DNA of 64,000 nt from Thermodesulfobacteriota bacterium (lineage in GTDB: Bacteria > Desulfobacterota_D > UBA1144 > Nemesobacterales > Nemesobacteraceae), in contig OZ242379.1 in NCBI GenBank assembly GCA_965209225.1, positions 934,762 through 998,761 of the forward strand, given 5' to 3'. Positions 1 to 64,000 of the stretch are shown here, piece after piece (the stretch's first letter is position 1; each line of letters begins with the position of its first letter). The position numbers and the translations under genes were made by a program. The notes under the pieces were generated by a model. The model was given only the letters and a program-made list of their open reading frames with translations. It ran no database searches and was not told where the DNA came from.

Positions 1-10220: not shown

Positions 10221-11237
10221 TTGCGGATGAGAACGGATCAATTCGACTACGATCTTCCAAGCCGGCTGATCGCCCAGTATCCGCTTGCTGATCGCAGTTC
10301 CTCAAAACTCCTTGTGGTTGACAGGAAAACCCAGGGGTTCTCCCACGCCAGATTCTCTGATCTGAGGGATCTGCTCCGCCCGGGCGACCTCATGGTTCTT
10401 AACAACACCCGGGTTATTCCCGCGAGGCTTTCGGGACACGTGGAACGAAGGGGAGTCATCGAGTTTCTCCTTACGGAGAAAAAGGATGAGACCCGGTGGA
10501 GCGTGCTTTTCAGGAATCCGGCCGAGGGTCTCAGGGTTTTCCTTGACGGAGGGGTCTCAGGTGTCCTTCGGAAGGAACCTGACAAAAGCTGGGCGATAAG
10601 ATTCAGTGAACCCGTCGAGCGGGTAATCAGCAGCGCGGGACGGATGCCGCTTCCGCCCTACATATCAAGAGAACCCGAGCCTTCGGATAAAAAGACCTAT
10701 CAGACCGTTTACGCGACCGAGGAGGGAGCGGTCGCCGCTCCGACGGCCGGGCTTCATTTCGACCCTGAACTTATCTCGGACCTTTGCGAAAAGGGCGTTA
10801 CGATGAAATATGTCACTCTGCATGTGGGAGAGGGAACTTTCAGGCCTGTAAAGGATGAGCTTATCGATAACCACGCAATGCATTCAGAACGCGTTTCTGT
10901 TCCACAGGAGACTGCGACGGCGATAAACGAGGCCAAGGCGGAGGGAAGAAGGATTGTTTCCGTGGGAACCACGGTTACAAGAGCCCTTGAGTCGGCAGGG
11001 GGTACCACAGGGGAGATGCGGCCTTTTTCCGGAAGGACGGATCTTTTTATAAGACCTCCTTACGAATTCAGGTTTGTAGATGTTCTTATAACCAATTTCC
11101 ATATGCCCCGCTCAACTCTTCTTATGCTTGTCTCCGCGTTCTGCGGCACAAGGGAACTTGCCCTTGCCGCTTATGAGGAGGCGAAATCGCACGATTACAG
11201 ATTCCTCAGCTACGGCGACTCGATGATGATAGTGTGA
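10221..11237 (+). CDS. queA: S-adenosylmethionine:tRNA ribosyltransferase-isomerase
   Basis: FDYDLPSRLIAQYP N-terminus and length typical of QueA. Confidence 0.95.
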   Translation: MRMRTDQFDYDLPSRLIAQYPLADRSSSKLLVVDRKTQGFSHARFSDLRDLLRPGDLMVLNNTRVIPARLSGHVERRGVIEFLLTEKKDETRWSVLFRNPAEGLRVFLDGGVSGVLRKEPDKSWAIRFSEPVERVISSAGRMPLPPYISREPEPSDKKTYQTVYATEEGAVAAPTAGLHFDPELISDLCEKGVTMKYVTLHVGEGTFRPVKDELIDNHAMHSERVSVPQETATAINEAKAEGRRIVSVGTTVTRALESAGGTTGEMRPFSGRTDLFIRPPYEFRFVDVLITNFHMPRSTLLMLVSAFCGTRELALAAYEEAKSHDYRFLSYGDSMMIV

Positions 11238-11308
11238 GGTCTTTAGCCGGGTGCGCTTTTTCCATGGAAACGCAGAGAGAGCGCGTCGGGAATCTCGTCA
11301 TGCTCAGA

Positions 11309-11635
11309 TCATCCCGGGCAGTAATAATCAGGTTGATTTTTCATTAATACTATATACAGGTTAGGGAGTATATGTTCGCAAAAATGGAGAAAGGATGAAA
11401 ACGGTAGCGACCGACCCACATGACTGGACCGCCGTTTGATGATTGTCTTGAACAGGTCCCACGCTCCCTCTATGCTGTTAATGTGAACATCATATACAAC
11501 CCACTGTTCTTCGGAATGGGTTGACAGTTTTATGGCGGGCATCTTGGTCTGCAATGCCAATATATAGGATTGAAGCTCATCCATGTAGATAGCCTCGGTT
11601 TTATCCTTTACGGCTCTTTTGATGAAGTCATGCAA
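11309..11635 (-). CDS. hypothetical protein at left edge of AT-rich defense islet
   Basis: 108-aa ORF, no motif recognised. Confidence 0.3.
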   Translation of the reverse strand: MHDFIKRAVKDKTEAIYMDELQSYILALQTKMPAIKLSTHSEEQWVVYDVHINSIEGAWDLFKTIIKRRSSHVGRSLPFSSFLHFCEHILPNLYIVLMKNQPDYYCPG

Positions 11636-11764
11636 AGTCTTTTCTTGACGTTCGGAATCTTGATACGGACTTTCCCTCGTTTGGTAGCACCCGCAAACCG
11701 AGCCTTATTGTCCTTATAAGCACAGTTCTTGCCCTATATAATGAAACTTTTTATTCTTAGCGAT

Positions 11765-12232
11765 TTACGATTTGTCTGATGATAGCGCTAACGTTATTTC
11801 TTTTAATACCTGTTTACGATTTTTCTTGATTTCATGTTCCCAAAACCGGAGAACTGTCCATCCGTTTCGTTTTAGATAAGCTGTGTTTCTTCTGTCTCGC
11901 TTGCGGTTGTTTTCTATTTTTTCCCTCCAGAAGTCATTTTTCAGCAAATGCTTCCATTTGGGATAATACCAACCATGCCAAAAATCGCTGTCTAAAAATA
12001 CGCAAACTTTATACTTTTGGAAAACTATGTCTGGTCTACCTCTAATTGAAATGACATTTGTCTGGAATTTCTTTCTCGTGATTTTTTTTAGTGCGTGCAC
12101 AATTTCTTGTTCAAATTTCGTTTCTTTTGAGCGAATCTTTGCCATTAATTCTGAGCGCTTTTCCGTTGAAAGCGAGTCATTGCTTCGTTCTTTTTTGAAG
12201 TTGCGATTCAAATAATTTTTTGTTCTTTTCAT
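11765..12232 (-). CDS. vsr: very short patch repair endonuclease
   Basis: RSELMAKIRSKETKFE, RGRPDIVF, VFLDSDFWHG and WEHE motifs of Vsr. Confidence 0.9.
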   Translation of the reverse strand: MKRTKNYLNRNFKKERSNDSLSTEKRSELMAKIRSKETKFEQEIVHALKKITRKKFQTNVISIRGRPDIVFQKYKVCVFLDSDFWHGWYYPKWKHLLKNDFWREKIENNRKRDRRNTAYLKRNGWTVLRFWEHEIKKNRKQVLKEITLALSSDKS

Positions 12233-13260
12233 GAAGTTCCAGAATCAAAGATATCCGAAGCTTTAACACCGTGTTTTGAGAAATTAAAATTCTCATCTAA
12301 CAACTTCTTCCACTGGTTTAGACGATTTTTTTTGGCGTTTTGTCGCCAATAATGATTTAGTTTTTCTTTGTCCATTGTTTTTATCTCACATCTGATCATA
12401 TTAGCTTTGGAGTGGAGATTATAGGCGATTCGCGGAACCAAGACGGATTTTTCTTTGATTGTTAGTTTTTTTCTTCCTCCTGCAGTGAACAAGTCTCTCA
12501 GGTTGGAAGCTATGACTCCATGCTCAGTCATGAGATAAGCGGAGACTCGTTGGAATTTCATCAAGCTCTCGCCAAAAATTTCTGGGAAAAGAATCATTAT
12601 CTCCGCTTTAATTTTTTCTTGTTTCTCCCTACGTAATCCTCTGTAAGGTTTAATTATGAAGTCAGAAGATTTGTCATCATTTTTGTCGATCCACCATAAT
12701 TCTTCTCCATCTTTTAGTATGCTTCTGTAGTAATCTTTTATTTTTCCTATTTTCTCATCGTCTTTTCGCAGTTTGTCGTAATCAACACCGATTTTGTCGA
12801 AAATAGATTCCCCTCTGGGTAAATTCATGTCTATACGGTAACGGGGCGAGTGAGTGACGCTCACGCCGGGTAGACATTCTTGGTATGGTCGATATCGAAC
12901 ATCCGGTGCGCCGCCAAGTTTCCCAAACATTATGTAAATTCGCTCAACATCCTCTCTGGATGATTCGAGGACACTGTTGCCGGTGGAAATCCAATGATCC
13001 TTTGAAGTCATTTTTACCTCGACGCCAAAGTATTTTTTAGCAACTATATCAGGGAAGGAGCGGGAATCTGTTTGTTGAATCTCTCCTTCGAAGCCGATTT
13101 CTTTGGCTTCTTTGCGCATTTTTTCATATACGAAGTTCTCAAAATCAATTGGTGAAATATTTTCCTCTTCAGGTAGAAAGTCGATCAGTAGTCTTCGAGT
13201 TTCTTCGAGAAGAGTTATAAATTCTTCTTCATCAAGGTCTGGGTTATTCACATAGATCAT
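12229..13260 (-). CDS. putative type II restriction endonuclease (PD-(D/E)xK), located between dcm and vsr
   Basis: FPDIVAKKYFGVEVK fits PD-x9-ExK. Its start ATG overlaps the dcm stop (ATGA coupling) when started at the internal Met (ORF track 12229-13311). Synteny M-R-V. Confidence 0.5.
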   Translation of the reverse strand: MIYVNNPDLDEEEFITLLEETRRLLIDFLPEEENISPIDFENFVYEKMRKEAKEIGFEGEIQQTDSRSFPDIVAKKYFGVEVKMTSKDHWISTGNSVLESSREDVERIYIMFGKLGGAPDVRYRPYQECLPGVSVTHSPRYRIDMNLPRGESIFDKIGVDYDKLRKDDEKIGKIKDYYRSILKDGEELWWIDKNDDKSSDFIIKPYRGLRREKQEKIKAEIMILFPEIFGESLMKFQRVSAYLMTEHGVIASNLRDLFTAGGRKKLTIKEKSVLVPRIAYNLHSKANMIRCEIKTMDKEKLNHYWRQNAKKNRLNQWKKLLDENFNFSKHGVKASDIFDSGTS

Positions 13261-14051
13261 GAATGCAGGTTCACGTTTATAAATTCTTCGATTGATGTTG
13301 CGAGATACCACGCAAGTACGGGAGGAACTGCGTTACCAATTTGCTTGTAGGCTTGCGATGTTGAAGGATAAAAAATAAAATCGTCAGGGAACGACTGTAT
13401 TCTTGCAGCTTCTCTGGCGGATAATCGCCGTTTGCCATTCCAGTGGAATTCAATGTTCCCGTGATGTTCTGTTCTCATAGTGGGACCAGGCTTATCAGGA
13501 TCTAAAATGTTATTCCCCTGTCCTTTGTTTTTTTTCGCTTTGGACCAATAATGATTAGGTAATTCTCCCTCCCTAACGGTTTCTAAATCACCAATAGCTT
13601 CCCTTAAGGTAATCCATTTGTTTTTATTTGGGGGTTTCGGGTATTCAAATGGAGGCAATTTGCTTCTCTTGGTGCCGATTATAAAAATTCGTTTTCTAGT
13701 CTGTGGGACGCCATAATCCGCTGCGATAAGTAGTTTGTAAACAACGTGATAACCTAAGTCTTCAAAATTATTGATTATGGTTTTTATCGCTTCACCGCGG
13801 TCTATAGTGAGAAGCCCTTGCACATTTTCTGCTACGAACACCAGAGGATTAGTCAACTGGACAACTTTGGCCATGCTTCTGTACAATGCACCCCGCTCGC
13901 TTTTTAAGCCTTTTCGTCTTCCAGCATGGCTAAAGTCTTGGCAGGGAAATCCCCCTAGAACAATATCTGTATTTATCTGGTGGTGATTATTGAAGGGAAA
14001 CAGACTTGGGTCTTTGCTGTTGCATATCTCCGTGATATCAGCATTTACCAA
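13257..14051 (-). CDS. dcm: DNA (cytosine-5)-methyltransferase, C-terminal part (motifs IV-X), lacks motif I because of an inversion
   Basis: GGFPCQDFSHAG (IV), ENV (VI), QTRKRIFIIG (VIII), REAARIQSFPDDF (IX), GNAVPPVLA (X); begins with TTG right at the inversion junction, stop codon immediately upstream. Confidence 0.85.
   Translation of the reverse strand: MVNADITEICNSKDPSLFPFNNHHQINTDIVLGGFPCQDFSHAGRRKGLKSERGALYRSMAKVVQLTNPLVFVAENVQGLLTIDRGEAIKTIINNFEDLGYHVVYKLLIAADYGVPQTRKRIFIIGTKRSKLPPFEYPKPPNKNKWITLREAIGDLETVREGELPNHYWSKAKKNKGQGNNILDPDKPGPTMRTEHHGNIEFHWNGKRRLSAREAARIQSFPDDFIFYPSTSQAYKQIGNAVPPVLAWYLATSIEEFINVNLHS
14036..14048. repeat. left 13-bp inverted repeat (tatcagcatttac) at inversion junction
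   Basis: Perfect reverse complement of 14298-14310. Confidence 0.85.
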
Positions 14052-14081
14052 GTATCAACAACCAAGTAAACTTACAATCAG

Positions 14082-14342
14082 TTGAAGAAAAGTACTTCTT
14101 TTGATGACACGGTTATGGAAGATAGGTTTTCTGTAGTTTCCCTTTTCACTGGTTGTGGAGGTCTTGATTTGGGGTTTGTGGGTGGTTTTACCTTTCTCGG
14201 ACAAAAATACGAAAAAAGAAGATTCAAGATCATCTGGGCCAATGACATAGACAAGTCTTCGTGTAAAACTTTTAGAAGCTATTTCAGTCACAACATAGTA
14301 AATGCTGATACTGCAAGTTTTAAATGTCCTGATCTTTCCTAA
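14082..14342 (+). CDS. dcm: N-terminal fragment of the same C5-methyltransferase (motifs I-II) encoded on the opposite strand
   Basis: SLFTGCGGLDLGF (motif I) and IIWANDIDKSSCKTF (motif II); ends ...HNIVNAD then diverges, whereas the minus-strand part starts VNADITEI. Confidence 0.8.
   Translation: MKKSTSFDDTVMEDRFSVVSLFTGCGGLDLGFVGGFTFLGQKYEKRRFKIIWANDIDKSSCKTFRSYFSHNIVNADTASFKCPDLS
14298..14310. repeat. right 13-bp inverted repeat (gtaaatgctgata) at inversion junction
   Basis: Perfect reverse complement of 14036-14048; the 249-bp segment 14049-14297 between them is inverted relative to the rest of dcm. Confidence 0.85.
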
Positions 14343-14427
14343 GGCTGCGAACAATAGAGTCTGACACCTCACGGCTTTAAACAGAACGGTTTAAGCGGAG
14401 GAAAATGGACACGGGAGCACAGAACGC

Positions 14428-15303
14428 ATGGAAAGCGAACAGATCCCCAGTTACGACGACTTGCTCTGGCCGACTCTAAAAGCACTGGAAGCAAGAGGTG
14501 GTTCTGCTTCCATTCAGGAGATTTCGGAACAGATAGCTTTTGATCTGGATTTGTCCGAATCAATTCTGAGCATTCCACACAAGCAGGGTTATCGTTCAGA
14601 GGTTGATTACCGTGCTGCGTGGGCACGTACTATGCTGAAGCGTATAGGTGCGGTTAAGAACTCTTTGCGAGGAATCTGGGCGATCACGGAAGCAGGACGA
14701 GATATCTCTACGGAAGAAGAAGTACGGAAGCGGGTTAGCAAATGGAGGCGTCAAGATACCGTCGCACGCCGTAAAGTGGGTAAGACCAAACACGGAGAAG
14801 GTGATTCTTCAACAAGTTCTTACGCTCAGACTAATGAAGATGAACAGGACTGGGTAGATGAGCTTCTTGAAAATATTCGCAGTATTAAGCCCGAGGCATT
14901 TGAACGTCTTTGTCAGCGCATTTTGCGGGAAGCGGGATTCATCAAAGTAGAAGTAACAGGCCGTTCCGGTGATGGAGGGATTGATGGTGCCGGGATACTC
15001 AGGGTCAACCTTCTTTCGTTCCATATCAGATTTCAGTGCAAGAGGTATTCTGGTTCGGTCAGCGCAAGTGAAATCCGCAATTTCAGGGGGGCTCTGGTCG
15101 GTCGTGCGGACAAAGGCCTTTTTATTACCACGGGAAGATTCACCAAGGATGCAGAACGAGAAGCTGTCAGATATGGGGCCCCTGCTATTGACTTGATCAA
15201 CGGTGTTGATTTTTGTTATTTGCTGAAGAAATTCGGTCTGGGAGTAAGGAGTGAACCTGCTGAGATCGTCAAACCTCAGCCAGAATTTTTCGAGAATTTC
15301 TGA
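14428..15303 (+). CDS. Mrr-like restriction endonuclease (Mrr_N winged helix + Mrr_cat), putative Type IV modification-dependent enzyme
   Basis: N-terminal YDDLLWPTLKAL (Mrr_N) and GRSGDGGIDGAGI...FQCKRY...GLFITTGRFT catalytic-core pattern. Confidence 0.8.
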   Translation: MESEQIPSYDDLLWPTLKALEARGGSASIQEISEQIAFDLDLSESILSIPHKQGYRSEVDYRAAWARTMLKRIGAVKNSLRGIWAITEAGRDISTEEEVRKRVSKWRRQDTVARRKVGKTKHGEGDSSTSSYAQTNEDEQDWVDELLENIRSIKPEAFERLCQRILREAGFIKVEVTGRSGDGGIDGAGILRVNLLSFHIRFQCKRYSGSVSASEIRNFRGALVGRADKGLFITTGRFTKDAEREAVRYGAPAIDLINGVDFCYLLKKFGLGVRSEPAEIVKPQPEFFENF

Positions 15304-15470
15304 TGGGCAATCCAAGTGTAGTTGCCTTAGCTCGAGTTCGTCAAATGATAAAAGGTTTTGAACTCACTGATGGTAAGCACTTTTAGCGGAACACACTTTT
15401 TCGCTTGGCACTACTGTTTTGTGAAGTTTCCTGTTTTCGGGTTTTTACATCAGGACGACTGTACTGACAA

Positions 15471-15498
15471 GTGTTCCAACCATGGTGTTCCAACCATG
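15471..15498. repeat. tandem 14-bp direct repeat (gtgttccaaccatg x2) upstream of recombinase gene
   Basis: Exact adjacent duplication; each copy is mostly palindromic around ccatgg. Confidence 0.6.
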
Positions 15499-15699
15499 TC
15501 CTTGTTAACCTACTGTATCTTGGCACCTATCCTCACCCAACTGTGCATACGCCTACGTATAGAATTTTACCTAAGCTTAAGAAGTCCCATTTTTTAAATA
15601 GCTTTTTTCTTCCGACCAACCTCCAGTATGTCTGTAGTTATAGAAGCCTTGAAAACAAATCGGATTTTCTCCATTAAAATCAAAATTAAGGAGGAAAAA

Positions 15700-16659
15700 A
15701 TGAAAGCAGAAAGAAAGGTTTTCTATAACAAGGTAGTTTCTTCTGCGTTGGCGCAGAACACCCACATAGCGTATGAAAAGGGTTGGCGGTGTTTTGAGGG
15801 TTACTGCTTTTCCCGGAATATAGATCCGTTTTCCATAACGCCGGAACAAACTGCCGATTTCATCATTGACTTGGCAACCAATCCTCGTCCTAAGAGTGGA
15901 AAAACTCTTTCGATTAGAACGGTTACCCTCTATAGGAGTGGAATAAATAAAAAATACGTCGAGGCCGAAAAAAACTCTCCGATGAATCATCCCAAGGTGA
16001 TGGCCGTGTTCAAAGGATTGGCAAGAATCAAAGGGACAGCGCCACGCCGTGTAAATGCGCTGAGAGAACATGAGGTCAAAAGAATGCTAGACCAATGTAC
16101 GGATACGCTTATCGGCAAGCGCAATGCGGCGATTCTGGCCGTCGGATTTGCTGGAGCCCTGAGACGTTCTGAAATCTGTGCGCTCACAACGAACGATGTT
16201 GAGTTCATAGAACCGCAGAACGCAAAGGACCCTTGGAAGATGTTCATTTATATACGAAAATCTAAGACCGACCAGGAAGGCAGGGGGCATAAGATTGCGA
16301 TACCGGAAGGAAGGTACGTAAAACCGATAAAGAGGCTTCAGGACTGGCTGGAAGCATCAGGAATTACGGAAGGTCCTCTTTTTCAGACGATGAAACGGGG
16401 AGGTCATATTAGGGGTTTTCCGATGCACCATTCGGATATTCCGAGACTGGTAAAACATTACGCGGCCCTTATCGGGCTGGATCCGAAACAGGTGTCAGGA
16501 CATTCACTCCGCGCGGGGTTTGTTACAAGCGCGGCCGTTCACCACGCGCGTCTTGACAAGATAATGGAAGTCACAAGACACTCAAACCCATCTACAGTGA
16601 TGAGATATATAAGGGATGTTGGCTATTTCGTGGATCATGCCGGAGAAAAGTTTTTATGA
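15700..16659 (+). CDS. site-specific tyrosine recombinase (phage integrase family)
   Basis: GHSLRAGF (HxxR) and RHSNPSTVMRYIR (catalytic Tyr) boxes; start at ATG 15700 preceded by aaggagg RBS (ORF track starts 15628). Confidence 0.85.
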   Translation: MKAERKVFYNKVVSSALAQNTHIAYEKGWRCFEGYCFSRNIDPFSITPEQTADFIIDLATNPRPKSGKTLSIRTVTLYRSGINKKYVEAEKNSPMNHPKVMAVFKGLARIKGTAPRRVNALREHEVKRMLDQCTDTLIGKRNAAILAVGFAGALRRSEICALTTNDVEFIEPQNAKDPWKMFIYIRKSKTDQEGRGHKIAIPEGRYVKPIKRLQDWLEASGITEGPLFQTMKRGGHIRGFPMHHSDIPRLVKHYAALIGLDPKQVSGHSLRAGFVTSAAVHHARLDKIMEVTRHSNPSTVMRYIRDVGYFVDHAGEKFL

Positions 16660-16832
16660 TACGACTAAACCAAGGATAACCGAGTTAGTCTTTTGACTTG
16701 AGACTTCTATTTGGTGCTTGCGAAAAGAGACCCTGAACAAGCACGTCTGTTTTTGTACATTGTCAAGATGAATTGTTATACTCTTGGGGAAAATCTTTTT
16801 CTTCAATCAATTTCCCCGGAGGAACATAGCAG

Positions 16833-17819
16833 ATGGCGACAGTAGTTACGGGAGCGACCGGATTTATAGGATCGCACATAACCAGAAAGCTGGTTGAGAG
16901 AGGAGACAGGGTCAAGGTTCTTGTCAGAAAGACGAGCAATACTAAGAACATAGATTCTCTCGATGTTGAGAAGGTCTACGGGGATGTTGGAGATCCGGAT
17001 TCCCTTAAGGCCGCTTTCTCCGGATGCGACACACTTTTCCATACGGCTGGGTTCGTGTCGTTTAAGAAATCGGACCACCAGAAAATGCTGGATATAAACG
17101 TGCGCGGTGCCGCGAACGTTCTTTCCGCCGCTATGGATGTGGGCGTATCCAAGGTTGTTTTCACAAGCAGCGTAGCCGCCATCGGGGTTGAACGGGACGG
17201 TTCCCCGGTAACCGAATCTACCCAGTACGATCTTTACTCCGAGGGAATCGGGTACATGAACTGCAAGTACCTCGCGGAAAGAGAGGCAAAAAGCTTCAGT
17301 GAAAAGGGGCTTCCGGTGGTTATAACAAATCCTTCGGTGGTTCTCGGCGCGGGGGACATCTATCTTTCAAGCTCGGGATCGGTTCTGTGGTTCTGCAAGA
17401 AAAGGTTCCCTGGTTACATGGACGGCACTTTTAACGTTGTTGATGTTGAAGACGTTGCGAACGGACATCTGCTTGCCGAGAAGAACGGAAAGCCCGGAGA
17501 GCGCTACATACTCGCAAACGAGAACGTCAATGTGCAAGGTTATTTCGCTCTTCTGGAAGAGATAACCGGCATCTCTGCTCCCAAAATCAAGATTCCCTAC
17601 GTATTCGCTTACACCACCGCGTTTCTCCTTGAGAGGGTTCTGGGACTCGGATTTCCGAATTATTCCACGCTAGACATCGATTCCATAAAGCTTTCAAGGC
17701 ATAACTGGCACGCTGACAATTCAAAGGCCGTAAGCGAACTCGGATTCACTGTGACTCCGATCGAGCAGACTATACGCAAGACCGTTGAGTGGTTCAGGGA
17801 AAACGGCTATCTGAAGTAA
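16833..17819 (+). CDS. NAD-dependent epimerase/dehydratase family protein (extended SDR)
   Basis: VTGATGFIGSHI Rossmann motif and ~330 aa length. Confidence 0.8.
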   Translation: MATVVTGATGFIGSHITRKLVERGDRVKVLVRKTSNTKNIDSLDVEKVYGDVGDPDSLKAAFSGCDTLFHTAGFVSFKKSDHQKMLDINVRGAANVLSAAMDVGVSKVVFTSSVAAIGVERDGSPVTESTQYDLYSEGIGYMNCKYLAEREAKSFSEKGLPVVITNPSVVLGAGDIYLSSSGSVLWFCKKRFPGYMDGTFNVVDVEDVANGHLLAEKNGKPGERYILANENVNVQGYFALLEEITGISAPKIKIPYVFAYTTAFLLERVLGLGFPNYSTLDIDSIKLSRHNWHADNSKAVSELGFTVTPIEQTIRKTVEWFRENGYLK

Positions 17820-17832
17820 GAAAGGGAGTAAA

Positions 17833-18903
17833 GTGGCGGGAAACAGTTTCGGAAGATTTTTCAGAATTACCACCTGGGGGGAATCCCACGGCCCAGCCAT
17901 GGGAGTCGTGGTTGACGGCTGTCCCGCGGGACTCGAGATATCTCCCGAGGACATACAGTACGAACTTGACAGAAGGCGTCCGGGGCAGAGTAGGATCACG
18001 ACCCAGAGAAAGGAAGCCGACGCGATCGAGATACTCTCGGGCGTTTTCGAGGGCAAGACCCTCGGAACCCCCATATCCATGATGGTCAGAAACACAGACG
18101 CCATATCGAAATCCTACGAGGATATAAAGGACATCTACCGCCCCGGCCACGCCGATTTCACCTACGACGAGAAGTACGGGCGCAGGGACCACCGGGGGGG
18201 AGGCCGTTCTTCCGCGCGGGAGACAGTCGGCAGGGTGGCGGCCGCCGCGATAGCGAAGAAAATCCTTAACTCCCACGGAGTGACTACCACCGGATTCGTA
18301 AAACAGGTGGGAGACATAGTTGCCGAGGACATTGATTTTGCCCGGATCGAGGAAAATCCCGTCCGCTGCCCCGACCCGCGGGCTGCGGAGAGAATGATCG
18401 ATCTTATAGAGTCGGTCAGAAAAGAAGGAGATTCCGTCGGAGGAACGGTCGAGGTAGTGTCCCGGGGGCTTCCTTCGGGTCTCGGCGAGCCCGTGTTTAA
18501 CAAGCTTGACGCGGATTTGGCCCGGTCCCTCATGAGCATAGGGGGAATAAGGGGTTTTGAAATGGGGATGGGTTTCGGGGTTGTCGAGAAAAAGGGCTCG
18601 CAGGTAAATGATCTTATGTACAAAAAGGAGGACGGGACCTTGGGTTTCAGGACGAACAACTCGGGCGGTCTTCTGGGCGGAATAACAAGCGGGGCGGATC
18701 TGGTCGTAAGAATCGCCATAAAACCCACTTCTTCCATATCCCAGGTGCAGGATACGGTGGATAAAGAGGGAGAAAAAACCCAGTTGCGGGTAAAGGGAAG
18801 ACACGACCCGTGTCTTTGCCCGAGAGCTGTTCCGATAGCGGAGGCCATGGTCAATCTCGTTCTGGTCGATCACCTGCTGATCTCGAAACTGTCAACGATC
18901 TGA
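17833..18903 (+). CDS. aroC: chorismate synthase
   Basis: GNSFGRFFRITTWGESHGPAMGVVVDGCP N-terminus. Confidence 0.95.
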   Translation: MAGNSFGRFFRITTWGESHGPAMGVVVDGCPAGLEISPEDIQYELDRRRPGQSRITTQRKEADAIEILSGVFEGKTLGTPISMMVRNTDAISKSYEDIKDIYRPGHADFTYDEKYGRRDHRGGGRSSARETVGRVAAAAIAKKILNSHGVTTTGFVKQVGDIVAEDIDFARIEENPVRCPDPRAAERMIDLIESVRKEGDSVGGTVEVVSRGLPSGLGEPVFNKLDADLARSLMSIGGIRGFEMGMGFGVVEKKGSQVNDLMYKKEDGTLGFRTNNSGGLLGGITSGADLVVRIAIKPTSSISQVQDTVDKEGEKTQLRVKGRHDPCLCPRAVPIAEAMVNLVLVDHLLISKLSTI

Positions 18904-18913
18904 TTTTGCAGCC

Positions 18914-19258
18914 ATGTCGGAACTATTCAGAATTTACGTAGGAGAGGAAGAGATATACTCGGGCCACTTGGAGGATATCCCCGATTACTACCGCAGCAAC
19001 CTAGTCGAGGCGATTTCCGAGTGGGGGGACTGTCTCAGCAAAAGCGGGTTCAGGGAACTTCTCTATTCCTCTTTACATTGGTATAACCTGAAGACATATT
19101 ACTGCGGGGACTGCGAGAAGGAATCTGAAGAGGGAGGCGTATGCGGGGATTGCGACGGAGAGTTCTCGGAAGCTTTCGTTCACAAAAGGGATCCGGGCAT
19201 AGACAAGATAATGATGTGCATCGGTCTGATAGACCGCGTGGAGATGGAGGTTCTTTAG
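18914..19258 (+). CDS. hypothetical zinc-ribbon protein
   Basis: CGDCx8CGDC CxxC pair. Confidence 0.4.
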   Translation: MSELFRIYVGEEEIYSGHLEDIPDYYRSNLVEAISEWGDCLSKSGFRELLYSSLHWYNLKTYYCGDCEKESEEGGVCGDCDGEFSEAFVHKRDPGIDKIMMCIGLIDRVEMEVL

Positions 19259-19272
19259 TTCTTCGGGCTACA

Positions 19273-19554
19273 ATGAAATTTCTCGTTAAAGGACATATAT
19301 ATCCAAAAGCCTGGGAGATCGCGAAAAGCGTCAAGAGGCTAAGGGAAGAGCGGAAAAAGGTTAACATAGGAAGCGGAACGGTCGGCTACACGGTGTACGA
19401 GGTCGATCTTCCTGAGCAGACCGTAAAAACGGGAAACTACCTTACTACTCCTCAGGGAATAAGGCTCTACCACAACTCGGGCGACTATTACGGGATCGGC
19501 TATCTGATCTCGGAAATAGACAATGATCCGCTTGTCTCAAAGCACTTCTCCTGA
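19273..19554 (+). CDS. hypothetical protein
   Basis: In-frame Met within ORF 19141-19554; no motif recognised. Confidence 0.35.
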   Translation: MKFLVKGHIYPKAWEIAKSVKRLREERKKVNIGSGTVGYTVYEVDLPEQTVKTGNYLTTPQGIRLYHNSGDYYGIGYLISEIDNDPLVSKHFS

Positions 19555-19560
19555 TTTAAA

Positions 19561-19968
19561 ATGCCGCCAATCGAAATAACACTTCTTTACTCATGCCTTC
19601 TGGCGATATTTCTTGTAATTCTGAGCATGAGAGTCATATATCTGAGGGGAAGTCCGTTTACCGATTTTCTGCGTAAGAAGGGCGACACAGTTTCACAGGA
19701 AACTCTTAACAGAGCTGTAAGGGGACATGGAAATTTAATCGAATACGCACCGGTGTTTCTGATTCTGATGCTTGTTGCGGAACTTAATCAACTGTCCTCA
19801 GCATACCTGCACTTTGCGGGTATAGCTTTTCTGATCGGCAGACTAATGCATGGGATTCTTTTCAGTTTCATGAAACAGAGAAGCATGTTCATGAGAGTTG
19901 GAGGGATGGTCCTGACGTTTCTGGGCTACGGTATCGTCGTGGCGATCAATCTGGGCCCCGTGTTTTAG
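19561..19968 (+). CDS. MAPEG family membrane protein (YecN-like)
   Basis: Three to four TM helices, RAVRGHGNLIEYAPVFL pattern. Confidence 0.7.
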   Translation: MPPIEITLLYSCLLAIFLVILSMRVIYLRGSPFTDFLRKKGDTVSQETLNRAVRGHGNLIEYAPVFLILMLVAELNQLSSAYLHFAGIAFLIGRLMHGILFSFMKQRSMFMRVGGMVLTFLGYGIVVAINLGPVF

Positions 19969-20073
19969 CTGAATGGGCAAGGTAAGCGAATTACACAAGA
20001 AATGGAGCAGGGGTCCGGAGTATATGTCTGCGTATGACGAGCTTGGACCGGAATTTGAAATCGCACGCTTGTC

Positions 20074-20259
20074 TTGCTTATTGGGGCTCGCACTCAGGCA
20101 GGGCTGACTCAAGCACAATTAGCCAAGAGAATGCAAACAACACAGTCTGCTGTGGCCAGATTCGAGGGTGGAAGGATTCATCCTTCCATAAGTACACTAA
20201 AGAAGATTGCGCAGGCAACCGGTACACGGCTCAAAATCAGTTTTGAAGCAATCAAGTAA
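20074..20259 (+). CDS. XRE-family helix-turn-helix protein (TTG start)
   Basis: GLTQAQLAKRMQTTQSAVARFEGG HTH_3 pattern; upstream in-frame stop limits the ORF. Confidence 0.6.
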   Translation: MLIGARTQAGLTQAQLAKRMQTTQSAVARFEGGRIHPSISTLKKIAQATGTRLKISFEAIK

Positions 20260-20324
20260 GAAACGCCTGTAACGATCTATACTGCGAATAAAGCGGAATA
20301 GTAACAACCGAAATGGTAAACAAG

Positions 20325-21002
20325 CTAAATTTGTCCTGTCGCTCCTGAGTAGAGTTTCCAGAGAGGAACGAGTCGCACTAACAAGTCTCGTGTTTCACGG
20401 ATAAAAGGGACGGGGTTGTTTGCGACCTCGCCTGGTTCACATGTCTGCAAGGCGCAAAGATGCGGTCCTTCAAGGAAGCTCTCTGCTTTTGCAGGGTCAA
20501 GCGTCCGGTCAATTTCACCATATTTTTCGCACGCGACCAGATCGATGTCAGATCCAAGGCCAATGTCTTGCGCAAGGTTGACGACGGCCCGTGAATCGTT
20601 TTCAATTTCTCCGGCCATCGGGGCGTCGGGGGAGAGCAGCGGAGTGGGTACGTAAAGTCCCCGCCATACGCCTTCCGGCTGAAAACCCAGAAACAATTGA
20701 GCATCAAGTCTTTTGCGCCCTTCTCTGTAAAAAAGAGCGAGCATGTTGTCTTTGTAAGGACTTTGCCCCTTGGCAAAACGCATGTCCCGGTTTATCCGGG
20801 TAATCGTTTTATTAACGGCGGGGCGGATCTCACAGTCTTTGATCAATTCGCGGAGATCGGGACCTATGTCTGTAACAGCTTGGCGTAGCGGGCCAAGCAG
20901 GTTTTTCTCGTAGCGCTCGCGATTTTCCTCAAACCATGTCTTGTCGCGCGGACTGCCGAGATCCTTTAGAAAACGGAAAGTTTCTGAGGAGAAGCGCTTC
21001 AT
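20325..21002 (-). CDS. DUF2461 (TIGR02453) family protein
   Basis: MKRFSSETFRFLKDLGSPRDKTWFEENRERY N-terminus typical of the family; the upstream ORF extension overlapping the aminotransferase was ignored. Confidence 0.75.
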   Translation of the reverse strand: MKRFSSETFRFLKDLGSPRDKTWFEENRERYEKNLLGPLRQAVTDIGPDLRELIKDCEIRPAVNKTITRINRDMRFAKGQSPYKDNMLALFYREGRKRLDAQLFLGFQPEGVWRGLYVPTPLLSPDAPMAGEIENDSRAVVNLAQDIGLGSDIDLVACEKYGEIDRTLDPAKAESFLEGPHLCALQTCEPGEVANNPVPFIRETRDLLVRLVPLWKLYSGATGQI

Positions 21003-21060
21003 GGATGTGTTATCCGATTTCAGTCCGCTTGAATAGCGGACGTCACATAAGTAAGGGTGT

Positions 21061-22200
21061 CTATGCCGTTCCCAGCATTTCCGATACTTTGGCAACACCA
21101 GCTCCGCTCGTGAAGTCGTGTCCCAAGGATCCCAGAATGGATTCAAGGGCCGAGACAAACGCCACCATGTCGTTTCGGTCGACATCTCCTATGTGGGATA
21201 CCCTGAAGATTTTTCCCTTGGCGTGGTCCTGTCCGCCCGCGACGGTCATACCGAATTTTGCCTGAAGCTCGGAGATGATCTTCCCCGCCCCTATCTCTTC
21301 AGGAGCTACTCCCACGGTAAGAGCCGGGCTCGCCGCGTCAGTGGTGAAAAGATCTATGTTGATCGCTTGTAGCGCCTCTCGGGTCGCAAGCGACATCAGT
21401 TCGCGTTTTCTGTAAATATTGTCCATTCCCTCTTCCATGAACCCTTCTATAACCTTGCCGAGGCCGATTATCAGAGTGACGGCGGGAGTCCATGGCGTCG
21501 TGTTTTTCTGGGCGCTTTTCTGGTAGTCGGCAAAGTTGAGATAGAACTTCGGGAGATCCGAGGTTTTGCTGAATTCCCAGGCTTTCTCGCTCATCGCCGC
21601 GAATGAAAGTCCCGGAGGAAGCATGAAAGCCTTCTGCGAGCCGCCAACTAGAACATCTATTCCCAGCTTGTCAAACGGGAGAGGAAACACCCCGACGGCG
21701 GTTATGCCGTCAACTATGAGCAGCACGTCGTCTCTTTTTGATGTAATTGCCGCGACTTGGTCGGTGGGATGCTTGACCCCTGTGGAGGTCTCGCTTGCCT
21801 GCATCAGAACAGCCCTTATCGAGGGGTCGCTATCGAGTTTTTCCTCTATCACTGCCGGGGAAACCGCCTCGCCCCAAGCAACCTCTATTTCATCCACCTC
21901 TAGTCCGTAGGCCCTCGCGATTTTCCCCCATCTCTCTCCGAACTTTCCGCCGTTTACCGTGATCACCTTGTCGCCCGCGCGAAGGGTGTTTACCACGGCT
22001 CCTTCCATTGCGCCGGTTCCCGAAGCCGCAAGTATGAAAACTTCGGTTTCTGTCTGAAAAATCTGTTTCAAACCTTCTCTTGCCTTCTCGAATACGGCTT
22101 CAAATTCCTTGGTTCTGTGATGGATGAGCGGTCTTGCCATCTCAACCATTATTTCGCTTGGGACCGCCACGGGGCCGGGGGTCAGCAGCAATCTTTTCAT
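21061..22200 (-). CDS. class V aminotransferase (alanine-glyoxylate / serine-pyruvate aminotransferase family)
   Basis: LLTPGP start, GGSQKA PLP-lysine motif. Confidence 0.85.
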   Translation of the reverse strand: MKRLLLTPGPVAVPSEIMVEMARPLIHHRTKEFEAVFEKAREGLKQIFQTETEVFILAASGTGAMEGAVVNTLRAGDKVITVNGGKFGERWGKIARAYGLEVDEIEVAWGEAVSPAVIEEKLDSDPSIRAVLMQASETSTGVKHPTDQVAAITSKRDDVLLIVDGITAVGVFPLPFDKLGIDVLVGGSQKAFMLPPGLSFAAMSEKAWEFSKTSDLPKFYLNFADYQKSAQKNTTPWTPAVTLIIGLGKVIEGFMEEGMDNIYRKRELMSLATREALQAINIDLFTTDAASPALTVGVAPEEIGAGKIISELQAKFGMTVAGGQDHAKGKIFRVSHIGDVDRNDMVAFVSALESILGSLGHDFTSGAGVAKVSEMLGTA

Positions 22201-22523
22201 TTTGATTTATCTCCTGTAGTGCTAGGAATTGGATAAAAACCGATAAACTACCCTAACATTCCTACTATTTCAATTGTGTTGTCGGTGCTTGTCGGTGCTC
22301 CGTTTAGTAATGAGTCAATTTGATCAGCGCAGTAAACTTTGGGAAAGAATTGACAAAATATCTTAGCATCTAAAAGGGGATTGGGCATATGATTCCCATT
22401 TCCTTTATATTTCCATTATCCGAGGCACGAAAAGATCAAGAAACGATCAAAGATTGGTTTACAATACCCGCTGATTCTAGGGTGCTTACTGTAAACACCT
22501 GACTTAGTGAACTGGAACAACTC

Positions 22524-22913
22524 ATGGCAATAATATACTCGGACGAGGAGATTAGATCGTTGGTTCAAGAACATAAGCCTTTGCCTGTTGATTGGCGTAA
22601 ACAGTCTGGTCTGAGACCCAAACGAGGTCACGATGAGCAGCAACTGGAATTTGTTGGTAGCGCAAACAGCAAATTCCGTATTATTTTCAGACGGAGCCAT
22701 ATTAATCCACTTGATTTTTCGATCATTCTTGCTGTTCATGTCCCTCAATCAAATCAAGTTTTTCGCCTTCGTCGTTACAATGGTAGAAGCCACGAGCACA
22801 CAAACCATATTGAAGATGTGACTTTCTACGATTTCCATATTCACTTTGCTACGGAGCGATATCAGGGGATTGGGGCACGGGAAGATGCCTATGCTCAACC
22901 GACCGATCGCTAG
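22524..22913 (+). CDS. hypothetical protein in AT-rich region flanking IS unit
   Basis: 129-aa ORF, no motif recognised. Confidence 0.3.
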   Translation: MAIIYSDEEIRSLVQEHKPLPVDWRKQSGLRPKRGHDEQQLEFVGSANSKFRIIFRRSHINPLDFSIILAVHVPQSNQVFRLRRYNGRSHEHTNHIEDVTFYDFHIHFATERYQGIGAREDAYAQPTDR

Positions 22914-22934
22914 AGCGATCTCTACGGAGCTCTT

Positions 22935-22942
22935 AAATGTTT
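22935..22942. repeat. left target-site duplication AAATGTTT
   Basis: Identical 8-mer directly abuts both IS termini, same strand. Confidence 0.7.
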
Positions 22943-23019
22943 GGGAATTATGTATTTGACTTGACAAGACATAACACAGGATATAGAATTGTGCCTAATC
23001 CCCTGAAAGGGCGCAATTC

Positions 23020-23388
23020 ATGGACTCTTGGAAGTTTGCTTGCACTGAAACCGCTATTTTCCTCTTCGGAGTTTGGGTAAGTTCTATGTTTCCAGATTTT
23101 TCCCATTGGATTTGGCCTGTTGTAGCCTTAATGCTTTTTCTTTTTGGAATGGGAAAGTTCGACACGCCTACAAATTGGATTTTCCGAAGAGAAAAAAAAC
23201 CTGCTGATGACAATATCCATGCAGAATTAGTTGCTCTTGCGAGAAGAGTTCAGCGAGGCGAAGCTACTTTCGAGCAGGAAAAACGATATCATACAATTCT
23301 TGCACGGCATCCCCTTTATTGGCATGATAACCCTGAAGATTACGAGAAGATAATACAGAAAGCACGTTCATTGGCCAGATTTGCATAA
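23020..23388 (+). CDS. cargo: hypothetical membrane protein
   Basis: Two predicted TM helices, inside IS unit. Confidence 0.4.
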   Translation: MDSWKFACTETAIFLFGVWVSSMFPDFSHWIWPVVALMLFLFGMGKFDTPTNWIFRREKKPADDNIHAELVALARRVQRGEATFEQEKRYHTILARHPLYWHDNPEDYEKIIQKARSLARFA

Positions 23389-23607
23389 TTGTTGATATTG
23401 TTCAGTCGCTTTCTTCGTCTTCGTAAATAGTAATTTCTTCCCCTTCCGGTGGAACCCCCATCAGAACTCGGACTACATCGTCAAACTCCAACTGCGACAT
23501 GTCGGGAATCTGTGGTTCGGTTTCTTTCTTGTCTGGCATTACTGGGCACCCCTAAGCTTTTCAGAATGGGTACAGTCTACCTGATTCCGAAGATTTTTCA
23601 ACGTCAT

Positions 23608-23979
23608 CTAATGTCTCTGCTCTCCCATTATCCCTAACTGTTCTCGGATTTTTCTTTCCTGTTCACTTAACCCTTGTTTCTCCTTCTTTTTCATTCCCAA
23701 TTGCCTTCTGAACTCATCCCCGCTGTCGTCCATAGAGAGAAAAGAACCCATTTTGGAAGCAACGCTTCTTCTTGGTTTTCTTTCGGGCAACTCTATGCCA
23801 TGCTTGATGGCTATTTTCCGTAATATCTCCAGTTCTTCCTCTTGTGCCTCGGCTCTTTTTGCTTCTTGGTGGCTTGAGGCTATCTTAAAGGCTGCATTAG
23901 TCGTAGTGTTGAAAACACCGAGCACAAGCATAAAAAACATAAAAACACCACCAATCAGAATCCATATCAGAAACAACAT
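23608..23979 (-). CDS. cargo: hypothetical membrane-anchored protein
   Basis: N-terminal TM helix then charged coiled region. Confidence 0.4.
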   Translation of the reverse strand: MLFLIWILIGGVFMFFMLVLGVFNTTTNAAFKIASSHQEAKRAEAQEEELEILRKIAIKHGIELPERKPRRSVASKMGSFLSMDDSGDEFRRQLGMKKKEKQGLSEQERKIREQLGIMGEQRH

Positions 23980-23992
23980 TCTTCAAACCTCC

Positions 23993-24142
23993 TTAGTCAT
24001 TCGGGCAATGGCACTCGATTGCGTTCCCTGCTGTGTCCACGACCTTGGTTTCGCAGTTCACGGGGCAATCCTCCAAGTCGAACAGGTCGCAAGCTGCGAC
24101 GAGCAGAAAAAGCAAAACGCACAACCCCCAAACAACTTTCAT
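23993..24142 (-). CDS. cargo: small Cys-rich lipoprotein (about 49 aa; mature peptide about 31 aa with 5 Cys)
   Basis: MKVVWGLCVLLFLLVAAC lipobox signal followed by CPVNC...CHC. Confidence 0.4.
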   Translation of the reverse strand: MKVVWGLCVLLFLLVAACDLFDLEDCPVNCETKVVDTAGNAIECHCPND

Positions 24143-24155
24143 TTTCTCAAGCCCC

Positions 24156-24446
24156 CTAATCGGGTAAGACCCGGTAATCTCCGTACTCATTTATAATCAC
24201 TTCATAGGAATATGTTGAGCGATTACATTTCACCTTGAATCCTGTTTTCCCCCACAGTTTTCGCACTATCGTTACACTGTTGCATGGATAGCCAGATGCG
24301 TGAATAGTGGCAACCAGTGTACCAACATAGCTGGATAAGCCTGAACCGATATACCCATCGGGTTCTATAGTTACGGTCTTTGCGTCCCAGGAAAAGAACA
24401 CAACAGAGGCAACGAAAATGACGCTAAACAGCAGAACCTTCTTCAT
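24156..24446 (-). CDS. cargo: small secreted hypothetical protein
   Basis: N-terminal signal peptide MKKVLLFSVIFVASVVF. Confidence 0.45.
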   Translation of the reverse strand: MKKVLLFSVIFVASVVFFSWDAKTVTIEPDGYIGSGLSSYVGTLVATIHASGYPCNSVTIVRKLWGKTGFKVKCNRSTYSYEVIINEYGDYRVLPD

Positions 24447-24787
24447 GAGTCACCTCCTGTTTTCTTCAGCAGTTCCTTCATCCTGTCGAAATCTGTTACC
24501 AGCCGGGGTTCTCCAGCGAAACAGTCCTTATCGTAAGAAACCATCGTATAAGCGGACTTCTCGCCTATTGACGCAAAGACATACATGTCCTTGGTTTTCG
24601 GGTCGCATCCGATAACTTCAACCTCGTCAAAGTCACCTGCATCCTTTAACTCTTTATAGGCTTCCTCAAGGGCGACCGTCATCGCCCGGCATGAAAGGTG
24701 ACAGATTTCTTCTCCCCGTGCCTGATTGACGGCACAAGCCACCCCCATGACCCCAAACAGGGTCATAAAGACCAACAATGTTCTCAT
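24443..24787 (-). CDS. cargo: small secreted/lipoprotein hypothetical protein with 4 Cys
   Basis: Signal peptide MRTLLVFMTLFGVMGVACA; 4-bp overlap with downstream gene. Confidence 0.45.
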   Translation of the reverse strand: MRTLLVFMTLFGVMGVACAVNQARGEEICHLSCRAMTVALEEAYKELKDAGDFDEVEVIGCDPKTKDMYVFASIGEKSAYTMVSYDKDCFAGEPRLVTDFDRMKELLKKTGGDS

Positions 24788-25052
24788 AGTAATCTCCTAC
24801 GTGTTTGGGGTTAACAGAGGTGGCACGGGGTGCCTCGGCATAAATTGGTGCCGGGTCTTGTCGACACCAGATAGAATCTGAAGTTGCGTGTATTCCCCGA
24901 GACCGGGTCTTGTATTGGACGCAAACCCGGCGGAGCGGGTTCTATCCAGTGTCGACATTCTAACTATATCACACCGAGGAAGGGTAATCTATGAGAATTT
25001 CGTAATCTTGAGAAACGGGTATAATTCCCGCAAGCAAAATTAGGAGGTTGTT

Positions 25053-25298
25053 GTGACGGAAGACCTGCTTAAGGATGTAAAAGGGGATTTTGAAAACATA
25101 GAAGAGGTAGAAAAACACGACGAAAGAGGAAGCGATTTCTTGTTTGTTAAAGATGTACGCTTTAGAAAATCAAAAGACCCAGAAGGCAATACTTTGGTGA
25201 TTTTTGAATTTCAAGGTCTTACGAAGCTTAGGGCCGTAAAAATATCTGCTGAAAATCTCAAACGACTTGAGAAGCAGATTCAGATTTATCGCAGTTGA
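25053..25298 (+). CDS. cargo: hypothetical protein (GTG start, ggagg RBS)
   Basis: 81-aa ORF. Confidence 0.35.
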   Translation: MTEDLLKDVKGDFENIEEVEKHDERGSDFLFVKDVRFRKSKDPEGNTLVIFEFQGLTKLRAVKISAENLKRLEKQIQIYRS

Positions 25299-25503
25299 CG
25301 AAGATGTTTATATCCCAGCCGTTGACATTAAACCACAGTATAGAATCTCTGTAATTTCCGCTTGAAGAGAATCCTTCCTCCGCTATTTTGCCAGCCAAAT
25401 CTCGAAGTTTGACTATCGTTTCCTCAAATTCCCTGATTAACGGCCTTTCATAATCCGAATGGCTATCGGCAGTTTTTTCTACAAGTTCCGGCAATGCTTC
25501 CAT
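25258..25503 (-). CDS. cargo: hypothetical protein
   Basis: 81-aa ORF convergent with previous. Confidence 0.3.
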   Translation of the reverse strand: MEALPELVEKTADSHSDYERPLIREFEETIVKLRDLAGKIAEEGFSSSGNYRDSILWFNVNGWDINIFVNCDKSESASQVV

Positions 25504-25537
25504 TTCCCATCTTACTACTGGGGAAATGGGTAAGTTG

Positions 25538-26476
25538 TCAAGAGATAAGTTCTTTGTAAGTCAGCCTTTTCCCCACAAGTCCGTTTATCGTGGCGTTTAT
25601 CTGGTCCATGGTGTCCATGGGGCGGACATTGTTGCGGTTTGAAAACTCGTCAATGTACTTCTGAAGGTGCTTGACGCTCATCTTGTGGTAAATGCCGTAG
25701 TATCCACGCTTCAGTAATGCCCAAAAGCTTTCTACGCCGTTAGTGTGGGCTTCCCCTTTAACGTATTCTCCGACCGAGTGATGAACCGTTGCGTGTTCAT
25801 ATCCCTTTTCCTTCAGTCCCGAGTAGCTTTTGTAGTCATCGGTAAATATCACGCTTCCCTTTTCCACATGACTGAGGATGATCCAGTGAAGGGTTTGAGC
25901 ATCAGTGCTTTCCACCCGCAGAGCTCTTACCTTTTTGCTTTCCCTATCCTTGATTCCCACAACCGGAGTTTTGCCTACAGCGCCACGTCCCTTTTTGAGC
26001 TTCTTTTTCTCGTGCTTGTTCTTTTCCAGTCCTCCGAGGTAAGCCTCGTCAACCTCTACGATCCTTCCGAAAAGACGGGAAGCGTTGTTGGCCCAGCCCT
26101 GGCGGATTCTGTGAGCAAGGAACCACGCTGACCTCTGCTGTATTCCGAGATCGTTTCCGAGCTTGGTACTGGATACACCCTTTAAGGAAGTGGACATAAG
26201 GTAGATAGCCATCAACCATTTCCGGTAGGAGAGGGGGCTTTCTTCCATTAAAGTTCCGGTCTTGGCACTGAAATACTTGCGGCAGGGCTTGCACCAGTAA
26301 GGCATTTCCTTGTGGCTTGCTTCCCTGGTTTCTTCGGAACCGCAACGAGGGCAGCTCCTTCCGTCCGCCCATCTCATTTTCTCAAAATGCTTCCTGGCTT
26401 TCTCTTCCGTGTTGAAGAGTTCCATAAAGTCATAAAAACTGATTCTTTCTCTTGCTGACTTGGGTTTCTGTCCCAT
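25538..26476 (-). CDS. IS1595-family transposase (N-terminal zinc ribbon + ISXO2-like DDE domain)
   Basis: CPRCGSEET...CKPCRKYF zinc ribbon; DDE region with HTNGVESFWALLKRG. Confidence 0.9.
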   Translation of the reverse strand: MGQKPKSARERISFYDFMELFNTEEKARKHFEKMRWADGRSCPRCGSEETREASHKEMPYWCKPCRKYFSAKTGTLMEESPLSYRKWLMAIYLMSTSLKGVSSTKLGNDLGIQQRSAWFLAHRIRQGWANNASRLFGRIVEVDEAYLGGLEKNKHEKKKLKKGRGAVGKTPVVGIKDRESKKVRALRVESTDAQTLHWIILSHVEKGSVIFTDDYKSYSGLKEKGYEHATVHHSVGEYVKGEAHTNGVESFWALLKRGYYGIYHKMSVKHLQKYIDEFSNRNNVRPMDTMDQINATINGLVGKRLTYKELIS

Positions 26477-26549
26477 TGAACTGACCTCCTTAACTGTGTA
26501 AAATTCTACACGATTTAAAAAGGTTTGTCAAGTCAAATACATAATTCCC

Positions 26550-26557
26550 AAATGTTT
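26550..26557. repeat. right target-site duplication AAATGTTT
   Basis: Identical to 22935-22942; 8-bp TSD is the size expected for the IS1595 family. Confidence 0.7.
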
Positions 26558-26623
26558 GATTGAGGATGTAAATCTTGAAGTTCCGCATGAACTGCAAGGC
26601 AATCTTTTTTAGGAGGTTGAACA

Positions 26624-27409
26624 GTGTCCATTGAAGCCATAGAGCGAGATTTTCGTGAGAAAATTTCGACCAAGATTCGTCTCGAGGCAGAAGGTGTGGA
26701 GCGCTTCCGCGTGTTTACCCCTTTTTTGTTCGAGGATGGAGATCATTTAGCAATCGTTCTCAAAAGAGAGGGAGCGCGATGGTTGCTCTCCGATGAGGCT
26801 CATACATATATGCACCTTACCTACGATATCAATGAACGGGATCTTCACAGTGGTACGCGCCAGAAAATAATCTCCAACACATTGTCTACATTCAAGGTGG
26901 AGGATCGCCATGGAGAGTTGGTGCTTGATGTGCCGGATCAGCGTTACGGTGACGCGTTATATTCTTTTATACAGGCGCTCCTGAAGATTTCTTACGTATC
27001 ATATCTGTCGCGAGGCCGTATCCAGTCCACTTTCGCAGAGGATTTTCGAACATTCCTGAAAGAAGTTGTTCCGCGAGAGCGCATGAGTTTTGACTGGAGC
27101 GACAAAGAGCGTGATAACCTTGGGATTTACACGGTGGATTGCCGAATCAACAGCATGCCCCGACCGCTTTTTGTACATGCTCTTTCCAATGACGGTAAGA
27201 CCCGCGATGCCACAATTGCGTTGCTTCAGTTTGAAAGATGGGGGATTCAGTTTCGTTCTCTGGCTGTTTTTGAGGATCAGGAGTCGATCAATCGAAAGGT
27301 ACTGGCACGTTTCAGCGATGTATGCGAGAAGCAGTTCTCAAGCCTGACCGCGAACCGCGAGAGAATCACACGTTTTCTGGAGGAAAATATTTCCTCCATC
27401 TCCGGTTAG
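26624..27409 (+). CDS. hypothetical protein (IS inserted just upstream)
   Basis: 261-aa ORF, no confident family assignment. Confidence 0.45.
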
Positions 27410-27490
27410 CGCTCAATATCCTCTCCGTCATTTTTTCTTGAATTAGCAGGCAGTTTCTATACTATTAAGCGGAAACAGGAGGGGACTCAG

Positions 27491-28613
27491 ATGAAAGAAG
27501 AACTCAGCGCTCTGATGGAAAGTCTTGGGGAAAGAATCCAGAAAATGGGAGACTATCTTTGACCTGCCTTCCAAGACTGAAAGGCTCAGAGAGCTTGAAG
27601 AAATTACCGCGGGTCCCGGTTTCTGGGATAACTCCGAGCTAGCGCGCAGGACGCTTCAGGAACAGTCCGAAATCAAAGAGTCCGTTTCGGGATTCGAGAA
27701 GCTCCGTTCCGACATGGAGGACGCGGCGTGTCTTCTCGAACTTGCGGTCGGTGAAGACGATCAGGATTCGATTGAAGAGGCGGGCACCATGCTTGTGTCC
27801 TTAGAAGTCAGAGTCAACGAACTTGAGTTCGCGCGGATTCTTGGCGGTCCTGACGACGCTCGAAACGCCATAATATCGGTAAACGCCGGAGCGGGGGGAA
27901 CTGAAGCCCAGGACTGGGCCGAGATGCTTCTCCGCATGTACCTTAGGTATATCGAGAGAAAGGGATTTTCCGCAGACCTGATTGAGACTCAGGACGGAGA
28001 TGAGGCCGGGATAAAAAGCGCCACAATTCTTGCCCAGGGGAAATTTGCCTTCGGTTATCTAAAGGCGGAGACAGGGGTTCACAGACTGGTGAGGATATCT
28101 CCTTTTGACTCGAACAAAAGGAGGCACACTTCGTTTGCCTCTGTTTTCGTTTCTCCAGAGATAGATGATTCAATAGAGGTGAACATAGAGGAAAAGGATC
28201 TGCGGGTTGACACTTACCGCGCGAGCGGAGCGGGCGGACAGCACGTTAACAAGACGGATTCCGCGGTACGCATCACCCACCTGCCAACCGGGGTCGCGGT
28301 CAGCTGCCAGAACGAGAGATCGCAGCGCCAGAACAGGGAAAGCGCCATGAAGATACTCAAGGCGAGGCTTTACGAACTGCGCAGGATGGAGGAGAAACAG
28401 AAAGAAGAGGAGCTTAATTCCTCGAAAAAGGAAATCGGCTGGGGAAGCCAGATAAGATCGTATGTCATGCATCCCTATCGCATGGTGAAGGATCACCGCA
28501 CCAGTTTCGAGTCCTCGGGAGTTGATGCGATACTTGACGGAGAGATAGATGATTTTATAGAATCGTATCTTCTGCATGATTCAACTGGAGACTCAAGGGA
28601 GGGACCGACTTGA
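27491..28613 (+). CDS. prfB: peptide chain release factor 2, requires programmed +1 frameshift at CTT TGA C (27557-27563)
   Basis: Frame 0 gives MKEELSALMESLGERIQKMGDYL then TGA; the +1 frame continues DLPSKTERL... to the GGQ motif and SPF-type RF2 body; aggagg RBS before 27491. Confidence 0.9.
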
Positions 28614-29476
28614 AATTCGGTATAACGGGCAAGAAGGACAGCACGGAAGTCTATGAGATTGCCAGGCGCTTGTGCGGATGGCTTCATGAAAGAGACGTAG
28701 AGTTCTTTGTTGAGGAGAACCTCGGGCGGAGCATAGACGCCGAGAACTTGCTTGCGGAGTCAGACCTGGCTGCGACCGTCGACATAATAGTGGTGTTCGG
28801 GGGTGACGGTTCTTTTATCTGGGTTTCAAGAATGGCGCAGGGACACAATGTCTCGATACTGGGGTGCAATCTCGGCAGCCTCGGGTTTCTCACCGAGTTC
28901 ACGGTGGATGAGTTTTTTCCGATGATGGAAAGAGTGCTTGCCGGAGATTACGAGATTGAGAAAAGGGACATGATATCGTGCTGCGTAGACAGAAAGGACG
29001 GAGAGCGGGAAGAATTCACGGTACTGAACGACGTAGTTATAAACAACGGTCCAATTTCCAAGGTTGTGGATCTCTCCATATATATAAACGAAAAATACGT
29101 TACGACCTTTAAGGCTGACGGAATTATCTTTGCGACCCCTACCGGCTCAACCGCCTACTCTCTTTCTGCGGGCGGGCCGATAATTTATCCGACGCTGCCC
29201 GTGATAACCGTCACTCCAATATGTCCGCATATCCTTACCAACAGGCCTATAGTGGTTCCCTACACGAAAAAGATAAGGACAAGGGTGCTTACCGACATAC
29301 AGAACACTTACCTTACGCTTGATGGGCAGGTGGGAGTACCTCTTTATCTCGGCGACGAAGTTGTTCTTGAAGGTTCGGAGAGTTACGTGAATATCATAAA
29401 ATCTCCTTTTAGGGATTATTTCAACATTCTTAAGACAAAGCTTATGTGGAGCGGGAGATATGAAAATTCCGAGTGA
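28610..29476 (+). CDS. nadK: NAD kinase
   Basis: VVFGGDGSF and NDVVINNG motifs. Confidence 0.9.
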   Translation: MKFGITGKKDSTEVYEIARRLCGWLHERDVEFFVEENLGRSIDAENLLAESDLAATVDIIVVFGGDGSFIWVSRMAQGHNVSILGCNLGSLGFLTEFTVDEFFPMMERVLAGDYEIEKRDMISCCVDRKDGEREEFTVLNDVVINNGPISKVVDLSIYINEKYVTTFKADGIIFATPTGSTAYSLSAGGPIIYPTLPVITVTPICPHILTNRPIVVPYTKKIRTRVLTDIQNTYLTLDGQVGVPLYLGDEVVLEGSESYVNIIKSPFRDYFNILKTKLMWSGRYENSE

Positions 29477-29828
29477 GGAGAGGTTGATTCATGACTGGGT
29501 AATAGGGCAGGTGGAGCAGAAGTACTCCTCGCTTTATAACGAGATACGTACCAACCCAGGCGAAGAGCAACTCTTTGAGTTCGAGGGTTTTTTCCCCGAC
29601 GTGATTCTCGGTTCATACGGGCAGGTCGTGCAGATTATTGAGGTTGAGACCGAAGCCACTATCGACGAAAAAAGAAGCGAGTACTGGAAAACCCTCTCGG
29701 AGCTTTCGGTTCAGCTCATTCTGCTTGTTCCCGCAAAGTCAAAGACTCATGCTACAGACCTTTGCTGGAAATGCGGACTTGCCGGCAAAGTGAAAATAGG
29801 AACATTCGAGGTCTCAATCAGGATATAG
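29460..29828 (+). CDS. hypothetical protein
   Basis: 122-aa ORF overlapping nadK end by 17 bp. Confidence 0.35.
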   Translation: MKIPSEERLIHDWVIGQVEQKYSSLYNEIRTNPGEEQLFEFEGFFPDVILGSYGQVVQIIEVETEATIDEKRSEYWKTLSELSVQLILLVPAKSKTHATDLCWKCGLAGKVKIGTFEVSIRI

Positions 29829-29843
29829 ATGTTCCCCGAGCGT

Positions 29844-30770
29844 TTATACCATGAACTGTCCTTCCCGAAGATCTTTTCTGCCCCGCTTGAATTCAGGAGC
29901 GTCCATTTTTCTTCCGCCCTCAATCTGAAGAGAGAGTATCTGCAAGATCCCATTACCCGTTGCGACGTCCAGGCTTTCTCCCCTGAGCGATACTATTTCT
30001 CCGGGTCTTCCTTCCCCCGGGCCCGAAAGTGCCCTTAATATCTTGAGGTTTTCCCCCCCGAGCGTGGTGTGGGCGGACGGCCACGGAGTCATCGCCCTTA
30101 CCAGGTTTTTTATCTCCTCTGCGTTTCGGCTCCAGTCCACCCGGCCGTCTTTTCTCGAGAGAAGAGGCGCGTAGGTTACCAAGGCCGAGTCCTGCTTTAC
30201 GGGAGATATTTCATTTTTTGCGATGCGGTCGATCGTTTGCAAAAGAAGCTGTGCTCCCTCAAGCGAAAGTCTTTTCGAAAGTTCTTCGGCGGTTTCCTCA
30301 TCTCCTATCCGTACTTCCCTTTGAGCGAGAATGTCTCCCGTGTCCATTTCCTCGTCAATCTGCATGATCGTAACTCCCGTTTTTTTCTCTCCTTTTGCTA
30401 TGGCCCAGTTAATCGGGGCTGCTCCCCTGTAACTGGGAAGCAGCGATGCGTGAACGTTTACACAGCCAAAGGGGGGCGCGTCAAGCATGGCGGTGGGGAG
30501 CATCTTTCCGTAGGCCGCGACCGCTATGAGATCGGGTGAAAGGGCCTTCAGTGTCTCTTGGAACTCGGGTGTTTTTAAGTCCTGGGGCTGAAAAACGGGC
30601 ACTCCTCGCTCCGCGGCAACTTTTTTTGTTTCCGGCCATACGGGTTTTCGGCTCCTCCCCCTTGGCCTGTCCGGCCTTGAGAGGAGCGCGATTACCTCGT
30701 GGGGAGAATCGCAAAGTGCCTCGAGCGATGGTACGGCGAATCCTGGTGTTCCGGCGAAGAGAACTCTCAT
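29844..30770 (-). CDS. fmt: methionyl-tRNA formyltransferase
   Basis: MRVLFAGTPGFAVPSLEAL N-terminus; start refined to internal Met. Confidence 0.9.
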   Translation of the reverse strand: MRVLFAGTPGFAVPSLEALCDSPHEVIALLSRPDRPRGRSRKPVWPETKKVAAERGVPVFQPQDLKTPEFQETLKALSPDLIAVAAYGKMLPTAMLDAPPFGCVNVHASLLPSYRGAAPINWAIAKGEKKTGVTIMQIDEEMDTGDILAQREVRIGDEETAEELSKRLSLEGAQLLLQTIDRIAKNEISPVKQDSALVTYAPLLSRKDGRVDWSRNAEEIKNLVRAMTPWPSAHTTLGGENLKILRALSGPGEGRPGEIVSLRGESLDVATGNGILQILSLQIEGGRKMDAPEFKRGRKDLREGQFMV

Positions 30771-30962
30771 TACGGTTTTTTCGGTGCACACTGTGCACAT
30801 TTTTTAGGCATGGTTTGCAGTCTCTAAGTCTACTTGAAAATCCCGGACCGTTGAGGATTTATTTTTTTCTAATTATTTCAAAGAGTTAGAACGAACACTC
30901 TCTGTCCTCTGTTTTTATGGCCCCTTAATTGCAAAAGGTATTGAGAAGAAAATTGTCCAAAC

Positions 30963-32324
30963 ATGGAGGAGTTGGTTATGAATATCGCAGATTTTTTAAG
31001 AAAACCCTTCGGATGCAGCCGCGTGCTGTTTCTTTCGGTTTTTGCTTTTGTTGTTCTGGGGGGCTATTCAGCTTTTGCGTCAGAAGGTGCGGCCCATTCT
31101 GTTTTCGTGGCGAACAACGTGTGGATGCTGCTTGCGACTTTTCTTGTCTTTATAATGCATCTCGGATTTGCCAGTCTCGAGACCGGACTTACCAGATCGA
31201 AGAACACGGTAAACATACTGTTTAAAAACACATTTATCATCTCGGCGGGCATTCTCACTTACGCCCTTATGGGTTTTAACCTTATGTACCCAGGAGATTT
31301 CATAGGTGGTGGCATCTTCGGGTTTGCCGGTTTCGGTATTTCAGCACCGGCCGGGGCTGAAGGGCTTATAGAGTATGCGGACGGCGGCTACACCTACTAC
31401 ACCGATTTCATATTCCAGGCAATGTTTGCCGCGACAGCGGCCACGATTGTCTCCGGAGCTGTTGCCGAACGTATAAAGCTTTCGAGCTTTCTTATTTTCG
31501 CAACCATATTCGTCGCCATAGTGTATCCCATAGCTGGATCCTGGAAGTGGGGCGGCGGATGGCTTGATCAGATGGGTTTTTACGATTTCGCCGGTTCCAC
31601 GCTCGTTCACAGCGTAGGAGGATGGGGAGGACTTGTCGGAGCCTATCTTCTTGGCCCGCGCATAGGGAAATATCTCGCCTCGGGAGCAATGAGGCCGATT
31701 CCGGGTCACTCTCTTCCGCTTCTTGCAGTCGGTGTGTTTCTGCTCTGGATGGGATGGTTCGGTTTTAACGGCGGTTCGGTGCTGAGCGCGGATCCGGAAC
31801 TGATTTCACTGGTCATAGTCACGACTTCGCTTGCGGCTGCCGCAGGTGCTTTAGGAGCGGCCTTCACGTCTTGGGGAACTTTCAAGTACCCTGACCTCTC
31901 CATGGCTCTAAACGGTGTGCTTGCGGGTCTTGTGGGAATCACGGCCGGGGCCGATGTGGTCTCTCCGGGAGAGGCGGTCATCATAGGGCTTGTGGCCGGA
32001 GTGATAGTGGTTTTCGCGGTCAGTTTCTTCGACAAGATAAGGATAGACGATCCGGTGGGAGCGATTTCCGTTCACTTGGTCTGCGGTATATGGGGAACGC
32101 TTGCCGTGGGAATTTTCGGAGGACCCGATTTCAGCTTTATGGTTCAGCTTATCGGGGTTCTGGCATACGGTGTCTTCACGGTCGTCTGCGCCTTCATCAT
32201 CTTCTACGCCATAAAGATGTCTATTGGCATAAGAGTGAGCGAGGAAGAGGAAAGAAGAGGACTGGATATAACCGAGCACGGAATGGAATCCTATCCGGAT
32301 TTTCAGGCCGCAACGCAGGTTTGA
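30963..32324 (+). CDS. amt: ammonium transporter (Amt family)
   Basis: About 11 TM helices, NVWMLLATFLVFIMHLGFASLETG signature region. Confidence 0.9.
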   Translation: MEELVMNIADFLRKPFGCSRVLFLSVFAFVVLGGYSAFASEGAAHSVFVANNVWMLLATFLVFIMHLGFASLETGLTRSKNTVNILFKNTFIISAGILTYALMGFNLMYPGDFIGGGIFGFAGFGISAPAGAEGLIEYADGGYTYYTDFIFQAMFAATAATIVSGAVAERIKLSSFLIFATIFVAIVYPIAGSWKWGGGWLDQMGFYDFAGSTLVHSVGGWGGLVGAYLLGPRIGKYLASGAMRPIPGHSLPLLAVGVFLLWMGWFGFNGGSVLSADPELISLVIVTTSLAAAAGALGAAFTSWGTFKYPDLSMALNGVLAGLVGITAGADVVSPGEAVIIGLVAGVIVVFAVSFFDKIRIDDPVGAISVHLVCGIWGTLAVGIFGGPDFSFMVQLIGVLAYGVFTVVCAFIIFYAIKMSIGIRVSEEEERRGLDITEHGMESYPDFQAATQV

Positions 32325-32378
32325 TAGCGTGAGAACAGGGAAAAAAGAAAATAATAACTCTTATTTAGGAGGAGAAAA

Positions 32379-33515
32379 ATGAGAAGTACAGTTTCTAAAC
32401 TTTCATTGATGATGATTGCGGCGGCTTTGCTGCTCGGGATCCAGTTCGGGGCCCCGAGGGCAAAGGCCCTCGACCTCGGAAATCTTGAGTCGGTTGGACT
32501 CGGCTTTTCACTTGACACGACTTACCAGTATGTTTCGAACGGAGAAGTCGGGGAGGGTATCGCTGAGAGGGGTCTTTATCCCGAACACAACGATTTTTCG
32601 ATAGACGCCTTCACTCTTTCGCTTGAAAAGGTTCCGACCATCGGCGATGGAGCAATGGATCAGGTGGGTTTCAGGGCGGATGTTCTTTTCGGCGAACAGG
32701 CTGAACGTCTCGGCTTCGGTTTTAACACCGACGGCGACGGCGCGGTGAGCCCTTATCAGGCTTACATAAACGTGCTTGTTCCGTCAGGCACAGGCGGTCT
32801 TAACATCTACGCCGGTCAGTTCACCACGCTTGCGGGCTGGGAACTTATAGAGGCCAAGGACAACGCCAACATAACGAGGTCCCTGCTTTTTTACAGGATT
32901 CCGTTTGCGCACAGCGGCGTTCGGGCCACCTTCAGTGCCGGATCGCTTGATTTCGCTCTCGGCTTAAGCAACGACTGGGACGCGGTTGATGACGTGAATG
33001 ATGGCAAGACGTTTGAAAGCCAGATCGCGCTTAATTTCGCGAACGACGGCTGGCTAGGCGTTACCGGGTACTTCGGCAATACTCAGACTCCAGACGGAGA
33101 GGAAAGTAACAGGACTCTCGTTACGGTCGTTGGAAGCATGACCCTTATGGAGAAGCTAACCTTGATAGCTGATTTTGAGTATACGTCGTATGACGCCGGG
33201 GGAGACCGCTGGGGATTTGCGGGTTACGCGATAGTAAGTCTTGCGGATTCCGTGTCACTTGCTCTCAGGGGTGAATATGTTGATGATGAGGAAATAAGGG
33301 AGTTCGATGACGACGGAATGTTCACAGGTCTAGCTGGCCTCAAGCTCTACGAGTTTACCTCGACTCTCATACTGACTCCTTTCGAGTCCGTGGGGAATTT
33401 CGAGACGAGGCTTGAGTACAGGTATGACATGGCGGACGGCGACGACGCTTATTTTGCCGGCGAAGATAATCAGCACGGATTCGCCGTACAGCTTCTTTAC
33501 TGGCTTGACATATAG
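32379..33515 (+). CDS. putative outer-membrane beta-barrel porin (amt-associated)
   Basis: Signal peptide ending AKA, alternating amphipathic beta-strand pattern, aromatic C-terminal region. Confidence 0.5.
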   Translation: MRSTVSKLSLMMIAAALLLGIQFGAPRAKALDLGNLESVGLGFSLDTTYQYVSNGEVGEGIAERGLYPEHNDFSIDAFTLSLEKVPTIGDGAMDQVGFRADVLFGEQAERLGFGFNTDGDGAVSPYQAYINVLVPSGTGGLNIYAGQFTTLAGWELIEAKDNANITRSLLFYRIPFAHSGVRATFSAGSLDFALGLSNDWDAVDDVNDGKTFESQIALNFANDGWLGVTGYFGNTQTPDGEESNRTLVTVVGSMTLMEKLTLIADFEYTSYDAGGDRWGFAGYAIVSLADSVSLALRGEYVDDEEIREFDDDGMFTGLAGLKLYEFTSTLILTPFESVGNFETRLEYRYDMADGDDAYFAGEDNQHGFAVQLLYWLDI

Positions 33516-33609
33516 ATAGATAAAGGAAACCAAACACAACGCAGAAGAAAAAAAACCATCTCTCCATACCTCTTTTCTCTGTGTTCGAGGGGGCTTCGGT
33601 TCTTTAGAA

Positions 33610-33632
33610 AAGGGCCGGGGCCCCTTTGTTTA
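33610..33632 (+). terminator. rho-independent terminator candidate after porin gene
   Basis: GGGCCGGGGCCC hairpin followed by CTTTGTTT. Confidence 0.45.
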
Positions 33633-33701
33633 TGAACGGGGAAACTTCGTTCCTTGAAACAAAATATTTTCTTCGGGTAGAATTAAAGCCCGTTTGTTCC
33701 T

Positions 33702-33774
<73 letters not shown>

Positions 33775-33843
33775 CACAATTTCTGCAGTGTTTTCGCGGG
33801 GAGAACGGAATTTTCGCATCTCTGCGCCTAAGCGAGGAAGTTT

Positions 33844-34287
33844 ATGCTGAAGCCCCTTAATCAAACAGTTGGCGTGCTAGTCACTGTCGCGGCCCTTGCC
33901 GCTTGTGCTTTTATCCTTTCATGTTCTTCCGAGGCACAGACAAACCCGTGTCCAGACGGTACCGAGTCTTATACCGAATATAGACTTTTTTTCGGGCGTG
34001 GGAATGCGGATAACCGACAAGTGGTTAGTGATCAGCAGTGGGACGAGTTTGTCGAAGACACCATAACCGTTGAGTTTCCTGAAGGTCTTACCATTCTGGA
34101 TGCCTATGGACAGTACACCAATTCCGACGGAATACTTATAGAAGAGGACACTAAGATCCTTATAATCCTTGTCCCGCCAAATGCCAATTCTGCTCCCGGA
34201 ATAAACAGGATTATTGAGGGGTACAAAAGCAGGTTTGCTCAGCAGGGGGTTTTGCGCCAGATAATAAACACCTGTGCGTCGTTCTGA
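33844..34287 (+). CDS. DUF3574-like lipoprotein
   Basis: Lipobox ILSC, YRLFFGRGN...VSDQQWDEFVEDTITVEFPEGLTILDAYGQY pattern. Confidence 0.55.
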   Translation: MLKPLNQTVGVLVTVAALAACAFILSCSSEAQTNPCPDGTESYTEYRLFFGRGNADNRQVVSDQQWDEFVEDTITVEFPEGLTILDAYGQYTNSDGILIEEDTKILIILVPPNANSAPGINRIIEGYKSRFAQQGVLRQIINTCASF

Positions 34288-34439
34288 CTCTGTCTTATCG
34301 TCTGGGTTTTGTTGCCGCCCTCTGGAGCTTTTGTTCCCGTAGGTCTCCTTTTATTAGAAAAAGCCATCCGTGTTTAGAACAATTTGAAAAAAGGAAGGAA
34401 TTTGCTATTATTGATGGCAAATATATAAGGAGTTGTTCT

Positions 34440-34679
34440 ATGCCCGCAAACCTGCATGTTCGAAATGTTGACGATGATCTTATAATTCGTCTCAAACGTC
34501 GCGCGGCCCGCCACGGACGTTCTGCGGAGGCTGAACACCGGGAAATCTTACGCCAGGCGCTTTCCGCCGAAGCTGAACCCGCGTTTGAGGAGATTGCGGC
34601 AAAGCTCCGCCAGATGACTGGAGGCCGCAAGCATACTCCGGCAGAATATCTTTTGCGCGAAGGGCGTAACAAACGGTGA
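34440..34679 (+). CDS. vapB: ribbon-helix-helix antitoxin (FitA/VapB-like)
   Basis: MPANLHVRNVDDDLIIRLKRRAARHGRSAEAEHREIL Arc/RHH pattern; 4-bp overlap with PIN toxin gene. Confidence 0.8.
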   Translation: MPANLHVRNVDDDLIIRLKRRAARHGRSAEAEHREILRQALSAEAEPAFEEIAAKLRQMTGGRKHTPAEYLLREGRNKR

Positions 34680-35122
34680 ACAGTTACGTTATTGATGCTA
34701 GTGTCGCGGTCAAGTGGATTGTGGAGGAGGAAGGGACTGCCGAAGCTCTGACTGTTCTGGGAAATGCCCAATTATCTGCGCCCGACCTTTTAATCGCGGA
34801 ATGTGCCAACATCCTATGGAAAAAAGTCCGGCTTGATGAATTCTCCAAGGACGAAGCTATGGTCGGAGCGCAGTTTCTTGAACAGGCGGAAGTTGAACTT
34901 CTTCCGACCCGGCACTTGCTTGGTTCCGCTACTGCTCTTGCGGTTGAGCTTGATCATCCCGCATACGACTGTCTTTATCTGGCGACAGCACTGGAGAGAA
35001 ACTGCCAATTTGTAACCGCGGACAAACATTTTAAGCGCAAAGTCTCGGAGCATCCGTCAGAACGATTTTCAGACGTGATATTATCTCTTTCTGAGGCCGC
35101 GGTGGCCCTTGCTGAAGACTGA
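34676..35122 (+). CDS. vapC: PIN-domain toxin (VapC/FitB-like)
   Basis: IDASVAVKW...acidic PIN residues; 148 aa. Confidence 0.85.
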   Translation: MNSYVIDASVAVKWIVEEEGTAEALTVLGNAQLSAPDLLIAECANILWKKVRLDEFSKDEAMVGAQFLEQAEVELLPTRHLLGSATALAVELDHPAYDCLYLATALERNCQFVTADKHFKRKVSEHPSERFSDVILSLSEAAVALAED

Positions 35123-35285
35123 GTTATGCATGCGTCTGGGACAGCAGAGGCCATAGATCAAAGACCCCTATCCACTCCCCTCGTTTTTAAACCGTGGTCT
35201 TAAGATGTGTCAGACTGGATTGTTTTGTTGTGTACCTTAAGTTAAACTTGGCACACAGGACTATTTTATTCTCGGAGGGTTTTGA

Positions 35286-35699
35286 ATGAAGTTTGGAGAC
35301 TATCTAAAGGGGATAAGGAAAAGAAGAAAGATTACCCAGGAAAACCTCGCTCGATCTCTTGAGGTCTCGAGCGTGTACATACATCAGCTTGAAACCGGAA
35401 AGGTTGATGCGCCCTCTTTTGACCGCTGCCAGCAGATATCTTCAATTCTGGGGGTGAAGGTTGAGGAAATCTGGAGCGTCTCAAGGACGGAAAGACTCAA
35501 AAGATTCATCGAAAAAGAGGCCATATCAGAACAGGAGCTCGAGGTTCTCACAAAGGAGGAGAAGATGCTCCTTAAGCTTTACAGAAATCTAGACGGGGAA
35601 ATAAAAAAGGATTTTGCCGGAATGGTATTCATGCTTCTCCGACATTCACAGGACAAGAATCTACGCAAGATACTTGAAGAGTTTGTAAAATGCGCCTGA
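35286..35699 (+). CDS. XRE-family HTH transcriptional regulator with C-terminal extension
   Basis: ITQENLARSLEVSSVYIHQLETGK HTH_3 pattern. Confidence 0.7.
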   Translation: MKFGDYLKGIRKRRKITQENLARSLEVSSVYIHQLETGKVDAPSFDRCQQISSILGVKVEEIWSVSRTERLKRFIEKEAISEQELEVLTKEEKMLLKLYRNLDGEIKKDFAGMVFMLLRHSQDKNLRKILEEFVKCA

Positions 35700-36451
35700 A
35701 CCAGAAATTTGGACTGCTGTTCAAAATATCAATGGTTGAGCTGGGCATCATAGCCCTTATAGGTGTGGTGTTCTATTTTCAGTTTGATAACGCGAAAAAA
35801 GACTTTGTCACCAGAACCAAAGCCATAGCCGAGACTATAGGAGACCAGGCGACCAGTTTCTATCGGGATCACGGAGAGGGGTCTACAAGCGACGAGTTTT
35901 ATCTTTTTCTTGACCAGAGGCTGGGCAGAGAGAAGCTGTTTAACACTTTCGGGGTCTCTCCCAAATTTTTCAGCGTTACTTTTATGAAACAGCCGGAAGA
36001 CGAAATGGCTTCCGGACACTTTCTGGAGAACACTTATCCGCCCGAGGGATACTCGGTTGAAAGATACGCAGGAAAGATTTCCGTTTCCGTTCCGTTTCTC
36101 TCCCCGCAGGTCAATGGGCCGCTCGGCATAGTCAAGATCGATTCCGACACGAAAACATTGATGAAAAAGGTTTTCGCCGACAACTTTCTGCTCTACGTAG
36201 CTATTTTAGTGGTGCTAAACAATCAGGCCTTTATTCTTCATCTGTTCTTAAGAAGGAGAAAGGAGGAGATCCCCTTCAGCGAGGGTTATCTCAGGGAACA
36301 CTCCATAAGCGCGCTTAAGCTGATGCACAAGGTGCTTGGAGACATAATAGAAGATCACGCTTCTGAAGATAAAAAGACTGCGGAAAAGAAAACTGCGGAT
36401 CCAGCGAACGTAATTTCGATTTTAAACGTGGGCACTAAACCGGAAAAATGA
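35690..36451 (+). CDS. hypothetical bitopic membrane protein (TM-periplasmic domain-TM)
   Basis: Two hydrophobic helices flanking a 140-aa region; overlaps neighbours. Confidence 0.5.
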   Translation: MRLNQKFGLLFKISMVELGIIALIGVVFYFQFDNAKKDFVTRTKAIAETIGDQATSFYRDHGEGSTSDEFYLFLDQRLGREKLFNTFGVSPKFFSVTFMKQPEDEMASGHFLENTYPPEGYSVERYAGKISVSVPFLSPQVNGPLGIVKIDSDTKTLMKKVFADNFLLYVAILVVLNNQAFILHLFLRRRKEEIPFSEGYLREHSISALKLMHKVLGDIIEDHASEDKKTAEKKTADPANVISILNVGTKPEK

Positions 36452-36813
36452 AAAAGAGCTTCCTGATTACGTCATTATTTGTCCTCGCGGCCTTTGTTCT
36501 TGCGGCCTGCACCGCGGAGGAATCCGCCGTTGAACTCGACGGGCCGGTTCTCCAGACCGAGAATTTTGACGGAAGCGTGGATTTTAACGGCGCCGTGGTG
36601 AACACGGCGAATTTCCCGGTACAGTCAGTTTACGTCGTCATATTCGTAAAGGATTCGGATGGAGATGCCCTTGCCGCGACCTCCGCGCTTGTTGAGGAAG
36701 GGGAAAGACTTGATCCGACGGAAAGCTTTTTCTTCACAGCCAGTTTCGATAGCCTTCCCCCGGAAGCCCATTCAAGGGAAGTGCAAATTTACTACGATCT
36801 TGTGGAAGAGTAG
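36448..36813 (+). CDS. hypothetical lipoprotein
   Basis: LAAC lipobox signal peptide. Confidence 0.5.
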   Translation: MKKSFLITSLFVLAAFVLAACTAEESAVELDGPVLQTENFDGSVDFNGAVVNTANFPVQSVYVVIFVKDSDGDALAATSALVEEGERLDPTESFFFTASFDSLPPEAHSREVQIYYDLVEE

Positions 36814-36831
36814 TTTTCAATCCCCGGTTCG

Positions 36832-37914
36832 TTGATTTCTCCTTTTAAAAAATTGGCTTTCGGTAAACTTCGTCGCCCAGATTCCCTTCTTGAGGGGAAA
36901 GATGCCATGGTTGGGATAGATATAGGTTCAAGTTCCGTCAAGATTGTGGAACTTTCCTACGGGGGTGGGAACTACCGGCTTGAGAATATGGGAGAGGCTA
37001 TGTTTCCCAGAGATGCAATAGTCCGCAAGTCAATTTCAAGGGGCGACATAGTTTCAGGGGTTGTATCAAGTCTCGTTTCCAGACTCGGCGTGAGAACGAA
37101 AAAGGCGGTTATAGGAGTTTCCGGCGAAGCCGTTGCTTTAAAAGTCGTAAATGTTCCCAGAATTTTTCTCGGAGAGGACATGGAAAAACTTGTTCCGGAC
37201 CTCGTGAGAACCACTCTTCGCAAAGAGGTTAAGGGGGTTAATTACAGCTACACTCCGCTTTTCCGCCGCAACGGGGAATCCGAGGAGACCCAGGTGCTGG
37301 TTGCGGCCGTTTCGAAAAAAACGGCGCGGGAGTATAAAAATTCGCTTTTCTCGGCGGGACTCCGCGCCCAGATAATTGATGTTGACGCCATGGCCCTTTC
37401 AAACTCCTATACAGCTTTTTGCCGAGGTCGCGGAGAGAATGTGGCGCTTGTGAATATCGGAGCTTCAGGGACTAACTTGAGCGTTTTGGATGGTACAGTG
37501 CCTTTTTTACTGAAGGATATTTCGCTTGGGGGACAATGGATTACGCTTCGTTTGATGGAGGAATTCAAAATCACTTACGAGGAGGCGGAGAGAATAAAGT
37601 TCAGCCTTAAAGGTTATGGAAGATATGACGAGATAGAAAGTGTTTTCACTGATTTCGTTGCTCGTGCCACCGATGAGATAAAGACGGTTCTTGATGAAGC
37701 AGGAGACGTAATCGACCGGATAATTCTTTCCGGGGGATCTTCAAGAATAGCAACTCTCGCCGGTGCACTTGGAGAGGCCACCGGGGTTCAGGTCGAGATT
37801 TCGAATCCTTTTCGGAATATCACCGTTTCGGATTCGCGTTTTGATCCTGAATACATTGAACATCTGGCCCCGAAGATGACGGTTGCGGCGGGACTTGCGC
37901 TGAGGGGTTTGTGA
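36832..37914 (+). CDS. pilM: PilM-like actin-fold ATPase (type IV pilus assembly PilM family), orphan
   Basis: FKKLAFGK...MVGIDIGSSSVKIVEL N-terminus and actin-like fold length; TTG start at 36832 or ATG at 36907. Confidence 0.75.
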   Translation: MISPFKKLAFGKLRRPDSLLEGKDAMVGIDIGSSSVKIVELSYGGGNYRLENMGEAMFPRDAIVRKSISRGDIVSGVVSSLVSRLGVRTKKAVIGVSGEAVALKVVNVPRIFLGEDMEKLVPDLVRTTLRKEVKGVNYSYTPLFRRNGESEETQVLVAAVSKKTAREYKNSLFSAGLRAQIIDVDAMALSNSYTAFCRGRGENVALVNIGASGTNLSVLDGTVPFLLKDISLGGQWITLRLMEEFKITYEEAERIKFSLKGYGRYDEIESVFTDFVARATDEIKTVLDEAGDVIDRIILSGGSSRIATLAGALGEATGVQVEISNPFRNITVSDSRFDPEYIEHLAPKMTVAAGLALRGL

Positions 37915-37952
37915 ATAGAAGAAAAAACTGGTAAGAAATTCCGCATACCGGA

Positions 37953-38186
37953 TTAGTTTCTTGAAGGTATAAGGTGGACTATCAGAGAAACCGCAAGCGC
38001 GACCGCGCCGACTACCGAGAGAACCTTAAAGTAAAAAGACCAGTCGAGTGAGAATTTGAGGGAAATTCCGAAACCTACTATAAAAAGGACAAGGGCGGTT
38101 ATGAGAATCCCTCCGAGAATGTTTGTTCTAAGCATGAAAAAACTCCAGAAAGCAGAATTAATAAGAAACGGCACTATTGTATACAA
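37953..38186 (-). CDS. hypothetical small membrane protein
   Basis: Two TM helices. Confidence 0.3.
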   Translation of the reverse strand: MYTIVPFLINSAFWSFFMLRTNILGGILITALVLFIVGFGISLKFSLDWSFYFKVLSVVGAVALAVSLIVHLIPSRN

Positions 38187-38250
38187 GACCTCGTAAATTT
38201 CAATCCTTAAAACAGGGAAGTTCCTGCGGCTGAGAAGCCGGGTTTATATC

Positions 38251-40203
38251 ATGTCAAGCAAAAGGGAATCGCGGATTCTGAAACTGCTCAGCGAAGACAA
38301 GGGGAAAAGCCTCTCCGAGGGCAATATCCTCAGGGGGCTTGATATGCCCGAGAGAAAAAGAGAGAAACTCCGGGCTACGCTGAAGAGTATGGCCCTCGAG
38401 GGGAAGCTTAAAAGAACTTCCAAGGGTCTCTACCGTCTTCGAAAACATCGGAAAAAGGGTGTTGCCAAAAACAGTCGGCATCTGGATTTCCCCGTATCTC
38501 TTCTTAACGGGAACCGCAGGAAAATCGTTCCAGCCGGCATCTCAAACGGTAGCACCCTGAGGGCTCTGGCCGACTTGAGAGAAAACACGGGGGGATTTGT
38601 TGCCTGTCCCAGAAAAGCGGAACTCTTCGAGTATGAGATTGAAACCGGAGGGTGGAAAAAGAATTTTTCCGGCGGGGAACTCGTAGTCATAGAGATTAAG
38701 CCCGGGAAACAGTCTGCAAGAGTGACCGAGCGCCTAGGGATATCCGGAGAAATCGAAACTGAAAAAAGGGGGATTATCTCCGAGTATGGTCTCGCGAAGG
38801 GTTTTTCGCGCAACGTGATAAAAGAAGTCGCGGGTCTGAGCGCGGAGTTATCAAACGGGAACCTTTCTTCGAGAGTGAATCTTGAAAAAGAGACTATTTT
38901 CACCATAGACGGGGATGACGCGAAGGATTTTGACGATGCGGTAGGCATAACAAAAATCCGCAGGGGGTACAGACTCCGGGTAAGTATAGCGGACGTTTCT
39001 CATTACGTGGCTTGCGGAAGCGCGTGTGACGAGGAGGCCGCCCGCAGGGCCACCAGCACCTACCTTTCAGACAGGGTGATTCCTATGCTTCCCAAGAGAC
39101 TTTCAAACGATCTCTGCAGCCTGCGCCCCGGAAGAAGACGGCTTACCAAGACGGTCGAGATGGATTTCGATTTTTCGGGAAAGCTCAGGGATTCTAGGAT
39201 ATACAACAGCGTGATAAAAAGCTGCGCGAGGCTTACGTACTCCGAAGCCGCGGCCGTTTTGGAGGGAAGCGGCACTGCTTCATCCCCCCGCGGCAAAAAC
39301 ATCGTTTCTTCCCTGCTTCTGATGAAAGAGCTTTACCGCAAGCTCAGGGAGCTTAGGATCGGCAAAGGCGGTCTTGACTTTGATTTTCCCGAGGCCGTGC
39401 TGCTTCGCGATTCCAAGGGAGAAGTAAGCGACGTCGACAGGCTTAAACGGAATGTCGCCCACGAGATAATAGAAGAGTTCATGATCATGGCCAACTCCGT
39501 CGTCGCGGAGTTTGTTTTCAGAAACGGTTTCGAATCGATTTACAGGATTCACGAACCCCCGGACCCGGATTCCATAGAGCAACTGCGCGAAAGCCTTCTC
39601 AAAACAGGTATCAAGGCAAACTTCGGAGGCCGGGTCAGGCAGCAGGACATCCAGGCGGTGATGAAAGCTGCTTCGGGAAGAAAGGACCGGGAGCAGATAA
39701 ATTTTATGATTCTGCGTGCGCTCAAAAAAGCCGTTTACTCAACAAAGCATGTTCCCCACTTCGGTCTCGCTATAGACGATTACACCCACTTCACTTCCCC
39801 CATAAGAAGGTATCCTGACCTTGTTGTTCACAGAATTATCGACGAAATACTGCAGAAAAGAACCCCTTCGTACGACTCCGCCCGTCTCAAGCGGATAGCC
39901 GAACGCTGCTCGATTCTGGAGAAAACGGCCGAGGATGCGGAGCGCCAGTTTATGAACCTTGAGACGGCGAATTTCATGAAAAGCCGAATCGGTGACATAT
40001 TCCACGGGAAAGTGCTGAGCATACATTCCTTCGGGATTTTCATAGAAATAGAAGAGCACTTCGTCGAGGGGCTTATCCCCGAGCGCTTTTACAAGATCAG
40101 GGGCAGAAAAAGAAAGTGGTTCGAACTCGGGGAGGAAGTTCGCGTGGAGCTTGTATCAGCGGACATGGAGAGAAGAAGGCTTACTTTCAATCTGGCATCC
40201 TGA
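38251..40203 (+). CDS. rnr: ribonuclease R
   Basis: RNB domain (TIDGDDAKDFDDAVG) plus C-terminal S1 domain. Confidence 0.95.
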   Translation: MSSKRESRILKLLSEDKGKSLSEGNILRGLDMPERKREKLRATLKSMALEGKLKRTSKGLYRLRKHRKKGVAKNSRHLDFPVSLLNGNRRKIVPAGISNGSTLRALADLRENTGGFVACPRKAELFEYEIETGGWKKNFSGGELVVIEIKPGKQSARVTERLGISGEIETEKRGIISEYGLAKGFSRNVIKEVAGLSAELSNGNLSSRVNLEKETIFTIDGDDAKDFDDAVGITKIRRGYRLRVSIADVSHYVACGSACDEEAARRATSTYLSDRVIPMLPKRLSNDLCSLRPGRRRLTKTVEMDFDFSGKLRDSRIYNSVIKSCARLTYSEAAAVLEGSGTASSPRGKNIVSSLLLMKELYRKLRELRIGKGGLDFDFPEAVLLRDSKGEVSDVDRLKRNVAHEIIEEFMIMANSVVAEFVFRNGFESIYRIHEPPDPDSIEQLRESLLKTGIKANFGGRVRQQDIQAVMKAASGRKDREQINFMILRALKKAVYSTKHVPHFGLAIDDYTHFTSPIRRYPDLVVHRIIDEILQKRTPSYDSARLKRIAERCSILEKTAEDAERQFMNLETANFMKSRIGDIFHGKVLSIHSFGIFIEIEEHFVEGLIPERFYKIRGRKRKWFELGEEVRVELVSADMERRRLTFNLAS

Positions 40204-40212
40204 CCGTCTTTT

Positions 40213-41331
40213 TCAGTTAACGGTATCCGGCAAGCGGTAGCTTGTGCTTCGTCCGCCGCCGGGGTTCTGAATAAAAATGCCGCGTGACTTTAAGTGCTGA
40301 ATGTCCCGTAATGCCGTATCTGTGGAGCACTTGGCCAGTTTTGCATATTTTGAGGTGTTCATGTGTCCCTTAAAATCATCCTCGAGCATACGGTTAATAA
40401 TCAGACGCTGACGCTTGTTGACAGGCTGCCGATTAATCTTTTCCCATAACTGCGATTTAAACAAGACGGTGCTCAGCGTATCTTCAGCGCTGGCAATTGC
40501 GCGACCAAGGCAATCCAGAAACCATTCAAGCCAACCCGTTACCTCCGGCGTGCCGCGTTGCTGGTTTTCCAACTGGTCATAATAATCCTTGCGCTCAGAT
40601 TCAAATTGCGATGAAAGGCTGTAAAAGCGGTCTACCATGCCGTCAGCGCGCGCCAGGGCCATATCGGCAATCGCCCTTGCAATACGTCCATTACCGTCTT
40701 CAAATGGATGAATCGTCACAAACCACAGATGGGCAATACCGGCTCTGAGCACGGGGTCAGTATCATCTTTGCTCTCAAACCATACCAGAAACCTCGTCAT
40801 CTCACGTTCAAGGTGCTCTGCGTTCGGAGCCTCGAAATGAACTTTTTCACGTCCTGCAGGACCTGAAACCACTTGCATGGGATCGGATTCGACGGAGCGC
40901 CAGCCGCCGACTGTGATGCGACGCATGCCGCTGCGACTTGTTGGAAACAGTGCCGCATGCCAGTCAAACAATCTGTCTTTTGTTAAGGGCCTGGCAGATT
41001 GCTGGGTCGCATCCAGCATCATTTCAACAATACCCTCAACATCTTGGTTCACTGACGTAATGCCGGCGATATCAATGCCTAGTCGGCGAGCGATTGATGA
41101 GCGAACCTCTTGCGGGTTCAGATTTTCTCCCTCGATGGCTGATGATTTAACAACATCGCTTGTCAGTGTTCCGAGACTTGCTTCTTGCTTGAGTTCGAAA
41201 CCTAATCCTTCCATTCTGCCTAACAGACGACCCTGACGGTGTCGAATATCTGCAAGCTTGGAAGCGAGTTTTTTGAGATTCCAAGTGAAGTCCGGCCAGT
41301 TATGATGCTCATGTATCCACATATCATTCAC
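40213..41331 (-). CDS. Fic family protein with DUF4172-type N-terminus and C-terminal wHTH; compositionally foreign
   Basis: HPFEDGNGRIARAIAD Fic motif, SSAIEGE inhibitory motif; codon usage (CTG/CGT/GCG-rich) differs from neighbours. Confidence 0.9.
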   Translation of the reverse strand: MNDMWIHEHHNWPDFTWNLKKLASKLADIRHRQGRLLGRMEGLGFELKQEASLGTLTSDVVKSSAIEGENLNPQEVRSSIARRLGIDIAGITSVNQDVEGIVEMMLDATQQSARPLTKDRLFDWHAALFPTSRSGMRRITVGGWRSVESDPMQVVSGPAGREKVHFEAPNAEHLEREMTRFLVWFESKDDTDPVLRAGIAHLWFVTIHPFEDGNGRIARAIADMALARADGMVDRFYSLSSQFESERKDYYDQLENQQRGTPEVTGWLEWFLDCLGRAIASAEDTLSTVLFKSQLWEKINRQPVNKRQRLIINRMLEDDFKGHMNTSKYAKLAKCSTDTALRDIQHLKSRGIFIQNPGGGRSTSYRLPDTVN

Positions 41332-41396
41332 CGCGTTGTTTGCAGTGATTGTATCTTGTATTAATCACGCAAGCAAGAAAATCGCCGCAAAATATA

Positions 41397-41421
41397 CGGT
41401 GAATAAATGTGCTATTCACCG
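41397..41421. promoter_or_regulatory. perfect 9-bp-arm palindrome CGGTGAATA-n7-TATTCACCG upstream of foreign Fic gene (operator candidate)
   Basis: Inverted repeat within the 266-bp Fic-tRNA intergenic region. Confidence 0.4.
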
Positions 41422-41597
41422 CATAACAGCATGGATGGCTTTTTTCGGTTCTTCGTATATATGACGATTACCTAAGCTTGGATTAGGCGTATATGTTTCG
41501 ATACGGTTTGCTTTTTCCAAGAATAAGGTTCGGCCGGCAATACTTGGCTTCCGACGGAGTTTGCTGTCTCTGGATAGAATAACTCGGGGTGAGCTGA

Positions 41598-41688
41598 TGG
41601 CGGAGGGAGTGGGATTCGAACCCACGAGGGCCAAAAAGACCCCACTGGTTTTCGAGACCAGCGCCTTAAACCGCTCGGCCATCCCTCC
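41598..41688 (-). tRNA. tRNA-Ser (CGA), long variable arm, CCA encoded
   Basis: Reverse complement reads GGAGGGATGGCCGAGCGGTTTAAGGCG...CTCGAAA anticodon loop...GGTTCGAATCCCACTCCCTCCGCCA. Confidence 0.9.
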
Positions 41689-41783
41689 TCCGACACGCAA
41701 AACAGGCTACCGAAGCCCGAGGGGCAAGGCAACATCTCCCGGAAAGTTTTGTTATTAACGCCTCTGTGTAAACTTAAGCGGAT

Positions 41784-44288
41784 ATGATTGAAAGCTACTT
41801 TACCCCTGAGGCTGCAGAGTTCATCAGGGAGGCAATAACTGAGGCCTATGGAAACGAGGTCTTTTTAGTCGGCAGGGTAAATGAAAATTCTCTGGTCTGC
41901 GATATAAAAGTCCTTGCGCGCGGCAACCGCCAGGCGGTTCCGGCCATCCTTGACGCGGCGAAAACGGGGAACGTGGTTGTGCATAATCATCCCTCGGGCA
42001 ACCTCGAACCTTCACCCCAGGACGTGGCAGTCGCTTCGGCTTTCGGAAACAAGGGCGTCGGTTTCTACATAGTGGACAGCGAGGTCGAGAAGGTGTACGT
42101 AGTTGTTGAGCCTTTTGTTCCGGGGGAGAAGGTACGTGTTGACAATGAATCCGCGAGGGAATATCTTCTGCCCGCAGGTCCCGTGGCCCGCGTCCTGGGA
42201 GAGAAATACGAGCACAGGGAGGAGCAGCTGGAAGTCCTCTCAAACGTAATTGACGCATTCAACGAGGAACACCTCTCAATGATAGAGGCCGGCACGGGCA
42301 CCGGAAAAACTCTTTCCTACCTCATCCCTTCCATTCTCTGGTCAATTGGCAACAGTGAGAGGGTTCTGGTCTCAACAAACACCATCAATCTTCAGGAACA
42401 GCTGATAAACAAGGATCTTCCCCTTCTTCGGGATCTTTTCCCGAGGAAATTTGATTACGCTCTCGTTAAGGGAATGAGAAACTACTTCTGTCTTCTCCGC
42501 GGCGAAGCCGTCGGGCAGGATCTTTTCGATTTTATAGACGACGGGGAAAGAGGTTCCATGAAGGATATTCTTGAGTGGGCCAGGACCACCTCGGACGGCT
42601 CACTTTCCGATCTTGCGCTCACGCCCCCTGACGATGTGTGGGACAGGGTGTCTGCGGAAAGCGAAAGCTGCCCGGGGACCAAGTGCCCCCACTATTCGAG
42701 CTGCTTTTTCTTCAAGTCGCGGAGGGATCTCTCGAGGGCCTCGGTGCTGGTTGCCAACCACCACATGCTTTTCTCCGATATTGCTATAAAAGGGACTGCG
42801 GGACCCGATTCGGATTTCGGGATAATTCCCCGCTACGCGAAGGTCGTTTTCGACGAGGCGCACAATATCGCCGAGGCGGCCACTTCGCACTTCAGTCTGA
42901 AACTTAGCAAGCACGGAATTGCGAAGACGCTTTCAAAGCTTCGTTCCCGGAAAAACAGGGACAAGGGGCTTGTATCCTACATCTCGCACCTCGCGCAGAA
43001 AGAAAAGGATTCCGCCCTCAGGGAGGTTTTCGAGCGCTCGGCCGGCGGGCTTGCGAGGGCCGTTGAGCGCATAGAGACGGTAAGCGAAGAGGTCTTTAAT
43101 TCGCTTTACGGTTTTGGGGCGGATCTCTCGGGCGAAACGTCGATAAGCCTGAGGCTCACAGAAGAGGTTATGCGGCACGAGAAGTGGCCTGCCGTTGAGG
43201 AGCGGTTCGGGGCGCTTGAGAAAACTCTCTTTTCGCTTGAAAACGAGATTGCCCATCTGCTCGGAGTAGTCGAGGGATCACCTCACGCGGATTCCCACAT
43301 AAAACTCACCGCTGAGCTTGGAGGCATCGCTAAGAGGTCCCTTGCTTTCCGCGAAGCCATAGGAAGGTTTTTTGGCGAGCAGGACGAGAGCTATATAAGA
43401 TGGTTTGAAGGGAACCGCAGAAGGGCGGCGATTTTCTGCTCCATCAACCTCTCCCCGCTTGATGTATCCAAGGAGCTTTCGGAAAAGCTCTACTCGAAAA
43501 CCAAAACCGTCGTTATGACTTCCGCGTCGCTTGCCGTGGATAAGAATTTCGATTTCCAGAGGAAAAACATCGGGCTTTCGGATAATGAAAGATTCAGGGG
43601 GCTTATTGTTGATTCACCGTTTGATTTCCGAACGCAGTCCCTGCTGCTGGTCCCGTCGGATATGCCCGAGCCCGGGCGCGAGGACTACGAAGATTCCCTC
43701 GCGCGGATACTCTCGGACTCGATCTCCGTAACGAACGGAAACGCCCTCGTGCTTTTCACCTCTTATTCCTCGCTTAACAGGGTTTATGAAAAGACGGGGA
43801 AAATTCTTGAGACCATCGGGGCCGTCCCGGTCAGTCTTTTCAGGCAGGGGGAAATGCCCAGGGGTCTGCTGCTTGAAAAATTCAAAACGCTTGGGAACTC
43901 GGTGCTTTTCGCGACCGACAGCTTCTGGGAAGGAGTAGACATTCCCGGGGACTCCCTGAAGATGGTCGTTATATGCAGACTTCCCTTCAAGGTTCCCACG
44001 GATCCGGTTACGGAGGCGAAAATCGAGTACATGGAAAAACAGGATATGGATTCGTTTCGCGAATACATACTTCCCCACGCGGTACTCAGGTTCAAGCAGG
44101 GCTTCGGAAGACTCATACGCACCAAGACGGACCGCGGTGTTGTTATGGTTCTTGACAGGCGCATCGTGTCGAAGTACTACGGGAAATTCTTTATCAACTC
44201 CGTTGCGGGGAGCGGCTTCTTCTGCGCGAAGACGGAACAGGTACTCGGACGGATGCGGGATTTTTTCTCTGAGGAGCGAGAGCACTGA
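41784..44288 (+). CDS. dinG: RadC-like JAB/MPN domain fused to DinG-family (Rad3/XPD-like) ATP-dependent DNA helicase
   Basis: N-terminal HNHPSGNLEPSPQD JAMM/RadC motif (aa ~60-75); then Walker A AGTGTGKT, DEAH box VVFDEAHN and C-terminal helicase motifs. Confidence 0.8.
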   Translation: MIESYFTPEAAEFIREAITEAYGNEVFLVGRVNENSLVCDIKVLARGNRQAVPAILDAAKTGNVVVHNHPSGNLEPSPQDVAVASAFGNKGVGFYIVDSEVEKVYVVVEPFVPGEKVRVDNESAREYLLPAGPVARVLGEKYEHREEQLEVLSNVIDAFNEEHLSMIEAGTGTGKTLSYLIPSILWSIGNSERVLVSTNTINLQEQLINKDLPLLRDLFPRKFDYALVKGMRNYFCLLRGEAVGQDLFDFIDDGERGSMKDILEWARTTSDGSLSDLALTPPDDVWDRVSAESESCPGTKCPHYSSCFFFKSRRDLSRASVLVANHHMLFSDIAIKGTAGPDSDFGIIPRYAKVVFDEAHNIAEAATSHFSLKLSKHGIAKTLSKLRSRKNRDKGLVSYISHLAQKEKDSALREVFERSAGGLARAVERIETVSEEVFNSLYGFGADLSGETSISLRLTEEVMRHEKWPAVEERFGALEKTLFSLENEIAHLLGVVEGSPHADSHIKLTAELGGIAKRSLAFREAIGRFFGEQDESYIRWFEGNRRRAAIFCSINLSPLDVSKELSEKLYSKTKTVVMTSASLAVDKNFDFQRKNIGLSDNERFRGLIVDSPFDFRTQSLLLVPSDMPEPGREDYEDSLARILSDSISVTNGNALVLFTSYSSLNRVYEKTGKILETIGAVPVSLFRQGEMPRGLLLEKFKTLGNSVLFATDSFWEGVDIPGDSLKMVVICRLPFKVPTDPVTEAKIEYMEKQDMDSFREYILPHAVLRFKQGFGRLIRTKTDRGVVMVLDRRIVSKYYGKFFINSVAGSGFFCAKTEQVLGRMRDFFSEEREH

Positions 44289-44297
44289 ATTTCTTAG

Positions 44298-44684
44298 ATG
44301 CGTAGAGCGAAAAACGGCGAAAAGCAGCGGCTGGAGAATGTTTTCAGAAAACTAGGCAGATCCCGGTTCCGTTCCGGGTTCAGGCTGAATGCCAAGGAGA
44401 CGTCTTATCTCAGGCAAAAAGGGCTCCCCGAAGTGCTTTCGCACGGAAGGGATTTCCTTCTCAAAAGGCTTGCCCCCGCTTTGCCCCCTGACGACGGGAA
44501 GCAGACTCCGTGGGGCGGACATCCCGTGTTTCGCGCCCAGCATGCCACGGCCACATGTTGTCGGAGCTGCCTGCTGAAGTGGCACGGCATCCCTAAGAAA
44601 AGAAAGCTCACGGAACAGGAAATTGATTATATTCTTCTGGCAATTGAGATGTGGCTTTCGGCTCAGGGAGTTCCGCAGGAGTGA
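44298..44684 (+). CDS. DUF4186 family protein
   Basis: RLAPALPPDDGKQTPWGGHPVFRAQHATATCCRSCLLKWHGI conserved core. Confidence 0.7.
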   Translation: MRRAKNGEKQRLENVFRKLGRSRFRSGFRLNAKETSYLRQKGLPEVLSHGRDFLLKRLAPALPPDDGKQTPWGGHPVFRAQHATATCCRSCLLKWHGIPKKRKLTEQEIDYILLAIEMWLSAQGVPQE

Positions 44685-44757
44685 TTTCCAAAAAAATTTT
44701 GTTTTATGTTAAAATATCGGGAGATATAGAAAGTTTTATGTTACGGAGCTAGAAAAC

Positions 44758-46884
44758 ATGGATGAAGAAACGCCGGCGCTGCCCGAGCTTGTAGCGGATG
44801 AGATCGACGAATTCGAACAGCAGGTCTCCGACTACATGAACGGGAAGATAAGCGAGGTGAAATTCCAGAAGATAAGACTCCAGCTGGGGGTGTACGCGCA
44901 GCGCCAGGAAGGAGTCCAGATGCAGAGGATAAAGATTCCCTACGGGAAACTGAGTTCCGCTCAACTGAGAAAACTTGCGGACGTTTCAGACAAGTACGCA
45001 AGTGGCTTCTTTCACCTTACGACCCGTCAGGACGCTCAGCTTTACTACGTCAACCTCAAAACTGTTCCCGACATGATGAGGGATCTTGCAAGTGCGGGGA
45101 TCACAACTCGCGAAGCCTGCGGCAACACAATAAGAAACGTCACGGCTTCCCCGGTAACCGGGGCTTCGCCTACGGAAACCTTTGACGTGACTCCTTACGC
45201 CGAGGCGTTTAAGCAGTTTATGCTCCGAAACCCCATATGCCAGAACATGGGAAGGAAATTCAAGGTCTGCTTTGAGAGCAACCCGGACGTCGACAACGCG
45301 GGAATCCGCATCCATGATCTGGGTTTTCGCGCCAGAGTAAGGGAAGAGGATGGAAAGCACGGCTTTCAGGTCTACGTCGGCGGGGGGCTCGGCGCTTCGC
45401 CTTCGCTCGGACATCTCTGGACGGAATTCATGCCGGTTGAGGAGATGATACCTTTTTCGGCTTCGGTCGTCAGGATCTTTGACAGGTACGGCGAGAGAAA
45501 GGTTAGGATGAAGGCCAGAATGAAGTTTCTTGTGAGGAAACTTGGCTTTGAGAAGTTCAGAGAGGTAGTCGAGCAGGAAAGGGCTTCGCTTGAGGTCGAT
45601 CCTTCGTGGAACGACTATCTTGAGGCAATCGACCGGGAGCACGAAACCCCCGGGCCGAACGGACACGACCTTCCGGACGCTCCTGTCTGGGTGGAGGATG
45701 ACCCGGGTTTTACGGAGTGGCGGCGAAAGAACGTTTCTCCGGCGGGGGTCGAGGGATATTCGATCGTTAACGTGAGAGTGCTTCTGGGAGACGTTCCGGC
45801 CGATACCGCAAGAGCGCTTGCGGACATGATAGACACTTACGCGGACGGTTCCATACGGATAACTATCCAGCAGAATTTCGTGATCAGATGGGTTCCCGAC
45901 CAGTCCATCCCCTCGCTTTACGCCGACCTTAAAGAGACGGGCATTTCTGATTCGGGCGCGGACACTTTCGAAGATGTAACCGCCTGCCCGGGTGCCGACA
46001 CCTGCCGTCTGGGCATCACTTCGGCCAAGGGCCTTGCGACGAAGCTTACCAGCATGATGGATAACGGTCTTGGAAAATACAAGGAGACTCTCGGGGATCT
46101 CAGGATCAAGATATCCGGCTGCCCCAACGCTTGCGCTCAGCATGTTTCGGCCAGCATAGGGTTCCAGGGAGCGTCCATAACCAGAGAAGGCAGAAGCGTT
46201 CCTGCCGAGATGCTTTTCCTCGGCGGAGGACTTTACGGAGACGACTCGCGCCTTGCTATGCCGGTCACCAAGATTCCGACCAGAAACGCTCCCAAGGTTG
46301 TCCAGAGACTGCTTGAGATATACGAGAGGGAAAAAGAGGATGGCGAGCATTTTGACCTCACGATGAAAAGGCTCGGCGCCAAGTACATCAAGGAAGCGGT
46401 CTCCGAGTTCAACGAGATTCCCTCGTACGAGGATGATCCCGATTTTTACACCGACTGGGGACACGAAGAGAAGAAATTCGCCGTTCAGCAGGGAGTGAGA
46501 GGAGAGTGCGCGGGGGTTACCGTCGAGGAGAAGATCCCGGTTTTCTCAGACGCGGAAAAGCGTCTTGAGCGGGCCCAGGCCCTTTTCCTGCACGGCGACT
46601 ACGAGGCATGCATAAACGAGCTTTACCTTGCGTGTTCCGAGAGCGCCCATGTACCTCTCTACACCAAGCTTGTCGACCCGTTCACTCCGGAGCAGACGAT
46701 CTGGGAGTTTGAGAACCTTATCGTGAGAACCGGGGAAACCGATGAGAAATGGTTTGACGTCTCGCGCAGACTGGGCGAATATAGGAATGGAGAGGCGTCG
46801 GCGTCAAAAGCCATAGAGTTTCTTGAAGTTGCCAAGGGTTTTCACTCCGACTGCGAGAGGGTTCAGGAGCAACTGATTGCGTAG
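44758..46884 (+). CDS. nitrite/sulfite reductase family hemoprotein (siroheme/4Fe-4S, ferredoxin-dependent type) with C-terminal extension
   Basis: CPGADTCRLG and SGCPNACAQH cluster-binding motifs, duplicated NiR/SiR ferredoxin-like halves. Confidence 0.85.
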   Translation: MDEETPALPELVADEIDEFEQQVSDYMNGKISEVKFQKIRLQLGVYAQRQEGVQMQRIKIPYGKLSSAQLRKLADVSDKYASGFFHLTTRQDAQLYYVNLKTVPDMMRDLASAGITTREACGNTIRNVTASPVTGASPTETFDVTPYAEAFKQFMLRNPICQNMGRKFKVCFESNPDVDNAGIRIHDLGFRARVREEDGKHGFQVYVGGGLGASPSLGHLWTEFMPVEEMIPFSASVVRIFDRYGERKVRMKARMKFLVRKLGFEKFREVVEQERASLEVDPSWNDYLEAIDREHETPGPNGHDLPDAPVWVEDDPGFTEWRRKNVSPAGVEGYSIVNVRVLLGDVPADTARALADMIDTYADGSIRITIQQNFVIRWVPDQSIPSLYADLKETGISDSGADTFEDVTACPGADTCRLGITSAKGLATKLTSMMDNGLGKYKETLGDLRIKISGCPNACAQHVSASIGFQGASITREGRSVPAEMLFLGGGLYGDDSRLAMPVTKIPTRNAPKVVQRLLEIYEREKEDGEHFDLTMKRLGAKYIKEAVSEFNEIPSYEDDPDFYTDWGHEEKKFAVQQGVRGECAGVTVEEKIPVFSDAEKRLERAQALFLHGDYEACINELYLACSESAHVPLYTKLVDPFTPEQTIWEFENLIVRTGETDEKWFDVSRRLGEYRNGEASASKAIEFLEVAKGFHSDCERVQEQLIA

Positions 46885-46898
46885 GGGCCGGAAAAGAC

Positions 46899-47333
46899 TC
46901 AATAACCTCCGGTTATATATTTCTTGAGCGCCTCGATCTCGAATTTCTGACGGGAGATAATGTGGTTTATGATGTCGCCGCTTGTCACCATCCCGCAAAG
47001 CTTGCCGTCCTCTATTACCGGAATGTGTCTTATCTTGTTCGCCGTCATAACGGCCATGCTTTCCTGGATCGGGTCGTCGGGCGAACCGTAGATCACATCT
47101 CTGATCATGAGTTCGCTTATTTTCGTGTTCGCAGAAGACCTTCCCTGAAGAATAACCTTCCTCGCGTAGTCTCGCTCGGAGAATATTCCGACGACCTTTT
47201 CCCCCTCAAGCACGAGCAGAGCGCCTATCTCCTTTTCCGCCATCATCTGGAGAGCGCTGTATACCGTCTCATCCGGCCCTATCGACCACACGCTTGAGCC
47301 CTTGTGTTTAAGTATGTGTCTTAGATTCTCCAT
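46899..47333 (-). CDS. CBS domain pair protein
   Basis: Two CBS repeats (GIFSERD, GMVTSGDI). Confidence 0.8.
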   Translation of the reverse strand: MENLRHILKHKGSSVWSIGPDETVYSALQMMAEKEIGALLVLEGEKVVGIFSERDYARKVILQGRSSANTKISELMIRDVIYGSPDDPIQESMAVMTANKIRHIPVIEDGKLCGMVTSGDIINHIISRQKFEIEALKKYITGGY

Positions 47334-47576
47334 GATGCACTCTGTCTCTTACGTTTCGCGACCTCTGTTATCAAGTATATAAGTTTTTCGCGGCAAAACA
47401 AACGGCATACGTCCCGAAGGTGGGGGCGGCGAAGCGGGCTCAGGATATCGGGAACTGGCACTTGCTTTCCGCGGCTGCCTTCAGGATATTTCATCTCTTT
47501 GGGAATTGCTCGTATAGTATTATATCTGTGTTAATTGTCCGGGTATGCGGAATGACTTTACTGATTCTTTTTCGAA

Positions 47577-48272
47577 ATGGACAAGACCGAAGAACTTAAA
47601 AAAGCCGCGGGCGTAAAAGCCGTTGACTTCCTGCGTGCGGGCATGCTTGTCGGACTCGGCACCGGGTCGACTGCGGAGTTTGCCATCAAAGAGATCTCAA
47701 GGCGTGCAAGAGACGGCCGGCTTTCGGGCATATACTGCGTTCCAAGTTCCGAAAGAACAAGGAATTTTGCAGAGTCTCTGGGTCTTGATCTTGTTGAACT
47801 CGATATGGGGAAGATGATTGACGTGACCATTGACGGAGCGGATGAAATCGACTCCGATTTCAACCTTATAAAGGGGGGAGGAGGAGCGCTTCTCAGGGAA
47901 AAGGTGCTTGCCCAAAACAGCAGGAGAAACATAGTCGTCGCAGACGAATCAAAGCTCTCTCAGCACCTTGGCACTCATTTCCCCGTTCCCGTAGAAGTGC
48001 TTCGATTTGCCCTTGAAGCTGAAAAAAACTACCTTGAGACACTCGGCGGAGAAACGGAACTGCGACTTGCACAAGACGGTTCTCCTTTCCTGACTGACCA
48101 GCGCAACTTTATAGTTGACTGGAGTTGCGGGGAGATTGAAGACCCGTCCTGTTTTGCGAACCGGCTGTCGGAGAGAGCGGGAATAATTGAGCATGGCATT
48201 TTTGTAGGAACCGCAACTGATTTAGTAATAGGGTTTTCGCGAGGGGTGAAACATTTTATCCCGGGCGAATAA
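47577..48272 (+). CDS. rpiA: ribose-5-phosphate isomerase A
   Basis: KKAAGVKAVDFLRAGMLVGLGTGSTA N-terminus, DGADE motif. Confidence 0.9.
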   Translation: MDKTEELKKAAGVKAVDFLRAGMLVGLGTGSTAEFAIKEISRRARDGRLSGIYCVPSSERTRNFAESLGLDLVELDMGKMIDVTIDGADEIDSDFNLIKGGGGALLREKVLAQNSRRNIVVADESKLSQHLGTHFPVPVEVLRFALEAEKNYLETLGGETELRLAQDGSPFLTDQRNFIVDWSCGEIEDPSCFANRLSERAGIIEHGIFVGTATDLVIGFSRGVKHFIPGE

Positions 48273-48339
48273 ACTGGATTAAATACTTCTCGGCTTTGAA
48301 AATGCAGATCGCAGTTATGTACAAGATTGCAGGTAAAGA

Positions 48340-50889
48340 CTAACGTTCCCGAGAGTCGGATACAGCCTGTTTTCCCCTCGGGCGTTTTTTCCACAAAGCC
48401 GCGGAGAACAACAGGGAGACTACAAGAAGCGAGTCAAACAAAACTCCCCCGGCCCTGGCGGAAGTTGCGGCGACCGCGCACCCTCCATCGTCGTCGCTTG
48501 TTTCAGGATGATATCCGGAACCGACTATAAGGGTCTGGCCATCGAGAAATCCGGGGAAATCCACTCTCTCCACGTAGCTAAGCTTCGGCACATCGCCCGG
48601 GGCCGTGCCTTCTCCAGAAAAAGCGGGAGTGGAATCAGTCGGATCATCCCAGAGGTACTCGACAAAGCCCTCCGCGTCCCCGGGCAGCAGCCCCAGGTCC
48701 CCGCACTGCCTCGGCTCACCATTTGCCACCTTTGCCACCTCGTCACCGACATTACATCCGTTGTCGTCCACAACATCGAGAGTCCCGTTTTCAAGCGCCG
48801 GGGAATTCCCGTTAAAAAACACAAGCCGGTCTCTCTCCGTCATCACAAACAGGTATACGGCCCCGTGTTTCCACGGAAGCGCTCTCCAGCAGTTGCGCAC
48901 AGAAGCCAGACTGGCGGGAGTCTGCCCGGCTTGTTCTACCTGCTCCGTGAAATGCTTCACGAATTCTTTCACGAAGCTCCTAAGCGTGTCACTGTCTGTA
49001 ACCTTGTTGGCAGTTGTCCCCTGCTTGAAATAGGGTTCTTCATCAATGATCTCACTTATGAAATAAGGACATCTTATATTGTCAAAACTTACGTCATCGG
49101 ACTCACGGTGAAGCCCGCCGAGGAGTATGAGTCCGCTTTTCCATATCGGATGCTCGAACCTGACGGCACATGCCTCCCTGTTTTCACTGTTCCGAACGCA
49201 GCCGCCGCCTTCATCGGCTTTTGCTTCTGCTATGAGTTCCGCAGCATCCAAGGTTCCGTTCTGCGCCTCAGGGTCGTGCGCGTGAGTATAGATCGTTCCG
49301 TTTTCATCTATCACCATGAGGTATATGGTGCCGTTTTTCCAGTCCCCTCCGTCCACGGTCAGGCTTTTCTCGAATCTTATGTTTTCGTTGGGACCCTCTA
49401 TGGCTTCCCAGTGAGCTTTCGCGTGCCGAACGAATTCGAGCATATCATCCCGGTCCGAAGCATCCACATCTCCGGCAGTTACGCTATGGGTGTGTTCGCC
49501 CTCGTGGGCCGAAGCCGTTTCGGGACCCGAGAGAAAAACAAGTGTCGCCAACGCACAGACGACGAAGGCTGCCGGTCCGCTTCGCGAAAAGACCCTCTTT
49601 GCTCCCGAGAGTTTTTCAAGGAAAACCGCTGGGAGCAAAAACAGAACTGTCATGAAGAAACTTAGCAGAGCGTTTCCGGGCGCGTCCGCTCCTCCCGCGA
49701 TAGCGCAGCCATTGTCGTCACCTGTTTCGGGATAGATGCCCGAACCCCAGATAATCCGACCCTCCCCATCGGTTGACGGAATCCATGTAACATAGGTTGT
49801 CTTGGGAGAATTGCCGGGGGCCTTGCCGGGTATCAGATTTCCTTCGGAATCGCGTATATCGTCATCAGGCGTAGTCGGGTCGTCCCAGAGATACTTGACA
49901 AACGCTCCTTCGCCGGAATCCAAATCCCTTACGGCTTCCACCAGTAAATCCCCGACATTGGTTCCGTTGTCGTCTTCAACATCCAGGCTTTTGTTCTCAA
50001 AACTGGGCGTGTTGCCGTTTAGCACGACCAGCCGGGTATCCGCGGTCATTGCGAAAAGGTAGATGGAATCGTTTTTCCATGGCGAGACCCTGAAACAGCT
50101 AACCGAGTTGATAAGCTCAAGCAAGCCTGCCCTCTCCCGCCAGTCAACATAGAATTGAGCAAATTCATCTACAAACTTCCTGAGCGTATCCCTGTCCACC
50201 ACGGCGGCGGCGCTTGTTTCGGGAACATAATGAGGGCATTTCAGATTGGAAAAGGATACATCTGAGAAATTATGGTGAAGCCCTCCGACCAGAATGGTCG
50301 GAAGCGGAAATGAAAGACTGTCGAGGCGCAGGTTGAATTTAACGGCGCATGCCGCTCTGTCTTCATTCCCGAAAGTGTAATTGCGACAAGCCGCTCCATC
50401 TTCTTTTTCCCGTAACTCGTCCATGAGCCCTTTCATAACGTCATTCTTGTGTGACAGGATTCCGCCTTGCGCGGGAGGATAATACGGGTGAGGTTGCTGT
50501 ATCACGCCATCTCCGCTCGTCCGGAAGATATATATGCTGTCTTTGCGCCAGTCACCTCCTTCCACTTCGAGGAGCTGCAGGAAGGGCGCGAGGCCGGTGT
50601 TGTAGTCTGTTAGCTGCTCCATGTGAGCCCTTGCGTGCAGCATGAAGGCTTTCATCTCTTCCATGTCCCCGGCTGTGACGTCTCTTGCTGTTATGCTGTC
50701 GGGGCTGTGGTTGTCTCTTGTGCCTGCACGGCTCGGGATATCAGGGATTTCATGGGCCTGAAGCGGACCCTCATGGGAAAAGAAGACAAGCAACGCCAGC
50801 ACGCAGAGAAAAAAGACCGGATTTTGTGTTTTTATAACGGCGCTGGAATTAATGGAACTTCCCGGTTTCCGTAAGAATGCGGTACTCAT
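48340..50889 (-). CDS. large membrane protein with two paralogous ~350-aa periplasmic Cys-containing domains (internal tandem duplication), 4 predicted TM helices
   Basis: Repeat 1 and repeat 2 align (HE..., GDW..IY, CRNYTFGNEDRAACAVKF vs CVRNSENREACAVRF, LKCPHYVPE vs IRCPYFISE, YLWDDPT in both). Each repeat is followed by GC-small-residues plus a TM segment, and the C-terminal tail is basic. Confidence 0.6.
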   Translation of the reverse strand: MSTAFLRKPGSSINSSAVIKTQNPVFFLCVLALLVFFSHEGPLQAHEIPDIPSRAGTRDNHSPDSITARDVTAGDMEEMKAFMLHARAHMEQLTDYNTGLAPFLQLLEVEGGDWRKDSIYIFRTSGDGVIQQPHPYYPPAQGGILSHKNDVMKGLMDELREKEDGAACRNYTFGNEDRAACAVKFNLRLDSLSFPLPTILVGGLHHNFSDVSFSNLKCPHYVPETSAAAVVDRDTLRKFVDEFAQFYVDWRERAGLLELINSVSCFRVSPWKNDSIYLFAMTADTRLVVLNGNTPSFENKSLDVEDDNGTNVGDLLVEAVRDLDSGEGAFVKYLWDDPTTPDDDIRDSEGNLIPGKAPGNSPKTTYVTWIPSTDGEGRIIWGSGIYPETGDDNGCAIAGGADAPGNALLSFFMTVLFLLPAVFLEKLSGAKRVFSRSGPAAFVVCALATLVFLSGPETASAHEGEHTHSVTAGDVDASDRDDMLEFVRHAKAHWEAIEGPNENIRFEKSLTVDGGDWKNGTIYLMVIDENGTIYTHAHDPEAQNGTLDAAELIAEAKADEGGGCVRNSENREACAVRFEHPIWKSGLILLGGLHRESDDVSFDNIRCPYFISEIIDEEPYFKQGTTANKVTDSDTLRSFVKEFVKHFTEQVEQAGQTPASLASVRNCWRALPWKHGAVYLFVMTERDRLVFFNGNSPALENGTLDVVDDNGCNVGDEVAKVANGEPRQCGDLGLLPGDAEGFVEYLWDDPTDSTPAFSGEGTAPGDVPKLSYVERVDFPGFLDGQTLIVGSGYHPETSDDDGGCAVAATSARAGGVLFDSLLVVSLLFSAALWKKRPRGKQAVSDSRER

Positions 50890-51101
50890 TTTTAACCCCC
50901 CTTGCGTGTTTTACATAGACAGTTACCTCACGTTAGTCTTCAGGTCAAACCTGCCACCTAGAATCAGCTTGGCTTTGCAACCTGAATCCCAACGACATGA
51001 ATGTGATTATCCCATATTGGAGCAATGATTTCAACCTGATAAAGTGCCCTGTGCAGGCGGATTGCTTGACTTGGTGTTGTTTCTGCCGCGCGTGGGACGG
51101 G

Positions 51102-52832
51102 TCAGGCGAAAATCCGGGCGATTTTCCGTACGCCTTGCGGGATGTCAGGCGGTATCCTGATTCTTGCAATCCCCCTTCCGGTTTCGTCAAGAGACCTGAA
51201 GTCTCCGGTGGCCTGGGCTGTTTTGAGTACCTGGAAAGAGAATGCCGATTCCGCAGAACCGACATCATCAGGTATGGGCAGATCGTTTTCATTATCGCTT
51301 ACGATCTGAATGAAGAATCCTTCTCCCGAGTCTCCTTTGTGAAGCTGACCTGTTGAGTGGAGGAATCTCGGGCCGAACCCCAAGGTTACGGGTACGGATG
51401 ATATGCTTTCAATCTGTGCGCGAAGGGAAAGAAGCTCTTTTGAATTTTCTTCTGCGGGGTCTACGTAAGCCTGAATCGATACGTACCCTTTTTTCTTTGA
51501 AGAGATGATATCTTTTAGCTGCTCCGGGGATTCTATGTTCCTGTTACTTGAGAAAGCAAGACCGTTTCTGGAAAAATCGGGCTCTTCTGGCTCAAGTTCG
51601 CCCGTTTCCCCGTAGAGTCTGAGAAAACTTCTTGCGAAGGCCTTCGCGGATTCGACGTCGGGCTGGTCAAAGGGATTTATTCCCATTATGCTTCCGGCAA
51701 GCGCCACGGCAAACTCGAAGCGGAAGAGTTCCGCGGCTATCTGGTCGGGACTGTCAACTACTATTTTCACGAAGGGAATCTTGGAGTTCCTGATGCGCGA
51801 GGCGGCCGTATCCACAGTTCCGTCCCCCCTCAGGGAAAGGAGAATGTATGCCCTGTCGTCTCCCGGCCGTGGGCAGTCCGGGACCTCTTCGTCAAGCAGC
51901 GGAAGGATGCCCGCGCCGTTTTTCCCGGTGCTTTCGGCGATCAGTTGCTCCACCCAGCAGCCGAAAGGAAAAAGCTTTTCGGAAAAGACAAAGCCCATCT
52001 TGTCTCTTCCCTGTTCGGCCATGACCCCGAGAAACGTCCCCAGGCGAAAGGAGGGGCTCTCGCGGCATTTTCCTCCGACCGAGTTTTCAAGTTCAAGCAG
52101 CACTGAAAAGGCCGACTGAAGTATCTCGCGTATATCGACTCCCGCAAGGGATGCGGGAACGAGGCCGAAGTAGGAAAGCGCGCTGAACCTCCCGCCGACG
52201 TTCGGGTCGTTGATGAACACCCTTCTGAAACCATGCTTGTCGGCCGTTTTGATCAGTCCTGAGCCAGGATCCGTTATGCAGATGAAATGTTCTCCCGGGG
52301 CCCCGGTTTTTCTCTCGAGTTCGCCGTAAAAGTATTTCATGAGGGAAACGGTTTCCACGGTCGAACCTGATTTTGAGGAGACTACGAAGAGGGTTCTAAG
52401 GAGGTCTACGCTCTCCCGGGTCTTAAGAATGAAGTCGGGGTCCGTAGTGTCAAGAAGAGTGAGGCGCAAAAAGCCGTTGCGGAGGGTGAATATGTTTCTG
52501 AACACCTCGGAGGAGAGACTTGAGCCCCCCATGCCTAAAACAACAACTTCGGTGAACCCTTTTTTCCTTATCGATTCTGAGAAGTCGTCTATTTCATTTA
52601 TTACCGCGAGCATCTGCTTCGGAAGATGGACCCAGCCGAGGCGATTCGTGATCTCGGAAGGATCATCCGCCCAGAGCAGGTGATCGTATTCGAAGAATCT
52701 TTCGGCAAAGCGGTTTTTCTCAAGTTCGAGGAGCTGGGATTGGATTATGCTTCCGTAATCGCCCGCGTATTCGGTGTAGTTTGGTGACTCCGAACCGGCT
52801 TTGTTTTCAGTGGACACGGTACTAGTTACCAA
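51102..52832 (-). CDS. pgi: glucose-6-phosphate isomerase
   Basis: VVLGMGGSSLSSEVF and FVVSSKSGSTVET SIS motifs. Confidence 0.9.
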   Translation of the reverse strand: MVTSTVSTENKAGSESPNYTEYAGDYGSIIQSQLLELEKNRFAERFFEYDHLLWADDPSEITNRLGWVHLPKQMLAVINEIDDFSESIRKKGFTEVVVLGMGGSSLSSEVFRNIFTLRNGFLRLTLLDTTDPDFILKTRESVDLLRTLFVVSSKSGSTVETVSLMKYFYGELERKTGAPGEHFICITDPGSGLIKTADKHGFRRVFINDPNVGGRFSALSYFGLVPASLAGVDIREILQSAFSVLLELENSVGGKCRESPSFRLGTFLGVMAEQGRDKMGFVFSEKLFPFGCWVEQLIAESTGKNGAGILPLLDEEVPDCPRPGDDRAYILLSLRGDGTVDTAASRIRNSKIPFVKIVVDSPDQIAAELFRFEFAVALAGSIMGINPFDQPDVESAKAFARSFLRLYGETGELEPEEPDFSRNGLAFSSNRNIESPEQLKDIISSKKKGYVSIQAYVDPAEENSKELLSLRAQIESISSVPVTLGFGPRFLHSTGQLHKGDSGEGFFIQIVSDNENDLPIPDDVGSAESAFSFQVLKTAQATGDFRSLDETGRGIARIRIPPDIPQGVRKIARIFA

Positions 52833-54852
52833 GCAGCTTGAGGCATTCCTTCAGGATGGTGTCCGCGTTAAAACCGAAGTTGTTCATCACGTCCTGGTAT
52901 GGCGCGGACTCTCCGAAGCGGTCTATTCCGTAGACCTTGGCAGCGGGGCCCGACCCAGTGAATTTTTCCCATCCGAACGTTGCTCCGGCCTCGACACTTA
53001 GCCTCGTGCCGGCAGAAGGCGGCAGGACGCTGTCTTTGTACTTCTGGGACTGAGCTTCGAAAAGACTCCAGCACGGGAGGCTCACAACTCTCGGATTTTT
53101 CTCCATCTCGCGCAGCTTTTCATAAACTTCGAGACAGACGTGAACCTCAGAGCCCGTGGATATCAGTATGATGTCAGGCGTGCCGTCTGAGTCCGCAAGC
53201 ACATAACCCCCCGCGAGCGCTCCATCGGCCGCGGCGTAGCGGTCCCTGTCTATTATCGGAACGTTCTGTCTTGTGAGAACGAGCGCGGCGGGACGGTCGG
53301 AAAGTCCCATCACGTGTTTCCAAAGAATCGCGAGCTCGTTCGCGTCGCAGGGACGGATGACATCGATGTTGGGTGTGACCCTGAGGGCCGCCAGATGCTC
53401 TATGGGCTGATGGGTGGGTCCGTCCTCGCCGACTCCTATGCTGTCATGAGTGAAAATGTAGATTACGGGAAGTTTCATCAGGGCCGCGAGTCTTATCGAG
53501 GGCTTCATGTAATCGGCAAACACGAAGTAAGTCGAGGCGTATGCCCTGAGTCCGCTGAGACACATGCCGCTTGCTATCGCGGCCATTGAATGTTCCCTGA
53601 CTCCGAAATGAAAGTTTCTTCCCTCGCGGTCCCCGGCGGAAAAGCTCGTCGTACACTTAATATAGGTTTTAGTAGAGGAGCCTACATCCGCGGCACCGCC
53701 CATGAACCACGGCACTCTTTCCCCTATGGCGTTAATTATGCTTGAGTTCGCGGAACGTGTAGCAATCGGATCTGCGGGATAGGGAAAAGACGGGATATCG
53801 CCGTCCCATCCCTCGGGCAGCTTCCTTTTATCAAGCATCTCAAAGTCGTGAGCAAGTTCCGGATATTCGTTTGAATACTTCCTGAAGTTCTCCTTCCAGG
53901 CCGCTTCGGCATCGTTTCCTCTGGCGACCGCTTCTTTCATGTAGGAGAGAATCTCTTCGGGGACGTGAAAGTTTCCCGGGGAGTCCCATCCGTAGAATTC
54001 CTTCGTAAGCCTTACTTCCTCCTCTCCAAGCGGCGCCCCATGGGCCTCGCACGTGTTCTGCTTGTTGGGGCTTCCGTAAGCTATCTGGCTTTTCAATATT
54101 ACAATGGAAGGTCTTTTGGTTTCGGATCGCGCGCGATCCAGGGCTTTTTCAATTTCCCCAAGATTGTTTGCGTCCGAGACTTTCTCCACGTGCCAGTTGT
54201 AGGAACCGAACCGCATTTCCGTGTCCTCGGAATACGCAAGCGAGGTGCTGCCCTCGATTGTTATGCTGTTGCTGTCGTATATCCAGATCAGGTTTCCAAG
54301 CCCGAGATGACCCGCTATTGATGCGGCTTCTGAGGAAATTCCCTCCATCATGTCTCCGTCGCTGCAGATTGAATACACGTGATGATTTATTATAGCGTAG
54401 CCGGGACGGTTAAAGTGCTCCGAAAGCCATTTGCCCGCTATGGCCATTCCGACCGAATTCGATACTCCTTGACCCAGAGGCCCTGTGGTGGTCTCGACTC
54501 CAGCCGTGATTCCCACTTCGGGGTGACCGGGACAGAGACTGTGAAGGCTTCTGAATTTCTTCATGTCGTCAATCGAGATGTCGTATCCGTTCACGTAAAG
54601 GGCGGCGTAGAGGAGCATGGAAGCGTGACCTGCGGAAAGTACGAAGCGGTCGCGGTTGGGCCAACTCGGGTTCTCAGGATTGTGTTTTAAGAACTTGTCG
54701 AAAAGTACGAAAGCCGTGGGAGCGAGAGCCATCGGGGTCCCCGGATGACCGGATTTCGCTTTCTGGACAGCGTCCATGGCGAGTGTTCTTATACAGTTAA
54801 TTACAAGGTTCTCCAATTCTTCATCCTCGGGGAGAAATCCGTACGCAAACAT
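52822..54852 (-). CDS. tkt: transketolase
   Basis: SGHPGTPMALAP and full-length TK similarity; 11-bp overlap with pgi. Confidence 0.95.
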   Translation of the reverse strand: MFAYGFLPEDEELENLVINCIRTLAMDAVQKAKSGHPGTPMALAPTAFVLFDKFLKHNPENPSWPNRDRFVLSAGHASMLLYAALYVNGYDISIDDMKKFRSLHSLCPGHPEVGITAGVETTTGPLGQGVSNSVGMAIAGKWLSEHFNRPGYAIINHHVYSICSDGDMMEGISSEAASIAGHLGLGNLIWIYDSNSITIEGSTSLAYSEDTEMRFGSYNWHVEKVSDANNLGEIEKALDRARSETKRPSIVILKSQIAYGSPNKQNTCEAHGAPLGEEEVRLTKEFYGWDSPGNFHVPEEILSYMKEAVARGNDAEAAWKENFRKYSNEYPELAHDFEMLDKRKLPEGWDGDIPSFPYPADPIATRSANSSIINAIGERVPWFMGGAADVGSSTKTYIKCTTSFSAGDREGRNFHFGVREHSMAAIASGMCLSGLRAYASTYFVFADYMKPSIRLAALMKLPVIYIFTHDSIGVGEDGPTHQPIEHLAALRVTPNIDVIRPCDANELAILWKHVMGLSDRPAALVLTRQNVPIIDRDRYAAADGALAGGYVLADSDGTPDIILISTGSEVHVCLEVYEKLREMEKNPRVVSLPCWSLFEAQSQKYKDSVLPPSAGTRLSVEAGATFGWEKFTGSGPAAKVYGIDRFGESAPYQDVMNNFGFNADTILKECLKLLGN

Positions 54853-55026
54853 TAAAGATCCGCGGCAACGCGCGTCGGATTCATATGAAACGACGGCCGG
54901 GGTTTCGCTTTCGCGGGCAGCTTTTAAATTTACTTATAATAAACAATGGGAATAATATATTCAACATATACCTAAAGGCGGTTTTTGCACGCGTGCCACA
55001 TGAAAACCGTCGTTTCCCATGTGAAA

Positions 55027-55739
55027 TGAAAAAGGCGGCTTTAGTTACAGGCGGGGCGGTGAGAATAGGAAAGGAGATATCCCTGAATCTCGCCCGGAAG
55101 GGCTACTGTATCGCCCTTCACTACAATTCCTCCGAAAAAGAGGCCATGGCTGCAAGGGAACTCATTCTCAGTACCGGTGTTGAATGCGAGCTTTTCAGGT
55201 GTGACCTCTCATCACCTGATGACGCAAAAGAGCTTGTCCCGAAAGTCACGGAAAGCTTCGGGGGACTATGTGTTCTTGTTAACAACGCCTCAATTTTCGA
55301 GAACGTCGGATTCCGTGACGTGACTCCCGAATTTCTTGAAACCGATATGGCTATAAACTTCAAGGCGCCTTTTTTCCTCTCCCAGTCTTTTTCCACCGAG
55401 GCAAGCGGGGGGCTTATAGTTAATTTCCTTGACACGAGAGTCAGAAAAAATCCCGTTGAGCATTTTTGCTACAACCTGAGCAAGAAGTGCCTTTATCACT
55501 TGACGAAAATGCTTGCAAGGGAACTCGCTCCCGATTTTCGGGTAAACGCCGTGTGCCCGGGGGCCGTTCTCGCTCCCCCGGGGTTCGGGGATGACTATCT
55601 TCACAAGACGGCGCGGGGAGCTCCGATGAAGCGTCCGGGCTCTGTTGAGGATATAATTAACGCGCTTAACTATCTTCTGGAGAATAATTACGTCACCGGA
55701 GAGTGTCTTTTCGTTGACGGAGGCATGAGCCTTACCTGA
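55027..55739 (+). CDS. folM: pteridine reductase-like SDR (FolM/PTR1-like), upstream of folB
   Basis: MKKAALVTGGAVRIGKEI, Y/K catalytic pair; start refined from ORF 54885. Confidence 0.7.
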
Positions 55740-55743
55740 TAAG

Positions 55744-56091
55744 ATGATAATAAAGATCGAAAACCTGAGGCTTCGCACTATAATAGGAGTCTATGACTGG
55801 GAGAAGGAGAACCGCCAGGACCTGGTCATAAACGTCACCATCGATTTTGACGGACGCAAGGCCGCCGAGAGCGACGACATAGACGATACTTTGGACTACA
55901 AGGCCATAAATAAAAAGATCATAAGCTTTGTGGAGACAAACGATTTTAACCTGCTTGAGAGAGTTGCCGGGGGTATATGCGATATAGTTTTTGAGGATCC
56001 GGCGGTGAGGTGGGCGTCGGTTAAGGTGGAAAAGCCCGGGGCGCTTCGCTTTGCTGATTCCGTTTCGGTGACCGAAGCGAGGGAGAGATAG
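55744..56091 (+). CDS. folB: dihydroneopterin aldolase
   Basis: IKIENLRLRTIIGVYDWEKENRQDLVINV...DYKAINKKI pattern. Confidence 0.85.
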   Translation: MIIKIENLRLRTIIGVYDWEKENRQDLVINVTIDFDGRKAAESDDIDDTLDYKAINKKIISFVETNDFNLLERVAGGICDIVFEDPAVRWASVKVEKPGALRFADSVSVTEARER

Positions 56092-56342
56092 ACGGGACGG
56101 GTTATTGGGAGGATATGGATTGCGGAATCCGCCGGGACTCCGGCGTCACGTGGCGGCTTTTATGATTTTACGAGGGTTTTGAAAGCGTAGTGCCCGCCCG
56201 GGATTCTTCTCCTTTCGGCCGAAACCGAAATCTCTTGGAGGTACCGCAGTTCCCCGAGATATTACTGACGAGTTCCAAGGGGCCTCTACGTTCGGAACCA
56301 TCTCGAATGGTTTTATGCGCGACCTAGGCATGCGGAACTGAA

Positions 56343-58090
56343 TGGTCCGGCGGCCAGGAATTCCCACTATCGGCAGATTGATCTTTGATTTTTGAGTGTC
56401 CGGGAGGTTTCCCTATCGTCCGAGCTTAATCAGCTCCATTATAACACCGCTTTTTCTGCATCACACTTGATTTTCTGCGCACGTCTCCATGCTTTGGACA
56501 AACCTCTCCTCCCCACGCAAAGCAGACCCCGTTGAACCCTACCACTTATTATCATCAACATACCTACGAAGTGTTCGGTATGAGATGAGACTCGTGACCA
56601 TACGCTATACTCTGGTAAAGAACTTCCCAATCCGCAATAACCAAAACCGTAAAAAAACTCCTTATCGTCTCTCTCAGATACTTGAGCCTTCCCACCTTCC
56701 CCAAAGCCGCCTGAAACAACTTGCAGCAATGCGCCTCTATCTGATCAATAAGAAACGCAAGTACCATCAGATTGGCGAACACACTCGAGAGATTCCTGTT
56801 GCCGTGTCCGAAGTTGTGCTCAAAATGATAACCCTGATTCTTAAGCGTATTGAACGTCTCGTTCTCTATTCTCCACCTCGCTCTCCCCGCCCTCATTACC
56901 TTCATCAGATTATTGCGGTTCAACTGTATGTCCGTAACCCAAGAAAAACGCGTGGTCCTGCTCTCGGGCTTCTTCTTTGTCCCCGGCTTTGTCTCGTGAT
57001 ACTCAAGGAAGTTCACCTTCAATTCCCTGTTCGACTCGTTAAGAGACATGTTGTTTACGTATCTGAACCTGTGCCGTATTCCCCCTTCTCCCTCTATCTC
57101 CACTTCCTCCGTGTCAGGACTGCCGTCCACCTGTTCAAATAAATACTCGTGGTCTCCTTGCTTTGCTCCAAGTATAAATCTCAGATCATTGTTCATCAGG
57201 TGCCTTATATGGGGAGCGTTTGAAGCAAGCCCGTCTTCAAGCGCTATGAGCTTCAGATGGGGATGCTCCCTCCTTAAATCCTTTATGAATCTCTTCGCCG
57301 CGTTTCTCTCGCAGTCATTCTTCACCGCCCCGTCCGTCTTCAGTATCGGCTCGGGAGCAAGGGGAAACACCTCTTTGTGTTCGGGATGCACTATGGCTCC
57401 GCACAGCATGTGATGATAATACGTAACGCTGCCGTTGCGGTGATGCTTCTCGCAGCAGTTATCGCAGTGTACGCTCGGGGAGGAGAAAAACCCCGTGCCG
57501 TCCACTGAAAGCAGATAATGACCGTCTATATACTCATAGCCTTCAAGCCCCTTGCCCCTTTGCAGTTTCCCAAACAGCTTCCTGAAAGCGCCGCGTATAT
57601 CTCTTGGGTCAAGCTCATCAAGACGCTTTCTCATCCCCGAATCTGAAGGAACATTCGAAACTCTGTACAGACTTTCGAGATTCGAGCATACCCTGTCCTT
57701 GTCCTCATCATGCGCGGCCTCGTCAAAAGCAAGCAGGGAAGGGTATTTCAGGGAAAACACGGCAAGCGCCGACATCAGGTAATCAGGCAGAGTGAAACTG
57801 CGGCCTGAGACGGCGTCATCTATTTTTTTAAAACTGTTGTGGGCAACGTGGAGCAGCCCCGGTTTGCTCAGCGTTTTACGCAAACGTTCCTTCATAGTCC
57901 ACCTCCGGCAGTAAACTATAGTTGTTGTTCCAGACAATCAGTGTACCATATCGGGAGAGGGAACGCTGGAAAAAGCGGGAGTTTCTGCTTGAAATCGGCT
58001 TGAAAGTTTACGAAAACAAAATCCTGAACCCCTTTGTTTTAAGGGGTTTTAGGACTTAGTGGGAATTGCTGTCCGGCGGCCAGCCGGACA
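56343..58090. mobile_element. IS4-like insertion sequence (approximate ends) carrying one DDE transposase
   Basis: Imperfect terminal inverted repeats TGGTCCGGCGGCCAGGAATTCCCACTA (56343-56369) versus reverse complement of TAGTGGGAATTGCTGTCCGGCGGCCAGCCGGACA (58057-58090); exact termini and TSD not resolved. Confidence 0.5.
56564..57895 (-). CDS. IS4/ISNCY-type DDE transposase
   Basis: DDE_Tnp_1-like core with RWRIENETFNTLKNQGYHFEHNFGHG; start at MKERL after ggagg RBS. Confidence 0.85.
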   Translation of the reverse strand: MKERLRKTLSKPGLLHVAHNSFKKIDDAVSGRSFTLPDYLMSALAVFSLKYPSLLAFDEAAHDEDKDRVCSNLESLYRVSNVPSDSGMRKRLDELDPRDIRGAFRKLFGKLQRGKGLEGYEYIDGHYLLSVDGTGFFSSPSVHCDNCCEKHHRNGSVTYYHHMLCGAIVHPEHKEVFPLAPEPILKTDGAVKNDCERNAAKRFIKDLRREHPHLKLIALEDGLASNAPHIRHLMNNDLRFILGAKQGDHEYLFEQVDGSPDTEEVEIEGEGGIRHRFRYVNNMSLNESNRELKVNFLEYHETKPGTKKKPESRTTRFSWVTDIQLNRNNLMKVMRAGRARWRIENETFNTLKNQGYHFEHNFGHGNRNLSSVFANLMVLAFLIDQIEAHCCKLFQAALGKVGRLKYLRETIRSFFTVLVIADWEVLYQSIAYGHESHLIPNTS

Positions 58091-58109
58091 TGGAGCATGA
58101 TCGATGATT

Positions 58110-58352
58110 ATGACCGGACGGGAATACTGGCTGAAGCGGCAGATTTGAAAACGTGATTGACTTTTAGTCGTCCAGATATAAAATACAGTTATGACTGGAC
58201 GGGAATACTGGCTGAAGCGGCAGATTTGAAAACGTGATTGACTTTTAGTCGTCCAGATATAAAATACAGTTATGACTGGACGGGAATACTGGCTGAAGCG
58301 GCAGATTTGAAAACGTGATTGACTTTTAGTCGTCCAGATATAAAATACAGTT
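58110..58352. repeat. three tandem 81-bp repeats, each = first 31 nt of the downstream ATPase ORF + its 50-bp promoter (TTGACT-16-TAAAAT)
   Basis: Copies start at 58110, 58191, 58272; the gene itself starts at 58353 with the near-identical atgatcagacgggaatactggctgaagcggc. Confidence 0.95.

Positions 58353-64000: not shown

What the first reader, a model, noticed from the sequence alone, without database searches (positions are those of the whole stretch)
40204..41700. Compositionally foreign Fic gene wedged between rnr and tRNA-Ser, with a perfect palindromic operator in its promoter
This is the third Fic paralog in the window. It uses CTG/CGT/GCG-rich codons unlike the AGA/AGG-rich host genes. 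It sits immediately downstream of the 3' end of tRNA-Ser(CGA), a classic integration hotspot, and only 9 bp from the rnr stop. Its upstream region carries CGGTGAATA-n7-TATTCACCG. It looks like a single-gene horizontal acquisition.
Basis: partly seen in the sequence, partly recalled or inferred. Interest (0 to 1): 0.5.

Follow-up and report, generated by a model that had tools for sequence, protein, structure and literature searches.

The report
Self-regulated Fic enzyme with six-site operator
This is an ordinary member of a known family of protein-modifying (Fic) enzymes that carry their own DNA-binding domain. It was acquired long ago at a tRNA-linked hotspot in a Dadabacteria lineage, and the palindrome is the best-preserved pair in a six-site operator array that travels with the gene across a dozen bacterial phyla.

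Summary
All sequence observations hold. A 369-aa Fic gene lies at 40213-41322 (-), 9 bp from the rnr stop and 275 bp downstream of tRNA-Ser(CGA). CGGTGAATA-n7-TATTCACCG is at 41398-41422. Arg/Leu codon use is atypical, though G+C is not.

The interpretation needs revision.
1. The host is Candidatus Dadabacteria. The gene occupies the same locus in relatives down to 76% rnr identity. One relative keeps only a 336-bp 3' remnant. More distant relatives carry other cargo at the same tRNA. This is an old acquisition at a variable hotspot, inherited vertically since. It is neither recent nor a chimeric join.
2. The protein is a class II Fic AMPylase (DUF4172 + Fic + winged helix). Its closest solved relative is Coxiella CbFic2 (PDB 8CIL, TM 0.89).
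3. The palindrome is two of six 11-bp half-sites, TGCGGTGA(A/T)TA. Their spacing is fixed at 18/16/21/18/16 bp and they enclose the -35, -10 and ribosome-binding site. In 81 loci from about 12 phyla the motif is 160-720 times enriched upstream of this gene, and no neighbouring gene is conserved. The base at half-site position 6 covaries with the first residue of the recognition helix. The CbFic2 subfamily uses TGAAGCGATTA in a similar layout.

The best reading is autorepression through the protein's own winged helix, as shown experimentally for CccR. That step is inferred here, not demonstrated.

The parts
40213..41322 (-). Fic gene, 369 aa. [quoted passage not shown] Catalytic motif HPFEDGNGRIAR at 205-216. 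Inhibitory motif S60-xxx-E64-G65 lies N-terminal to it, which defines class II.
   Evidence: Pfam: DUF4172 116 bits, Fic 62 bits. PDB 8CIL: E 8.7e-96 by sequence and TM 0.89-0.91 by fold. AF2 model: pLDDT 88.8, helices 303-313, 323-330 and 334-346 plus a beta-hairpin. Motif positions.
41329..41331 (-). GTG that opens the mechanical ORF. Probably not the start codon, because homologues begin at the MWIH... ATG at 41322.
   Evidence: The closest homologues are 368-370 aa and align from the ATG.
41325..41335 (-). Operator half-site F, CGCGGTGAATG, centred at -8. It overlaps the ribosome-binding region directly before the ATG.
   Evidence: PWM score 12.2. Site F is present at -8/-9 in 52 of 82 loci.
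41341..41351 (+). Operator half-site E, TGCAGTGATTG on the + strand, so in reverse orientation relative to the gene. Centred at -24. Its outer end forms part of the -10 box.
   Evidence: PWM score 12.1. Reverse sites occur at -24/-25 in 57 of 82 loci.
41348..41353 (-). Putative -10 hexamer TACAAT, fused to half-site E.
   Evidence: Read from the sequence. The homologous hexamer is TATAAT in 25 and TACAAT in 6 of 66 loci. The window promoter falls below the tool's sigma-70 threshold.
41361..41371 (-). Decayed half-site D, TGCG-TGATTAA, with a 1-nt deletion relative to the consensus. It abuts the -35.
   Evidence: Read from the sequence. Not scored by the PWM. Site D is intact in L086 as TGCTGTGAATA and sits at -42/-43 in 56 of 82 loci.
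41371..41376 (-). Putative -35 hexamer TTGCTT, 17 bp upstream of the -10.
   Evidence: Read from the sequence. A TTGNNN hexamer at a 17-bp spacer occurs in 50 of 66 loci.
41379..41389 (-). Operator half-site C, TGCGGCGATTT, centred at -62.
   Evidence: PWM score 12.7. Positional peak at -60 to -64.
41395..41405 (+). Operator half-site B, TACGGTGAATA on the + strand, so reverse relative to the gene. Centred at -78.
   Evidence: PWM score 15.8. Positional peak at -76 to -80.
41413..41423 (-). Operator half-site A, TGCGGTGAATA, a perfect consensus match centred at -96. This is the other arm of the palindrome.
   Evidence: PWM score 19.3. Positional peak at -93 to -98.
41424..41597 (.). 174-bp spacer between the operator array and the tRNA 3' end. 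It is conserved in close Dadabacteria relatives and has no counterpart in other phyla. Its tRNA-proximal 35 bp survive in the L091 deletion.
41598..41688 (-). tRNA-Ser(CGA), the fixed landmark of the variable hotspot.
   Evidence: ARAGORN on the window. The same tRNA sits next to the helicase gene in L084, L085, L086, L090 and L091.
38251..40203 (+). rnr (RNase R/II family, RNB+S1). A convergent host gene that marks the other edge of the hotspot.
   Evidence: Pfam. Homologues are named Candidatus Dadabacteria.
41784..44288 (+). RadC-like/DinG-type helicase. A host gene that flanks the tRNA in all relatives examined.
   Evidence: Pfam. Synteny.

Best explanation

**Origin.** It entered a Candidatus Dadabacteria lineage long ago, at the variable site immediately 3' of tRNA-Ser(CGA). 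Since then it has been inherited vertically. One relative has lost it by deletion.

**Regulation.** The gene brings its own control region. Six 11-bp half-sites, TGCGGTGA(A/T)TA, are arranged as two 55-bp modules (forward, reverse, forward). Centre-to-centre spacings are 18, 16, 21, 18 and 16 bp. The promoter-proximal module encloses the -35, supplies part of the -10, and covers the ribosome-binding site.

The most likely mechanism is that Fic dimers bind these sites through the recognition helix (residues 334-346) and repress their own transcription. This would keep a potentially toxic enzyme at a low, buffered level in whatever host carries the module. By analogy with CbFic2, operator binding may also shift the enzyme between AMPylating and de-AMPylating states.

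**Shown here:** domain identity, fold, locus history, the motif array with its conservation and positioning, and the covariation with the recognition helix.

**Inferred:** that the Fic protein is the factor that binds the sites, that binding represses, the identity of the enzyme's target, and any link between DNA binding and catalysis.
For: **Identity**
- Pfam finds DUF4172 plus Fic.
- CbFic2 (PDB 8CIL) matches at E 8.7e-96 by sequence and TM 0.89-0.91 by fold.
- The AF2 model (pLDDT 88.8) shows a three-helix winged HTH.

**Operator array**
- Upstream alignments of 83 loci show the same six sites.
- Motif density is 36 sites/kb upstream against 0.23/kb in the flanks. This is 160-fold at a PWM score threshold of 9 and 720-fold at 13.
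- The modal count is six sites per locus.
- Spacings are fixed: 18 bp in 109 cases and 16 bp in 118 cases.
- Site centres fall at -97, -79, -63, -42, -24 and -8.
- The -10 is fused to site E, and a TTGNNN hexamer lies 17 bp upstream in 50 of 66 loci.
- Five sites score within 99 bp in the window, and there is no other cluster in 64 kb.

**Who binds**
- No neighbouring gene family occurs in more than 4 of 81 loci.
- Only one extra motif cluster lies outside Fic promoters.
- Residue 334, the first residue of the recognition helix, is the top-ranked of 369 alignment columns for association with half-site position 6 (eta2 0.58).
  - N/T/S/K go with T or C at that position. Q and P go with A. H goes with GTAGA.
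- Six CbFic2-subfamily loci use TGAAGCGATTA with near-identical spacing (16 and 17 bp), and their recognition helix is different.

**Precedent**
- CccR autorepresses through inverted repeats at its -35/-10 (PMC9755527).
- SoFic binds the first 100 bp upstream of its own gene (bioRxiv 10.64898/2026.07.09.737422).
- CbFic2 binds DNA, and DNA switches its activity (PMC10628234).

**History**
-.
Against: - No binding or expression data exist for this subfamily. CbFic2 bound random DNA at 37-220 nM, and deleting its HTH did not abolish binding (PMC10628234).
- The residue-base covariation is not corrected for phylogeny, and position 6 is mixed within many loci.
- Half-sites 16-18 bp apart lie on roughly opposite DNA faces. 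How a symmetric dimer engages them is unclear.
- The window's own promoter is weak by E. coli rules (8 of 12 matches) and was not called by the scan.
- Site D has decayed in this genome and in L001.
- Atypical codon use that persists after long residence is unexplained.
Confidence: 0.7

Rival explanations
1. Recent single-gene horizontal acquisition at the tRNA. The gene would be new to this strain and its codon bias would be an un-ameliorated donor signature.
For: - Codon use is atypical.
- The gene is adjacent to a tRNA.
- The family is spread across phyla at 60-81% identity.
- A tRNA lies within 450 bp upstream in 4 of 60 other loci, as it does in the window. tRNA-Ser lies within 2.5 kb in 7 of 60.
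Against: - The same gene sits at the same junction in relatives with rnr identity of 92, 90 and 76%.
- A degraded remnant is present in L091.
- Fic divergence tracks rnr divergence, for example 85% against 77% aa identity to L086. The codon bias is the same in L001 and L086.
- Third-position identity to proteobacterial copies is near saturation at 0.45-0.55.
- There is no att-like repeat and no integrase.
Confidence: 0.07
2. Assembly artefact: a contaminant fragment joined into the contig between rnr and the tRNA.
For: Only the codon-usage contrast.
Against: - G+C is continuous across the region.
- The same junctions appear in independent sponge and other metagenome assemblies, from 3.6 kb to 1.9 Mb.
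- A deletion derivative exists in L091.
Confidence: 0.01
3. The repeats are real sites, but they are read by another factor, such as a conserved host regulator, or they act as transposon ends or as RNA structure. The Fic protein itself would not bind them.
For: - There is no direct binding evidence.
- CbFic2's DNA binding appeared non-specific and partly independent of the HTH (PMC10628234).
- Sites B and C were picked up as a terminator-like hairpin.
Against: - No protein other than Fic is consistently linked to the sites.
- The motif is essentially private to this promoter.
- The motif changes together with the recognition helix, both within the family and between subfamilies.
- Sites A-D lie upstream of the -10 and so are not transcribed.
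- Their register with the -35, the -10 and the ATG is fixed. This does not fit mobile-element termini.
Confidence: 0.1
4. The physiological role is a single-gene anti-phage (abortive-infection) toxin of the SoFic kind. The operator array would serve only to keep it silent until infection. This rivals a housekeeping or regulatory role, not the autorepression model.
For: - The PADLOC SoFic model matches the full length at 150 bits.
- SoFic-type class II Fic proteins protect against phage (PMC12249575).
- The gene sits in a variable hotspot.
- The window also carries a true SoFic-like paralog, restriction-modification genes and a PDC-S01-like ATPase.
Against: - The NCBIfam SoFic equivalog scores 48.7 bits against a cut-off of 550.
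- The fold match to SoFic is only TM about 0.6.
- The gene is stably and vertically retained, evolving no faster than rnr. That is unusual for defence cargo.
- There is no room for a small downstream antitoxin like AS1, because the rnr stop is 9 bp away.
Confidence: 0.25

Closest known systems
CbFic2 (Coxiella burnetii CBU_0822, PDB 8CIL; PMC10628234)
   Same: - The domain order is the same: DUF4172 dimerisation helix, N-terminal inhibitory helix, Fic motif, C-terminal winged HTH.
- Sequence identity is 43-45%, at E 8.7e-96. The fold matches at TM 0.89-0.91.
- Its own promoter has inverted half-sites at 16/17-bp spacing, with TATAAT fused to a reverse site.
   Different: - The half-site is TGAAGCGATTA rather than TGCGGTGA(A/T)TA, and the recognition helix is SRTTAYREL rather than STDTALRDI.
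- C. burnetii shows one three-site module, not two.
- CbFic2 was studied as a host-directed effector that AMPylates histone H3, using random DNA. No specific site has been reported for it.
- The present gene belongs to a sponge-associated or free-living Dadabacterium.
CccR (Yersinia pseudotuberculosis YPK_0951, PDB 7XUX; PMC9755527)
   Same: - It is a class II Fic with a C-terminal HTH that dimerises through its N-terminus.
- It represses its own promoter by binding inverted repeats near the -35 and -10.
- Its box contains a GATTA/TAATC-like core.
   Different: - The sequence relationship is distant (E 5e-4; TM about 0.5).
- Its operator is two 10-bp boxes separated by 26 bp, not six sites at 16-21 bp.
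- It is a T6SS-secreted effector that targets FtsZ. Here there is no conserved T6SS gene or any other conserved neighbour.
SoFic (Shewanella oneidensis SO_4266; PADLOC 'SoFic' defence system)
   Same: - It is a class II Fic plus winged HTH and forms a dimer.
- It binds the first 100 bp upstream of its own gene (bioRxiv 10.64898/2026.07.09.737422).
- The PADLOC SoFic model matches the full length of the present protein.
   Different: - It has Fic_N (PF13784) rather than DUF4172. The fold match is TM about 0.6, and the NCBIfam equivalog scores far below its cut-off.
- The true SoFic-like gene of this window is the paralog at 417-1598.
tRNA-linked genomic islands
   Same: - The content immediately 3' of a tRNA gene varies among relatives.
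- Codon use is atypical.
- An IS element sits at the same spot in L090.
   Different: - There is no integrase and no direct repeat of the tRNA 3' end.
- The cargo here is a single gene of 1.2 kb plus a 174-bp spacer.
- It has been resident since before the clade diversified.

Membership tests
Fic/Fido AMP-transferases, class II | Catalytic motif HxFx(D/E)GNGRxxR | tested here: met
   HPFEDGNGRIAR at residues 205-216. Pfam Fic scores 62 bits against a cut-off of 24.
Fic/Fido AMP-transferases, class II | Inhibitory motif (S/T)xxxE(G/N) in the same chain, N-terminal to the Fic motif | tested here: met
   S60-SAI-E64-G65. It aligns with T62SAIEG67 of CbFic2 (PMC10628234).
Fic/Fido AMP-transferases, class II | AMPylation or de-AMPylation activity | not testable with these tools
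CbFic2-type (DUF4172-Fic-wHTH) | N-terminal DUF4172 domain carrying the dimerisation helix | tested here: met
   PF13776 scores 116 bits over residues 5-86. The model has a helix at 16-38. Dimerisation itself was not tested.
CbFic2-type (DUF4172-Fic-wHTH) | [quoted passage not shown] | tested here: met
   The AF2 model has helices 303-313, 323-330 and 334-346 plus a hairpin. Foldseek matches 8CIL at TM 0.89-0.91 over 366-368 columns.
CbFic2-type (DUF4172-Fic-wHTH) | DNA binding that induces dimerisation and switches AMPylase to de-AMPylase | not testable with these tools
   Known only for CbFic2 in vitro (PMC10628234).
Autorepressing Fic-HTH regulators (CccR-like) | Inverted repeats overlapping the gene's own -35/-10 | tested here: met
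   Sites D-F enclose the -35, the -10 and the ribosome-binding site, in the window and in most of the 81 loci.
Autorepressing Fic-HTH regulators (CccR-like) | The protein binds those repeats and represses | not testable with these tools
   Indirect support only: exclusivity of linkage and helix-operator covariation.
Autorepressing Fic-HTH regulators (CccR-like) | T6SS-associated secretion | tested here: not met
   No conserved neighbour of any kind lies within 3 kb in 81 loci. The window neighbours are rnr, a tRNA and a helicase.
SoFic anti-phage defence system | Match to the curated SoFic models | tested here: inconclusive
   The PADLOC SoFic model scores 150 bits over the full length. The NCBIfam equivalog scores 48.7 bits against a cut-off of 550. 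The N-terminal domain is DUF4172, not Fic_N.
Class I FicT/FicA toxin-antitoxin | Separate small antitoxin gene supplying the inhibitory helix | tested here: not met
   The inhibitory motif lies in the same chain. There is no conserved adjacent ORF, and only 9 bp separate the gene from the rnr stop.
tRNA-integrated genomic island | Integrase gene and direct repeat of the tRNA 3' end at the distal junction | tested here: not met
   There is no integrase between rnr and the helicase. The best local match of the tRNA 3' 50 nt to the junction scores 7.0 against a null of 7.1 +/- 2.2.
tRNA-integrated genomic island | Variable content at the tRNA among relatives | tested here: met
   - L084: a 71-aa HTH gene.
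- L085: a 5.4-kb block with peptidase S8.
- L086: Fic plus bPH_2.
- L090: DUF4437, Fic and an IS481 transposase.
- L091: a Fic remnant.

The most novel reading that the evidence does not exclude
The six-site array may be more than an operator. It could be the specific DNA ligand that assembles several Fic dimers on the gene's own promoter and allosterically sets the enzyme's AMPylase/de-AMPylase balance. The 1.2-kb unit would then be a self-contained, host-independent cassette that senses its own dose, with its cis-code co-evolving with residue 334 of the recognition helix across phyla. It would follow that Coxiella CbFic2 is primarily an autoregulated intrabacterial enzyme with a defined operator (TGAAGCGATTA), rather than a non-specific DNA binder dedicated to host histones.
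Probability: 0.25. Interest if true: 0.65.

Novelty: new member of a known kind. Interest (0 to 1): 0.4.

Why it matters
For this genome the finding is ordinary. It is a long-resident accessory Fic gene at a tRNA hotspot, neither a fresh transfer nor an artefact.

The wider value lies in the comparative result. The CbFic2-type Fic enzymes carry a promoter-operator array with them, conserved in sequence, spacing and register across about a dozen phyla. Cis-regulatory conservation over that range is rare. I found no description of this motif in the searched literature. The CbFic2 paper used random DNA and left sequence specificity open (PMC10628234).

The predicted half-sites are TGCGGTGA(A/T)TA here and TGAAGCGATTA for Coxiella. 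Together with the specificity residue at position 334, they give Fic biochemists a direct and inexpensive test of whether specific DNA controls dimerisation and the AMPylation/de-AMPylation switch.

Tried and rejected
- **Close DNA relatives.** Megablast against E. coli genomes found nothing. Distant blastn against plasmids gave only matches of about 65% identity to other Fic genes. No donor can be named.
- **att-like repeat.** No repeat of the tRNA 3' end was found at the Fic/rnr junction.
- **Conserved partner gene.** An antitoxin, integrase or secretion gene was sought in 81 loci. No family occurs in more than 4 loci. DUF4143 ATPases and other Fic paralogs recur a few times.
- **ORFs between upstream tRNAs and Fic in other phyla.** There was no obvious integrase.
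- **Sigma-70 scan of the window.** It called no promoter. The -35/-10 assignment therefore rests on the cross-locus alignment.
- **Literature search for the half-site strings.** It returned only unrelated primer hits.
- **Strict per-locus covariation.** Position 6 is mixed within many loci, so only a statistical association with residue 334 can be claimed.
- **Terminator reading of the B/C hairpin.** Rejected, because it is the divergent operator pair.
- **Read coverage.** It could not be examined.
Full report
**1. What is at the coordinates**

The region holds one long ORF on the minus strand, 40213..41331.
- Its first in-frame ATG is at 41322. It gives a 369-aa product that begins MWIHEHH, like its closest homologues of 368-370 aa.
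- The gene converges on rnr (RNB+S1, 38251-40203). Nine bases separate the two stop codons.
- tRNA-Ser(CGA) lies at 41598-41688 on the same strand as the Fic gene, with its 3' end 275 bp from the ATG.
- The palindrome CGGTGAATA-n7-TATTCACCG is at 41398-41422.
- Three ORFs in the window carry a Fic motif, so 'third paralog' is right.
- G+C across the gene (0.50) matches its surroundings.
- Synonymous codon use is atypical. AGA+AGG make up 0.19 of Arg codons against about 0.55, and CTG makes up 0.35 of Leu codons against about 0.2. The gene is among the seven most deviant of 44 ORFs.
- A perfect 9-nt inverted repeat is not rare in 64 kb (9 observed, 2.5 in shuffles). Only about 0.01 is expected in a 270-bp promoter region.

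**2. The protein**

- Pfam finds DUF4172 (residues 5-86), Fic (115-226) and a weak C-terminal HTH match.
- The catalytic motif HPFEDGNGRIAR (205-216) is intact. So is the inhibitory motif S60-xxx-E64-G65 N-terminal to it, which makes this a class II Fic protein.
- The closest solved structure is Coxiella burnetii CbFic2, PDB 8CIL. It matches at E 8.7e-96 by sequence.
- An AlphaFold model (pLDDT 88.8) matches 8CIL at TM 0.89-0.91. SoFic and CccR follow at TM 0.5-0.6.
- The model ends in a winged helix-turn-helix: helices 303-313, 323-330 and 334-346, then a beta-hairpin.

Published work on relatives gives the functional frame.
- CbFic2 binds DNA through this domain. DNA promotes dimerisation and shifts it from AMPylase to de-AMPylase. 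Only random DNA was used, and sequence specificity was left open (PMC10628234).
- CccR represses its own promoter through inverted repeats near the -35 and -10 (PMC9755527).
- SoFic binds the first 100 bp upstream of its own gene (bioRxiv 10.64898/2026.07.09.737422).

**3. The palindrome is part of a conserved six-site array**

I fetched 80 loci encoding relatives (60-80% identity) from genomes of many phyla. These include Alpha- and Gammaproteobacteria, Desulfobacterota, Cyanobacteria, Bdellovibrionota, Chlorobiaceae, Planctomycetota, Verrucomicrobiota, Chloroflexota, Acidobacteriota, Gemmatimonadota and Armatimonadota. Lining up the 125 bp before the start codon shows the same layout almost everywhere.

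- *Layout.* Six 11-bp half-sites, TGCGGTGA(A/T)TA (15.3 bits), are oriented forward, reverse, forward, forward, reverse, forward.
  - Their centres fall at about -97, -79, -63, -42, -24 and -8.
  - The forward-to-reverse spacing is 18 bp in 109 cases.
  - The reverse-to-forward spacing is 16 bp in 118 cases.
  - About 21 bp separate the two three-site modules, so each site repeats 55 bp downstream.
- *Enrichment.* Site density is 36 per kb upstream against 0.23 per kb in 637 kb of flanks. That is 160-fold at the lenient threshold and 720-fold at the strict one. The modal number of sites per locus is six.
- *Promoter.* The promoter is built into the array. TATAAT, or a one-off variant, is fused to the reverse site E. 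A TTGNNN hexamer lies 17 bp upstream, just before site D, in 50 of 66 loci. Site F covers the ribosome-binding region.
- *This window.* Sites A (41413-41423), B (41395-41405), C (41379-41389), E (41341-41351) and F (41325-41335) score. Site D (41361-41371) has a 1-nt deletion. The -35 is TTGCTT and the -10 is TACAAT. No other cluster exists in the 64 kb.

**4. Who reads the sites**

This step is inferred. Four observations point to the Fic protein itself.
- *Linkage.* No neighbouring gene family occurs in more than 4 of 81 loci. The only protein always linked to the array is Fic.
- *Exclusivity.* The motif is private to this promoter. Only one further cluster lies within +/-4 kb across the 81 loci.
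- *Covariation within the family.*
  - Residue 334 opens the recognition helix in the model.
  - Of all 369 alignment columns, it associates best with the base at half-site position 6 (eta2 0.58).
  - N, T, S or K at 334 go with T or C at position 6, with 0-2% A.
  - Q at 334 goes with 58% A.
  - The two loci with H at 334 use GTAGA in place of GGTGA at half-site positions 4-8.
  - Fisher's test gives 9e-9, uncorrected for shared ancestry.
- *Covariation between subfamilies.*
  - I examined six loci of the CbFic2 subfamily, including one whose protein is 99% identical to the crystallised protein.
  - All use the half-site TGAAGCGATTA with near-identical 16/17-bp spacing.
  - All have TATAAT fused to a reverse site.
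  - Their recognition helix reads SR(A/T)TAYREL instead of SxDTALRDI.

Sites A-D lie upstream of the -10, so an RNA-structure explanation does not apply. The fixed register with promoter elements also argues against transposon ends.

**5. History of the locus**

- *Host.* rnr homologues identify the host as Candidatus Dadabacteria.
- *Relatives that carry the gene.* It sits beside rnr in L001-L003, which are sponge metagenomes with rnr 92% identical. The whole 1.4-kb region is about 94% identical there. It also sits beside rnr in L090 (rnr 90%) and L086 (rnr 76%).
From this I infer co-location on one contig. I checked it directly only for the loci named above.
- *Loss.* L091 (rnr 85%) looked empty. 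In fact it retains 336 bp of the Fic 3' end (window 40220-40555, 86% identity), fused directly to the tRNA-proximal spacer (window 41563 onward). A 1-kb deletion removed the promoter and two thirds of the gene.
- *More distant Dadabacteria.* L084 and L085 (rnr 65-67%) keep the tRNA next to the helicase gene. Between it and rnr they carry a 71-aa HTH gene or a 5.4-kb block with a peptidase S8 gene, and no trace of Fic.
- *Continuing insertions.* L090 has gained a DUF4437 gene and an IS481 transposase at the same spot, and L086 a bPH_2 gene.
- *Rates.* Fic divergence parallels rnr divergence (85% against 77% aa identity to L086). The unusual codon bias is shared by the L001 and L086 copies.
- *Foreign origin.* Outside Dadabacteria, Fic stays at 75-81% identity while rnr falls to about 45%. 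The gene is therefore ultimately foreign. Synonymous positions against proteobacterial copies are near saturation.
- *No island hallmarks.* There is no integrase and no att-like repeat.
- *tRNA adjacency elsewhere.* It recurs in other phyla: a tRNA within 450 bp upstream in 4 of 60 other loci, as in the window, and tRNA-Ser within 2.5 kb in 7 of 60.

In summary, this is an old insertion at a hotspot, inherited vertically, occasionally lost, and not an assembly artefact.

**6. Mechanism and its rivals**

The best-supported model is a self-contained cassette. A class II Fic enzyme keeps its own transcription low by binding, as dimers, to a six-site operator array that overlaps its promoter and translation start. 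By analogy with CbFic2, occupancy of specific DNA may also set its catalytic mode.

The enzyme's target is unknown. A defence or toxin role is possible and is compatible with autorepression.
- For it: the PADLOC SoFic model matches at 150 bits, the gene sits in a hotspot, and other defence genes lie in the window.
- Against it: the gene fails the NCBIfam SoFic equivalog by a wide margin and behaves like a stably inherited gene.

How a symmetric dimer engages half-sites 16-18 bp apart is unresolved. So are two further points: why there are two 55-bp modules, and why the codon bias persists.

**7. Novelty**

The gene is a new member of a known kind, the DUF4172-Fic-wHTH enzymes of the CbFic2 type. 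Autoregulation by Fic-HTH proteins is established for CccR.

What I could not find described is the family-wide operator code and its six-site architecture, or the prediction that CbFic2 has a specific site in its own promoter. This gives the finding moderate interest for the Fic field. As a feature of this particular genome it is of low interest.

Noticed in passing
window 7395-8288 (+): A second Fic gene appears to be disrupted. A 139-aa ORF carries the inhibitory motif (SNRIEGN). A separate 115-aa ORF in another frame carries HPFDDGNGR, with a gap at 7814-7941. This is probably a frameshifted pseudogene.
   Followed up: partly
window 417-1598 (-): The third Fic paralog is the true SoFic-like one. 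It has Fic_N + Fic + HTH_13 and scores 384 bits on the PADLOC SoFic model. It is a candidate single-gene anti-phage system.
   Followed up: partly
window 11765-16659: A low-G+C block (0.35-0.48) with atypical codons holds Vsr, an unknown 360-aa ORF, a C5 cytosine methylase, an Mrr-type endonuclease and a phage-type integrase. It looks like a restriction-modification or defence islet.
   Followed up: partly
window 58353-59501 (+); also L007, L014, L024, L069, L089: An AAA_14/DUF4143 ATPase (PADLOC PDC-S01, 182 bits) with atypical codons lies in the window. The same family sits next to the Fic gene in a handful of loci from other phyla.
   Followed up: no
window 20325-21185 (-) and 26624-27409 (+): The DUF2461 and DUF1828 genes share the very low AGA/AGG usage (0.11) seen in the Fic gene. 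They may be further foreign genes.
   Followed up: no
L001 about 5560-5640 (equivalent to window 41598-41688): In the 189-kb sponge-metagenome relative, tRNA-Ser(CGA) lacks about 40 nt (anticodon arm and variable arm) and ARAGORN does not call it. L002, from another sponge sample, has it intact. This is either an assembly error or a real tRNA deletion.
   Followed up: partly
L091 7042-7377: A Dadabacterium with 85% rnr identity keeps only a 336-bp 3' remnant of the Fic gene. A 1-kb deletion fused it to the tRNA-proximal spacer.
   Followed up: yes
L090 6944-10660: At the same hotspot, a DUF4437 gene is inserted between rnr and Fic, and an IS481-family transposase between Fic and the tRNA. A 36-bp copy of the rnr 3' region (window 40067-40102) lies beside the Fic stop.
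   Followed up: partly
L044 5250-5277: This is the only extra operator pair found outside a Fic promoter in 81 loci. TGCGGTGAATA and TGCGGTGAATC are arranged divergently, about 160 bp downstream of the Fic stop. It may be a second regulated target.
   Followed up: no
window 40204-40212: The convergent rnr and Fic genes are 9 bp apart with no terminator-like structure between them. In L086 they overlap by 27 bp. Read-through antisense transcription is therefore possible.
   Followed up: no
Fic versus rnr, window against L086: Among identical amino acids, third-codon positions are more conserved in Fic (0.72) than in rnr (0.60). Fic genes from very different hosts mostly keep about 0.48-0.50 G+C and low AGA/AGG use. 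This suggests constraint on the nucleotide sequence itself, and it is unexplained.
   Followed up: partly

What the first reader, a model, noticed from the sequence alone, without database searches (positions are those of the whole stretch)
41784..44288. Unusual fusion of a RadC-like JAB/MPN domain (HNHPSGNLEPSPQD) to the N-terminus of a DinG-family helicase
DinG homologs are usually stand-alone or, in Firmicutes, fused to a DnaQ-like exonuclease. Here the first ~115 aa carry the complete H-x-H-P-x-G-x3-P-S-x2-D JAMM-like signature of RadC. An Fe-S/DEAH helicase core follows. A predicted nuclease/peptidase-like RadC module coupled to a 5'-3' helicase would be a distinctive DNA-processing enzyme.
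Basis: partly seen in the sequence, partly recalled or inferred. Interest (0 to 1): 0.6.

Follow-up and report, generated by a model that had tools for sequence, protein, structure and literature searches.

The report
Known RadC-JAB/DinG helicase fusion protein
The gene really does encode a DNA helicase with a small zinc-hydrolase (RadC/JAB) domain fused to its front end, but this design occurs in many bacterial phyla, has been described in the literature since 2011, and has never had its chemistry tested.

Summary

It is not a frameshift artefact. Colinear proteins of about 830 aa occur in more than 12 phyla, and the JAB domain is more conserved (47% identity to the window protein) than the helicase (36%). 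All five JAMM residues are present in 67 of 67 sequences.

It is not new. Iyer et al. (NAR 2011; J Bacteriol 2017) described exactly this fusion and used it to propose that RadC-type JAB domains are nucleases. A 2025 review names the subgroup "RadC-like DinG". The window protein is 46% identical to that review's reference member across the JAB domain, linker and helicase.

The setting is housekeeping. There is no family-wide operon partner and no CRISPR or cas genes.

The most likely function is a helicase-coupled zinc hydrolase that processes DNA during repair, but the substrate (DNA or DNA-linked protein) is untested. Novelty: already known. Interest is low to moderate.

The parts
41784..44288 (+). 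Complete RadC-like DinG gene (834 aa plus stop)
   Evidence: Single ORF. Colinear homologs of 831-856 aa at 47-94% identity and at 33-48% across phyla.
41784..42119 (+). RadC-type JAB/MPN domain, residues 1-112
41856..41858 (+). Glu25, the predicted general base of the JAMM site
   Evidence: Present in 67 of 67 cross-phylum fusion proteins. The review names the equivalent Glu at the beta1 N-terminus.
41982..42023 (+). H67-N-H69-P-S-G-x3-P-S77-x2-D80 zinc-binding/catalytic motif
   Evidence: Motif located. H67, H69, S77 and D80 are present in 67 of 67 sequences. The motif is intact in 120 of 120 close hits and in 76 of 80 species-representative loci.
42120..42203 (+). Inter-domain linker, residues 113-140 (helices 121-128 and 133-141)
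   Evidence: AF2 secondary structure. Only 23% mean identity, but E115, L128, P130 and G132 are conserved. The frame is continuous, with no stop.
42204..44285 (+). DinG/YoaA-type SF2 helicase core, residues 141-834 (MD1, Fe-S insert, Arch, MD2)
   Evidence: NCBIfam YoaA 543 bits, PRK08074 497 bits, PRK11747 404 bits. phmmer hit to 6FWR at 2e-47. Foldseek hit to 6fwr at 2.2e-30.
42288..42311 (+). Walker A motif (A169-GTGTGKT-176)
   Evidence: Invariant in A1. K175 is present in 67 of 67 sequences.
42489..42704 (+). Fe-S cluster insert with C236, C296, C301, C307
   Evidence: Cysteine positions. Invariant in A1. Across phyla: C301 and C307 in 67/67, C236 in 65/67, C296 in 59/67. Low pLDDT without the cluster.
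42852..42863 (+). Walker B / DEAH box (D357-E-A-H360)
   Evidence: Position. D357 and E358 in 67/67, H360 in 66/67.
43716..44204 (+). Helicase_C_2 (MD2) domain, residues 645-807
   Evidence: Pfam PF13307, E=2.1e-46.

Best explanation
This is a chromosomal, housekeeping member of the already described 'RadC-like DinG' subgroup. I put the identity claim at about 0.95 and the nucleic-acid-substrate mechanism at about 0.4-0.45; the single figure given is a compromise between them. The C-terminal 690 residues form an ATP-driven Fe-S helicase of the DinG/YoaA branch. By homology with DinG and XPD it should translocate 5'->3' on single-stranded DNA (inferred, not shown here). The N-terminal 112 residues form a RadC-clade JAB domain whose zinc site (E25, H67, H69, S77, D80) is intact and universally conserved, so it is almost certainly a working metal-dependent hydrolase (inferred from conservation). 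It sits at exactly the position taken by the DnaQ 3'-5' exonuclease in the closely related ExoDinG proteins. The domain itself is acidic, so the most likely mechanism is that the helicase binds and threads the DNA strand and presents it, or a structure on it, to the JAB site. The JAB site then hydrolyses a bond in or on the nucleic acid, acting as a nuclease or similar nucleic-acid-processing enzyme during DNA repair or clearance of replication obstacles.
For: Identity: Pfam RadC + DEAD_2 + Helicase_C_2. 46% identity, colinear and with E=1e-116, to the review's reference protein A0A0M4DKS9 across JAB, linker and helicase. Full-length matches to Geobacter, Citrifermentans, Brachyspira, Treponema, Brocadiaceae and others. 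Active hydrolase: all five JAMM residues in 67/67 sequences, and the JAB domain more conserved (47%) than the helicase (36%); motif intact in 147 of the 150 best representatives. JAB fold with RadC 2QLC as the hit with the highest sequence identity. Positional equivalence with a nuclease: residues 138-828 align to positions 252-929 of the ExoDinG model PRK08074, which places the JAB domain where the exonuclease domain (model positions 1-250) would be. The same argument is published (PMC3239186; PMC5512222). Repair context in some lineages: an Nfo-like AP endonuclease lies 11-61 nt upstream on the same strand in 7 loci, and an MBL/beta-CASP-like hydrolase lies upstream in 4 loci. DNA delivered by the helicase: JAB net charge is -7 in the window and averages -6.2 in the family. 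Housekeeping setting: fmt, amt, pilM, RNase R, rpiA and transketolase nearby.
Against: No RadC-type JAB domain has been shown to cut nucleic acid. Every biochemically characterised structural neighbour is an isopeptidase (review Table S2). [quoted passage not shown] E. coli radC mutants show normal sensitivity to DNA damage (Attaiech 2008, as cited). No operon partner is conserved family-wide that would pin down a pathway. I could not inspect model coordinates, so the distance between the zinc site and the DNA path is unknown.
Confidence: 0.5

Rival explanations
1. The JAB domain is a peptidase, not a nuclease. The helicase runs along ssDNA until it meets a covalently attached protein or peptide (a DNA-protein crosslink, a trapped topoisomerase or relaxase, or an HMCES/YedK-type adduct), and the JAB site cleaves the protein or its linkage. 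This would be a single-polypeptide bacterial analogue of the eukaryotic FANCJ helicase plus SPRTN protease pair (own knowledge, not tested here).
Against: [quoted passage not shown] No paper in the searchable library links RadC to crosslink repair. No ubiquitin-like or substrate-tagging genes lie nearby. The idea rests on analogy only.
Confidence: 0.15
2. The JAB domain is non-catalytic. It would act as a structural, DNA-binding or protein-docking module that regulates the helicase, for example by replacing the HolC-dependent recruitment used by YoaA.
For: The review notes that organisms with RadC-like DinG lack HolC, and that the YoaA-like C-terminal helix must therefore serve another purpose. 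Iyer et al. report fusobacterial versions that have lost their zinc ligands. Many eukaryotic MPN domains are scaffolds (for example Rpn8, CSN6 and Prp8 among the hits).
Against: E25, H67, H69, S77 and D80 are each present in 67 of 67 cross-phylum proteins, and the JAB domain is the second most conserved segment of the protein. The motif is intact in 147 of the 150 best representatives. In my 80-locus sample, no full-length fusion protein had lost the motif.
Confidence: 0.07
3. It is a defence-system helicase (a type IV CRISPR-associated CasDinG/Csf4 or another phage-defence DinG), not a repair enzyme.
For: A PADLOC model labelled 'CAS-IV-A; associated' typeIV_DinG scores 437 bits over residues 141-808. 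The adjacent Fic gene hits the SoFic defence model at 2.7e-44.
Against: The curated Csf4 model TIGR03117 scores 100 bits against a cutoff of 400. YoaA (543 bits) and ExoDinG (497 bits) models score higher. There are no CRISPR-like repeats within +/-12 kb and no csf or cas genes; the neighbours are housekeeping. The gene sits in varied chromosomal contexts across phyla, with no recurring defence partner.
Confidence: 0.03
4. The fusion is an assembly or annotation artefact: two adjacent genes (radC and dinG) joined by a sequencing frameshift or a missed stop.
For: None was found.
Against: There is one open frame with no stop. 120 independent database clusters have 831-856 aa and about 99% coverage. 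Full-length colinear matches occur in 76 of 80 species-representative genomes from many phyla. The linker has conserved residues.
Confidence: 0.01

Closest known systems
RadC-like DinG subgroup (named in PMC11981726, 2025; fusion first reported by Iyer, Zhang, Rogozin & Aravind, NAR 2011, PMC3239186); reference protein Desulfuromonas soudanensis A0A0M4DKS9
   Same: Same architecture, order and length: an N-terminal JAB domain with E/HxH/D, a linker, then a 4-Cys Fe-S DinG core with a C-terminal helix. 46% identity, colinear, over the 399 reference residues available.
   Different: Nothing architectural. The window protein comes from a different lineage (closest named relatives are Candidatus Dadabacteria), which the review's Table S1 does not list.
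YoaA (E. coli HolC-associated DinG paralog; NCBIfam NF053712)
   Same: Best-scoring helicase model (543 bits, residues 128-807). The review also finds the core most YoaA-like.
   Different: The score is below the equivalog cutoff of 680. YoaA has no N-terminal JAB domain. Organisms with RadC-like DinG are reported to lack HolC.
ExoDinG (Firmicute DnaQ-exonuclease/DinG fusions; PRK08074, TIGR01407; structures 8ZEF/9II8 of S. aureus DinG)
   Same: Closely related helicase core (497 bits; phmmer 2.9e-46 to 8zef; Foldseek 8e-27 to 9ii8) with an extra hydrolase domain fused at the same N-terminal position.
   Different: The N-terminal domain is a JAB (deaminase-like) fold rather than an RNase H-fold DnaQ exonuclease. 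Model positions 1-250 are unmatched.
Canonical RadC (HhH + JAB; PRK00024, TIGR00608; structure 2QLC)
   Same: Same JAB clade: the HNHPSG-x3-PS-x2-D signature, the Pfam PF04002 hit, and 2QLC as the best sequence-profile hit.
   Different: It lacks the N-terminal helix-hairpin-helix region. Full-length RadC models score 19-23 bits against cutoffs of 134-180. The domain is fused to a helicase rather than standing alone.
JAMM/MPN+ isopeptidases (Rpn11, CSN5, PfJAMM1, AfJAMM)
   Different: Sequence identity is only 13-20%. It is a minimal domain without the insertions that grip ubiquitin tails (per PMC5512222), and no ubiquitin-like partner is evident.

Membership tests
RadC-like DinG subgroup | N-terminal RadC-type JAB domain directly preceding the helicase in one polypeptide | tested here: met
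RadC-like DinG subgroup | Conserved putative catalytic centre: one Glu, two His, one Asp (review section 3.8) | tested here: met
   E25, H67, H69 and D80 (plus S77) are present and occur in 67 of 67 family members.
RadC-like DinG subgroup | DinG-type core with MD1, Fe-S (4 Cys), Arch and MD2 and intact ATP-binding motifs | tested here: met
   domains; Walker A, DEAH, C236/296/301/307; model matches 6FWR DinG at 2.2e-30.
RadC-like DinG subgroup | Colinear similarity to a named reference member | tested here: met
   46% identity, E=1e-116, to the first 399 aa of D. soudanensis A0A0M4DKS9 (only 399 residues of the reference were retrievable). Full-length matches in Geobacter, Citrifermentans and Brocadiaceae.
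RadC-like DinG subgroup | Host genome lacks HolC (a correlate reported by the review) | not testable with these tools
   Only a 64-kb window is available, and the exact protein is not on record elsewhere.
YoaA (NF053712 equivalog) | Score at or above the curated cutoff (680 bits) | tested here: not met
   543.2 bits.
E. coli-type DinG (NF008729) / Bacillus-type DinG (NF005981) | Score at or above the curated cutoffs (598 / 789 bits) | tested here: not met
   404 and 496.9 bits.
ExoDinG (TIGR01407 / PRK08074) | N-terminal DnaQ-family 3'-5' exonuclease domain | tested here: not met
   The alignments begin at model positions 244 and 252. The exonuclease part of the models is unmatched, and no exonuclease Pfam hit was found.
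CasDinG / Csf4 (type IV CRISPR) | Curated Csf4 model score, plus adjacency to csf genes or a CRISPR array | tested here: not met
   TIGR03117 scores 100 bits against a cutoff of 400. No repeats within +/-12 kb. Neighbours are housekeeping. Only a generic PADLOC 'associated' DinG model hits.
Canonical RadC protein (PRK00024 / TIGR00608) | Full-length HhH + JAB protein scoring above cutoff | tested here: not met
   23.1 and 19 bits against cutoffs of 180 and 133.85. Only the motif region at residues 39-85 matches.
JAMM/MPN+ metallo-isopeptidases | E...HxH-x7-S-x2-D motif on an MPN fold | tested here: met
JAMM/MPN+ metallo-isopeptidases | Ubiquitin/Ubl C-terminal tail-binding groove and a Ubl substrate | not tested
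   Model coordinates cannot be inspected with these tools. PMC5512222 says the RadC clade lacks the groove. No Ubl gene is near the locus.

The most novel reading that the evidence does not exclude
The RadC-type JAB domain is a peptidase that removes proteins or peptides covalently attached to DNA when the fused 5'->3' Fe-S helicase runs into them. That would make RadC-like DinG a one-polypeptide bacterial counterpart of the eukaryotic FANCJ-SPRTN crosslink-repair pair, and it would finally give the RadC family a biochemical function.
Probability: 0.12. Interest if true: 0.8.

Novelty: already known. Interest (0 to 1): 0.22.

Why it matters
RadC is among the most widespread bacterial proteins whose function is still unknown; its repair role has been disputed since the 1980s ('RadC, a misleading name?'). 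The helicase fusion is the strongest contextual clue to what the RadC JAB domain does. This analysis adds quantitative support: the JAB domain is more conserved than the helicase, and its catalytic residues are universally retained. As a discovery, though, the architecture is already published and named, so this window adds only one more ortholog, from a Dadabacteria-like lineage. The real value lies in the untested biochemistry, not in this locus.

Tried and rejected
1. Word-index search with the N-domain alone found only one 188-aa fragment and was uninformative. The exhaustive representative search replaced it.

2. Conserved operon partner. tblastn of the window's neighbours (RNase R, Fic, DUF4186, sulfite-reductase-like, CBS) against 80 loci found them only in the closest relative. 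Clustering all flanking ORFs gave no family present in more than 10 of 80 loci. DUF4186 persists at 74-86% identity but is gone at 48%. I therefore rejected it as a functional partner.

3. Promoter and terminator scan of 41300-44900 gave nothing above the shuffled expectation that bears on regulation. I did not search for a LexA box.

I worked around this by aligning the window's N-domain to full-length hits.

5. An apparent N-terminal truncation of the JAB domain in two spirochaete loci proved to be an artefact of my start-codon rule.

6. CasDinG/defence reading: rejected.

7. The exact window protein is not on record in public assemblies, so the source genome could not be retrieved for a HolC/RadC census.

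8. Literature searches for experimental work on RadC-like DinG, or on RadC as a crosslink protease, found none.

Full report
**Observation**

The reported coordinates hold exactly. Window 41784..44288 (+) is one open reading frame of 834 codons starting at ATG. It begins 95 nt downstream of a tRNA-Ser(CGA) gene on the opposite strand.

- Pfam recognises RadC (PF04002, residues 10-86, E=1.2e-6, 28.8 bits against a cutoff of 22.1), DEAD_2 (304-377) and Helicase_C_2 (645-807, E=2e-46).
- NCBIfam aligns residues 128-807 to YoaA (543 bits), 138-828 to the Bacillus-type DinG model PRK08074 (497 bits) and 141-806 to E. coli-type DinG (404 bits). All three are below their equivalog cutoffs.
- The quoted motif HNHPSGNLEPSPQD is at residues 67-80. 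GTGKT is at 172 and DEAH at 357. Cysteines at 236/296/301/307 have the C-x59-C-x4-C-x5-C spacing typical of the DinG Fe-S cluster.

**The N-terminal domain is a RadC-clade JAB domain**

- A 58-sequence profile of the domain (A2) finds the RadC crystal structure 2QLC at E=5.4e-8, followed by the archaeal AfJAMM at about 0.03.
- An AlphaFold2 model of residues 1-140 is confident (mean pLDDT 85.4, pTM 0.74). Its elements are H8-20, E26-32, E38-46, H51-58, E64-68, H78-89, E93-97 and E104-108, followed by two linker helices.
- The full-length model (pLDDT 73.5; the Fe-S insert 231-311 scores low, as expected without the cluster) matches E. coli DinG 6FWR (2.2e-30), S. aureus DinG and XPD.

**It is not an artefact**

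- The full-length search returned 120 clusters of 831-856 aa with about 99% coverage and 47-94% identity. Most already carry PF04002 in precomputed annotation, and all 120 keep H-x-H-x7-S-x2-D.
Among the 80 kept, there are full-length colinear matches in Thermodesulfobacteriota, Geobacter/Citrifermentans/Desulfuromonadales, KSB1, Hydrogenedentota, Sumerlaeota, Planctomycetota (Brocadiaceae), Bacillota (Halanaerobiales), Spirochaetota (Brachyspira, Treponema), Fusobacteria, Acidobacteriota, Myxococcota, Deferribacteres and others.
- 76 of the 80 have the intact motif. The four exceptions are two genes cut by contig ends and two Chlamydiae DinGs that lack the domain altogether.
- An exhaustive phmmer search of residues 1-140 against 1.84 billion cluster representatives gave 601 hits at E<=1e-3 and 432 at E<=1e-10. 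Of the best 150, 76 are at least 780 aa and 22 are shorter but include the Walker A motif. Most of the remainder end in linker or helicase sequence or in out-of-frame tails, so they are fragments of fusion proteins. This N-domain family therefore lives almost exclusively on DinG helicases.

**Conservation**

I aligned 66 full-length proteins from across the phyla with the window protein. Mean identity to the window protein by region:

| Region | Mean identity |
|---|---|
| JAB domain | 47% |
| Linker | 23% |
| First half of MD1 | 54% |
| Fe-S insert | 34% |
| Arch | 16% |
| MD2 | 41% |
| Helicase overall | 36% |

E25, H67, H69, S77 and D80 are each present in 67 of 67 sequences, as are K175, D357 and E358. 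C301 and C307 are in 67/67, C236 in 65/67 and C296 in 59/67. The JAB domain is consistently acidic, with a net charge of -7 here and a family mean of -6.2 (sd 2.6). I read this as strong purifying selection on a catalytically competent zinc site in a domain that probably does not grip DNA by itself.

**Context**

- The closest named relatives (the cluster at 88% identity) are annotated 'helicase [Candidatus Dadabacteria bacterium]'. The closest species-representative genome is a Thermodesulfobacteriota MAG at 68% (L073). The exact protein is not on record.
- The neighbourhood is housekeeping: formyltransferase, ammonium transporter, porin, PilM, RNase R, a Fic protein, tRNA-Ser, then RadC-DinG, DUF4186 (10 nt downstream), a sulfite/nitrite-reductase-like protein, CBS, RpiA, and further on transketolase.
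- This synteny is kept in relatives at 86% and 74% identity and is gone at 48%. None of the window's neighbours recurs in the other phyla, and no flanking gene family is present in more than 10 of 80 loci.
- Two lineage-specific neighbours hint at repair: an Nfo-like AP endonuclease (PF01261) lies 11-61 nt upstream on the same strand in 7 loci, and an MBL/RMMBL hydrolase lies upstream in 4 loci.
- There is no CRISPR-like repeat within +/-12 kb. The curated Csf4 model scores 100 bits against a cutoff of 400. The 437-bit hit to a PADLOC 'CAS-IV-A; associated' DinG model therefore reflects generic DinG similarity.

**What is already known**

[quoted passage not shown] - The same group repeated this in 2017 and added that RadC JABs probably lack the ubiquitin-tail groove (PMC5512222).
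- A 2025 review (PMC11981726) defines 'RadC-like DinG' as one of ten DinG subgroups. [quoted passage not shown]
- The window protein is 46% identical (E=1e-116), without rearrangement, to the first 399 residues of that reference protein as retrieved from the review's Table S1.
- Searches for later experimental work found none.

**Mechanism**

Shown here: the architecture, the fold, the intact and universally conserved zinc site, the intact ATPase and Fe-S motifs, and the positional equivalence with the exonuclease of ExoDinG (the alignment to PRK08074 starts at model position 252).

Inferred from family knowledge: 5'->3' translocation on ssDNA (DinG/XPD family) and zinc-dependent hydrolysis (JAMM chemistry).

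Inferred by me: because the domain is acidic and tethered by a short two-helix linker to MD1, the helicase most likely presents the substrate to it.

- My leading model, at about 0.4-0.45, is a helicase-coupled nucleic-acid hydrolase acting in repair or obstacle clearance.
- The main rival, at about 0.15, is a peptidase acting on protein covalently bound to DNA. It fits the structural neighbours better but has no direct support.
- A purely regulatory domain (about 0.07) is disfavoured by the 67/67 conservation of the catalytic residues.
- A defence role (about 0.03) and an artefact (about 0.01) are effectively excluded.

**Verdict**

However, the fusion is neither rare nor new. It is a named, widely distributed and experimentally uncharacterised subgroup, and this locus is an ordinary chromosomal ortholog. 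Novelty: already known. Interest: 0.22, which reflects the still-open RadC question and not anything specific to this window.

Noticed in passing
window 44298-44684 (+): A DUF4186 gene (PF13811, E=8.7e-46) starts 10 nt after the RadC-DinG stop codon and is probably co-transcribed with it. The pairing is kept in relatives at 64-86% identity (L073, L081, L082) but absent at 48% identity and in other phyla, so it looks like local synteny and not a functional module.
   Followed up: yes
window 40213-41331 (-), next to tRNA-Ser(CGA) at 41598-41688 (-): A DUF4172-Fic protein matches the PADLOC single-gene defence model SoFic over its full length (E=2.7e-44, 150 bits). It is present at the same spot in L073 and L081, but in L082 small HTH genes occupy that position, which suggests a variable slot beside the tRNA gene.
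   Followed up: partly
related loci, e.g. L048 4055-4915 (+) and L021 4033-4986 (+): In 7 of 80 loci (example: L048, Halanaerobiales) an Nfo-like AP endonuclease (PF01261) lies 11-61 nt upstream of RadC-DinG on the same strand. In 4 loci (example: L021, KSB1) an MBL/RMMBL (beta-CASP-like) hydrolase lies upstream. These are lineage-specific hints of a DNA-repair operon.
   Followed up: partly
alignment of 67 full-length RadC-DinG proteins; window residues C236 and C296 (nt 42489-42491, 42669-42671): Two of the four Fe-S cysteines are not universal: C296 is Ser or Thr in 8 of 67 sequences and C236 is Ser in 2 of 67, while the JAMM residues are in 67 of 67. Some members may have lost or altered the Fe-S cluster while keeping the JAB site.
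   Followed up: no
L043 about 5001-5100 and L052 about 5001-5100: In two spirochaete loci the JAB-domain reading frame is open and aligns from residue 1, but there is no ATG/GTG/TTG at the aligned N-terminus. These genes may use a non-canonical start codon. My ORF caller wrongly shortened them.
   Followed up: partly
L069 and L072 (Chlamydiae MAGs): These DinG helicases are about 36-37% identical to the window protein's core but have only 55-65 residues before the Walker A motif and no JAB domain. They are close relatives of the fusion family that lack the N-domain.
   Followed up: no
window 12001-14000 and 22001-24000: Two segments have clearly lower G+C (0.394 and 0.428) than the window's typical 0.49-0.54. 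They may be islands of foreign origin. I did not examine them.
   Followed up: no

What the first reader, a model, noticed from the sequence alone, without database searches (positions are those of the whole stretch)
48340..50889. 849-aa membrane protein built from an internal tandem duplication of a ~350-aa Cys-containing periplasmic domain of unknown family
The two halves align over their length with conserved Cys pairs and a shared YLWDDPT block. Predicted topology is TM1, domain A (out), TM2, KR-rich loop (in), TM3, domain B (out), TM4, basic tail, which obeys positive-inside. Each domain is followed by a GC(A/I)A-hydrophobic-basic stretch resembling C-terminal sorting signals. The protein may therefore be a fusion of two once-separate sorted proteins. 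No family was recognised.
Basis: partly seen in the sequence, partly recalled or inferred. Interest (0 to 1): 0.5.

Follow-up and report, generated by a model that had tools for sequence, protein, structure and literature searches.

The report
Two surface-sorted Cache proteins fused
This gene from a Dadabacteria (sponge/marine) bacterium joins two complete secreted-protein precursors end to end, each with its own signal peptide, ligand-binding Cache ectodomain and a previously uncatalogued cysteine-containing sorting tail, which points to a new branch of a known surface-sorting system.

Summary
ORF 48340-50889(-) encodes 849 aa whose halves align at 36% identity (E 2e-76), with four hydrophobic segments and aligned Cys.

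The fusion reading is strongly supported:
- The GC(A/I)A-hydrophobic-basic tail is a portable tripartite module. A tail profile finds 146 cluster representatives, nearly always at the extreme C-terminus.
- These include about 70 single-unit relatives and about 25 proteins with unrelated bodies (LRR, Calx-beta, FN3, PKD, Spondin_N).
- No NCBIfam sorting-signal model recognises the tail.
- The internal tail (invariant G394-C395) and internal signal peptide (invariant A461|H462) are as conserved as the terminal ones.
- A second, independent fusion exists (P0066).

A 201-aa CPBP/Rce1-like protease with intact catalytic motifs has all its top NCBIfam hits among myxosortases, below cut-off. It lies on at least eight Dadabacteria megabase-scale contigs that carry this family.

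Most likely the precursor is cut four times into two surface-anchored Cache proteins, but processing is inferred, not shown. The ligand is unknown. A co-varying N-terminal His/HxxxH cluster hints at a metal.

Verdict: new variant of a known kind; interest 0.55.

The parts
48340..50889 (-). Complete 849-aa ORF: the double precursor [signal peptide - Cache unit - sorting tail] x 2
51006..51034 (-). Promoter-like site (TTGAAA-17-GATAAT with TG) in the 212-bp gap downstream of the tal/pgi gene; consensus match only
50896..50903 (-). Shine-Dalgarno AAGGGGGG, 6 nt upstream of the ATG
50755..50889 (-). Signal peptide 1 (aa 1-45): basic n-region, h-region VFFLCVLALLVFF, c-region ending PLQA; invariant A45|H46
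49705..50754 (-). Mature unit A (aa 46-395): N-terminal His46, H61, HxxxH helix (H85, H89), then two tandem sCache_2-like modules (about aa 66-215 and 225-388); Cys pairs 168/181 and 218/265
49594..49719 (-). Internal sorting tail A (aa 391-432): DDNGC395AIAGG, spacer, hydrophobic helix 405-422, then K/R; G394-C395 invariant
49507..49593 (-). Internal signal peptide 2 (aa 433-461): basic loop, h-region AAFVVCALATLVFL, c-region SGPETASA; A461|H462 invariant. 18 of 49 homologues keep a Met in the TM2-TM3 loop
48478..49506 (-). Mature unit B (aa 462-804): same build as unit A (H462, H466, H489, H493; two sCache_2-like modules; Cys 564/574, 607/667, 712/729)
48343..48492 (-). Terminal sorting tail B (aa 800-849): DDGGC804AVAA, spacer, helix 816-833, then KKRPRGK

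Best explanation
The gene encodes a polyprotein-like double precursor made by in-frame fusion of two paralogous genes. [quoted passage not shown] Inferred pathway: the chain inserts with four TM spans and both ectodomains outside. Signal peptidase I cuts after A45 and A461, leaving N-terminal His46 and His462. The invariant Cys395 and Cys804 are modified, probably lipidated. A Dadabacteria-specific myxosortase-like CPBP intramembrane protease then removes each tail at or near the Cys. This would give two ectodomains of about 340-350 aa tethered to the envelope or cell surface, with a TM2-loop-TM3 hairpin left in the membrane. Fusion would guarantee 1:1 production of units A and B, which the model suggests pack together. 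The ectodomains bind an unidentified small ligand; a co-varying cluster of N-terminal His plus HxxxH suggests a metal ion. Shown here: the duplication, the Cache fold, the tail's portability across unrelated cargo, conservation of the internal processing motifs, and the presence of the protease. Inferred: every cleavage and lipidation step, surface localisation, the A-B pairing and the ligand.
Against: No processing step has been observed. The tail is not recognised by any curated sorting-signal model (MYXO-CTERM 7.4 bits against a cut-off of 20). The CPBP candidate scores below every myxosortase cut-off, including Mrt_core (73 against 100). Its link to the tail rests on co-occurrence inside one lineage with no negative set, and it is not adjacent to cargo genes (8 kb from one). 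About 10-12 residues separate the Cys from the TM helix, whereas described Cys-type signals abut the helix (10.1101/2023.06.07.544157). Whether signal peptidase cuts an internal signal sequence here is untested. A type II secretion system was not looked for in these genomes. The N-terminal 15 residues of the mature unit are modelled with low confidence, so the His site has no structural support, and the co-variation is not corrected for phylogeny. The A-B packing is inferred only from pTM 0.75, because no PAE was available.
Confidence: 0.6

Rival explanations
1. The protein stays intact as a four-TM inner-membrane protein whose two periplasmic Cache ectodomains form a covalent pseudo-dimer. 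It would act as a ligand-sensing co-receptor or accessory subunit for another membrane protein, and the GC tails would be ordinary TM anchors.
For: Cache domains normally sit between TM helices in receptors that work as dimers (established knowledge of the family; PDB hits are all sensor domains). pTM 0.75 for the whole chain suggests that A and B pack together. The topology obeys positive-inside.
Against: There is no cytoplasmic output domain; the loop is 13-26 aa and poorly conserved, and the C-terminal tail is about 15 aa. No helix connects the last strand to TM2 or TM4, as transmembrane signalling would need, and the TM segments have pLDDT <50. The most conserved residues near the membrane are A-x-A|H and G-C, which are processing-type motifs. 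The same tail ends unrelated LRR, Calx-beta and FN3 proteins and about 70 single-unit relatives, where it cannot form a four-helix bundle.
Confidence: 0.2
2. Processing is partial. The N-terminal signal peptide and the terminal tail are processed, but the internal tail and signal-peptide hairpin stays uncut. Both ectodomains would then remain joined and held at the inner membrane by the TM2-TM3 hairpin.
For: Internal signal sequences in polytopic proteins are often not cleaved (general knowledge). The window's internal tail scores lower than its terminal tail (53 against 63 bits). The internal tails have Pro in the helix in one clade (LLLPAVFL).
Against: G394-C395 and A461-H462 are invariant in all 49 homologues, just like the terminal motifs. 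Internal tags have been shown or proposed to be processed in other sorting systems (PMC11980579, its references 45 and 46). A protein held at the inner membrane by a hairpin could not be sorted onward like the single-unit relatives.
Confidence: 0.17
3. The 849-aa ORF is an assembly or sequencing artefact that merges two adjacent ordinary genes.
For: Single-unit genes exist, and tandem arrays of these genes occur.
Against: 49 independent full-length homologues from many assemblies keep the same in-frame junction, including complete chromosomes. Units A and B form separate orthologous clades. No stop codon or start with an RBS lies at the junction in the window.
Confidence: 0.01

Closest known systems
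[quoted passage not shown]
   Same: Tripartite tail (signature with an invariant Cys, a TM helix, a basic cluster) at the extreme C-terminus of many unrelated secreted proteins in one lineage. A CPBP/Rce1-like glutamic intramembrane protease with intact motifs is encoded in the same genomes, and its best NCBIfam matches are the myxosortase models.
   Different: No curated CTERM model reaches its threshold. The signature is a single Cys in DDGGCA[IV]AG, not GCGC, and a spacer of about 10-12 residues precedes the helix. The lineage is Candidatus Dadabacteria, not Myxococcota. The protease is a minimal 201-aa protein scoring below all Mrt cut-offs. No experimental data exist.
sCache_2 sensor domains of chemoreceptors, e.g. 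Adeh_3718 (PDB 4K08) and V. parahaemolyticus MCP (2QHK/4EXO)
   Different: There are two such modules in tandem per unit and four per protein. There is no C-terminal helix into a TM segment and no cytoplasmic signalling domain. The units carry disulfide pairs and an N-terminal His/HxxxH cluster, and they end in a sorting tail.
Internally placed sorting tags: MXAN_5598 (internal MYXO-CTERM attributed to gene fusion) and the Haloferax ArtA substrate with a non-C-terminal tripartite signal (PMC11980579 discussion and its reference 46)
   Same: A tripartite sorting signal lies in the middle of a polypeptide, is attributed to gene fusion, and is proposed or shown to be processed.
   Different: Here the internal tag is followed directly by a second complete signal peptide and a second copy of the same cargo with its own tag. 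The arrangement is conserved over a whole family of about 50 cluster representatives, arose at least twice, and occurs in tandem arrays of up to three genes.
GlyGly-CTERM / rhombosortase
   Same: Tripartite tail with Gly-Gly just before the cleavage region; surface retention of T2SS cargo.
   Different: The invariant Cys and the spacer are absent from GlyGly-CTERM. No rhomboid-type candidate was looked for or seen, and no NCBIfam GlyGly-CTERM hit was found on the tails.

Membership tests
Cache superfamily (Pfam sCache_2 PF17200 / dCache_2 PF08269) | Sequence matches the family HMM above the gathering score | tested here: met
   dCache_2 49.6 bits (cut-off 26.5); sCache_2 34.6 bits (cut-off 25), aa 271-343
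Cache superfamily (Pfam sCache_2 PF17200 / dCache_2 PF08269) | PAS-like alpha/beta fold with N-terminal helices, superimposable on solved sCache_2 domains | tested here: met
Cache superfamily (Pfam sCache_2 PF17200 / dCache_2 PF08269) | Extracytoplasmic location | tested here: met
   Predicted only: signal-peptide-like segments precede each unit, Cys pairs are conserved, and charges are positive-inside
Cache-containing signal transducers (MCP, histidine kinase, GGDEF and similar) | Cytoplasmic output domain after the second TM helix | tested here: not met
   Only an 18-aa loop and a ~15-aa tail lie on the cytoplasmic side; Pfam finds no other domain
Canonical dCache (double Cache with a long stalk helix) | Membrane-distal and membrane-proximal modules sharing one long N-terminal helix | tested here: inconclusive
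MYXO-CTERM (TIGR03901) | HMM score at or above the curated cut-off (20 bits) | tested here: not met
   7.4 bits on the full protein; no hit or 6.7 bits on isolated tails
MYXO-CTERM (TIGR03901) | Restricted to Myxococcota; GCGC-type signature abutting the TM helix | tested here: not met
   All 21 genome loci are Dadabacteria or 'Thermodesulfobacteriota' MAGs. The tail has a single Cys and a spacer of about 10-12 residues
JDVT-CTERM, Synerg-CTERM, CGP-CTERM, GlyGly-CTERM, PEP-CTERM (NCBIfam models) | Recognition by the curated model | tested here: not met
   No CTERM model hit at E<=1-10 on 3 isolated tails and 10 tail-bearing proteins
Cys-type tripartite C-terminal sorting signals (class) | Signature motif with invariant Cys, TM helix and basic cluster | tested here: met
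   Alignment A2: G-C invariant; Cys in 179/179 units; hydrophobic helix; K/R cluster
Cys-type tripartite C-terminal sorting signals (class) | Found at the extreme C-terminus of several unrelated secreted proteins in the same genomes | tested here: met
   146 representatives; LRR, Calx-beta, PKD, FN3, Spondin_N and SWM bodies. P0153, P0208 and a two-unit gene lie on one chromosome
Cys-type tripartite C-terminal sorting signals (class) | A myxosortase-family CPBP protease encoded in the same genomes | tested here: met
   201-aa PF02517 protein with invariant EExxxR, FxxxH and HxxxN motifs on at least 8 megabase-scale contigs that carry the family
Myxosortase family (NCBIfam Mrt_core NF040914) | The candidate protease scores above the curated cut-off (100 bits) | tested here: not met
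   72.7 bits; MrtP 76/250, MrtS 60/130, MrtJ 41/75. Myxosortase models are its top six hits and seven of its top eight, but all are below threshold
Cys-type tripartite C-terminal sorting signals (class) | Cys-dependent cleavage, lipidation and T2SS-dependent surface display | not testable with these tools
   Needs experiments. The literature reports a T2SS only for the 'terrestrial' Dadabacteria clades, which include sponge MAGs (10.1101/2020.06.22.165886)
Sec signal peptides cleaved by signal peptidase I (TM1 and TM3) | n-h-c organisation with small residues at -1 and -3 | tested here: met
   By inspection: PLQA|H and ASA|H; A at -1 is invariant in both units. No SignalP-type predictor was available

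The most novel reading that the evidence does not exclude
Candidatus Dadabacteria have their own, so far uncatalogued, Cys-type protein-sorting system: a 'DDGGCAIAG' tripartite tail plus a minimal 201-aa myxosortase-like CPBP protease. The system anchors eukaryote-like adhesion proteins (LRR, Calx-beta, FN3, Spondin) and a large family of Cache ectodomains on the cell surface. Within it, whole precursors have repeatedly fused into polyproteins that are cut four times to give two surface proteins in 1:1 ratio. After signal-peptide removal, their N-terminal His forms a metal (possibly copper) site together with an HxxxH helix.
Probability: 0.45. Interest if true: 0.65.

Novelty: new variant of a known kind. 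Interest (0 to 1): 0.55.

Why it matters
Cys-containing C-terminal sorting signals and their CPBP "myxosortases" were described only recently, and only one has been tested experimentally. This locus would extend the class in three ways:
- a tail that no curated model detects;
- a candidate minimal sorting protease of only 201 aa;
- a new lineage: a candidate phylum that includes sponge symbionts, whose surface LRR, Calx-beta and FN3 proteins are thought to mediate host contact.

The double precursor is also a natural test case. It asks whether an internal sorting tag followed by an internal signal peptide is processed, that is, whether bacteria can make two envelope-sorted proteins from one Sec substrate.

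Finally, it shows Cache domains used as free-standing surface proteins instead of as receptor input modules. That widens what a "Cache" annotation may mean in genome annotation.

Tried and rejected
- **Tail-profile search with the word-indexed protein search.** It returned only five short fragments and missed even the family itself, so it was uninformative. The exhaustive HMMER search replaced it.
- **Exact look-up of the window protein.** Not on record.
- **Other tail-bearing ORFs or a polytopic CPBP-like protein in the window.** None found.
- **Motif and TM scan of about 0.6 Mb of fetched Dadabacteria loci for a CPBP protease.** Nothing found. The enzyme turned up only when the neighbourhood of the Calx-beta cargo was fetched.
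- **Apparent linkage of CPBP P0249 to LRR cargo P0161 through an equal contig length of 10,864 bp.** Rejected: P0161 is not on that contig. Only exact megabase-scale length matches were used afterwards, and one of them was confirmed by record name.
- **Sequence search of the CPBP protein against PDB.** No hit.
- **AFDB fold search.** Library unavailable.
- **Gene neighbourhood as a clue to function.** The window gene sits in a conserved tkt - tal/pgi - [gene] - rpiA - CBS - sulfite reductase slot, and other paralogues sit among unrelated housekeeping genes. No functional linkage could be inferred.
- **An M50 peptidase about 6 kb from some paralogues.** Considered as a processing enzyme but judged to be plain synteny.
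- **Lipobox reading of the Cys residues inside the signal peptides (C29, C445).** Rejected: there is no L-[AS]-[GA]-C context and they are not conserved.
- **Literature search for an internal sorting tag followed by a signal peptide.** Nothing specific was found.
Full report
**1. Observation**

The ORF at 48340-50889 on the - strand encodes 849 aa from an ATG preceded by a strong Shine-Dalgarno sequence (AAGGGGGG). Residues 1-440 and 441-849 align over their whole length at 36% identity, E = 2e-76. The aligned cysteines are 168/564, 181/574, 218/607, 265/667 and 395/804, and both halves share the YLWDDPT block.

Hydropathy gives four hydrophobic segments, at about 17-43, 404-429, 433-459 and 813-834. 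They coincide with the only helices that AlphaFold places outside the globular parts. The loop between the second and third segment and the C-terminal tail are both basic.

The two-unit form is not an artefact. 49 full-length homologues of 829-924 aa from independent assemblies, including complete chromosomes, keep the same in-frame arrangement.

**2. What the domain is**

The claim that no family is recognisable does not hold. Pfam dCache_2 (49.6 bits, cut-off 26.5) and sCache_2 (34.6 bits, cut-off 25) match residues 271-343.

After the last strand there is no helix running into the membrane segment. There is only an acidic linker and a stretch of small residues, modelled with pLDDT below 50. 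There is no cytoplasmic domain.

**3. The tail is a portable sorting signal**

In the family alignment the sequence after each unit is D-D-x-G-C-A-[IV]-A-G, then about ten small or polar residues, a hydrophobic helix (FNLLLIVSVLFSAV) and a K/R cluster. G-C is invariant in both the internal and the terminal copy.

A 42-position profile of these tails was searched with HMMER against 1.84 billion representative proteins. It found 146 proteins at E ≤ 0.001 and 49 at E ≤ 1e-10, with the match almost always at the last residues of the protein. Local classification with a family HMM split them as follows:
- About 70 are single-unit relatives of 330-520 aa, mostly 400-500 aa (signal peptide, one unit, tail).
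- About 25 match only in the tail.

Nine of ten tail-only proteins scanned with Pfam carry typical surface-protein domains:
- LRR in four;
- Calx-beta in three, one of them also with PKD;
- Spondin_N in one;
- SWM repeat in one;
- FN3 together with LRR in one of the four LRR proteins.

P0055 combines about nine FN3 repeats, one Cache module and the tail.

Two such cargo proteins lie on the 1,919,453-bp Dadabacteria chromosome that also carries a two-unit gene. These are the Calx-beta protein P0153 and the LRR protein P0208. Further tail ORFs are present in other fetched loci.

No NCBIfam sorting-domain model recognises the tail on isolated tails or on ten cargo proteins. MYXO-CTERM is the nearest, at 6.7-7.4 bits against a cut-off of 20.

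The family and the tail were found only in Candidatus Dadabacteria MAGs. Some are labelled Thermodesulfobacteriota by NCBI, and many come from sponge metagenomes.

**4. Evidence for a fusion of two complete precursors**

- Each unit is preceded by a segment with signal-peptide organisation that ends in an invariant Ala followed by an invariant His (A45|H46, A461|H462).
- The loop between tail A and signal peptide 2 is 13-26 aa, with 4-11 K/R and 0-2 D/E. In 18 of 49 homologues it keeps a Met just before the second signal peptide, as expected for a relic start codon.
- Unit A of the window protein is closer to unit A of other proteins, and unit B to other unit Bs (56% to P0034 unit B), than A is to B (36%). 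The family therefore descends from one old fusion or duplication.
- P0066 is a separate case. Its halves are 55% identical to each other, 54% and 45% identical to the single-unit protein P0108, and generally about 26-31% identical to the window's units over the full unit length. This indicates a second, independent fusion.
- P0065, and probably P0074, look like collapses back to one unit.
- In a related genome the same pgi-rpiA slot holds three two-unit genes in tandem.

**5. Candidate sorting enzyme**

The literature shows that four Cys-containing tripartite signals (MYXO-, JDVT-, Synerg- and CGP-CTERM) are processed by CPBP/Rce1-like intramembrane proteases. MrtX-dependent, Cys-dependent cleavage has been demonstrated experimentally, with lipidation and T2SS export proposed (10.1101/2023.06.07.544157; PMC11980579).

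No such gene is in the window. However, 8 kb upstream of the Calx-beta cargo gene, the Dadabacteria chromosome encodes a 201-aa PF02517 protein. Three results bear on it:
- Its top six NCBIfam matches, and seven of its top eight, are myxosortase models: MrtP 76 bits, Mrt_core 73, MrtS 60, MrtC 57, MrtX 42, MrtJ 41, MrtZ 37. All are below their curated cut-offs.
- The three catalytic motifs EExxxR, FxxxH and HxxxN are invariant in an alignment of 13 orthologues.
- Orthologues of 74-93% identity lie on contigs whose exact lengths equal those of at least eight megabase-scale contigs carrying the Cache family. Two more such contigs carry other tail cargo.

The gene sits in a conserved lipB-CPBP-nadE setting.

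This is co-occurrence within one lineage without a negative set, so the assignment is plausible but not established.

**6. Most likely mechanism**

Shown here:
- the duplication;
- the Cache fold;
- the portability of the tail;
- equal conservation of the internal and terminal processing-type motifs;
- the presence of a myxosortase-like protease.

Inferred: the precursor inserts with four spans and both ectodomains outside. Signal peptidase I cuts after A45 and A461. Cys395 and Cys804 are modified, and the CPBP protease removes each tail. The result would be two envelope- or surface-tethered ectodomains of about 340-350 aa plus a residual membrane hairpin.

Internal sorting tags have precedents: MXAN_5598, LPXTG placed internally, and a Haloferax ArtA substrate (PMC11980579 and its references 45 and 46).

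The high pTM of the full model suggests that units A and B pack together, which would explain the selective value of 1:1 co-synthesis. This is an inference, because no PAE was available.

The main rival is an uncleaved four-TM pseudo-dimeric Cache co-receptor. It is disfavoured by four findings: there is no output domain; there is no helix continuous with the TM segments; the loop is poorly conserved; and the same tail occurs on unrelated cargo.

**7. Function of the ectodomains**

Across 179 units, Y333, W335, K363 and the tail Cys are universal and Y366 is present in 178; the first four are Cache core motif residues.

A His set is present together in 122 of 179 units: the predicted mature N-terminal H46, plus H61, H85 and H89. 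H46 co-occurs with H89 (144 both, 14 neither, 7 discordant) and with H85, but not with H61 or H206. This is not corrected for phylogeny.

Some single-unit relatives carry Met-rich linkers (MPEMPEM, MDDMMDD) before the tail.

Together these observations hint at a metal, possibly copper. The model places the N-terminal 15 residues with low confidence, so this remains speculative. The ligand is unknown.

**8. Novelty and verdict**

The domain is a known fold, and the sorting logic belongs to a known class. What is new:
- an uncatalogued tail with a spacer and a single Cys;
- a candidate minimal myxosortase-like protease;
- a new phylum for this class of system;
- Cache modules used as free-standing sorted proteins;
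- a conserved and recurrent double-precursor architecture with an internal tag followed by an internal signal peptide.

I rate it a new variant of a known kind, with interest 0.55.

Noticed in passing
window 12229-15303: Low-GC stretch (0.39-0.44) holding a C-5 cytosine DNA methylase (13257-14051, -), an Mrr-type restriction endonuclease (14428-15303, +) and a 360-aa ORF with no Pfam match (12229-13311, -). It looks like an acquired restriction-modification island.
   Followed up: partly
window 25538-26476 (-): IS1595-family transposase (DDE_Tnp_IS1595 plus a zinc ribbon) next to another low-GC stretch at 22-24 kb.
   Followed up: partly
window 41784-44288 (+): 834-aa fusion of an N-terminal RadC-like JAB domain to a DinG/XPD-type helicase, followed by DUF4186 and a sulfite/nitrite reductase. 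The whole block is syntenic in other Dadabacteria genomes.
   Followed up: partly
L004 10001-18131 (= L009 4477-12646): In a related genome the pgi-rpiA slot that holds one gene in the window holds three two-unit genes in tandem (875, 846 and 881 aa).
   Followed up: partly
P0066 (894 aa) and P0108 (448 aa): A second two-unit protein whose halves are 55% identical to each other and 54% and 45% identical to the single-unit protein P0108, but generally about 26-31% identical to the window's units over the full unit length. This is an independent, more recent fusion.
   Followed up: yes
P0065 (463 aa), P0074 (432 aa; L028 299-1597): Single-unit proteins that look like recombinational collapses of a two-unit gene. 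In P0065 the N-terminal part matches unit A and the C-terminal part matches unit B. P0074 has a unit A-like body but a tail that resembles the terminal tail of its clade. P0074 is on a TARA Oceans contig.
   Followed up: partly
L026 7571-11806: Three adjacent tail-bearing ORFs on a low-coverage contig, one apparently split by a frameshift. Several single-unit relatives have Met/Asp-rich linkers (MPEMPEM, MDDMMDDTMDD) just before the tail, reminiscent of Cu(I)-binding Met motifs.
   Followed up: no
L030 18832-20025 (-) and 22728-23072 (-): A 397-aa SRCR-domain protein (a eukaryote-like domain) and another sCache_2 protein lie near the LRR cargo gene. This fits a host-associated (sponge) lifestyle.
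   Followed up: no
L003 18390-19061; also L015, L016 and L021 at about 18.3-20.4 kb: A short (223-aa) M50-family intramembrane metalloprotease lies about 6-7 kb downstream of one paralogue group, in a xerC-M50-scpA-scpB block. This is probably synteny and not a functional link.
   Followed up: no
P0056 (536 aa), P0057 (982 aa): Distant secreted relatives from outside the tail-bearing family. They have the same tandem Cache-module unit but no tail, start with a C-P motif instead of His, and carry extra Cache modules or a different C-terminal domain.
   Followed up: no
L029 1153-1758 (+); alignment A4: The 201-aa CPBP candidate has two invariant Cys (C150, C158) in addition to the catalytic motifs, and sits in a conserved lipB-CPBP-nadE arrangement.
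   Followed up: partly
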